From a bacterium (GTDB taxonomy: Bacteria > Hinthialibacterota > Hinthialibacteria > Hinthialibacterales > Hinthialibacteraceae): a DNA stretch of 41,607 bases. The stretch is taken from NCBI GenBank assembly GCA_963663405.2, contig CAXXSM010000060.1, forward strand, positions 1 through 41,607, in the 5' to 3' direction. How positions within the stretch are numbered: position 1 is the stretch's first letter; each line of letters begins with the position of its first letter. Below are positions 1-41,607 of the stretch, in pieces. The translations under genes were made by a program, and so were the position numbers. A model generated the notes under the pieces. That model ran no database searches. It was not told the origin of the DNA and was given only the letters and a program-made list of their open reading frames with translations.

Positions 1-1
1 C

Positions 2-725
2 CGGATGAACGTCGGATTGATCGGCACATTTCCGGCGACTGGCTCCACCTATTTTCCAACGTGGATGGAAATCATTCTATTCCACCATGCTCGTTTCAAT
101 GTCGATTTTGATCTTTAACGCCATTGTCCGCTATTTTCCTGTCTTTGGTGACAATCAAGATTCTCATAACTATACAAAAACGATTAGTCCTGAGGAAGAA
201 AATCCCTCCTTGGCGATGCCCAGCCAATGGGGATTCCAATCTCTGCATCGAACCTCATTGATCGTTGTAATCGGCGTCGCCATGACCGCCGGCATCCTCC
301 CCAGTGTCGCAGTGCAAGGCCGCCGGATCATGGCTTCACCGGTCAAACCGTCCATCGACCGGACTTTTTTCACAAACGAAGGAGAATACATCTATAAAGA
401 AGCGCCAGCGGTCTTCACGTTGAATGGGGATGGCGCAGGGAAAGATGTGAAAGATTTCCCCCATCAACAGTTGATCGATCTGCTTGGCGGTGATGAGTCC
501 TGCGCGAAATGCCACTGTGGCGAGGCGCAGGGGATTGCGATTCAATCTAAAAAAGATTACCGGGCCTGCGCCTTATGCCACAATGATATGTACAAACTGC
601 ACCCAAAAACCAAAGCCATTGGTTTAAAAGAAGCCTATCATTCCCGCTGTATCCAATGTCACGATCAAGAAGGAGTCACACGTGGAAAACCGAATATGAG
701 TGAGTGCATCTACTGTCACCGGTAG
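2..725 (+). CDS. 3' part of an NrfD/HybB/HmcC-type membrane subunit fused to a C-terminal tetraheme (class III-like) cytochrome c; 5'-truncated by the window, one frameshift near 73-86
   Basis: Frame 2 from base 2 reads RMNVGLIGTFPATGSTYFPTWMEII, which resembles the NrfD C-terminal Y.P...E motif. Frame 3 continues STMLVSMSILIFNAIVRYFPVF, then a further hydrophobic helix and four CxxCH motifs (CAKCH, CALCH, CIQCH, CIYCH). Confidence 0.7.
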
Positions 726-742
726 AGAAAGGGAGTAATTCC

Positions 743-1501
743 GTGATTTCACCCGCTCCGTATTTGTCATACGAACGTCCCGCGCAAAATGGACGAACCG
801 AAGCGCAACAAGAGAGACTGGCCTGTTTGGGGCAAACCATCGCGGGGATCGCCCATAGCATTAAAAACATGCTGGGGATGATCAAAGCCGGGGAGTACTT
901 GGTTGAGAGCGGTTTGCGTCAAAGCGATCTGACGCGGATTGCGGATGGATGGGGAATGGTGAAAGAGGGCAATGGTTACATTTCCGATCTTGTCATCAAA
1001 ATGTTAGCCCTCTCTCGCGACACTCAACCGAAATATGAGGAAATTGCTCTACAGGAAATTGCAAATTCCGTTGTCGCAGTTTTACTGATTAAAGCGAAGG
1101 ATAAGAACGCAGATCTCCATGTTCAGATCGAACCTCCCGATCTTATAGGAATAGTAGACGTCGCCTGCATGCGGGAAGCGTGGCTCAACATAGCGGACAA
1201 CGCGGTAGACGCTTGTCCTGCGGATACAGGGGAAGTCATAATCGGAGCCAGCGCTGATAAAGACGGTTGGTTGAATATCTATACACAAGACAACGGACCT
1301 GGAATTCCGCTGGATGTCCAAGAAAAACTCTTTCATCCCTTTTTCACAACAAAAGGTCAAAAAGGAACCGGTTTGGGATTGGCAGTATCGCAAAAAATTG
1401 TCCACGAGCATCATGGAACAATATACATTGACACTACAGTAAAAAAAGGAACACGAATTGTGATGCGACTGCCCCATCACATACTAACAAAGACAGAATA
1501 A
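743..1501 (+). CDS. Cytoplasmic histidine kinase (HisKA + HATPase only, no sensor domain)
   Basis: H-box GIAHSIKN, N-box NIADNAVDA, G1 DNGPGIP, F-box LFHPFFTTK, G2 GTGLGLA. GTG at 743 has GGGAG at 731-735 upstream. Confidence 0.9.
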   Translation: MISPAPYLSYERPAQNGRTEAQQERLACLGQTIAGIAHSIKNMLGMIKAGEYLVESGLRQSDLTRIADGWGMVKEGNGYISDLVIKMLALSRDTQPKYEEIALQEIANSVVAVLLIKAKDKNADLHVQIEPPDLIGIVDVACMREAWLNIADNAVDACPADTGEVIIGASADKDGWLNIYTQDNGPGIPLDVQEKLFHPFFTTKGQKGTGLGLAVSQKIVHEHHGTIYIDTTVKKGTRIVMRLPHHILTKTE

Positions 1502-1564
1502 GTTCATTGAATAATATGCGCAGTGAGACAGAAGACCATCAAAAAAAGACAAAGGATAAAAACC

Positions 1565-2026
1565 ATGTGTCCTACAACCGTATTAGAAAAACCAACAATC
1601 AATACTTCCATCCAAGCGAATCAGACAAAAAAAATATTAGTAGTAGAGGATAGCCCTAAATACTCGTTGTTCCTTAAAACTGTGTTTGAAGATCATGGTT
1701 TCCAGGTCTCCGCCGCTCTCTCGGCGGAGGAAGCGCTGCAATTCGTATCTAATGAGACGCCCGATCTCATTACCTTGGATCTCCTTATGCCTGGTAAAAC
1801 AGGGATCAAACTGTATCGCGAATTACGAAAACAGAGCAATTTAGCCAACACACGTATTGTAATCCTCACCGGAGTTGATACGGACAGTGACGGTTTATGC
1901 AGTTTTGATGAATTCTTTCAGCGCGTTTCACGGGGAGGACACGTTCCCAAACCAGACGCGTACTTGACAAAACCGATTGAAGCGGAAGAACTTATAAGTT
2001 CCGTACAACAAGCGATGAATTCATAA
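1565..2026 (+). CDS. Single-domain response regulator (receiver only)
   Basis: KILVVEDS, PDLITLDLLMPGKTG (phosphoacceptor Asp), YLTKP; no output domain. ATG at 1565 follows AAGGA; the ORF track starts at GTG 1523. Confidence 0.9.
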   Translation: MCPTTVLEKPTINTSIQANQTKKILVVEDSPKYSLFLKTVFEDHGFQVSAALSAEEALQFVSNETPDLITLDLLMPGKTGIKLYRELRKQSNLANTRIVILTGVDTDSDGLCSFDEFFQRVSRGGHVPKPDAYLTKPIEAEELISSVQQAMNS

Positions 2027-2095
2027 ATGACGAAATGTATCTGAATTGAATAAGTCATAATTTTCGGTTAGTACTACAATATAGGTCTAAACACA

Positions 2096-2953
2096 ATGTT
2101 ACAACAAGCAAAAGCAAGAAATATTGATGAAGAGAAACAAAAGAGAGATGAAGAGAGACTTTCCCGGCGAATGCAAGAGATTAATTACAAAATACTTGTC
2201 ATCTCCGGAAAAGGTGGTGTAGGTAAAAGCACTGTCGCGGTAAATCTTGCGGCGGCGTTATCGGCGATGGAGAAGAAGGCGGGGCTGTTGGATGTGGACA
2301 TTCATGGACCCAGTGTACCTACGTTATTGGGATTGCAGGGATGCCGGTTTGAATTTGAGGGGAATGAAATCCTTCCTGTGACGGTATCGGATACATTAAA
2401 AGTCGTCTCAATCGGTTTTTTGCTCGATAAAAAGACCGACGCCGTCATCTGGCGGGGACCCCGAAAATTCCATATGATCAAGCAGTTTTTGACCGATGTG
2501 AATTGGGGATCGTTAGATTATCTAGTCGTCGATTCCCCTCCTGGCACCGGCGATGAACCGATGGCGGTCGCACAATTGGCCGGAGCTCCTTCTGGAGCTG
2601 TGATTGTTACTACGCCACAAGATGTGGCGATTCATGATGTCCGGCGCTGCGTCACCTTCTGCCATACACTATCTATTCCTGTGTTAGGCATTGTCGAAAA
2701 TATGAGTGGATTAGTCTGTCCCCATTGCGGGGAAACGATCGATCTCTTCAAATCCGGCGGAGGCGAGGCTTTAGCGGAGGAAATGAATGTTCCATTCCTC
2801 GGCAAGATCCCAATCGAACCAGAAATTGTACGGGTGGGAGATAATGGATTATCGTATGGTGAACATAAAACCGATCATCCTGCGGCGAATCATTTTAAAC
2901 CAATCGCACAACAGATTATTTCCACGAGTATGAACACAGCGATTGAGAGTTGA
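2096..2953 (+). CDS. mrp: Mrp/NBP35 (ApbC) Fe-S cluster carrier ATPase
   Basis: SGKGGVGKST deviant Walker A, DVDIHGPS, VIWRGP, DSPPGTGD, VTTPQ, ENMS..CPHC. Confidence 0.95.
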   Translation: MLQQAKARNIDEEKQKRDEERLSRRMQEINYKILVISGKGGVGKSTVAVNLAAALSAMEKKAGLLDVDIHGPSVPTLLGLQGCRFEFEGNEILPVTVSDTLKVVSIGFLLDKKTDAVIWRGPRKFHMIKQFLTDVNWGSLDYLVVDSPPGTGDEPMAVAQLAGAPSGAVIVTTPQDVAIHDVRRCVTFCHTLSIPVLGIVENMSGLVCPHCGETIDLFKSGGGEALAEEMNVPFLGKIPIEPEIVRVGDNGLSYGEHKTDHPAANHFKPIAQQIISTSMNTAIES

Positions 2954-3054
2954 TTCTTTCTCCCTTTCCCAATGGATCGAATCGTGTTGAGATATACTAG
3001 GGAATACAATCCACCGATTGTTCCATATTTATAGCAAGAGAGGGAAAGGATATC

Positions 3055-3705
3055 ATGCATAAAATAAACACAATTAAAATATTTTCTGTATTTATTTCAC
3101 TGATAGTAACCAGCGTTGTATTCGTCTCTCTTTTTCAACAAAGTTATGCGGAAACGGGAAATGTTCAATCCAAAGAAAAGGTAGAATCTCAGAATCAATC
3201 TATAAGCGATAAAGAAAATGGAGATGATAAGAATTCACCTATGAGCGATTCAAAACAAACTTTCTCCTTCAAACCGATTGGCCTCTTTCACTCTCCATAC
3301 AATTCCATGCGCCGCCCACCCCGGCAAGGCCGCTTGGCGCCGGATGTGTCCGCACAAATTGAGATTTATGAAGAATTTCAGGAAGGATTGGAAGGCATCG
3401 AGGATTTTGATTATATCTATGTCCTATTTGTTTTCGATCGCAGCCGGAGTTGGACATCGAAAGTGACGCCTCCTGGCGCAACGCAGAGCCGGGGAGTCTT
3501 TTCCACTCGCTCACCCAACCGGCCGTGCCCCATTGGATTAACCGTCGTCCGGTTGGAGAAACGTGAAGGCTGTTTTTTACATGTGAAAGGAATCGACGCG
3601 TTCGATCAAACACCGGTTCTCGATATTAAGCCTTATATCAATAGCATTGATTCATTTCCCGATGCGGGGAAGGCAGTTGAAAAAAAATTGGGACTGCAAC
3701 GATGA
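3055..3705 (+). CDS. tsaA: TsaA/TrmO (YaeB/AF0241-like) SAM-binding protein with an N-terminal signal peptide and linker
   Basis: KPIG, PRQG, GVFSTRSPNRPCPIGLT, GIDAFDQTPVLDIKPY motifs. The first 32 aa look like a Sec signal (hydrophobic core, SYA/ET). GGAAAGGA lies just upstream of ATG 3055. Confidence 0.85.
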   Translation: MHKINTIKIFSVFISLIVTSVVFVSLFQQSYAETGNVQSKEKVESQNQSISDKENGDDKNSPMSDSKQTFSFKPIGLFHSPYNSMRRPPRQGRLAPDVSAQIEIYEEFQEGLEGIEDFDYIYVLFVFDRSRSWTSKVTPPGATQSRGVFSTRSPNRPCPIGLTVVRLEKREGCFLHVKGIDAFDQTPVLDIKPYINSIDSFPDAGKAVEKKLGLQR

Positions 3706-3760
3706 CGCCTCCCATGTCAGTGGAGCCTGCTTGATATAAGCGACGCATATGGAGTAAAAA

Positions 3761-4018
3761 ATGCCTACGTATGAATATGAATGCAATCACTGTGGTCATC
3801 AATTTGAATGTTTTCAGAACATGACGGATGAGCCTTTGAACACGTGCCCACAATGCGGAGGGCCCATCAAACGGGCAATCGGCGCTGGTGGAGGATTTAT
3901 ATTCAAAGGATCCGGTTTTCATAGTACAGATTATCGGCAGTCCTCCTCATGTTGTAATCGTGAATCTCCCTGCTGTGGCCGGGAAACGCCCTGTGAAACA
4001 CGCCCGTGTAATGAATAA
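3761..4018 (+). CDS. FmdB-family zinc ribbon protein with a Cys-rich tail
   Basis: MPTYEYECNHCGHQFE...CPQCGG...FKGSGFHSTDY; GGAG at 3751-3754. Confidence 0.9.
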   Translation: MPTYEYECNHCGHQFECFQNMTDEPLNTCPQCGGPIKRAIGAGGGFIFKGSGFHSTDYRQSSSCCNRESPCCGRETPCETRPCNE

Positions 4019-4043
4019 TAATTTAAAAAAGAAGTCGTATATC

Positions 4044-5003
4044 ATGGAAAATCAATCAAACCAATATGTTTTCGGTCCCGTACCGTCGAGACGGTTGGGA
4101 CGATCCCTCGGCGTCGATCTGGTTCCATACAAAACTTGTACGTATGATTGTATCTATTGCCAATTAGGCCGGACGACATGTAAAACAGAGACACGAAAGG
4201 AATGGGCGCCGCTGGAAACAGTGACGCAAGAAATACAAACCAAACTGGATAGCAAACCGGATTATATAACATTGAGTGGCTCCGGAGAACCTACCCTTTA
4301 TTCACGAATCGGTGAACTCATCGACCGGATCCGAAGCATGACCAATATTCCTATCGCTGTATTGACAAACGGATCGCTGCTATGGCAAGAAGAAGTACGT
4401 CATCAATTACAACAGGCAGATTTAGTCCTTCCTTCATTGGACGCGGGGGACGAAACAATGTTTAAACTCGTTAATCGTCCTCTCGATACAATGACTCATG
4501 AAAAAATGCTTGAAGGATTGATTGCGTTCCGGAAAGAGTTTAAGGGACAATTCTGGCTTGAGATTGTGTTGCTCGCCGGTCATACAGCCATAGAACCGGA
4601 GTTGTTAAAATTGAAAGCGTGCGTAGAACGAATCCAACCGGATCGTGTGCAATTAAACACGGTGACACGTCCACCCACCGAGTATTTTGCCGACGCGGTT
4701 TCCTCTACCCGCTTAAAACAAATCGCCGCGTTGTTTGATTCCCCCACGGAAGTGATCGCCGATTTCAGCAATATTCACCAACAAAAGGAATTTATAATCA
4801 GTCGAAAAGATATTATGAATCTCCTCCAACGGCGACCTTGCACATTGGATGATATTGTGAATGGCCTTGGCATGAATCGCTCCGAGACAATCAAACATAT
4901 CGAATTTCTAGTCAAAGAAAACTACATCGTTCATGCCTTTACAAATGGTAAGATTTACTATAAAACCGTAAACCAAATTTTACTGTCCAAACCTCAATCC
5001 TAA
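4044..5003 (+). CDS. Radical SAM protein (Tyw1-like Fe-S oxidoreductase family) with a C-terminal winged helix
   Basis: FGPVPSRRLGRSLGVD, CTYDCIYC (CxxxCxxC), SGSGEPTL, TNGSLL, RRPCT. ATG 4044 chosen because the longer ORF overlaps the FmdB gene. Confidence 0.9.
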   Translation: MENQSNQYVFGPVPSRRLGRSLGVDLVPYKTCTYDCIYCQLGRTTCKTETRKEWAPLETVTQEIQTKLDSKPDYITLSGSGEPTLYSRIGELIDRIRSMTNIPIAVLTNGSLLWQEEVRHQLQQADLVLPSLDAGDETMFKLVNRPLDTMTHEKMLEGLIAFRKEFKGQFWLEIVLLAGHTAIEPELLKLKACVERIQPDRVQLNTVTRPPTEYFADAVSSTRLKQIAALFDSPTEVIADFSNIHQQKEFIISRKDIMNLLQRRPCTLDDIVNGLGMNRSETIKHIEFLVKENYIVHAFTNGKIYYKTVNQILLSKPQS

Positions 5004-5065
5004 AGAATAGTGTACTGAAACGATTTGTAAATCAATCCTCGACATTACAACGAGTCAAAGTAGAA

Positions 5066-5098
5066 ACGGCCCCTAGTAAGCAGGGGCCGTCGTGTTTT
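5066..5098. terminator. Probable bidirectional intrinsic terminator
   Basis: 9-bp stem ACGGCCCCT / AGGGGCCGT with a 7-nt loop between convergent genes, with short T tracts on both strands. Confidence 0.75.
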
Positions 5099-5132
5099 AA
5101 ATTGATTGATTATGAAAACCAGTTGATCGAGA

Positions 5133-6464
5133 CTAAAGGCTCCATCCTTCACGATAAGGAGGACTGATTGTCGCGTCGGTCGAGTACGTCATGCTTTTAC
5201 TGTCCCACGTCACTTTCCCGTTGACATAAAGCGCTAAGTTACCCAGGAGAATCCATTCGGTCATCGGTCCAGCATAGCTGAAGTTTCCTGGGGAAGGGGC
5301 GCCGCCTTTGCAGGCTTGAATCCATTCTTCATAATGCCCGATGGAACGTGGGATCGTTTTGTCCGGCATTACGAAATCATCCATGGCGGATTTCGGCAGC
5401 AAACGTGTGCCGCCGCCGTAGGTGCCTGTCGTGGCGATACCATTATCACCGATAAAGATCGATCCGTTCCGTCCGTCGCTGTCACCCAATGGTTCATCTT
5501 CAGGCACGCCTTCGGGCCGTGGCGGCATGATACCACCATCGTACCAGTAGAGAGTCAAGGGCGGCATTTTACCCCGTTTGGGGAACTCAAATTTGAGGAT
5601 CGCTTTGGTTGGATACGTCTGGGTGTTGCGCTTTTCTTGAGAAATGCATTCAATGCTGGTCGGAGCCACCGTGCTGAGATGCATCGACCAGTTGGGTGGA
5701 TCGAGAATATGACAAGCCATATCACCGAGTGAACCGGTGCCGAAGTCCCACCATCCACGCCAATTAAAGGGCGCATAGCCGGAATTGAACGGTCGATAGG
5801 GCGCGGGGCCAAGCCAGAGATCCCAATCGATCTCTTCCGGGATTTCCTCTTCAGGAAGCGGTTCAGAAATTCCCTGTGGCCAGATGGGCCGGTTGGTCCA
5901 GGAGTGGATTTCATGCACATCACCAATGGCGCCGGACCAAATGATTTCGCATAACTGGCGAACGCCTTCGCCGGAGTGGCCCTGGTTCCCCATTTGCGTC
6001 GCAACACCATACTCTTCCGCCGCTTCGGCTAACATGCGAGCTTCGTAGACACTGTGTGTAAGGGGTTTTTGACAATAGACGTGAATCCCGCGCTTGATCG
6101 CCGCCATCGCCGCAACAGCGTGGATATGGTCCGGAGTCGACACGGTGACCGCGTCGATACTTTTCTCTTTATCCAACATCACGCGGAAGTCTTTGTATTT
6201 ATTGGCGTTCGGAAACTCGCGGAACGAACCGGCGCCCCGTCTCCAATCCGCGTCGCAAAGCGCGACGATGTTTTCACTCTTACAGCCTTGGATATCCGAT
6301 CCACCTTTCCCCCCACAGCCGATCCCTGCGACATTTAATTTCTCGTTGGGCGATTTATAGCCCGCGCGAGAGAGAGATGGCTGCCGGGTTGTCGCGCATC
6401 CCACGAGCGTCGTGGCGGCGGCGCCCATTAGAAAAATACGGCGATTGCATTGTTTCTCACTCAT
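5133..6464 (-). CDS. Tat-exported Gfo/Idh/MocA family oxidoreductase
   Basis: NRRIFL twin-arginine motif followed by LVGC (possible lipobox), GIGCGGKG Rossmann motif, STPDHIH, HVYCQKPL, GDMACH. GAAGGGG precedes ATG 6464. Confidence 0.92.
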   Translation of the reverse strand: MSEKQCNRRIFLMGAAATTLVGCATTRQPSLSRAGYKSPNEKLNVAGIGCGGKGGSDIQGCKSENIVALCDADWRRGAGSFREFPNANKYKDFRVMLDKEKSIDAVTVSTPDHIHAVAAMAAIKRGIHVYCQKPLTHSVYEARMLAEAAEEYGVATQMGNQGHSGEGVRQLCEIIWSGAIGDVHEIHSWTNRPIWPQGISEPLPEEEIPEEIDWDLWLGPAPYRPFNSGYAPFNWRGWWDFGTGSLGDMACHILDPPNWSMHLSTVAPTSIECISQEKRNTQTYPTKAILKFEFPKRGKMPPLTLYWYDGGIMPPRPEGVPEDEPLGDSDGRNGSIFIGDNGIATTGTYGGGTRLLPKSAMDDFVMPDKTIPRSIGHYEEWIQACKGGAPSPGNFSYAGPMTEWILLGNLALYVNGKVTWDSKSMTYSTDATISPPYREGWSL

Positions 6465-7078
6465 TGTATTCCCCTTCTTTCGTAGAATCGTATTAATACT
6501 ATATTCAGATATGTTAAACTTCTTTAATATTGTTCGCAACCCGTCTAGAGTCATTGGATTTATTTTTCAGATTTAGGCGATCTGTTTTTCAATTTCGGGA
6601 GGCTAATGGAAAGAGTTAATCCTTTTTGGGCAACTTCGTTTTCCATTACCTATCGGATATCTTTGTTAACCAATATTCATGCAAGACCCAGCAACAATCT
6701 ATACACTCACATAAAAATCATTCCAAATTGATTCAGAATATTCATATTTTTTCATATAATAGGGAAAAAGAGATGGGCTTTTCTTGATAATATCCGAATC
6801 TGGAAATCGATATTTATGATATAATTAATGCGTTGAGCGTCATACAGGATTAAGCGGAAACAATGCTTCGTTTTGTTATAAACTTCAAGATGCTGGTGAT
6901 GAGTGTATTTTTATGTACGAAACATGGATCGGCCAGAAAGACGTTACGTCAAACTACGAAAAAGTCAGCAATTTGATGAGTTTCCACATTACATACAACA
7001 TGGCATAGGTATTGAATGAATTTCCATACAGATAAAATTAGGTACTTAAATAAATACACTGCAAGGAAAAGCTCGATT

Positions 7079-7312
7079 ATGAGCACTTTAACAAATGATG
7101 TATTCAGGAAAGCGCTCGATCTAAAAGAAAACGATCGTGCCACTTTGGCTGGACTTTTAATCGAGAGCCTTGAAGAAAAACCCATTGAGGAAATTGAATC
7201 GGTTTGGAAAGCCGAAATATCAAGAAGGATTCAAGAATTAGATTCAGGAGAGGTTGAGACTCTCTCTTGGGAAGAGGTAAAAACGCGGTTGATGAAAAGT
7301 AATAATGGATAA
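7079..7312 (+). CDS. Putative addiction-module antitoxin (TIGR02574-type)
   Basis: AL.L...DRA.LA..LIESL...W..EI.RR..E..SG.V....WEEV pattern; overlaps the ParE-like gene that follows. Confidence 0.8.
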   Translation: MSTLTNDVFRKALDLKENDRATLAGLLIESLEEKPIEEIESVWKAEISRRIQELDSGEVETLSWEEVKTRLMKSNNG

Positions 7313-7439
7313 AAGGATAATCGAATTTCATCCGGATGCGTCGGATGAGGCTGAAGCTGCTAAGAACTGGTATACTGAACGCAGCTTGGTAGCATCCAAA
7401 ACTTTTGTTTCTGAACTCGGTAACTGGAAGAAAATTTGA
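7305..7439 (+). pseudogene. Truncated RelE/ParE-family toxin (44 aa)
   Basis: My translation is MDKRIIEFHPDASDEAEAAKNWYTERSLVASKTFVSELGNWKKI*. It has the ParE N-terminal FHP.A..E...A..WY pattern and lacks the C-terminal half. Confidence 0.7.
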
Positions 7440-7450
7440 GGATAGTATCA

Positions 7451-7654
7451 ATGATTAATGATCCTATTGTAAATGAAGTCCGGAAAATACGAGATGAACT
7501 CGCAAAAAAATTCGATTATGATATTTATGATATTGATGTAATTTTTTTAAATCTTCGAGAGAAAAAAAGTAGATTTCATAATCGTAAAACGATTCTTAGA
7601 AAGTCAAGGAAAATAAAACAAATACATGACTTTCAGTGTTTAGATAAATTATAA
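7451..7654 (+). CDS. Small protein of the 'DPIVxEVRxxR' type, usually found next to PIN-domain toxins; orphan here
   Basis: MINDPIVNEVRKIRDELAKKFDYDI; GAGGA upstream of ATG 7451. Confidence 0.55.
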   Translation: MINDPIVNEVRKIRDELAKKFDYDIYDIDVIFLNLREKKSRFHNRKTILRKSRKIKQIHDFQCLDKL

Positions 7655-7666
7655 GGAGAAGACAGA

Positions 7667-7993
7667 TTGAGTGAGTTTGTTGAGCGTGTGCAAGATCTGA
7701 TAAAAAACGGTGAAGTAAGAATATCAGAACATGGATACAATGAACTCGCGGAAGATGATATAACGGTAAATGAAGTACTATCAGGCATACAGGAAGCGAC
7801 GATTATCGAAGAATACATGAGTTACCCGAAGGGACCGTGCGTGTTGCTCTTACAGAAAGATAAAAAGGACAAACCCATACATGTTGTGTGGGGGATTCCG
7901 AAGGGATATAACAAGCCAGTAATTCTTGTTACGGCATACCGGCCAGATCCGGAACGGTGGGATGATACATATTTAAAAAGGCGGCGCCAATGA
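7667..7993 (+). CDS. DUF4258-family putative toxin (RelE/BrnT-like fold)
   Basis: ISEHG, IIEEY..YPKGPCVL, PIHVVW, LVTAYRPDP.RW; AAGGAG precedes the TTG start. Confidence 0.8.
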   Translation: MSEFVERVQDLIKNGEVRISEHGYNELAEDDITVNEVLSGIQEATIIEEYMSYPKGPCVLLLQKDKKDKPIHVVWGIPKGYNKPVILVTAYRPDPERWDDTYLKRRRQ

Positions 7994-8202
7994 AGCGGCG
8001 AATGAAAAAAAAGTATATTTATGAAGGACGATATGTGGCGGAAATTGAAGTCTCGCTGATCGATGATGAAACTGGGTGGTCCCCCTACCTTAGTATAGAA
8101 GACGCCTGCAAATTGGATGATGCGAGAAGCGCGCTGCGTCAGGGGAATTTGGAATCAGCATCTAAATATGGCCGAATTTACGAACTTCATCCAGTCGCGT
8201 AA
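7990..8202 (+). CDS. Small conserved partner of DUF4258, putative antitoxin
   Basis: ATGA overlap with the toxin gene; EG.YVAE.EV.L....WSPYLS.EDA.KLD pattern. Confidence 0.65.
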   Translation: MKRRMKKKYIYEGRYVAEIEVSLIDDETGWSPYLSIEDACKLDDARSALRQGNLESASKYGRIYELHPVA

Positions 8203-8306
8203 TGACAATTACATTACTAAAATGCTCAGTCGCATAGGATATGAATCATTCAGCAAGTAAGTACTTTAAAAAAGTTGAATGAATCGGGATAGAGGATGAT
8301 ATTGTC

Positions 8307-8635
8307 ATGGCATTTCCTGATTATGAACAAATGGCTGACGCGCTCAACTATTATATCTATTTGAGGGTGGAGATTTATATGCATTACGCCCAAAGCAGGT
8401 CTACGAACCATTGGCTAATTTTTTCGGACTTAGTGAAAAAGAGCGAAAAACGCCCCGTGCGGATGGCCATACAGGTTCGGAATGGGAGAATCGCGTTCAG
8501 TGGACACGCCGGCGCCTAATTAACGAAGGTAAACTTGATGGACAAATTAGGGGTGTGTGGCGCTTTAGTGATGATGGAATCAATAAGGCATTAACTCTGA
8601 AACACCGATTCGGTAACTCAATGGACGATTTGTAG
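8307..8635 (+). pseudogene. Stand-alone Mrr N-terminal winged-helix domain, split by one frameshift near 8365
   Basis: Adding one G to the GGG run gives MAFPDYEQM...LRGGDLYALRPKQVYEPLANFFGLSEKER...WENRVQWTRRRLINEGKLD...RGVWRFSDDG, which matches the Mrr_N pattern. No nuclease domain follows. Confidence 0.7.
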
Positions 8636-8713
8636 AGAGAAAAGTTTTATAGTAATCGATGAAATCATTAAACACACATAAGGATCACCATCTATGAGTG
8701 GAAAAATGCTACA

Positions 8714-8995
8714 ATGAAAGTAACCATAAAATGGGATCCTATAAAAGCAAGTGATAATATCAAGAAACATAGGGTCAGTTTTGAGGAAGCTAGCACTGTT
8801 TTTGACGATTCATTTTTCATCACGTTTTTGGATGTAGAACACTCGTTCGATGAAGAACGATATATCACCCTTGGATATTCCAATAAGAATCAATTGTTAT
8901 TGGTAGCTCACACTGAGCATGAGGGAACAATCCGCATAATCAGCGCAAGAAAGGCTACGAAGAATGAACGGCGATTTTATGAAGAATCCGAATGA
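8714..8995 (+). CDS. brnT: BrnT-family toxin
   Basis: WDP.KA..N..KH.VSFEEA..VF.D, HS..EERY..LG, IRIISARKAT..ER..YE. Confidence 0.9.
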   Translation: MKVTIKWDPIKASDNIKKHRVSFEEASTVFDDSFFITFLDVEHSFDEERYITLGYSNKNQLLLVAHTEHEGTIRIISARKATKNERRFYEESE

Positions 8996-9203
8996 GGATT
9001 ATGATTTGCATGAGGAATACGATCTTTCACAACTGCCGATTATGCCGAAAGGACGGTACGCTGCTGAACGTCGGGCTGGAAGTAACCTAGTCGTACTCGA
9101 ACCTGATTTAGCGCGTATGTTTCCAACTGATGAATCTGTCAACCAGGCGCTCCGACTTATTTTACAAGCCGCGCGGATTCTAGAGAAATCAGGCGCCTCG
9201 TAA
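8979..9203 (+). CDS. BrnA-like antitoxin
   Basis: Overlaps brnT; EYDLS...GRYA...V.LEPDL...FP..ESVN.ALR pattern. Confidence 0.75.
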   Translation: MKNPNEDYDLHEEYDLSQLPIMPKGRYAAERRAGSNLVVLEPDLARMFPTDESVNQALRLILQAARILEKSGAS

Positions 9204-9302
9204 TTCAAAAAAAATAGTATTACCCACTTTAATATATAATAAGACACAGAAATTGATTAATATTTATGTATAAACCATCGCGATGCGAGAGAGGATAGTC
9301 TC

Positions 9303-10403
9303 ATGAACCGTTGGATCAATGTTTACACGCTGGGAGGGATTTTATTTCTTGGACTATTGTCGATATCCAATATTTATTCTCAAAATGTAACGGAAGAACA
9401 AGTAATAGCAGTCGAACAGGTGGCTTGTGAAAAAGCCTCGGTTAAGGAAATCGCCGATTGTGAGACACAGGCGGTTGAACCTGATGTAGAATCAGCGGCT
9501 TGCTGCGAAATGAGCGCCAAGGGAATCTGTTCATTGGAAAAGAAAGTTGCGATACATGAACGCAAAGCCCGTCTGTTGGAGAATCTTCAAGCGCATTGTC
9601 AAGAATTGTTAAGCGTTCAGTGTCAAATCGATATGGAAGACTTAACCAGTGAAGAGCCTTCTGAAGAATTCATGAATCTATACAAGATGACATGCTCGAT
9701 TTACCGCCAGGGGAAGACCTGCGATCAACAGGTGAATCAATTGCTCTCTCAATTATCCCATTTTTCCCCTGGACACCCTCTGCTGCAAGAGGAAATGGAT
9801 GAGGAAGAGTTGGCTCCCTCATCTCTTACTCAAGTTGATGAGGTTAACGATCCTTCTGGATCTGTATTGATGGAGATCGGCCAATCCGGCATAAACCGTT
9901 CTGATCAATCATCAACGATCGTAAAATTAGTCCAGCTGCATGCCCAACAGGCAAAGAAATCCGCTGACGAAGCGAAACAAGCTGTGGAAGAGGTGAAATC
10001 ACTTGTAACTCAAGGCAAACGCCCCTCAACTATAGCGTCTTCCTCTAAAAAAGGCTCTTCGGCGGGGGGGGTTTTAGGGAGTCTACTTCTCCGGGAATCG
10101 GGATTGAACGTTTCGGATCTTTTACAAGAGAATACGGAATCCACGACCGGCAGTGACGCTGGACGTATTGAGAGAATCCAACGATTTCTCACGGAACTGA
10201 ACGCGATTAAGAATGAATTGACCGATTTTCTTTCTAAGGAGAGCGAGCAAGAAACGAAAAGCGTTCCAACAGTGGAAGATGAGACGGTCAATCCTTCAAA
10301 GACGACCCTTTCCATATTAGAAAACCAATCACCGTCAACTGATTCTTCTGGCATTGATCCCTCCGGTTTGTTTAATCAAGTAATCGGAACGGCTCAACAA
10401 TAA
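9303..10403 (+). CDS. Secreted hypothetical protein with a Cys-rich helical N-terminal part and a Ser/Glu-rich C-terminal part
   Basis: 366-aa ORF with GAGGA RBS and a signal peptide; 9 Cys within the first ~140 aa and none after. Confidence 0.7.
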   Translation: MNRWINVYTLGGILFLGLLSISNIYSQNVTEEQVIAVEQVACEKASVKEIADCETQAVEPDVESAACCEMSAKGICSLEKKVAIHERKARLLENLQAHCQELLSVQCQIDMEDLTSEEPSEEFMNLYKMTCSIYRQGKTCDQQVNQLLSQLSHFSPGHPLLQEEMDEEELAPSSLTQVDEVNDPSGSVLMEIGQSGINRSDQSSTIVKLVQLHAQQAKKSADEAKQAVEEVKSLVTQGKRPSTIASSSKKGSSAGGVLGSLLLRESGLNVSDLLQENTESTTGSDAGRIERIQRFLTELNAIKNELTDFLSKESEQETKSVPTVEDETVNPSKTTLSILENQSPSTDSSGIDPSGLFNQVIGTAQQ

Positions 10404-10426
10404 ATTAATGGAAATTGTATTACACG

Positions 10427-10458
10427 AAGCGGCTGGGATTTACCAGCCGCTTTGTTTT
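10427..10458. terminator. Intrinsic terminator between convergent genes
   Basis: 10-bp stem AAGCGGCTGG / CCAGCCGCTT with a 6-nt loop, followed by TGTTTT. Confidence 0.8.
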
Positions 10459-11896
10459 ATGGTTCGAGAAGCGGTTTTTGGGTATCGAGTTCACCATCGA
10501 GCGCCTTGATTGGCTTGCGGACCGGCATAGGCGTAACCAATCCTGGACTCCAGATATAGGGAACCACAATAAAAACAACCTCCCGCCCAAACGTCGTTTG
10601 GTCCCGATCGGAAAAAATCGTCTCAAGAATTGGGATGTTACGTAAATAAGGTATCCCACTCCGGCTGTCCGTTTTCTGATCGAAGGTAAATCCACCAATG
10701 ATAATGCTTTGTCCATCTTCCACGGTCATCGTCGTATTCGCATGACGCGTTCTCTTTTCCGACGCGACGTTTCCCAGTGAAGGAACAAATTCTGAGTTTT
10801 CCACGTCTACATCGATTAGAATCCGGTTATCCGGAAGGATAGTGGGTGTGATATGAAGCGAAAAACCTGCTTTGACGGTTTCCAGTGAGGCGATCGCTGC
10901 GCCGTTTTGGGCGGTTTCGACAACAAGCTGCCTTTCGTTTCCGATCGCTAGATCAGCGGATTCTCCACTTAATGCGGACAGGTACGGACGGGTAACGATC
11001 CGCGCTTTTTCCGTCAGGATCAAATAATCCATCATCGCAGTGAAACTGGTTGGGCTTTTCGCGTTTTCCAAGAAGGAGAATATAGCGTTTGATTCCACAA
11101 GCGAACCGATATCCAGTGATCCGAATGTCATATTACCACTCGATAAATCATGGAACCGAACGCTGACTTCTTCCAAGTCTTCACGGCTGTATTCAATCAC
11201 GAGGATTTCGATAATGACATGGTATTTCTCGCGGTCGGCCTGCCGGATCACCTGCGCGGCTTCTTGGACAATTTGAGCAGGACCATGAATGTACAGTGTA
11301 TTGGTACCAGGAATATGCGAGAATTGAACCAGCCGGATTGTATCTTTGGAGACAGGAAATAGTTCTTTCAGAAAAGAAACCGCTTGGGAGGCGCCGAGAT
11401 ACATAAGGGGGATCTCTATGCTGATATATTTATTCGCCAAATCGGCGCCTTCTTGTGTAAAGACGACATTGTCATATATGGTAAGAGTTCCTTCGCGTAT
11501 GACGGGATAATAGAAAAATGGACTGAGAAGGTTATTCAAGGCCTGGCTCAGTTCAGTCTTTTCGAATTGCGCGCTGATCTGCCCGTGAATATGTTGATCC
11601 TTGATGGAATAGGAGAGACCGGTTTCCTCGAGAATTAATTCAAGAACGACATCGAGCCGGGCGCGGTTCAATTGAACCGAGACGAGAATTTGACCACTCT
11701 CTTCATCATGTTGGATATCGAGCTGATCGATACCCTCCAGACGCATCATTTCTTTTTTTTGTTCTATTAATTCGTTGTTTTTCGCATATTCCTGGATGAG
11801 TGGAGCGAGAGGAGTCTGCTTCTGATGCGAGCTGTAACACGACGTCATTAAAGCCACACAGAAGATTCGTAATAAAAAAATAGAGACTTTGGACAC
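10457..11896 (-). CDS. Outer-membrane secretin (GspD/PilQ-like), probable lipoprotein
   Basis: LMTSC lipobox; N0-like and N3-like domains (TNTLYIHGP); secretin core HVIIEILVIE...ARIVTRPYL..LSGESA.L.IG...LHITP...VEDGQSIIIGG...GIPYLRNIPIL..IF. GGGAG precedes the GTG start. Confidence 0.9.
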   Translation of the reverse strand: MSKVSIFLLRIFCVALMTSCYSSHQKQTPLAPLIQEYAKNNELIEQKKEMMRLEGIDQLDIQHDEESGQILVSVQLNRARLDVVLELILEETGLSYSIKDQHIHGQISAQFEKTELSQALNNLLSPFFYYPVIREGTLTIYDNVVFTQEGADLANKYISIEIPLMYLGASQAVSFLKELFPVSKDTIRLVQFSHIPGTNTLYIHGPAQIVQEAAQVIRQADREKYHVIIEILVIEYSREDLEEVSVRFHDLSSGNMTFGSLDIGSLVESNAIFSFLENAKSPTSFTAMMDYLILTEKARIVTRPYLSALSGESADLAIGNERQLVVETAQNGAAIASLETVKAGFSLHITPTILPDNRILIDVDVENSEFVPSLGNVASEKRTRHANTTMTVEDGQSIIIGGFTFDQKTDSRSGIPYLRNIPILETIFSDRDQTTFGREVVFIVVPYIWSPGLVTPMPVRKPIKALDGELDTQKPLLEP

Positions 11897-12106
11897 AGCG
11901 TCATTCTCCCTGATTCGATCACAATTAGAAATATATTACTATCCTAAGGCGTTTTTACGCTCCCAAATGTATCATAAATAGAACGCTTGTTTCAAGTGGG
12001 CATCTTCTAAAGATCACTTGACATACAAATAAGAACATGAGAAATTTTAAAGAAATCTTCAAACATCTTTTTTTCTTGTAGTAATTGGATCGGATAGGAT
12101 CCACGA

Positions 12107-12960
12107 TGACTCAGATTGCAATTATTTTGAGTTGTGTTTTTTTACCGGCGAACGTCAATTCTCACGTTTTGTCACAACTCCCTATTCATTCCTATTTATT
12201 CTCCGTCAAACCTGAATCCACAGTAATCAAGGAAACACGCGCAAACATTTTACCTGACAAACCAGCTTGGTTAGATGTTACGCTGAAAAGTGGAGAACAT
12301 ATTGAAGGATTTGTCCGCCTGGACAGTCAGCATGGATTTCTTTCGATCCTGTCGTATCAAGAAAGCCGCCTTCGGCGATTGGACTGGATTCAATCCTCAA
12401 TCATCGAATCTTGGACGCCTATTTCTCCGCACCCGCAAGCCATGAAGATTCAGTCCAAACCCTTTGTGTTTCCACTTATCGTTCATATTCGATTAAGGAA
12501 CGGTGAGATTATCCAAGGTTGGATGGATTCATTTGAAAATCAATCCTACTTTGAAATTTACCGAGAGGATAACAAAAAGAAAGAACAAATTCAGTTTGAT
12601 GAAATCGCCCATGCGGTGTTGATAGAATCTTCTCACGCTCAAAACAGTGAAAAAATATTGAATGATCATCGCACATCCCTTAATACCGATTCTGATGATT
12701 TGATCCGAAAGACTTATTACACCACGATTCCTCTAGGCGAAAAACAAACTCCATTTTTGACTCTGCCACCCCTAGGAGCAACTGTCACTGTTGAAACCTC
12801 CATTGGCCAGCGCTTTCACGGAGTGTTATGTGGATTTGAAGAAAACTGGGCGGAATTCAAGGCCGATCGGATTGGTTCATATCAATTCACCCCTCCTCAT
12901 TTGCTTCTAATTCACCGGTCCAACATTCGTTCGATCGAACGGGAAAATGCGGAACGATAA
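12107..12960 (+). CDS. Exported hypothetical protein with three small beta-barrel (Sm/LSm-like) repeats
   Basis: Repeats VTLKSGEHIEG, IRLRNGEIIQG and VETSIGQRFHG; hydrophobic N-terminus; TAATG coupling to the next gene. Start uncertain (TTG 12085 or ATG near 12106). Confidence 0.55.
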
Positions 12961-14822
12961 TGAGAATTCGTCCTACTATTCTATTTTTAGAAATCATTGT
13001 TACATCCCTTTTATTCGCACAAGAAGAGAGCGTTGCGCAACAGGTTGACGCCGTGAAATCCAGCGTTGAAACCATCGAACAAAAACAGGGGGAAGAATAT
13101 ATACAAATAATACAAAAAGCCGCCACTCGAATCATAAAACAGAAAAATCACGTTCCATTGGAAATGGCGGGTGTCTATCAAGCGTGGGAACGCTGGGGTA
13201 AAGGAACCGGTGTACGAATCGGAATCATCGATGGAGGATTCACAAATTTAGCAGCCTTAATTCAAAAAGGCGTTCTTAACGCGGACCGGCTTCGAGTTCG
13301 CACGGTTCTTCCAGAGGAAATGAGCCGGCGCTATCCATTGGGGAAAGGCATTCACGGTTCGGCGGTTACCGAAGTGATTCACGAAATCGCGCCGGGCGCG
13401 GAGTTATATCTCTATCCAACGGCGCTTATGCCATCCGCGTGGGAGAACGCGGTCCGGCAGGCGGTGGATGACCGAGTCCATATCATCAATAGTTCATTGA
13501 ACACCACTTATGGCGCGTTGAACGGCATTGGAAATCCAAACGCGTATCTCGATCCGGCGATCGACGCAGGAATTCTCTATATCAATTCCGCTGGGAACAA
13601 TGGGAATTCCTGTTACGTAAGTCAATTCATAGATACCGACCAAGACGGCTGGCATGATTTTACTCATCAACAAGAGAGTAATTTGATCTTTCTCAAACAA
13701 GGTGAATCTATTAACGCTTCTCTCACATGGGATGATTACGGTTCCGATCCAATGCATCCCACTGCGACACAAGACCTTGACTTATATTTGTTTTACTCAC
13801 CATCTGATGAAGCGGAACTGATTCTAACCGCCGTCAGCCAGAATGATCAATCCGTAGGGAGCGATAGTCCATCCGCGCCGGTGGAGCATATCGCGTTTTC
13901 CGAAGCGGGAGCGCCGTATACAGGTTTTTACGCCTTCAAGATCAAAGCGCGGCGAATCGATTTACGGCGGGAGATCAATATGCGCTTGATTGTTGAAGCG
14001 TTGGATAATGAGAATCCTCCCCCCAACATATTCCGGTCATTACAGTTTTCCTCCCGGCGCATGACGATGACGAAGCCGGCGGATCATCCAGACGTATTGG
14101 CGATCGCGGCGTGTGGAATCGATGGGAACGTACATGGTTACAGTGGAACGGGTCCGACGGAAAGCGGTGAATTGAAACCGGATCTAACAGCCTACACCGG
14201 ACTGTTGACCAGCAGTATGGAGAAGCCGTTTTTCGGCACGTCGTGCGCCGCGCCATTCGCCGCTGGATGCGCCGCTTTGTTATGGCAACAGTATCCCGGC
14301 GCCAGCGCCGTGAAAGAACAACTCCAACAGAGAGCGATCAAACCACAAAATACGGGAGCGCCGGGACACGATCCGGCTTCCGGCTGGGGGATTATTTCCC
14401 TGCTCGATCCTGAACCCCCATATCCTAACGTCGAACTGATTTCTCTCGTTCGATTCAAAGACACAATCGTCAATGAGATGCCGGGATTTTATATTATCGC
14501 CCTCTTCCAAACAGAATACGCAAAGGAAGATCAACTCTTCACCTCGCTGTATTTTATCGATGAAGATGGCAAGTATATCCAAACGCCCCGTGAAACAGGG
14601 ATGGGCGTATACACGGGTAAAGAGAGTGAACTTCGAATCACAACGTATATCACACCTCGTACAAGCCAATCCGCCGCGTTTGAATCCTGGTTATTTGTTC
14701 CGGACATGTTATGTGAATACGCTGGGAACAATGCGCAAGTTTTAGTGAAGGTAGAATTGAAAGATGGACGCGCATTGGCTGTAAAACGATTTGGACGAGT
14801 TTCCGATCTCATGCGTCAATGA
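12960..14822 (+). CDS. Secreted S8 (subtilisin-like) serine peptidase
   Basis: Signal peptide; catalytic Asp (IGIIDGG), His (HGSAV), oxyanion Asn (NSAGN), Ser (FGTSCAAP), KPDL; an inserted beta domain (LTWDD...DLDLYL) and a C-terminal extension. Confidence 0.92.
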   Translation: MRIRPTILFLEIIVTSLLFAQEESVAQQVDAVKSSVETIEQKQGEEYIQIIQKAATRIIKQKNHVPLEMAGVYQAWERWGKGTGVRIGIIDGGFTNLAALIQKGVLNADRLRVRTVLPEEMSRRYPLGKGIHGSAVTEVIHEIAPGAELYLYPTALMPSAWENAVRQAVDDRVHIINSSLNTTYGALNGIGNPNAYLDPAIDAGILYINSAGNNGNSCYVSQFIDTDQDGWHDFTHQQESNLIFLKQGESINASLTWDDYGSDPMHPTATQDLDLYLFYSPSDEAELILTAVSQNDQSVGSDSPSAPVEHIAFSEAGAPYTGFYAFKIKARRIDLRREINMRLIVEALDNENPPPNIFRSLQFSSRRMTMTKPADHPDVLAIAACGIDGNVHGYSGTGPTESGELKPDLTAYTGLLTSSMEKPFFGTSCAAPFAAGCAALLWQQYPGASAVKEQLQQRAIKPQNTGAPGHDPASGWGIISLLDPEPPYPNVELISLVRFKDTIVNEMPGFYIIALFQTEYAKEDQLFTSLYFIDEDGKYIQTPRETGMGVYTGKESELRITTYITPRTSQSAAFESWLFVPDMLCEYAGNNAQVLVKVELKDGRALAVKRFGRVSDLMRQ

Positions 14823-14882
14823 TTCGGAGTCTATTTCTGTGAGATTGATTGAATCGCGGCGCCTGCGTTAAAAGGCGAAATA

Positions 14883-15881
14883 ATGAGTGACGGGTTGAAA
14901 TCAAAAAAGATGGACAATATAAATCGGCGTAAAGCGATTAAGCGGATAGGGATGATCACGGGAGCAAGTTCTATGTCTACACTTTCGATGGGCGCGCCTT
15001 TCCACTCCAGCCGTATTAAGATCGGCCTTATCTCCAAGGGCGCGCGGGATCCGTTTGTAAAACGAATGGATGTGGGTTGTATTGAACAAGCCGAAATCAA
15101 AGGGATTGAATTGTTAGTTCGTAATACTGATGACGCCACATTCCAGAGCATCACCACACAACAGCGTTTTATTGAGGAAATGATCCAAGCCAGCGTCCAG
15201 GCGATCGTGATTGCGCCATCGAGTTCAACGCTCCTGATTCCACCACTTTTAAAGGCTAATGACAAAGGGATTCACATTGTGAATGTGGGCTCCCCTCTTG
15301 ATGAAGAAGAAAAACAGAAAACAGGATTCACCTGTGTCCGTGTCGGACCGGACAATCGGAAAGGCGGTCGGCTATCCGCTCATGACATGACCGCCGCTTT
15401 GAACGGTGTGGGGATCGTCGCCATCCTTGAAGGTGAAAAAGGACAGCTGAATTCGATATACCGCAAAGAAGGCTTCGCGGAAGTGATGAATCAGACCAGA
15501 GGAATCCGGATCGTCGAGACGGTCCACGCAAACTGGGATTCGGACATCGCCGAAAAAGAGGTAGAACGATTATTGGTTCAGTACCCAAATATAAAAGGTC
15601 TTTTCTGTGTCAATGACCGCATGGCGCTGGGAGGATTGCGCGCTTTGGAAAAAAGGAAAAAAACACACAGCGTTATTGTATCATCATACGACAACCTGCG
15701 GGCGGCTCGAGATGAAATTCGCAGAGGACGAATTCAATCGACGATTGAGCAGAATCCACATTTAATGGGAGCCAAAGGAATACAAGCCGCTTTGGATCTC
15801 ATCCAGGGAAATCCCGTTCCCAATTATACCCCGACTGCTGTGGAATTGATCGATTATCGCGCTGTGATGTTGCGAACGTAA
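14883..15881 (+). CDS. RbsB-like periplasmic sugar-binding protein with a Tat-like signal
   Basis: NRRKAIK; DPF, AIVIAP, VGPDN..GG, R..GF, ANWD, NDRMALG, TIEQNP..MG motifs. Confidence 0.88.
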   Translation: MSDGLKSKKMDNINRRKAIKRIGMITGASSMSTLSMGAPFHSSRIKIGLISKGARDPFVKRMDVGCIEQAEIKGIELLVRNTDDATFQSITTQQRFIEEMIQASVQAIVIAPSSSTLLIPPLLKANDKGIHIVNVGSPLDEEEKQKTGFTCVRVGPDNRKGGRLSAHDMTAALNGVGIVAILEGEKGQLNSIYRKEGFAEVMNQTRGIRIVETVHANWDSDIAEKEVERLLVQYPNIKGLFCVNDRMALGGLRALEKRKKTHSVIVSSYDNLRAARDEIRRGRIQSTIEQNPHLMGAKGIQAALDLIQGNPVPNYTPTAVELIDYRAVMLRT

Positions 15882-15897
15882 GTGTGGGATTTTAAAA

Positions 15898-16674
15898 TTG
15901 ATAAAGAAAACGAGATCCGCTCAACAAAGTTATGACATACTGGCTGGTGGATACAATCCGCTCCGAAAAACAGATGAGGAACCAATATACGAAATTAAAA
16001 AGTGGCTTCGTCCAGGTCTATCAGCCGCCGATATCGGTTGTGGCGGTGGGCGCTATTCACGCCTATTGATCGAACATGGGATCACAGATCATTTAATCTG
16101 CATGGATCGAAACAAGAGTATGCTGCGTGAAGCGCATACGTATATGAATGCCTATCAGCGCGGCTTCAGTTTAATTCAAGGCGTGGCGGAAACTCTTCCA
16201 TTTCAACGAAACTCGATCGGCGTTCTCTTCGGTTTTAATACGATTCATCTGTTCGATTTTGATCCCTTTATCCGATCCGCTGCAGAAGTTCTCAAACCCG
16301 AAGGTTACCTATTTCTTTATACACGCACCCCGGCACAGAATCAGCAATCAATATGGGGGCAGTATTTTCCATCATTCTCCGAAAAAGAGACCCGGCTCTA
16401 TCAAAGAGAAGAATTGATTTCCCGCCTGCGTTCTTTCCCATCTTTTGAAACGCTAGAGTTTATATCGTTTACTTATAAAAGGAATCATTCATTATCCGAA
16501 TTGTTGGATCTGGTTGACCGCCCTCATTATTCAACGTTTTTGTTTTATACACAGAGCGAGTTGGAAGAAGCGAAACGCATTTTTGAAGAACGAATACGAA
16601 ACGAATATTCTGATGTAAACTCGATTGAATGGAAAGCGGGTAATCTATTGGTTGTAATCAAGAAAAAAAAATAA
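15898..16674 (+). CDS. Class I SAM-dependent methyltransferase
   Basis: ADIGCGGGRY motif I, AETLPF, VLKPEG. Confidence 0.88.
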   Translation: MIKKTRSAQQSYDILAGGYNPLRKTDEEPIYEIKKWLRPGLSAADIGCGGGRYSRLLIEHGITDHLICMDRNKSMLREAHTYMNAYQRGFSLIQGVAETLPFQRNSIGVLFGFNTIHLFDFDPFIRSAAEVLKPEGYLFLYTRTPAQNQQSIWGQYFPSFSEKETRLYQREELISRLRSFPSFETLEFISFTYKRNHSLSELLDLVDRPHYSTFLFYTQSELEEAKRIFEERIRNEYSDVNSIEWKAGNLLVVIKKKK

Positions 16675-16846
16675 AATAATAAAAAACTGAATTATCAATC
16701 TTATTATATTTATGTTCTTCGTAAGGCTGGATCTACGTTATCATCAATGTGTAATATTGTGATGAAAATAGCGCATCGTATTTATCATTTCTTTCGCGAA
16801 ATCTACAACTGGTTTTGAAAACAAAATACAAAATGCGGGGATATTG

Positions 16847-17443
16847 ATGATGTCATTTCAAGTATTAAACCAGGATCAACAGAGAGGATTTACGTTAATT
16901 GAACTGTTAATCGTTGTCGCGATCATTGGTATATTGGCTGCGATCGCCGTGCCCAATTTTCTCAACGCCATGCTGCGAGCGAAGATCGCCAATACGCAAA
17001 GTGATCTTCGCACTATGGTCAACGCTATGTTGCAATACCATCTGGATAATAATTCCTACCATGCGCATCGAGATGGAGCGGCGCAGCAATTTCCATTGAC
17101 AACACCTGTGCCGTACTTGAATCACTTTTTAGAAGACCGCTTTCAAGATACATATACAGTGAAAGGCACAAGTTTGGATCCAGCCGCCGACGGATATTCC
17201 GCTTCTTTTTCATATTATCACTGGATTCCCTATAGTACGCATACGGATTGGTGGTACATTTCCGGCCCACGCAGTCACCCGATGGTCCGGGAAGCGCAGA
17301 AGACGCGGTATGGGGGAATCGTGGATGGATGGGGACCAGCAGGTGTACGTGGCGGTCCTCCGTATGATCCTACTAATGGACTGCTCAGCCTTGGTGGATT
17401 TTTCCGCCGGGTTCCTCCCGGTCAAGCCATTCATCTCTATTGA
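16847..17443 (+). CDS. Prepilin-type (GspG/PilA-like) N-terminal methylation domain protein
   Basis: RG/FTLIELLIVVAIIGILAAIAVPNF; LTTPVPY; C-terminal YDPTNGLLSLG. Confidence 0.92.
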   Translation: MMSFQVLNQDQQRGFTLIELLIVVAIIGILAAIAVPNFLNAMLRAKIANTQSDLRTMVNAMLQYHLDNNSYHAHRDGAAQQFPLTTPVPYLNHFLEDRFQDTYTVKGTSLDPAADGYSASFSYYHWIPYSTHTDWWYISGPRSHPMVREAQKTRYGGIVDGWGPAGVRGGPPYDPTNGLLSLGGFFRRVPPGQAIHLY

Positions 17444-17664
17444 AGCCGAAGGCCTTTTATTAACCGCTATTAATTAAATCCCCCTCATCCTTTCATCCAA
17501 TCCCTATTACTATACGGCGCCGCATTATTATTGAAACAAAAACCTGTATCTCATCCTGTACTTACAAGATCCTCTCTTCCTCACCTACACGCAGTATTTA
17601 TCCTCAAGAATAAATGTCCTCATGTAAATTCCGTATTTTTTTTCTGGTTGGTGGTAAGAAAAAA

Positions 17665-17694
17665 TGTCCCTTTTTACGTATTCAATTGTATAGA
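17665..17694 (+). promoter_or_regulatory. Possible autoregulatory ECF promoter
   Basis: TGTCCC(TTTTT) followed about 17 nt later by GTATAGA, just upstream of the RBS of ECF sigma 1. Position and layout are suggestive only. Confidence 0.3.
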
Positions 17695-17708
17695 TTAAAG
17701 GAGAGAGA

Positions 17709-18278
17709 ATGACCTCGCGGCATGAGACTCTAATAGAAAGATTGCGAAACGCGGACCGAACCGCGTTCGACGACATCGTCGCTTGGTACGCGGATGATGT
17801 CATTCGACTAGCGGTCATCCTTCTCGGTGACGAGGACGAAGCGCGGGACGCGCTTCAGGAAACTATGCTGCGGTTGGTCCGGATGGTGAAAAACAATCAA
17901 ATCCGGAGTGGAAATGGATCCATTAAAGGTTTTCTCTTGACAACGGCCCGAAACCTTTGTCTCAACCGGTTGAAGCAGAAGAAACGCTTCATCCAAACAG
18001 AGGAAACAGAATGGGAATTATTTGAGCCGATGCGGGATCACAACACACCTGGAAAGGCGGCGCGGGAATCTGATTTCCTCACTGCGTTTCAAGAAGCGCT
18101 GACTCATCTTCCACCGGTCCAGCGTGTAGCGCTAGCCATGCGGGAAATCGAGGGAGAATCATATCAATCCATTGCGCAAACACTGGATATGTCCGTTGAC
18201 AGCGTAAAAAAACAGGTTTACCGGGGACTGAAAAAACTTAGACACTTATTGAAACCATATGCGGGACAATCGCTATGA
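17709..18278 (+). CDS. ECF RNA polymerase sigma factor 1
   Basis: Region 2 DEARDALQETM...FLLTTARNLCLN; region 4 LPPVQR...EGESYQSIAQTL..SVDSVKKQVYRG. Confidence 0.95.
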   Translation: MTSRHETLIERLRNADRTAFDDIVAWYADDVIRLAVILLGDEDEARDALQETMLRLVRMVKNNQIRSGNGSIKGFLLTTARNLCLNRLKQKKRFIQTEETEWELFEPMRDHNTPGKAARESDFLTAFQEALTHLPPVQRVALAMREIEGESYQSIAQTLDMSVDSVKKQVYRGLKKLRHLLKPYAGQSL

Positions 18279-18931
18279 ATCAATGGAAACACGAGTGGGG
18301 CAAGGAATCTTTCGAACACTTTTCTAATGACGGCGCCTCGCCCGATAGGAAAGGTGAAACTGAAGATTTCGAAGGGTATGGGCTGATTCGCCAAGGCTTT
18401 CACAATCACCCCATTCCCCCCTATGATTCCGGCCATTTGGCTCAGATGATGTTCGATTCCGCCGTCCCGCATAAACCAATTATTCGAACCGTCTCTCCAT
18501 TTAGACTCTCTTGGAACTTCGCGCTGACATTCGCCAATGGTTTAGCGATTCTGTTATGCGTGATCGTTTTAGGAATTCAATTCGCATCCATATCGTCCAA
18601 TGGAATCAAAACTGCGCGTCTTTCTCCTATAGAAAGCGCATCGAAAATGGATCCATCCTGGCTTTGGGCGATGCGGCTGCGGATGGGAAATCTGGTGACA
18701 ATCCCCCCGTATATGACTGGGGAATTCGAATTAATAGATGGATCTACATTACACGCATCCGCGGGCGCTCAGATCGCGATCCAGTTCGGCCACGATCGCC
18801 GCGTTCAATTAAAACGTGGATCCATTCATGTATGGGCGGCGAAAAACAAAGAAACACCGATGATTGTATGTACTCCGTTGGCCGATGTTATTGTCACCGG
18901 CACCGTGTTCAACGTTCAAGTACTGCCATAA
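18275..18931 (+). CDS. Membrane anti-sigma factor carrying only the N-terminal part of a FecR domain
   Basis: ATGA overlap with the sigma gene; one TM helix (LAILLCVIVLGIQFA); FecR motifs L.DGS.L, V.L..G.I, V.TP...V.VTGTVFNV, then a stop. Confidence 0.85.
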   Translation: MNQWKHEWGKESFEHFSNDGASPDRKGETEDFEGYGLIRQGFHNHPIPPYDSGHLAQMMFDSAVPHKPIIRTVSPFRLSWNFALTFANGLAILLCVIVLGIQFASISSNGIKTARLSPIESASKMDPSWLWAMRLRMGNLVTIPPYMTGEFELIDGSTLHASAGAQIAIQFGHDRRVQLKRGSIHVWAAKNKETPMIVCTPLADVIVTGTVFNVQVLP

Positions 18932-18989
18932 CCACGCCACAAAGACACAACATATTATTCCGTCATTTATCACACATAGGAGGATAGCT

Positions 18990-21900
18990 ATGCGTAACTG
19001 GGTTCCGTTTGCCGCAATCACACTTGTAATCATCGTGATACTTTTAACCGTCATACTCAGTGGCGATCCAGAAAACAAAGACGCCAATGGATTGCTTGTG
19101 TCCGTCGATGAAGGAGGCGTCAACGTTCAAAACAGTCAAGGTTCAACGAACCTGAACGCAGGAGAAAGCGCTCAGGTGGCGCCCGATGGATCGATCGAGA
19201 AAAAAGACTCGTCTGGAAGCGAGTCTGAAAATGAATCCGCCGCTCCGAAAACAGAAGCAACGCTCATCGCTTCCTCCACCGCCGGACAGGATATCGCCTA
19301 CGCGACCAAAGTCGCGTTATGGATAACGGGTTATTCACTTACTGACCAAAATGAACCGCTTGCGGAAACAGTCGTGAAACTATTTTCAAGAGATAATCCA
19401 ACACAATCAGTTAACGCGGCGAAAGACGCAGGGGTCGTATCGGTCAAAACGAACGACAAAGGATATTACGCGCTCCAAGTTCCTGAGATGGGACGGTATT
19501 TTCTATACGCTTCCCCGCAAGGCCCTTATAGCAACGAAAGAGAACGAGTACGACTTACGGATGAGACTCCTGCCGCTGAGATCAATTTTACACATGAATC
19601 CACTTCCTTAGCCGTTCGCGGTAAAGTGATTGACAAAGAGACACAGGAACCGATAGCCGGCGCGTTACTCGTATTATCTCCCAATCCAATAAACATAGAG
19701 AATGCGGTAAAAAACAAGCCAACCGCTGAATCAGACATAAATGGACAATTTATTATTGAGAAAGTTCCGGAAGGAACGTATAACATCGAAGCGTCGGCTA
19801 AAGGCTATCAGGCGCATGAACCACGTCCCTGGCGCGATCCCACAGATCCTCTTGGGAATATTACCGTCAGCGAACAAACACAAGCGAAAGAACATATCGT
19901 TGAATTGCAGCCAGGTGGATCGGTTCTCGTTCGTGTCTTCGATTCTGAGGGCAATCCATTGCCGGACATAACTATCGGGATCGCGATGCAAGGTTCCGAT
20001 CTGTTACCGAGATCAACGGGACGAACGAACGAACGGGGCGAATATCAAAACGATACGCTTCCTAAAGGGAAAGGGCTCGCTTTTGCGAGAGAACGAATTA
20101 GAGATAACGAATCCTCCACCTATGGGATGACGTTGAGCGAAATGTTTGAAACGGGAACCGTCGACGATCCTGCGGAAGTGGAAATCACGATGTCTAAAGC
20201 ATCGTCGATATCCGGCCGGGTGATGAATGAGAATGGCGATCCGGTTTCCGCTATATTATTCGCTCACAACGTTGAAATCCGCCGTATTGCGATGAATGTG
20301 TCGCTGAGCTACCTTTATTGCGAAACGGATGGGAATGGAAACTACACACTTTATGGTCTGGGAGAAGGAACCTGGGAGGTAACCGCTTCAAAAAGAGAAC
20401 AGGGGGATGTCGAAAGAAAACCAAATAAAAAAACCATTGAGATCAAAGGTGAAGAACACTTAACTGGGATCGATTTTATCTTTGGAGAAGAAGAGGAAGG
20501 GGAAACGATTGAGGGCATTGTAAAAGATCAATTCGATGAACCGGTTACGACTGCGCGTCTCTATGTAAATACTCGCAATGAAAAAGGAGAACTGGTCTCG
20601 TCCAGTGGAAAAACGGATGAAAATGGGCATTTTAAAATCAGTGGTTTAACGAAAGCCCCCAATGTCCAAATTGGTTGCTTTGCCGAAGGATATAAAAGCC
20701 ACAACCATCCCCACAAAATGGATGGTTCCTTGATCGAAATCACCATGATGAAAGGTGGTTCGATGGAGGGGATTGTAATTGATAAGGCGGATCAGACACC
20801 GCTTGCGGGTATTCAAGTCCGAATCGATTTTCAATCCGATCCCAACGTTGAAGAAAAGATTGCGGTGACCGACGGTAGTGGACATTTCAAATTCGAAGAG
20901 TTACAACCTGGATTTTATAAAATCATGGCGATTGGAGAAAACTATTCCCGTTTCGAACGCACAAAAGTCGAGCTTCAGCCCGGTGAAGAGTTGACGGGTC
21001 AAGTGATCGATATGGAACAAGGAGTAACGTTCATCGGCCGTTTGACCGGACCGCAAGGAGAACCGGTCGTCGGCGCATCGGTGGGTTTATTGTCGAATCG
21101 ATCGACGGATTTAAATGTCACACACGGTTCGACAATCATTCCGATGCCGGACAGCGTTTCTTCGAACCAAGAAGGGATTTTTCAAATCCAAATCCCATCG
21201 GAGAGAGGGGATACACTCGTCATCATTCCTTCGAATCTCGCGCCAAAGACATTCGCGGTCAATGCGGAAATGGCTCAATCCGAACCGGTCCCCATTCCCG
21301 TAGGAAACGGAGGCGTGGTTGAGGGAACCGTTTTCAACAGTCAAGGCGCCGCTCAAAATTCAGCCAAGATTTCAATCATCGATACACCCGACAGGCTCTT
21401 CCCTTACACCGCATATACAAATGAAGAGGGCTATTATCGCATCGAGCGCGTAGCCGCCGGTCAGAAGGACATAAGTAAACAAGGAGATCAGGGATCATTA
21501 TCCAATGAAACAAAAAAGGCGTCTGTTCAAGAAGGAGAGACAGTGCGCGTTGATTTCGGAAGCGGAGAAGGCGCATTGATCCAAGGAATCGTTACGAAAG
21601 GGGGCGAACCTGTCCCGAACGCCTCTCTCGTTTTAGAGGATCGGGTTAACAGAAATATACGCCTGTTTACTCTTTCAAATGAAAATGGCCTTTATCAAAT
21701 CAAAGGCGTGCCAGATGGTGAATATACACTTTTATGTACGACGAGTGAAAATCTAAACTACATCGGCACATACAACGCCGAAGACTTTGAAGAACTGACT
21801 GTCACAGAGGATCAACAGGAGTATACAGTCAATTTTTCTCTTAAGGAAAAAGAATTGCTGGGAACAATCTTGGATGCGGAAACCGGTGAACCGATTCCAG

Positions 21901-22673
21901 GAGTTGCCGTGAATGCGATAAACAAAGATAATCCAAGAGTCTATATTCCAGAAACAAATACAGAACCGGATGGCCGATTCAAATTGCTATTAAGAAAATC
22001 AGGCTTGTATACAATACACAGCGCAAAAGTGGGCTATAACAATGTGGAAACGGAAGTTGAATACTCTTTAGACGCGGGAGATGAACCACTTACAGTAGAA
22101 ATACAAATGGAACGCGCGGACTGTCAAGTCGAAGCGCATTTAGTTATGCCGATTCAGGATATTGATCCCCGGCCTCCTATTTTTCAAGCGATAGGTGAGA
22201 ATCCTCCCCGGCTGTCGTATGAAGCGATTCCAGACCAGCCTTACACGTACCGCATTACGGGAATGGAAGAAGGCATGCTCGATTTGCGAGTACGTCTATC
22301 AACGAGAGACCGGACATTTCTTGCAATTTCCGACCCAATTCCCGTTAAGAGAGGAGAGACAACACAGATCTTTATGAACTTTTTTGAAATCTCGAGTATA
22401 AATATGCGTCTCATAACGAGTGATGGCTCTCCCATTCCAGCAGAAAAGTCCGCTTACAGGATTGAATTTCAAAATTTCCCCCAATCATCCAAACTTGAGA
22501 TTTCCCCGTCGGTTAGTGAGAATAATATTCAAGTCGAAACACCGCTGGGCAATTATCCGGCGCGGCTTACTGTAACCGGTTTTAAACCTGTAGACTTTAT
22601 CCCCGAAGCGATCGCCGAAATGCAATGGGGACAATCTTTAATGCAGTTGGATTTGAGATTGGAGAGAGAATAA
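18990..22673 (+). CDS. 1227-aa membrane-anchored protein: C-terminal FecR fragment followed by about 10-12 carboxypeptidase-regulatory-like (prealbumin/Cna-B fold) repeats
   Basis: AGGAGGA at 18978-18984; N-terminal TM helix; LLVSVDEGGVNVQNSQGSTNLNAGESAQV; repeated G.V.D..G.P..GA...TD..G.F/Y units. Confidence 0.88.
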   Translation: MRNWVPFAAITLVIIVILLTVILSGDPENKDANGLLVSVDEGGVNVQNSQGSTNLNAGESAQVAPDGSIEKKDSSGSESENESAAPKTEATLIASSTAGQDIAYATKVALWITGYSLTDQNEPLAETVVKLFSRDNPTQSVNAAKDAGVVSVKTNDKGYYALQVPEMGRYFLYASPQGPYSNERERVRLTDETPAAEINFTHESTSLAVRGKVIDKETQEPIAGALLVLSPNPINIENAVKNKPTAESDINGQFIIEKVPEGTYNIEASAKGYQAHEPRPWRDPTDPLGNITVSEQTQAKEHIVELQPGGSVLVRVFDSEGNPLPDITIGIAMQGSDLLPRSTGRTNERGEYQNDTLPKGKGLAFARERIRDNESSTYGMTLSEMFETGTVDDPAEVEITMSKASSISGRVMNENGDPVSAILFAHNVEIRRIAMNVSLSYLYCETDGNGNYTLYGLGEGTWEVTASKREQGDVERKPNKKTIEIKGEEHLTGIDFIFGEEEEGETIEGIVKDQFDEPVTTARLYVNTRNEKGELVSSSGKTDENGHFKISGLTKAPNVQIGCFAEGYKSHNHPHKMDGSLIEITMMKGGSMEGIVIDKADQTPLAGIQVRIDFQSDPNVEEKIAVTDGSGHFKFEELQPGFYKIMAIGENYSRFERTKVELQPGEELTGQVIDMEQGVTFIGRLTGPQGEPVVGASVGLLSNRSTDLNVTHGSTIIPMPDSVSSNQEGIFQIQIPSERGDTLVIIPSNLAPKTFAVNAEMAQSEPVPIPVGNGGVVEGTVFNSQGAAQNSAKISIIDTPDRLFPYTAYTNEEGYYRIERVAAGQKDISKQGDQGSLSNETKKASVQEGETVRVDFGSGEGALIQGIVTKGGEPVPNASLVLEDRVNRNIRLFTLSNENGLYQIKGVPDGEYTLLCTTSENLNYIGTYNAEDFEELTVTEDQQEYTVNFSLKEKELLGTILDAETGEPIPGVAVNAINKDNPRVYIPETNTEPDGRFKLLLRKSGLYTIHSAKVGYNNVETEVEYSLDAGDEPLTVEIQMERADCQVEAHLVMPIQDIDPRPPIFQAIGENPPRLSYEAIPDQPYTYRITGMEEGMLDLRVRLSTRDRTFLAISDPIPVKRGETTQIFMNFFEISSINMRLITSDGSPIPAEKSAYRIEFQNFPQSSKLEISPSVSENNIQVETPLGNYPARLTVTGFKPVDFIPEAIAEMQWGQSLMQLDLRLERE

Positions 22674-22812
22674 AACCAAAATTCGTTATCTATTCCTGCT
22701 TATTCGCCCAATACGATTTCAACTCAAACCTCCATTCATCTCTTAAAGCATTGACCTCCAGCGAACAAGCCACACATATCACTGCTCGATCCTACTTTTT
22801 CGTTCTGACAAC

Positions 22813-22839
22813 GAACTTCTATCCCATCCCTGCGTAGTA
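22813..22839 (+). promoter_or_regulatory. ECF-type promoter (AAC-N16-CGTA) upstream of ECF sigma 2
   Basis: GAACTT at 22813-22818 and CGTAG at 22833-22837; 16 nt between AAC and CGT, matching the SigW/RpoE-type consensus layout. Confidence 0.6.
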
Positions 22840-22874
22840 GATAATAGAAACGGAATTAAAACAATTCACTTTTT

Positions 22875-23393
22875 TTGTTAACAAAAGCCGATCCGGATCG
22901 TATGGACATCATTCGCGCAAATTATAGAGATTTGTATTGTTTCGCATTCCGCATGACCGGAAATCACGAAACCGCGGAAGATATTGTCCAAGAAACATTT
23001 TATAAGTATAGCCGGAAGAATCCTGATCTCCCACATAGAGAAGCGATCCGGCGCTGGCTGTTTGTCGCAATCCGAAATCTGTGTATCGACTGGCTGCGAA
23101 AGAAAACGAAGGCTCCAATCTTGTCCACCGAAGATGAGACAGAGTTATCAACAGACGCTCAAAATCCAGCCGATGTGGTTCTAAAGACGGAACAAGAACA
23201 GATGATTCAACAAGCCGTGCTGTCGCTGCCCCCTCTACAGAGGGAAGCGTTGATTCTTCGAGAATATGAACAGATGAGTTACCGGGACATCGCCGAAGTG
23301 ACCGGCAGTCCAATCGGCACAATCCGCAGCCGGTTGGCGAAAGCCCGGGATGAATTACGAATTCGTTTGCGGCCTTTGCTGCAAGATTTATAA
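22875..23393 (+). CDS. ECF RNA polymerase sigma factor 2
   Basis: AEDIVQETF, WLF...RNLCID, LPPLQREALILR...SY..IAEV.G.PIGTIRSRL..AR. Start may be ATG 22902. Confidence 0.95.
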   Translation: MLTKADPDRMDIIRANYRDLYCFAFRMTGNHETAEDIVQETFYKYSRKNPDLPHREAIRRWLFVAIRNLCIDWLRKKTKAPILSTEDETELSTDAQNPADVVLKTEQEQMIQQAVLSLPPLQREALILREYEQMSYRDIAEVTGSPIGTIRSRLAKARDELRIRLRPLLQDL

Positions 23394-23416
23394 GGAACGA
23401 TCGCTGGAGGCAGGCT

Positions 23417-24067
23417 ATGGCCTGGAAGATGCCCCAAACAGAAGAAGAATGGATGGAATACTTATCCGCGTATCTGGATGGTGAACTGCCATTCGAAGAA
23501 CGGAAGGCGTTAGAAGAATATTTGCAAAACAATCCAGAACAAATGCGGCGTTTGCAAGGCTATCAACAAATGTCTTCTCTGTTACGCGCTTGGACTGTGA
23601 GGGTTCCCGATCCCAATCCATCGTTTGTCAAACGAATGGCTCAAGAGACCGAATATAGAGAGAAACCTTCCACGATCTGGCAATGGTTAGGCGTTCCCAC
23701 CTTTCAATGGGGTCAATTCGCCTCTGGAATGATTGTAGGTATCTTCTCGCTGTTAATTTTGCAGGCGTATCTTCCCATCAAAACAGCGCAGATCCTTTCC
23801 ACATCAATGCCTCCCGCAAACGCAACACCGGTTTACAATTTCCATCTCTCACAAGAGCAGGCGGAAAATTTATTACAAGAAGTCACAGCGAAGGGAATGG
23901 TTGTAGAACTCAAAACACTCATCCTCAATCGAAACTGGAGTCAAGCGGCTCAGGCCTATCAATTGTTACAAGAAAATTATGCAAACACGAAAGCGTTTAT
24001 CGAAGTAAAAAATCAACCTGACATACAGGCTCTGATCGAAAAAATCAACGATTCAAGGAGTATTTAA
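23417..24067 (+). CDS. Membrane anti-sigma factor (zf-HC2-like N-terminus lacking the HxxxCxxC ligands)
   Basis: LSAYLDGEL..EE...LE.YL; one TM helix; GGAGG RBS; C-terminal TPR-like helix pair. Confidence 0.85.
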   Translation: MAWKMPQTEEEWMEYLSAYLDGELPFEERKALEEYLQNNPEQMRRLQGYQQMSSLLRAWTVRVPDPNPSFVKRMAQETEYREKPSTIWQWLGVPTFQWGQFASGMIVGIFSLLILQAYLPIKTAQILSTSMPPANATPVYNFHLSQEQAENLLQEVTAKGMVVELKTLILNRNWSQAAQAYQLLQENYANTKAFIEVKNQPDIQALIEKINDSRSI

Positions 24068-24069
24068 TC

Positions 24070-26133
24070 ATGAATAATCAATTCATTTTAATAACGGCCA
24101 TTGGTTTTATCTTAGTAATTTCTCTCAGCGGGTGCGTAACCAATCCGATCGCATGGAGTCCGGATGGACGCTACATCGCTTTCACCGGGATGGATGATGA
24201 AAAACTCTGGGTGTGGGATAACCAGTCGCAAACCATAACGCTTTACAACGATGACCATATAAGAGAATGCCGTTTTGTCAATAATGGGGAAGAACTACTC
24301 TATACAAAGTCACGCCAGGATCCTGGGGAATACTATGATTTCTTTAAAACAAACATTCACTCACATGGTGAAGAAGTCCTCGTTGAAAAGGCGGCTCTCT
24401 TCTTTGACACATCGGACGATGGAAAATACTTGTTCTATTTGAAAGAGGATGAAGAAAAGAAACAGTGTGAATTATGGCAGATCGATATAACAACGAAAGA
24501 AAACACCCGGTTGTTTGGACAGCAAGACCTAAATATTGATTTCGTCGACGTCGATTCATCCGGCCAACGGTTTTTATTCACAGCCGATAAGAGTCATATA
24601 GCGCTTTGGGAAAAAGGAGATACGGGAAAGTTAAAATTACTAAAGGAGAACAATACCCGAGACCTTGTATTTCCTCAATGGTTGGATCATGACCGCTACT
24701 TCTATTATGAAACGGATAATGATAACGACGTAGGAAATCTAATTTTGGATTCGATCAAGTCTCCAAATCCCAATATCCTATGTCAAGATGTTTGTGTCTG
24801 GGATCTTCCATCGATTACTCCCAATAAAAAAACCATCATCGTTTCTGTAAGACTTGATGAAAAAAACTCTCAACTCATAGAAATCGATCTCACAACAGGC
24901 GAAAAGAAGTTATTGACCAATCATATTTTTGGAGCTAGTTGGGGCGCGCTCAGCCCGGATGGAAAAAAACTCGCCTATATCCCAAGTCCATACAAAGACG
25001 AATCACATTTTATGCTACGGCTGCTCAACCTGGAAAATGGGAAGGAACAAATCATTTGGCGCAATCATGAAGAGCGTTTATTTGCAATTTCCGAAGCGCT
25101 TTTTCAACAGGAAGAATATGCGCTCGCGGTCAGCAGCTATCACGATTTACTGGCTCTATCTCCAGGACCTGAAATGGCGAATATGGCTTGGTTACGAATC
25201 ATGCAGTCTTATCTTACTCCACTGCATTTGGATTTAGATAAAGCGTTTGAAGCGCTGAACGAAATGCCTCAGCCAGACATCATGGCGCATTCCCTTTTCT
25301 GGAAAGAAACAGTTCGAACGGTGAGCGATCCAGCGGACGATTGGATTGAGCAATACGGAACGAAAGAGTCTCAAGAGAAATTTGGATTCAATACCGACTC
25401 CACTCGCGATCTGCGGGGTCTCGCCATCAAACATTCAGATCAAAGGCTGTTTTTGAAAGTCGATTATAATTCCAACCGCGATCTATCAGGATTGACATTC
25501 TCGGACACGATCATTCTTCTTGACTATGACTCGCCCAATTCAGGTTGTCACACGATTTCCAACATCACTAAATGGGATCGGGGCGCGGAACGAATCATTG
25601 CGCTTCGACACTGGTATGAACAGGGACGAGACAGTCAGTACGATATGGCGATAATGAATGAAAAAGGAGAGAATATCACATATTTTCTCGCCGCCGGTTT
25701 TTCTCCCCCCAAACTGCCCCATTTCGACCTGATAGAAATCCAAGGCCAAACGGGATCGTATTTTCTTTCAAAAACCAAAGAAACGATAGAAGACGTTCTT
25801 GGTTTCGTAGGGATCGATCCTAACGCGTCAGAGATAACCGTTCAACAAGAAACAAGCGGAGAGGAAGGCTCCATCGTATTTTCGATCGCAAAAGATATAT
25901 TGGATCTTCCCAAGAATAAAAAGATATTTATTCAAGTCTGCGTATTGAAAGGTGGAATTGAAAGTTATCAAAAAACCGAACGCCCTCAAAAGATGCTGAT
26001 CGATAACAAATTGGTTTGTGATGTGGCTGACGCGTTTGGAAATGAGAACACGGCTCAGCGGATTTTAAACGAGGTAAAAGCCGGTAAACCAGCCATAATC
26101 AAAGGGTATGGCGCCGTTTTGGAAATGCAGTAA
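24070..26133 (+). CDS. Lipoprotein with a TolB-like beta-propeller, TPR-like helices and a C-terminal beta-sandwich domain
   Basis: LSGC lipobox; WSPDGRYIAF and LSPDGKKLAY PD40-type repeats; EEYALAVSSYHDLL; 2 nt downstream of the anti-sigma stop. Confidence 0.8.
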   Translation: MNNQFILITAIGFILVISLSGCVTNPIAWSPDGRYIAFTGMDDEKLWVWDNQSQTITLYNDDHIRECRFVNNGEELLYTKSRQDPGEYYDFFKTNIHSHGEEVLVEKAALFFDTSDDGKYLFYLKEDEEKKQCELWQIDITTKENTRLFGQQDLNIDFVDVDSSGQRFLFTADKSHIALWEKGDTGKLKLLKENNTRDLVFPQWLDHDRYFYYETDNDNDVGNLILDSIKSPNPNILCQDVCVWDLPSITPNKKTIIVSVRLDEKNSQLIEIDLTTGEKKLLTNHIFGASWGALSPDGKKLAYIPSPYKDESHFMLRLLNLENGKEQIIWRNHEERLFAISEALFQQEEYALAVSSYHDLLALSPGPEMANMAWLRIMQSYLTPLHLDLDKAFEALNEMPQPDIMAHSLFWKETVRTVSDPADDWIEQYGTKESQEKFGFNTDSTRDLRGLAIKHSDQRLFLKVDYNSNRDLSGLTFSDTIILLDYDSPNSGCHTISNITKWDRGAERIIALRHWYEQGRDSQYDMAIMNEKGENITYFLAAGFSPPKLPHFDLIEIQGQTGSYFLSKTKETIEDVLGFVGIDPNASEITVQQETSGEEGSIVFSIAKDILDLPKNKKIFIQVCVLKGGIESYQKTERPQKMLIDNKLVCDVADAFGNENTAQRILNEVKAGKPAIIKGYGAVLEMQ

Positions 26134-26217
26134 TACTGCGGAATTACATATTCGCGTCGAATCCTGCCTCTCCCTTACTTTGTTGAACTCATGTATTGGA
26201 AATTAATTCGCGTTCCC

Positions 26218-28665
26218 TCACATCCGATCTGTGTCCGGAAAATCGAAAACAATCTTAGCCGCGCCAGACTCATCTCTAGACAATTTTAATCGGGCGGAAA
26301 ATGACTTTCCCTTTTTCGATTTGAAGTCATGAAGGATCTCCGACACACCAGATTCTAAGAGTTGATCGATCGCTTTCTTGGGAATTTGTTTCTGGGCCAT
26401 TGTCTTCCAGATGACGAACCGGCAGGCGCCATCTTTCTCGCGCCAGTTCGAACATCCATACCCTTTCTTCCCTTCGATAATCTCGCCCCCACAATCGGGA
26501 CAGACACCCAATGATTTCGAATGGTCTTTTTGGTTTGGTGGGATTCCAGATCTATCTAATTCAACCTGCCAATCCTGTTCGTGTTGAACCAATGTAAGAA
26601 AAGCAGAGATTAATTCGCCCGCATCCGAAACAAAATCATGAAAGGGACCGATTTTCTTTTTTGTTAACAATTGTTTAATAGCGGGTAGCGCGATCGTTTT
26701 TCCGGAAATCGTTTTCCATATAACAAAGGAACAGCCGCCATCTTCCTTTTTCCAATTAGAACATCCAAATCCTCTTTTCCCCTCGATGATTGATCCGCCA
26801 CATTGCGGGCAGACGCCGATCGTTCCTGTCAGGGATACTTGAGGGACTGTTGTTTTAAATTCTTGTATGGCGGATTGAACAAATTCTTGGATTTCCCGCT
26901 GGAATTCCCCGCTGGAATCCTGTCCCTGTGCGATCCGGTTCAACCGCGCCTCCCACCGGGCGGTCTCCTCGGCGGACGCCAATTGTTTGGCTACGGTGAA
27001 GCGCCTGAGAGTATCGATCAGATGACAGCCTTTATCCAGCGCGGCAAGCCGTTTCTTTTTCCGGCTGATGTACTTGCGTTTTAATAGTGTTTCGATGATT
27101 TGCGCGCGTGTCGCCTGTGTTCCCAGGCCCACATCACCGCGGTAGATCTTTTTCAAATCACTTTCCGAAACATACTTTCCTGGATTTGTCATGTCTTTTA
27201 AAAGCAGGGCTTCTGTATATTCGGGAGGGGGAAGAGTTTTCTTTTCTTCCAGCTTGGCTTCTTCCACATGCGCGGGATCGTTCTTCTCCAGCGGGGGTAA
27301 ATCTTGTTGTCCTGCTTCCACTTCATATGGATTTATACTCTCCGCTTCTTCGCCATAGACTACACGCCAACCGGGTTTAAGGATTCTCTTCCCTCTTGTG
27401 CGAAAGGTTTCTTTTTCTACTTCGGTAATGATTTCGGTCTGTTCGTATTCACAGTCAGGATGAAACGCGGCGGCGAAGCGCTTAAGAACCAAATCGTAAA
27501 TCTTCCGTTCATCATTCCCAGTGTTACCTGGAATTGGCGCGAGAGGAATGAGAGCGTGGTGATCGGTCAATTTGGCATCATTGAAGACACGTTGATTCGA
27601 TGCGTTGAGAAGCCGTTCATCGATGTTCGTAAAGAGTTGAGGATATTCCTGCGCCAGTGTTTCGGTAATTTTCTTTACCATATCTGCGTTTTTTTTCCCT
27701 AATACTTTGGAATCCGTCCGGGGATAGGAAAGGCATTTCTTCTTTTCGTAGAGAGTCTGGGCGAGATCGAGCGTCTGTTGGGCGGAGAATCCGAACCGCC
27801 TGTTAGCGTCCTGTTGGAGGTCAGTGAGGGAATACAACAATGGGGGCGGTAGTAATTTTTTTTCTTTAGCAGCCGAAAGCACGACTCCCGTTTGATGGGA
27901 GACTTTCGATAAGATTTTTTCAGCTTCACTCTTTTTATCAAAGTGAGTTTCTCTCTCTTTAAACCACGTTCCCAGCCATTCTCCCTTCTCGTTCGAGAAT
28001 CGAACTTGGAGCAGCCAATACGGAACCGGTTTGAAATTCTCACGCGCTCTCCGTCGGTCAACCAAGAGCGCAAGAACCGCCGTCTGTACACGCCCTACGC
28101 TATATAGATCATTTAAGGTAACAGTCGCTGCGCGGGTGACGTTCATCCCGACAAGCCAGTCGGCGATCTGCCTGGATTGTCCAGCGCTCCATAAGCGGTC
28201 GTATTCAGCGGCCGGTTTGGGGGCTTTCATGCCTTCTTTTATAACTGACGGAGTAAGCGCCAAGCTGCTCCAAAACCGATACAGCCGATTACGGTTGTTA
28301 TAACCGCAGACCAGAAGAATAGTACGCGCGATCACCTCCCCTTCCCGGCCCGCGTCGGTGGCGATCACAACCTTTTCAATCGATTTGTCCTGTAAGAGTT
28401 TCCGAATAATCGATAACTGTTTTTTTGTTTTTGGGATTGGTTTATATTGAAAAGAATCTGGGATGACGGGTAGAGTGTCAAGGCTCCATTTCTTCCATTT
28501 CGAATCGTATTCCTGTGGTTCGAGTAATTCCACGAGATGCCCGACAGCCCATGTAATGATATAATCATTATCCTCTATGTATCCGTCACGCCGCCCGTTG
28601 ACGCTGAGAGCTTTGGCAAAATCCATCGCCACGGAGGGCTTTTCTGTTACGATCAATGTCTTCAC
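26218..28665 (-). CDS. topB: DNA topoisomerase III (type IA)
   Basis: TEKPSVA, TWAVGHL, ATDAGREGE, GRVQTA, catalytic SYPRTDS, GLGTQATRA; two C-terminal CPxCG...GCSNW repeats. Confidence 0.95.
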   Translation of the reverse strand: MKTLIVTEKPSVAMDFAKALSVNGRRDGYIEDNDYIITWAVGHLVELLEPQEYDSKWKKWSLDTLPVIPDSFQYKPIPKTKKQLSIIRKLLQDKSIEKVVIATDAGREGEVIARTILLVCGYNNRNRLYRFWSSLALTPSVIKEGMKAPKPAAEYDRLWSAGQSRQIADWLVGMNVTRAATVTLNDLYSVGRVQTAVLALLVDRRRARENFKPVPYWLLQVRFSNEKGEWLGTWFKERETHFDKKSEAEKILSKVSHQTGVVLSAAKEKKLLPPPLLYSLTDLQQDANRRFGFSAQQTLDLAQTLYEKKKCLSYPRTDSKVLGKKNADMVKKITETLAQEYPQLFTNIDERLLNASNQRVFNDAKLTDHHALIPLAPIPGNTGNDERKIYDLVLKRFAAAFHPDCEYEQTEIITEVEKETFRTRGKRILKPGWRVVYGEEAESINPYEVEAGQQDLPPLEKNDPAHVEEAKLEEKKTLPPPEYTEALLLKDMTNPGKYVSESDLKKIYRGDVGLGTQATRAQIIETLLKRKYISRKKKRLAALDKGCHLIDTLRRFTVAKQLASAEETARWEARLNRIAQGQDSSGEFQREIQEFVQSAIQEFKTTVPQVSLTGTIGVCPQCGGSIIEGKRGFGCSNWKKEDGGCSFVIWKTISGKTIALPAIKQLLTKKKIGPFHDFVSDAGELISAFLTLVQHEQDWQVELDRSGIPPNQKDHSKSLGVCPDCGGEIIEGKKGYGCSNWREKDGACRFVIWKTMAQKQIPKKAIDQLLESGVSEILHDFKSKKGKSFSARLKLSRDESGAAKIVFDFPDTDRM

Positions 28666-28672
28666 TACGCAG

Positions 28673-30223
28673 TCACCGTTTAACATTCTGAATTGCCGAC
28701 ATCGGAGACAGTTTCGCTACGATGGCGTCTCCCGGCCCATTCAAACTGGTTTGATGAGAATTCATAACGGGCCAATCGTTTCCCGTGCTGCTGCCCGCTA
28801 CAATCAGGCTGTCATCGGGAGCGACGCAGCCCGCGCGCCCCGCGTCGGCGCCCCGCCCACCTAAAAACGTGCTATAGAGTATCCGGTCAAGATTCGGGCT
28901 CAGTTTGACAATCACCGCGTCATCCTGAACGCCTTTTTTCTTTTGAAAGGCATCGTTGGAAACAGGGAAATCCGTAGAAGTGGTTTGCCCGAAGAGAACC
29001 AGGTTTCCTTGTGAGTCAAAACGGATTCCATCAGAATTATCAAGCCCGCGTCCACCGAGTAAGGCGCCCGCCAATAAAGCGCCGCTGGGTGATAGTTTCG
29101 CAATGCCCCAATCCACGTTTCCACCGAACGTTCGTTGAACGGCGCCTGGGGTGGTAGGGAAATTCGCGCTGAAGGCGCAGGTTGTTGAGTAGCAGTTCCC
29201 TTCCCCGTCCACGGCGAGATTGTGTGTATTCAACCAGTTGTCTCCTTCATCCCCGATGTATGTTCCATAGACAAGATCAGAACCATCCGGTTTTAACTTC
29301 GCGATATACCAATCGACGCCGCCATTGTGGGTTCGATCGTGAGCGCCGGGCGTGGTGGGGATATCGGTTGAACGAGTTTGGAGTCCGGCGTAAACGTATC
29401 CTTCGTCATCGACATCAATGGAGGCTTCGATTGAGTCGTAATCTGAACCGCCTAGATAAGTCGCCCATATAACACGGGAACCATCGGACGAAATTTTTGC
29501 TACCCCGCAGTCCGCTCCCCCCTGAGGTTTTGGTTGAAAGGCGTTGGAGTTCCATTCCGGTTTCATCCATGTGTCCCAATGACGGCGGTCATTTTCATCA
29601 GGACGAACGCCCCAGGTTACGTAGATATCATCATTCTTATCCAACGCCAGATCGCGGTGAAGATGATCGATCCCAAAGAAACTGGCCCAGACGAGTTCTG
29701 AACCATCCGGCGAGAGTTTGCAGATGTACGCGTTCTGGGCGGTGTTATGGGGATTCCCTGGATCTCCACCGCCGCAGCCTTTGAATTGTTCTTGATACAC
29801 GCCTTCTGTGATGGGCGATCCCGGCGCGCCGCGTCCGTGAACGATGATGTAGCCTTTGCTATCAATTTCCAGTCCATAGGCTTCTTCGGAATTAGGACCA
29901 CCAATGATTGTAGACCAAATCAATTTCCCTGATGGATCAAATTTGGCTACAAAGATTTCTGAGTTATATCCCCACCGGCTTTCCCCCAGGCTGGTATCCA
30001 ATTTTTCATCATACGCGCCGTGGGTTGTGGGAAAATCCGGGGAACGCGTGGTTCCCGCGATGTATAGATTCCCCTGTTGATCCGCTTCAATATCCCGGAT
30101 CCCATCTCCAGCGCTTCCACCAAAATATGTTGAAAAGAGCAGATCGTAGGGTTGCGCCATAATCACACAAGGACTGAATAGGATCAAACAGCCAATGGAG
30201 AGTAGAAGAAAACGAAGATTCAT
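28673..30223 (-). CDS. Secreted SBBP-repeat beta-propeller protein
   Basis: Signal peptide; repeated STY.GG...D...D..GN.Y..G.T.S.DFPTT.GA units; AGGAG upstream of ATG 30223. Confidence 0.88.
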   Translation of the reverse strand: MNLRFLLLSIGCLILFSPCVIMAQPYDLLFSTYFGGSAGDGIRDIEADQQGNLYIAGTTRSPDFPTTHGAYDEKLDTSLGESRWGYNSEIFVAKFDPSGKLIWSTIIGGPNSEEAYGLEIDSKGYIIVHGRGAPGSPITEGVYQEQFKGCGGGDPGNPHNTAQNAYICKLSPDGSELVWASFFGIDHLHRDLALDKNDDIYVTWGVRPDENDRRHWDTWMKPEWNSNAFQPKPQGGADCGVAKISSDGSRVIWATYLGGSDYDSIEASIDVDDEGYVYAGLQTRSTDIPTTPGAHDRTHNGGVDWYIAKLKPDGSDLVYGTYIGDEGDNWLNTHNLAVDGEGNCYSTTCAFSANFPTTPGAVQRTFGGNVDWGIAKLSPSGALLAGALLGGRGLDNSDGIRFDSQGNLVLFGQTTSTDFPVSNDAFQKKKGVQDDAVIVKLSPNLDRILYSTFLGGRGADAGRAGCVAPDDSLIVAGSSTGNDWPVMNSHQTSLNGPGDAIVAKLSPMSAIQNVKR

Positions 30224-30451
30224 GATGAGGCTCCTATGGTTCGTCAAATCTCTGATTGAAAGCGCTAGATTTTTCTCGTCAAAACAGAGATCTAGGAATA
30301 TACTATATCACGGATTCGTTCTCAGACAGCGTTTATCAGCGATCCTTAATGATTTCAAGAATTCCAAATCACACAACCGGCAAATCTCATTATCGAACGG
30401 GCGCTTTCAATCTAATTCACAATCGCAGGATTCTAACGAGAGATATCGAAA

Positions 30452-32071
30452 TTGGCTGTTATGGATGACAAGGAACAAATAAATCCCCCTATGTTATTAT
30501 CTAATGGGAAAAATCGATCCAGCCTATGGGAATGGATGTTTATGTCCGGGCTGGTTTTATTGGCGATAGGACTCCGGGGTATAGGTTTAGACCGTGTTGG
30601 GTTTTGGACGGATGAGATTCATACTCTATTCATTACTCAATTTACGTTACTGGATTATTGGGCGAATCCAACATTAACCGATCATCCACCTCTTTATTTT
30701 TTTCTTGTTTCAATATGGAAGTGGGGGAGTGAAAGTGAATCTTGGATTCGTTTGCTGTCCGCTGTGTTTGGAGGATTGGCCGTATTTCCCATCTATTGGA
30801 TCAGCCGGACTTTTGGTGGAAAGATTCACGGACGTTGGGCAGCTCTATTTCTCATATTCTCTCCTTTTCATTTCCGATACTCACAAGAAGCGCGGGGATA
30901 TTCCCTGCTCTTTTTACTATCCGCGTTCTTATTACTCGCTGCTATACGGCTTATCAAACAGCCTTCCCGATTCTGGAACGGAATGTATATTCTTTTGGGA
31001 TTCCTTGTCATGGCAACGCATAATGCAGGAATTCTATTTATCATCAGTATGGCGCTGATGACATTATACGCAGGGATAAGAACCAGAACAGGATTACTAT
31101 CGTGGATTAAGATTCACTGCGCTCTATTATTCGTGTCTTCCCCGATCATTGTATTATTGTTATTGCAATCTCAGTACAAACTAACAACCGGATTCTGGCA
31201 GCCACCGCCTTCAATCTTTGATGTTCTACAAACCACGCAAACCTATTTTTTCACACAAATACCTACTTTGGATTATATACTGCTGCGTATATTGGGCTGG
31301 CGAATTCCTTTGCTATCATTAGAATGGTTTGCTCTCATCGCTTTTCTAGTTCTGCGCGCATTCTCTGTTGTTACCGCCTATCAGCGAAAACATACTTTTT
31401 TTATATCTGTTCTGTTTTTTGTGGTTCTTTATCCCGTTCTATTAATCATTGCGGGTTGGTTTAGTGTTCCTCTATTCGCCGCCCGTACAGCGATCCCCGC
31501 TTTGATCGTTGTTCCAATACTGCTCGCATACGCTTCCTCTCAAGTGAAGAAACCTATTTATAGATGGTGGATTCAATGTATAACTGGATGCTGTCTCGCT
31601 CTCAGCGTATCAAGTCTGTATTTGGACTATCGAACGTTGAAAAAGGAAGATTGGCGAAGTGTGATACAGACACTCTCTCACAAGGTTCAAGCGGATGATG
31701 GAATCTTGTATTGGAATTATATCTGCGGACTAGGAACAGAGTTTTACGCGCAGAAATTCAATATCAAAAATCCAATTCTGGGTCTTCCACAAAACTATCA
31801 AGACGCTATCTTTACGCCCAACACTGTCCTTACGGCTAAAGGGGGATACGCTCAACTTAAACAGTTTACAAAAAAACATCCACGGATCTGGGTCATTCAT
31901 TCATCTGGGGAAGACGGCGCCGATACATTAGACCGTTACCTATCCGAATTAGAGTTTAAGAAAAAAACGACCAATCATTTTATATCAATCAAACTCAAAT
32001 TATATACATTCGAAAAAAAACCAGTTACTGATCTTTCCGGCGTCAACATCCTCAATCAAGAAGCGCAATAA
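30452..32071 (+). CDS. GT-C fold glycosyltransferase (family 39/PMT-ArnT-like), multi-pass membrane protein
   Basis: FWTDE, DHPPLYF, IRLLS, YSQEARGYS, EDWR; many TM segments. Confidence 0.88.
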   Translation: MAVMDDKEQINPPMLLSNGKNRSSLWEWMFMSGLVLLAIGLRGIGLDRVGFWTDEIHTLFITQFTLLDYWANPTLTDHPPLYFFLVSIWKWGSESESWIRLLSAVFGGLAVFPIYWISRTFGGKIHGRWAALFLIFSPFHFRYSQEARGYSLLFLLSAFLLLAAIRLIKQPSRFWNGMYILLGFLVMATHNAGILFIISMALMTLYAGIRTRTGLLSWIKIHCALLFVSSPIIVLLLLQSQYKLTTGFWQPPPSIFDVLQTTQTYFFTQIPTLDYILLRILGWRIPLLSLEWFALIAFLVLRAFSVVTAYQRKHTFFISVLFFVVLYPVLLIIAGWFSVPLFAARTAIPALIVVPILLAYASSQVKKPIYRWWIQCITGCCLALSVSSLYLDYRTLKKEDWRSVIQTLSHKVQADDGILYWNYICGLGTEFYAQKFNIKNPILGLPQNYQDAIFTPNTVLTAKGGYAQLKQFTKKHPRIWVIHSSGEDGADTLDRYLSELEFKKKTTNHFISIKLKLYTFEKKPVTDLSGVNILNQEAQ

Positions 32072-32243
32072 GCTGGAGTTCTACTTGGTTTTATAACCGA
32101 TCGTTTATTCCTATACTCCTTAAACCACTTCCCAACCATATTTCGATTCATTATGATGAGCGATTATGACAGACGGTTCTATCTATTAATATTTCATTCA
32201 ACAACTATAATAAGAGAAATCACGTTCGTAAAGGAAATTTAAC

Positions 32244-33248
32244 ATGTGCAGACATATGGATCGAAGGCAATTTTTACGGAATTCTTCTATCGCGGGGAAC
32301 AGCAGTGGTCACAACGGCGCTGAGCTTGGAAGAAAAAATTTTAATGGCCGCTCCTAAACAGACAGCGGTGAAACTATCGGATTCAATCGAAGGCATGCCC
32401 ATCGGTAAAATTGGAGACGTGTCAATCGGGCGGCTCATCTGTGGGGGGCAACCTGATCGGTGGCTACGCGCATAGCCGCGATTTAATCTATGTATCCGAT
32501 CTGATTCGCGGCTATTTTACGCAGGAAAAAATCTTTGAAACGTTTGAACTCTGCGAAGAAAACGGCGTCAACACCGTCGTGCTCTACTCCGGCGCAACCC
32601 GCCATGCGGATACATTCGAAATCATCAACCGATACAAGAACGAACGAGGAGGATCGATTCAGTGGCTTGCGCAAATCAATCCGGATGAAAAAGACCTGGC
32701 CGCCAGTGTCAACCAAGCTGTTGATAACGGCGCCGTTGGGGCGTTCATCCTGGGAAACGTTGGGGACGAATGGGTACGGAGCGGAAAAATTGATCTCATC
32801 GGAAAAGTCATATCATTGATTAAACAAAACGGCTTAATCGCCGGGTGTGGCGGGGCACAATATCAATGTGCCGATCCAGTGTGAAAAAGAAGGAATTGAC
32901 ACCGATTTCTATATGAAAACCATCCATAGCGAGAAGTACTGGTCCTCCCGCCGTCCCGATCAAGAGAAAGACGTCATTGATAACTACAGCGTGGACAATT
33001 ATTGGGATAAATATCCCGAAAAAAACAATTGATATCATGAAAACAGTGAAAAAGCCCTGGATCGGGGTACAAAGTCGTCTTAGCGGCGGGCGCCATCCAT
33101 CCAAAAGAGGGATTTCAGTATGCGTTCCAACACGGGCGCGGATTTTCTCTGTGTGGGGATGTACGATTTTCAAGTTAGAGAAAACGTCATCATCACGAAG
33201 AATCTATTCGAGAAAAACAACCAACGAGAACGCCCCTGGATGGCGTAG
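32244..33248 (+). CDS. Tat-exported TIM-barrel / aldo-keto-reductase-like conserved protein; several frameshifts
   Basis: MDRRQFL; MP.GKIG....RLI.GGNLIGGYAHSRDL; DFYMKT.H; KPWI..KVL..G; C-terminal RERPWMA*. Assembled across frames by eye. Confidence 0.65.
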
Positions 33249-33338
33249 CAGTTAAGAATACATTTCGCGCTCTATATTCTTCTTCCACCCGAACTATCGT
33301 TTTCATTCAAATCACCAATGCGTTTAGGATAATCAATT

Positions 33339-34684
33339 ATGAATAGAGTCAAGACAATCATTACGCTAATTATTGCCTTCGTATCAACCAGTTTGCTCCA
33401 CGCCTCGGAATACCCGCTACGAGACGCCGCCGAATGTACCGTTCGAAATGGATTGCCCAATTTCTTCCAAAAACTCGAACGTGGAGAATCAGTGAATATC
33501 GCTTATTTAGGCGGCAGCATCACACAACAAGATGGCTGGCGTCCAAAAACATTGCAATGGTTTCGCGAACAATTTCCCCAGGCGAAAATCTCCGAGATTC
33601 ACGCCGCGATTGGTGGAACCGGATCAGACTTAGGCGTCTTCCGACTGAAGCAGGATGTATTGGATCACAACCCGGATTTGTTATTCGTTGAATTCGCGGT
33701 AAATGATGGTGGAGTAGAGCCCGATCGCATTCATCAGACTATGGAAGGAATTGTACGGAAAACGATCCGGAGACGATCCAACAACCGATATCTGTTTCGT
33801 CTATACACTGGTCGGCGCCTGGACACAGGACTCTGCGTGATGGCAAGTTCCCCACGGGCGGCCTCAGCGATGGAAGCCATCGCCGATCATTACGGAATCC
33901 CATCCATTCATATGGGATTGCGCGTAGCGATTCTCGAAGGGGAAGGAAAACTCATCTTCAAAAGCGCCAAGCCCAAGACCGAGGAAGAGAAAAAAGCCTT
34001 GGAAGGCAAAATTCTGTTCTCACCGGACAACGTACACCCCTATACGGACACAGGCATGAACTCTATCTACAAGCGGTCGCGCGGGGAATGAATCAGATAC
34101 GCAAGATTGGCAAACCGGGGCCTCATACTCTCCCAAACCCATTCACGGAAAAGAATTGGGAAAACGCAAATATGCTGCCCCTTTCGAAGGCGGAGTTGAG
34201 TTCCGGTTGGGCGCAAACTCGATCCAGAAACGAACGCCATCGCGAAGCGATTTCAAAACCGGATGCCCGCTATGTATTATACCAATCAGCCGGGGGAATC
34301 GATTCGCTTTCAGTTTAAAGGAACATGCGTCCGTATCTACGATCTTTTAGGACCAGACTGTGGACAAGTTAATGTAAAAATCGACCAAAATCCAATCGTT
34401 GTTAAACCGCGCTTTGATCCGTTATTGCACCTATCATCGGCTGGGATCATTTACGATTGCGGAAAACCTGCCGGATACAATACACACCGTAAAACTATCC
34501 CTTCACCCCCGACCAACCTGATAAAGCGGCCATCCTCGCGACAAGAAATAACAAAATAGATAATCCGGAACGCTATAATGACACGGCGTGGTATGTTGGC
34601 GCTATTTTAGTCCTGGGAGATATTATCAATTCGGGAAGAGTGAAACATCACTACAACAATCCATATTGCAAAGAAAAAACGTGA
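33339..34684 (+). CDS. Secreted SGNH/GDSL hydrolase; several frameshifts
   Basis: Block I YLGGSIT, block II AIGGTGS, block III EFAVND, block V DNVHP; continues through the ORF pieces 34088-34559 to WYVGAILVLGDII. Confidence 0.8.
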
Positions 34685-34886
34685 TACAATATGACGATAC
34701 TATCAGTTGGTCTTTGATCGAATACTGGAACAATCAAAACGGGATAAGAGACAAAAATTGATATAAACCATCGTGATTGAGATCACAACGTGTAAATGAA
34801 ATCTGGGCTGAGAACTAGGCCCATTATTCAATATCCATTCAAACTAAATCCAAGCATCCAGTCAGGAGCGAACAAGGGAGAGGGAA

Positions 34887-35355
34887 ATGGAAAAAAATAT
34901 CCAGTTCACCGTAAATGGCGCCTCCCGGAAAATCACCGTCGATGACGATCGAATGCTGCTGTGGGTTTACGCGACGATCTTCACCTCACCGGCTGTAAAT
35001 ACGGCTGCGGAATCGGTTGTCTGCGGCGCATGTACTGTATTACTCGATCAGAAAGCCGTCCGGCTCGTGTATCACGCGAGGTCACACGGGCCGAGGGGGA
35101 AAAGCATCCTGACAATTGAAGGCTTGTCGAATAATGGAAGCCTGCATCCTCTCCAAAAAGCGTTTGTCGATCATGACGCCCTTCAATGCGGCTATTGCAC
35201 ACCGGGATGATTATGAACGCCTACTCGCTTCTCTTGAAAAACAAAACAACCATCACGCGATGAAATCATCCGTCATATGAATAACAATTCTATGCCGGTG
35301 CGGATCTCACGGCCGTATCATCCAAGCGATCCAAACCGCCGCGCGTGGACAATGA
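34887..35355 (+). CDS. (2Fe-2S)-binding small subunit of a xanthine dehydrogenase-family enzyme (IorA/CoxS-like); frameshifted
   Basis: KYGCG, CGACTVL, TIEGL, LQCGYCTPG, CRCG pieces. Confidence 0.85.
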
Positions 35356-35371
35356 ATGGAGGGGAAGGACG

Positions 35372-37525
35372 ATGAACGTAAACCAGAATGAAATTGAACT
35401 GGATTTCCATGATTCCGAAGAGTTCTTCCTAAAACCCAAATCGGCGCGATTTCTTCAAACTGATCGGCGCTGGTATTGTCATTCTCTTTTCTACCGGCGA
35501 TGAGGCGGAAGCGCAGCAAAGACGCGGCAGAAGCCTCCCGATGATATTAATGCGTTCCTCCGAATTGGTGAAGACGGCCGGATCACCTGTACAACGGGCA
35601 AAATTGAAATGGGCCAGGGAACCATCACGGGATTAGCGCAAATGGCGGCGGATGAACTTGATATATCCTTGGATTCGGTTGACATGGTGATGGGCGATAC
35701 CGCTGTTGTGCCCTTGGGACAGTGGAACGCACGGCTCAAGAAGCATTCGTGGCTTCGGCCACCACTCCGGGCCGCCGCCGCGGAAGCGCGGCGATTCTGT
35801 TGGAATTGGCCGCGGAACATCTGAAGATTCCCCGGAACCGGTTAAAGACACAAGGATGGCGCTGTATTCGATGTGGAACAAAACCAGAACCGGGTCACCT
35901 ATGCCGAATTAACAAAAGGGAAAAAAGATCGCCCGGCGCTTAAAAGAAGAAGCGATAATTAAAACTCCCTCGCAGTTCAAGATCATCGGTAACCGGTACC
36001 GAAAACAGACACAATAGATAAAGTCACGGGTAAAGCGAAGTACGCTGCGGATTACCAACTGCCAGGGATGTTGTACGCTCGAATCTTACGCCCACCAGCT
36101 CATGGAGCCGCACTCAAGAGCGTTGACACAAACCCCAGCGGAACGACTCGATGGAATTCACGTTGTCCGGGAGGATGATTTCATCGCCGTTCTCGCGGAT
36201 AAACCGGACCGGGCGGAAACAGCCTTGAAACGAATCCGATCTCAATACGATCTGCCGGACAACAATCTGGATGATGAAACAATCTTCGATCATCTGCTCA
36301 AGAACGCATCGCAAGGAAATCCTTCGGCGCAGGGAGGCGATATTGAGGAAGGCAAAAAAGACAGCGGCGAGACTATTCAAGAAACCTACCTGAATAGTTA
36401 TGTGGGCGCATGCGCCGATCGAACCACACGCAACGACAATCAAAATCGAAAACGATCAAGTGACAGTCTGGCCCGCCACTCAGAGTCCGTTCCGTTTGCA
36501 GGACGCCGTTGCGGAAGAAATGAGTATTCCCGCTGATAAGGTCCGTGTAATCACCCCCTGTGTTGGCAGCGGTTTTGGTGGCAAACGCAGCCGCAACGCC
36601 ATAGAAGCGGCGCGAATCTTACGATTAATGGGGAAATCCAACCAAGCGATTCAGCTTGCGGATACTCGCGAAGAAGAATTCTTTTACGACACGTTCCGTC
36701 CTGCGGCGATTGTGAAGATTAATGCGGGAGTGAAGGATGGACGAATCACGTTTTGGGATTATGGAGTTTATTGCGCCGGTCAGAGAGGCGCCAATCAATT
36801 TTATGACATTCCTCATCACCGTCAACCCTGATTCTACGGATCGGGTTTGGGGAGGAGACGGCGGCCACCCGTTCGGAACCGGAGCGTGGCGCGCGCCCGC
36901 TAACAACACCAACACGTTTGCGCGAGAATCTCACATCGATACACTGGCGGCGCGCGCGGGTGTCGATCCGCTGGAATTCCGCTTGAACAATCTGAAAGAT
37001 GAACGTATGATCCGGTGTACTCAAAGCGGGCGGCGGAACAATTCGGTTGGAAACCGGCCAAAGGCTCCCAGTAGACGCGGTTTCGGAATCTCTCTCGGTA
37101 TCGATTCCGGAACATATGTAGCCCATATCGCCGAAGTCGCAGTGGATCAAAACACCGGCGCTGTGGATGTAAAACGAGTAGTCTGCGCCCAGGATATGGG
37201 CTTTCAATCAGTCCACACTGCGCCAAATTGCAGATTGAGAGTTGTATCATGATGGGACTCGGTTATGCGCTAACGGAAGAGATACACTCAAAAGCGGTAA
37301 GATCCTCGATCTGAATTTTCATAGTTACAAAATACCCCGTTTTCATGGCTTCCAAAAATCGAAACCGTGATTATTGACGATCAAGAAGCCCCGGGCCCAG
37401 GGTGGGGTGAGAACCTGCGATTATCTGTATGGGCGCGGTCATCGCCAATGCGATTTATGACGCGACCGGCGCCAGAGTGCTTCCAATTACCGATGACACC
37501 GGAGCGTATAAAAAACGCTCTTTGA
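35372..37525 (+). CDS. Molybdopterin-binding large subunit (IorB-like) with a Tat signal; frameshifted
   Basis: NRRDFFKLIG, GKIEMGQG, KVTGKAKY, HAPIEP, GSGFGGK, WRAP, FARES.ID.LA...G.DPLEFR, IANAIYDATG.R...LP.TPERI. Confidence 0.85.
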
Positions 37526-37567
37526 TTGAATGACGTTTCGTCCTTTGCAACTTGTTTCGTTCGTGTA

Positions 37568-37650
37568 GATATACCCCAACGCGCGTAAGGTTTTCTCACT
37601 GACTCCCTCCAATTGATCCAACGGATTCCCCACATCGCCGTTTTCGTCTA
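37568..37650 (-). repeat. Coding repeat copy 1 (GDVGNPLDQLEGVSEKTLRALGYI)
   Basis: Plus-strand core ACTCCCTCCAATTGATCCA shared with 40296-40314 and, with small changes, 41540-41559. Confidence 0.9.
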
Positions 37651-40131
37651 GATACGTTTCGATTTGGATAATAAGGAGGCGAAGGCTGTTTGATACGGTT
37701 TACTAAGAGACATAATCTTATTTTCGAGCAGAGACCGGTTCAAAGTGACGACTAATTCTTTTCGTTGAATCTCTTTTTCAGAGGGCAGAAACCAAGAGCC
37801 GGACTTTGTTAGATTTCCATTGATATGACCAACTAATTGATGAGTAGACTGCAATCGTATAGTGAGAAACATCCATCCCCTTTTTCGAACAGACATGTTT
37901 CCGATTCGTAGAAGGATAGACGTTTTTTCTTTGAACAGATTGTATTCAGTTGATAGATCCACTCTTTGGCTGACTTGTCGAAGGTAATATCTTGAAGGCT
38001 GAAACCAAACAATTTCTGATTCTCTTTTAATACATTTTGAATCATGGAATGCAGCAAAGTCAATTCAAGAGAATAAAAATAATTCACAAGGTATTGAGGG
38101 ATTCTAAGTCGGACGGATTTGAACATCCGGAAGGCGTCCCCCGCAAATCCATAGTCCACATAAAACACGCGTCCATACGAGGGATCTATTTTGTGACGTT
38201 CCAATTTCCTCCGGGGCAAGTTCCCATAAACCATACACCCCGTAACGGAAGTTTCAATCTTCTCAGAATCAGAATAGTCTTCCTGCCGAATGTAAACTTG
38301 TTTCAACGTAGATCCCTCGTCATGAAAACTCCATTCTTTTTTCCACTTAAGAAGTTTAAAAAGTTCCAGGCGCCTCCCGCCCGTCTATATTTCCACAAGA
38401 TTGACATAGTAAGGGCGCCAAAGAAAGATCTGATCCCGTGATAAAAAACGGTGTAATCAAAGGACGTTTATGTTCTAATTGAATCGTCCCACGTCTGTCG
38501 ATAAGCTTGAAACGTAAGCATTTCATTCGTATCGGTAGGTAACGGTTGATCGGAGGATAAAAACGTATATTCCACTGTATGACAAAAAATGAATTCTCCA
38601 TCCACGGCATGAATCGAGAGTTCCGTCAAATCAATGGTTTCAAGTTTTATCGTTTTTTCTTTGCAGTTCTCCCGGATAAGCATATACAGCCGATCCGCGA
38701 GATCCCCATAAAAGAAAATACAGCTCTTGCTTTTTGGAGAGGTAAGCTGATTCACATCAATGAGCGCATCCCATTCGGGATCGATAAACAGGGGCTCAGG
38801 GATGGACACGTTGGGCATGTATTCCACGTTTGTAGCGCTCTGATCCTGTATGTATTCCATCACTTCACATTGATGACTGAGGAGAATCGTTTGGTTCACT
38901 GGTTCTTTGATAGGACATCAACCGCCAACGCGCCAATAAATCGACGGCGCTCTCCCCTGGAATAGGAGACTGAAACAATTCCCATGGACGATAATTTGGG
39001 TTGCAATCAAAATATGAAATCAACTTCATTCCATCATTTCGAGACGCGGCGACGCTTTCGATACGTATCGTCCCGCTCGTGTCCCGGCAGGTTGTGCAGT
39101 GTTTCGGAGATAAGCACGGGATCGGTCATAAACGCCTCATCCGCCGTTTCCGGATCCCGCAGCAAATGATAGACGTACCGCAGATCGGTCAGTTCTTGGA
39201 TCCGTTTCCCCTTCGTTCATCCCCGGATATTTAATGAGAAGAGGCACACGGATCAGTTCTTCATAGACCGATTTCCATGTCCACGAATACGATGCCCGCT
39301 TCCCTAAATGTTCTCCATGATCGGCGGTTACAACAATCAAGGAATCATCCCAATATCCAAATCCCCTTCAAGGTTTTCGAAAAATATTCCAAGTTGTTTA
39401 TCCACGTGCCGTACGCAACCATCGTATTGATTCCTTTGAAATTCATACAAATTCCCCGCCGATCCATCTGGATCCCAAACATAGGGCGGGATTCAATGGT
39501 TCATGCGTATCCATTCAAATGGAGATACAGAAACAAAGGGAACGAGGCTGTCCGCAAATACTGTGTGACGTCGTGGATCACATTGACAACGTCTTTCCGT
39601 TGAAGTTTTGAATCCCCTTCATCATCCTCCAAACGTATTTTGTCTCAAACGGATCGAATCCCAGAGAGAGATAAGGATGGTTTGATACGATTGGATTTGT
39701 AACAAATCCGGCGCAAGTAATTTTCTCCTTTCTTAGTGTTTCACGCTAAGGTCTTTCTATCGGGACGGGAGAGCCCGTCTTTTTTTCGCTTTCTCGACTT
39801 CTCCAACGATCGAGGCGGGCGGGGGCGCCAGAGAATAAAGATAGCATCGTGGGCAACGTCCATGAACTCGGGGTTACGCACCAATCATACACACGAGCGG
39901 ATTGAGCGAACTTGCATCAAAGATGGTGTTGTACCCCGCGAACACCCATAGACCGACAAACGATCCGTCCGTAATGTGTCGATTACAATCAAAAGAGAGA
40001 GTGGAGGATAGGAGACCGGACGCTCACTACACCCTTTTGAAAATTACAACGAGTGAACTCGAAGCGCCTATCGCTTTTAAAAAACGTCCGCCGGTTGGTT
40101 TTTTCGCCGATTGAACAGATGATACAGACAT
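37568..40131 (-). CDS. Large sulfatase-like (alkaline phosphatase superfamily) exported protein with a long C-terminal extension; many frameshifts, exact stop unresolved
   Basis: Manual minus-strand reading: RR.FLK-like signal, LIVIDTLRTDRL..YG..R.TTP, SSWTLPTMLSLFSG, YDGCVRHVD..LG, TADHGE, YEELIRVPLLIK. ORF pieces 38468-38899, 38356-38610, 37833-38306 and 37648-37962 overlap in series and end in LRALGYI. Confidence 0.65.
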
Positions 40132-40255
40132 TAACTGAGCCCCCGCTCATTTTCTCAGCAGTGATTCGCGTATAAACAACTTACTATAGCAGTTTTTCCA
40201 CCTGCCATCATCAAGCGCTAACCATATCGTCTATTGAATATTCAGCAAACAACCA

Positions 40256-40355
40256 TCAGTTGATATATCCGAGAGCGCGCAAGGTTTCCTCACTAACTCC
40301 CTCCAATTGATCCAGCGGATTCCCTACATCGCCTTTTTCCCTCAAATGTTTATCA
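40256..40355 (-). repeat. Coding repeat copy 2 (IDKHLREKGDVGNPLDQLEGVSEETLRALGYIN*), end of a short orphan ORF or gene remnant
   Basis: Direct translation of the minus strand; TGA at 40256-40258. Confidence 0.9.
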
Positions 40356-40666
40356 ATACGCTCCATCAGTTCATTAATAGAGTTCTGTTACCCGCGGTTA
40401 AAAGTCTGCGACCGTTTTTCTTGAAGAACACGGTTAAGTTCGGCGGCCTATTTTTTAGTCGATCTTAGTTTGGGGAAGAAATCAATCACTCATTTCTGGA
40501 TTCAAAAATCCATTGACAAAGCATATTTAAAAAAAATCGGGAGATAAAGGGCGGCGGATTCTCGCATCTTATGGTCCCCGGCGGAATACCGAAACAGCCG
40601 TTGCACTTAATGACTAGCAGCAGCGCATAATACAAAGAAGTCATGGAGGGGAATGTTAACATTTTT

Positions 40667-41293
40667 TTAGGGGAATTACGCGAACAATATCTCCATAATC
40701 TAGTAAAGGCCGTTGCAGACAGATTGTAATACCACCTGGAGTACGTATGTTCATGGTCGGGTCCAACGCTGACGACGTAGCGTCCGTTGGCCACATTCCG
40801 CTGCGCTTTTGTATGTTGGGTGGGATCGTCGATAAACCGCAGCGTCAAGTCGTCGCTGCTTCCCCGTTTAGGAATTGTATCAAGGGTTGGACAGCCCCAA
40901 GAAGCAGAGCCGCCGCAGGTATAAAAGGGCTCAGGATGTAATTCCATTTGATTCGATACATTCGACATGGATTTGGTAACCGCCAATGGACCGGGTTTGA
41001 AATATGTCAGTAGGAACTTGCCGATATAGGCTATGGGGGTCGTTTAAACCGTTCAGCCATACATTATAGCGGTGTTCGGATCGTGCAACGCGTATACCCC
41101 CCCAATCTATTCGGTATGACTCAAAGGCGGTCGACAGCGCCCGGATGCCCGATTCCACTTGTGCGATTTTTGCGCGGGTTTGAGCGTTCAAAAAATTCGG
41201 TACGGCAATGGCTTGCAGAGAATGCCGATGATGAGCTACAACGATCAGTAACTCAATTAAAGTAAATCCATTCCGTTTCACGGATCCAATCAT
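40667..41293 (-). CDS. Second prepilin-type N-terminal methylation domain protein; frameshifted
   Basis: NG/FTLIELLIVVA, IAVPNFLNAQTRAKIA, SVGPD, C-terminal GDIVRVIP. Confidence 0.85.
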
Positions 41294-41499
41294 CTCCTTT
41301 TTTTTCAATATTATCCGCCATGAAATTCATTCACACAACAATATTACGTTTTTCGCAATCGTAACATCATTGCATGACCATTCAAGGGGAAAGAGTTTTT
41401 AAAGAGATTTTAATTCCGCGTGTATAATTCAAAGTCAAAATTGATAGGAGGAATTGTATATGGTGAGATTTATATATTGCTTGTACCGAACATAGCTAA

Positions 41500-41607
41500 T
41501 TAATTAATGTACCCCAACGCGCGCAGGGTCTCCTCGCTGACTCCCCTTCAATTGATCCAGTGGATTTCCTACATCTCCTTTTTCCGTCAAATGTTTATCT
41601 CAATTCG
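41500..41607 (-). repeat. Coding repeat copy 3: 3' end of a gene running off the window (DKHLTEKGDVGNPLDQL.GVSEETLRALGYIN*)
   Basis: Direct translation with one indel; TAA at 41500-41502. Confidence 0.88.

Follow-up and report, generated by a model that had tools for sequence, protein, structure and literature searches.

Does the locus at positions 17709 to 22673 encode a single FecR-type domain in two separate genes, and could the two pieces then work as a signalling switch? The DNA that we analyzed (the window, a stretch of 41,607 nucleotides from a bacterium of the order Hinthialibacterales) holds at this locus genes for a sigma factor, a single-pass anti-sigma factor and a large repeat protein, which together are one three-gene ECF signalling module. 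Open reading frames, hydropathy and Pfam matches agree with the coordinates, ribosome-binding site, ATG and transmembrane (TM) anchors given in the first-pass annotation. The features are as follows:

17666..17692, + strand: candidate autoregulated ECF-type promoter (GTCCC box, spacer, GTATA box), with its end 16 nt upstream of the sigma ATG or other start codon
17709..18278, + strand: ECF sigma factor, 189 aa (Pfam Sigma70_r2, E 1.1e-11; Sigma70_r4_2, E 7.3e-16; Sigma70_ECF, E 2.8e-5)
18275..18931, + strand: single-pass anti-sigma factor, 218 aa, with stop codon TAA at 18929-18931 (Pfam, Kyte-Doolittle hydropathy and gene order)
18722..18919, + strand: first part of the FecR domain (about profile 12-81 of 97), anti-sigma residues 150-214 (Pfam FecR, hhalign)
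18899..18904, + strand: codons of Gly209-Thr210, invariant in 23/23 members and aligned with Gly181/Thr182 of E. coli FecR
18932..18989, + strand: spacer of 58 nt with the Shine-Dalgarno sequence AGGAGGA at 18978-18984, 5 nt before the ATG (sequence)
18990..22673, + strand: membrane-anchored repeat protein (the big protein), 1227 aa (P0001), with a signal-anchor helix at about residues 5-24, 19002-19061 (Pfam, hydropathy)
19086..19184, + strand: the missing FecR C-terminal strands, big-protein residues 33-65 (hhalign, hmmalign)
19340..22135, + strand: beta-sandwich repeat array (CarboxypepD_reg / transthyretin-like), boundaries approximate (Pfam matches at about residues 118-1048)

The sigma factor matches regions 2 and 4 as well as the Pfam ECF model (Sigma70_r2, Sigma70_r4_2, Sigma70_ECF) and so belongs to the ECF group. 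Among the best 25 of 97 matched NCBIfam models, only the generic sigma70-ECF superfamily TIGR02937 exceeded its cut-off (82.1 bits vs 42.9), and none of these 25 was of the FecI type. In the anti-sigma, some 75 cytoplasmic residues precede a TM helix at about residues 82-104 (18518-18586), after which the first part of the FecR domain lies in the periplasm. With Kyte-Doolittle hydropathy (19-residue window, >1.6), each protein was found to have one hydrophobic segment, at about residues 78-111 of the anti-sigma and 1-29 of the big protein. None of the 23 family members matched a known anti-sigma N-domain family, and PF04773 was the only Pfam match of the anti-sigma at E up to 1. From the single-pass topology and the gene order, in which the beginning of the anti-sigma gene and the sigma stop codon share 4 nt, we infer an anti-sigma role for this N-terminus. 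On the + strand, the 18932-18989 spacer contains no terminator-like site. The ORF list includes an earlier in-frame TTG at 18864 for the big protein; we took ATG 18990 as its start because 23/23 orthologues align from Met1.

Boxes similar to GTCCC and GTATA lie upstream of the sigma gene in 9/21 family loci (500 shuffles: mean 0.55, max 5), counted with a regular expression that was picked after seeing the sequences. A scan of 17300-23000 gave promoter-like and terminator-like sites at the level of shuffled DNA (9 vs a mean of 8.6 and 11 vs 7.3, respectively). The upstream boxes weakly suggest a candidate autoregulated promoter at 17666..17692.

The first-pass annotation had noticed that the anti-sigma stops after the first part of a FecR domain and had placed the strands that normally follow at 19092-19180 (big-protein residues 35-63), inside the next gene. 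Both observations hold. Pfam FecR (PF04773) matched the anti-sigma with 32.4 bits against a cut-off of 24, covering about positions 12-80 of the 97 in the profile only, and it matched all 23 anti-sigma family members (best E 9.1e-16). This polypeptide does not contain a whole FecR domain, and the remainder is in the next gene. Using hhalign, an N-terminal profile of the big protein (residues 33-65, window numbering) was compared with a template made from nine intact FecR domains found in the source genome. It aligned to template columns 94-126 (probability 92.6, P 4.6e-7, score 37.5), and the anti-sigma profile aligned to columns 14-93 (P 1.6e-13). None of 200 column shuffles reached the N-terminal score (max 19.0), and the reversed profile scored 11.3. 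When aligned beside E. coli FecR with hmmalign, the halves abut the same way.

An HMM search with Pfam FecR on each protein had been proposed as a check, and it succeeded for the anti-sigma and failed for the big-protein N-terminus taken singly: the model found nothing in the window protein, and among the 23 members none matched at E up to 1. The FecR relationship of these N-termini is visible only by profile-profile comparison and through a fused homologue. Their identity to the window N-terminus is just 15-40%, with Val39, Gly42 and Gly58 invariant in 23/23, and these three residues coincide with conserved positions of the V.V.EG.V motif of intact FecR domains. The anti-sigma carries FecR up to and including the strand after Gly-Thr, and the rest, five strands in the fused model described below, is on the big protein. 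The gene break falls 7-9 residues past the Gly-Thr, with the window anti-sigma ending 9 residues after it. The alignments strongly support the two pieces being exact complements of one FecR domain.

The split is deeply conserved. The source genome has five diverged paralogous trios, all with the same break, in which the anti-sigmas are 25-30% and the big-protein N-termini 24-35% identical to those of the window. A survey of related genomes, one of the checks proposed in the first-pass annotation, found the same split in 18 of 19 strong loci, and the remaining locus is fused. Members occur in 18/26 genomes of the order. The order yielded 37 matches, of which 36 lie in open frames of 191-299 aa and one in a frame of 1420 aa; among the closest protein clusters (n=72, E up to 1e-30), the protein stops 8-30 aa past the Gly of Gly-Thr in 70 and is fused in two. 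All of the big partners begin with a Met-Arg/Lys of their own and continue into a TM helix. Other searches gave little. A sigma-alignment search returned 80 loci, with the split module in just one (L048, "uncultured bacterium") and general ECF sigmas in the others. The single anti-sigma found no relative in the related-locus search and only its own cluster in the homologous-protein search, which was uninformative. A big-protein similarity search gave generic CarboxypepD_reg clusters only, with scores of 0.80-0.81 that are below the trustworthy level.

Fused homologues in the same order (L047, which is G020:C17; clusters P0018 and P0023) show what the undivided protein looks like, and they took the place of the concatenated halves that the first-pass annotation had suggested for an HMM search. 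They share with the split forms the upstream sigma, the N-terminal part of the anti-sigma with its TM helix, the repeat chain and, in similar form, the C-terminal end. They are single polypeptides of 1361 aa without a second TM helix, and their FecR match runs from profile position 5 or 6 to 96 of 97. In contrast to the split forms, a linker of ~7 residues replaces the stop codon, spacer, start codon and second TM helix. In an AlphaFold2 model of the fused homologue's FecR domain (mean pLDDT 84.4), five strands follow the break point, with block-mean pLDDT of 94-97 over residues 91-130, suggesting that these strands are integral to the domain. Foldseek matched this model to 4m0h, 4m0n and 6ovk_R (E 7.8e-9 to 1.4e-7; TM (query) 0.63-0.65), and the superpositions gave an rmsd of 2.0-2.4 A over ~130 columns. 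The juxtamembrane beta-solenoid-like fold of 6OVK/4M0N is thus seen on the fused homologue only, and the fold of the split pair is that of the complex prediction alone. The same structures, the PupR signalling domain (6OVK) and BDI_1681 of Parabacteroides distasonis (4M0N/4M0H), were matched by sequence profile (E 5.9e-7 to 1.3e-4). Unlike the window module, PupR and BDI_1681 are single chains that continue into an STN subdomain, the part that binds a TonB-dependent transducer, and PupR, unlike the window family, has no Gly-Thr at the aligned position.

Structure prediction of the two periplasmic parts, also proposed in the first-pass annotation, gave ipSAE values of 0.63, 0.63 and 0.64 for the anti-sigma with the big protein, and the best of three controls gave 0.00. 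The partner had a pLDDT of 72-73, and the runs shared at least 96% of their contacts. In the calibration of the prediction tool, the same mark was reached by 58/80 solved complexes and by 2/110 mismatched pairs. The predicted strand pairing joins anti-sigma residues 200-218 with big-protein residues 31-48, and the predicted interface on the big-protein side consists of residues 31-48, 55, 63-65, 67 and 69. Assembly of the halves by beta-strand pairing is therefore a strongly supported prediction. The pass may reflect only likeness to solved intact FecR domains (4m0n, 6ovk), and what the model indicates is that one domain can be built from the two pieces, which is not proof of binding. With that limit, the proposal that the two proteins rebuild one FecR domain in trans draws support from the exact abutment, the deep conservation of the split, the complete-domain fusions and the complex prediction.

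Several other explanations of the split were weighed. It could be a sequencing or assembly error or a pseudogene, or it could be bridged by programmed frameshifting or read-through, and the big-protein frame is indeed open back to 18864, overlapping the anti-sigma end in another frame. However, the break recurs in five paralogs and 18 loci from other genomes, the partners have their own start and TM helix, and the indel check at the junction was clean: a contig from a second study spans 18300-19700 with 54 substitutions and 0 gaps. In a read-through product, moreover, the periplasmic half would be followed by a second TM helix, leaving the repeats on the cytoplasmic side. Between loci (paralogs and the 18 loci of other genomes), the frame offset between the halves is 0, 1 or 2 and the spacing ranges from -220 to +286 nt, which leaves no conserved frameshift site and is why we rejected a frameshift or read-through fusion. 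We consider this whole class of explanations extremely improbable. It is also improbable, though less so, that the halves do not interact, with the shortened FecR part folding and acting alone and the big-protein strands left as a relic of fission. In its favour, the single N-terminal segments are too weak for Pfam FecR. Against it stand the invariance of Val39, Gly42 and Gly58 at conserved FecR positions, the predicted complex with its clean controls and the trailing strands of the fused model, which look integral to the domain.

A more credible alternative, which we nonetheless regard as doubtful, is a stable two-subunit anti-sigma and sensor that remains permanently docked, signals as the fused relatives do (by ligand or proteolysis in the repeat chain) and became split by neutral fission. 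Fused and split forms coexist in one family with the same domain order, and the tree places the fused pair within the split clade, suggesting that the architectures are functionally interchangeable. Dissociation cannot be a requirement in every member, since the fused forms function with no partner to detach. However, the split form dominates (70/72 clusters and 36/37 matches in the order) and persists to 25% paralog identity, suggesting that it is at least no disadvantage, and fragment dissociation is the regulated step in both FecR and RsgI, according to excerpts of PMC12036975 and PMC10556640.

We lean towards the reading that this conserved three-gene ECF module, with its FecR-type periplasmic domain split at the gene level, is a gene-encoded two-fragment FecR switch that operates without a TonB-dependent receptor. 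The closest model for such a switch is E. coli FecR. The first-pass annotation had described canonical signalling as using an intact FecR domain, which needs correction because E. coli FecR self-cleaves at Gly181/Thr182 and functions as two non-covalently bound fragments (PMC12036975, in part). Excerpts of the same study describe a C-terminal fragment that stays bound and protects the N-terminal fragment until its signal-driven removal leads to site-1 and then RseP cleavage. Self-cleaving anti-sigmas of this kind, E. coli FecR and the P. aeruginosa FoxR type, resemble the window anti-sigma in being single-pass with a periplasmic FecR domain and a conserved Gly-Thr (PMC12036975, in part). The window module differs in that its pieces come from two genes rather than from self-cleavage at the Gly-Thr, with the break 7-9 residues later, and in that the distal piece has its own anchor and ~10 or more beta-sandwich repeats instead of an STN-like C-terminal subdomain. 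FecR_C, the STN-like subdomain, was found neither on the anti-sigma (Pfam, E up to 1) nor among the best 25 of 26 families for the big protein.

By analogy with E. coli FecR, the big protein would be both the detachable fragment and the sensor. We hypothesize that docking of the big protein would keep the anti-sigma folded and shielded. Pulling away, unfolding or degradation of the big protein would expose the incomplete FecR half and lead to degradation of the anti-sigma, releasing the sigma factor, which would probably re-induce its own operon. Sigma release upon separation of the halves is plausible on this analogy, and contig C100 carries a Peptidase_M50 gene of the RseP type. The route to the assembled state would differ. 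The E. coli protein is inserted through a twin arginine, Arg79-Arg80 (Tat), and its fragments assemble in the cytoplasm before Tat transport, as stated in excerpts of PMC12036975. The sequence before the TM helix of the window anti-sigma has no Arg-Arg pair. With no such pair and with a separate membrane anchor on each half, the halves would be expected to assemble after export.

A more specific version of the switch is tentative. The module might be a "pre-cut" proteolytic switch in which the separately anchored beta-sandwich rod is a pull-off or wear sensor, such that force or damage would extract the five N-terminal strands, unmask the anti-sigma for intramembrane proteolysis and re-induce the operon, without a TonB-dependent receptor or Tat co-export. 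On this view the invariant Gly-Thr may still self-cleave after assembly, which would give a domain in three pieces with a nine-residue strand trapped in it. A comparable working mode is found in RsgI of Bacillus and Clostridia, where, as described in excerpts of PMC10556640, a juxtamembrane SEAL domain consists of two pieces in a continuous beta-sheet, regulated dissociation leads to site-2 cleavage and the sensor ectodomains are large. The likeness is in working mode only and implies no membership, as the RsgI fold is unrelated (SEA-like) and belongs to one autoproteolysed chain that acts with a SigI sigma. DdvA of Myxococcus was considered as another large-ectodomain analogue and rejected; its ectodomain is TPR-CHAT, and FecR is absent from PMC11506125.

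The first-pass annotation had also reported that no TonB-dependent receptor lies in the window, and we found no Plug match on the window contig (C60), nor on those that carry the other four trios, in a genome that is 82% complete. The genome has 15 FecR matches vs 2 Plug matches, the latter on contigs C106 and C18, and one STN match above cut-off, on contig C23. The split family is in this respect FecR-type signalling uncoupled from TonB-dependent receptors. Excerpts of PMC12036975 include the authors' question of why the E. coli fragments lack separate genes, and the split-gene family is a natural case of what they had wondered about. Our literature search found no description of such a FecR split; the ECF group descriptions in the supplement to PMC7826278, which lay outside the search, might mention the gene context. 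The family is widespread within one bacterial order, with up to five copies per genome, and offers a ready system to ask whether fragment association alone controls anti-sigma stability, and its split and fused forms are matched and can be compared directly. A further question, one of specificity, is how five pairs of paralogs escape mispairing when they share a membrane.

The carboxypeptidase-regulatory-like repeats first seen in the big protein were recovered as 10 CarboxypepD_reg (PF13620) stretches, with 261.1 bits against a cut-off of 32.3 (E 5.2e-79). The repeat rod had been proposed as a possible envelope ruler. The lengths of the five big-protein paralogs in this one genome, from 857 to 1238 aa, weaken the idea. 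Beyond the array, the last ~180 residues of the big protein (to 22673), which have no listed Pfam match, look beta-rich by eye.

The module consists of three plus-strand genes arranged head to tail, encoding a sigma factor, a 218-aa protein and a 1227-aa repeat protein (the big protein):

17709-18278, plus strand: ECF sigma factor, with Sigma70_r2, r4_2 and ECF matches
18275-18931, plus strand: anti-sigma, 218 aa, its start overlapping the sigma stop by 4 nt
Interval between the anti-sigma and big-protein genes, plus strand: spacer of 58 nt, with AGGAGGA 5 nt upstream of the ATG
18990-22673, plus strand: big protein, 1227 aa, with 10 CarboxypepD_reg stretches (E 5.2e-79)

The two downstream proteins have exactly one strongly hydrophobic segment each, at residues ~78-111 of the anti-sigma and 1-29 of the big protein. 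With the AGGAGGA and the ATG at 18990, this agrees with the first-pass annotation, which had given the big protein its own ribosome-binding site, start codon and membrane anchor, followed by about 10-12 carboxypeptidase-regulatory-like repeats. No enzymatic domain was found in the big protein among the best 25 of the 26 families matched. We infer from gene order only that the N-terminal ~75 residues of the 218-aa protein have the anti-sigma function.

The anti-sigma has a Pfam FecR match at residues 150-214, four residues short of its C-terminus, and the match spans only 12-80 of the 97 profile positions. The C-terminal FecR strands had been claimed to lie inside the next gene. Searched with Pfam FecR, the window big-protein N-terminus by itself gave no match, nor did any of the 23 family N-termini taken singly at E up to 1; the claim was instead borne out when profiles were compared with profiles. 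Using hhalign with an alignment of nine intact FecR domains from the window's genome as template, the short anti-sigma profile covers columns 14-93 (P 1.6e-13) and the big-protein segment that follows the membrane helix falls on columns 94-126 (probability 92.6, P 4.6e-7, score 37.5), so that the two pieces abut with neither gap nor overlap. None of 200 column-shuffled profiles reached 37.5 (maximum 19.0), the reversed profile scored 11.3, and the same abutment was obtained when the pieces, kept apart, were aligned to intact domains by hmmalign. We regard it as strongly supported that one FecR domain is divided between two adjoining, separately anchored proteins.

Complex modelling of the periplasmic parts, which the first-pass annotation had called for, took residues 125-218 of the anti-sigma and 25-80 of the big protein, with alignments of 23 rows each (A3 and A4, respectively). 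A pair was predicted with ipSAE values of 0.63, 0.63 and 0.64, as compared to 0.00 for the best of three controls, and at least 96% of contacts were common to the runs. In the predictor's calibration, 58 of 80 solved complexes attained this mark, as did 2 of 110 mismatched pairs; these counts hold only roughly here because our own alignments served as input. The predicted interface is a strand pairing, of anti-sigma residues 212-216 with partner residues 35-40 and of 203-206 with 45-47. Predicted confidence depended on the true partner: pLDDT was 75-76 for the anti-sigma, versus 61-63 with the partner replaced, and 72-73 for the big-protein fragment, versus 41 with the anti-sigma replaced. Since intact FecR domains have already been solved, the high score may stem from likeness to known structures; the modelling demonstrates that a single domain model can be built from the two pieces, which is not equivalent to binding.

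Could the split be an error? In the window's own genome (G000; 8.4 Mb, 82% complete), 15 FecR matches were found. Five of them (contigs C60, C159, C144, C140 and C42) belong to trios that share the break and combine a sigma, a short anti-sigma and a repeat protein with a TM anchor, even though the paralogs are only 25-30% (anti-sigmas) and 24-35% (big-protein N-termini) identical to the window copy. With the five anti-sigmas as queries against 41 genomes (the window's own and 40 relatives), 27 match, including 19/19 of the same family and 6/6 from two other families in the order, and 0/9 genomes from other families of the class do so. At E up to 1e-20, 18 of the 26 genomes of the order carry 1-5 copies, and the open frames of the 37 order matches measure 191-299 aa in 36 cases and 1420 aa in one. 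Surveying the strong loci outside the window's genome recovered the same break in 18/19, the anti-sigma ending 0-13 residues past the profile-match end, with the remaining locus fused. In 18/18 split loci the next ORF begins Met-(Arg/Lys/Asn/Gln/Tyr) and continues with a TM helix and V.V..G.V strands. A five-sequence N-terminal HMM found this partner in 14/18 (domain E up to 0.003); loci L019, L031, L032 and L034 matched weakly (E 0.38-1.0), the motif being nonetheless visible and alignable. A search of 1.84 billion cluster representatives returned 72 clusters at E up to 1e-30, in 66 of which the protein stops 8-13 residues beyond the Gly of Gly-Thr; in four it stops 14-30 residues beyond it, and two are fused.

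At the level of the assemblies, a contig from a second study differs across 18300-19700 by 54 substitutions and zero gaps, and the contig from the probable source run is identical. A 207-nt contig from run X2 (depth 2) is one base short at 18703, unlike the other three runs, and we take this to be an assembly error. Together, the shared break in paralogs, other genomes and clusters and the gap-free second-study contig rule out a sequencing or assembly error. Fusion of the products by frameshift or read-through is likewise ruled out, as the frame offset between the two genes is 0, 1 or 2 and their spacing runs from -220 to +286 nt, so no such device is conserved. The division of the domain between genes is strongly supported as old and maintained. 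At one paralogous locus (L014, contig C144, anti-sigma at 2607-3356 on the minus strand), the anti-sigma frame continues 32-34 residues beyond the shared end and overlaps the start of its own big-protein gene by ~70 nt in a different frame.

The fused forms bear on how the split arose. In G020, a genome of the order that belongs to another family, the gene after the sigma encodes a single 1361-aa protein with the same anti-sigma N-terminus and TM helix, in which the post-Gly-Thr strand leads through a ~7-residue linker directly into the V.V..G.V strands; a second TM helix is lacking, and repeats and a similar C-terminal end lie downstream. Pfam FecR coverage is 5-96 of 97 in this protein and 6-96 in the second fused cluster. 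An AlphaFold2 model of the fused domain (52-row alignment) has 13 strands and a mean pLDDT of 84.4, with block means of 94-97 over residues 91-130; five strands follow the break position (98-104, 106-111, 114-119, 123-126 and 131-134). At E up to 0.001, Foldseek matched this model only to FecR-type structures, 4m0h, 4m0n and PupR 6ovk_R (E 7.8e-9 to 1.4e-7, rmsd 2.0-2.4 Å, 127-132 columns). In a quick maximum-likelihood tree of 87 rows (cluster fragments P0069, P0071, P0074, P0078 and P0083 left out; outgroup of seven intact anti-sigmas trimmed to the same position), both fused clusters fall into a single clade (SH-aLRT 95), which sits within the split clade through branches supported at 82-91. 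This favours, with moderate support, one old fission and one later re-fusion. In farther relatives the FecR domain is intact, and other sensor domains (DUF3352, DUF3738) come after it on a single chain.

E. coli FecR is described as undergoing cytoplasmic self-cleavage between Gly181 and Thr182, following which its fragments remain associated, are exported together by Tat, and the C-terminal one protects the N-terminal one until the former is removed through ferric citrate, FecA and TonB, whereupon the signal is released by a second cleavage and by RseP (PMC12036975). Gly181/Thr182 (sequence from NC_000913.3) aligns with the invariant Gly209/Thr210 of the window anti-sigma. The deposited sequences of the Parabacteroides anti-sigma structures 4m0n_A and 4m0h_A differ at the residue aligned with this Thr (Gly-Ala and Gly-Gly), and may be cleavage-site variants. 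Where FecR is one self-cleaved chain cut at Gly-Thr, as that source describes it, the two parts here are separate genes, and the break falls one strand (7-9 residues) past Gly-Thr. Also unlike FecR, the distal part has its own membrane anchor, the window anti-sigma lacks an Arg-Arg ahead of its TM helix, and Pfam found no FecR_C/STN subdomain in the anti-sigma or the big protein (for the latter, among the best 25 of 26 families). The sigma differs from the FecI type in that only the generic ECF model passes the cut-off among the best 25 NCBIfam models. No Plug-domain gene, marking a TonB-dependent receptor, was found on the window contig, and the 82%-complete genome has 15 FecR matches but only two Plug matches and one STN match over the cut-off; its FecR-type regulators are therefore mostly uncoupled from TonB-dependent transducers. 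An RseP-type Peptidase_M50 gene is present on its contig C100. The RsgI/SEAL anti-sigmas, as portrayed in PMC10556640, have an unrelated fold but function similarly.

We propose that the two halves assemble following export and that the big protein, while docked, would keep the anti-sigma in its folded state and shield it. If the repeat chain were pulled, unfolded or degraded and the partner thereby lost, a site-1 protease and RseP would gain access to the half domain and the sigma would be set free; the sigma probably drives the operon to which it belongs. A GTCCC box and a GTATA box occupy 17666-17692, ending 16 nt upstream of the sigma start codon, and similar GTC[AC][CT]-like and GTATA-like boxes occur in 9/21 family loci (the window, L024, L045, L048, L046, L029, L023, L027 and L019), spaced ~17-20 nt apart and ending 7-32 nt before the sigma start codon; 500 shuffles gave a mean of 0.55 and a maximum of 5 with the same regex, which was chosen after inspection of the sequences. 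We consider the structural part of this explanation quite likely, and lean only slightly towards the whole mechanism, from assembly through to sigma release. Its main rival, in which two stably joined subunits make up a sensor that signals like the fused forms, strikes us as possible but rather unlikely. The suggestion that the repeat rod measures the envelope fares poorly, as the five big-protein paralogs in G000 are 857, 925, 970, 1227 and 1238 aa long, which argues against a ruler of fixed length.

In the papers searched we found no account of a FecR domain split at gene level, nor of CarboxypepD_reg proteins in partnership with FecR halves. The ECF reclassification, in its main text, gives FecR-like anti-sigmas only for the FecI-like groups and ECF267 (PMC7826278). 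What would be new here is a FecR switch whose two fragments result from gene fission, not self-cleavage, with a giant repeat protein attached and without coupling to a TonB-dependent receptor.

A second trio lies directly downstream (22875-26133):

22875-23393: ECF sigma factor
23417-24067: zf-HC2 anti-sigma, 216 aa
24070-26133: PD40/beta-propeller protein, 687 aa, with an N-terminal hydrophobic segment

Large secreted-looking proteins adjoin intact FecR anti-sigma paralogs elsewhere in G000 (contigs C170, C21, C118, C110, C4, C86 and C164; named with loci L001, L002, L004, L008 and L010). They have a common C-terminal motif (...NWRLF, ...DWRLH, ...RWCLF, ...NWKIH, ...NWKNH, ...IWKIMQ), which may be a lineage-specific sorting tag. 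Genes with a prepilin-type N-terminal methylation motif adjoin several FecR anti-sigma loci, both split and intact (16844-17443 in the window; contigs C42, C104, C4, C110 and C164), and may simply be very common in this genome.
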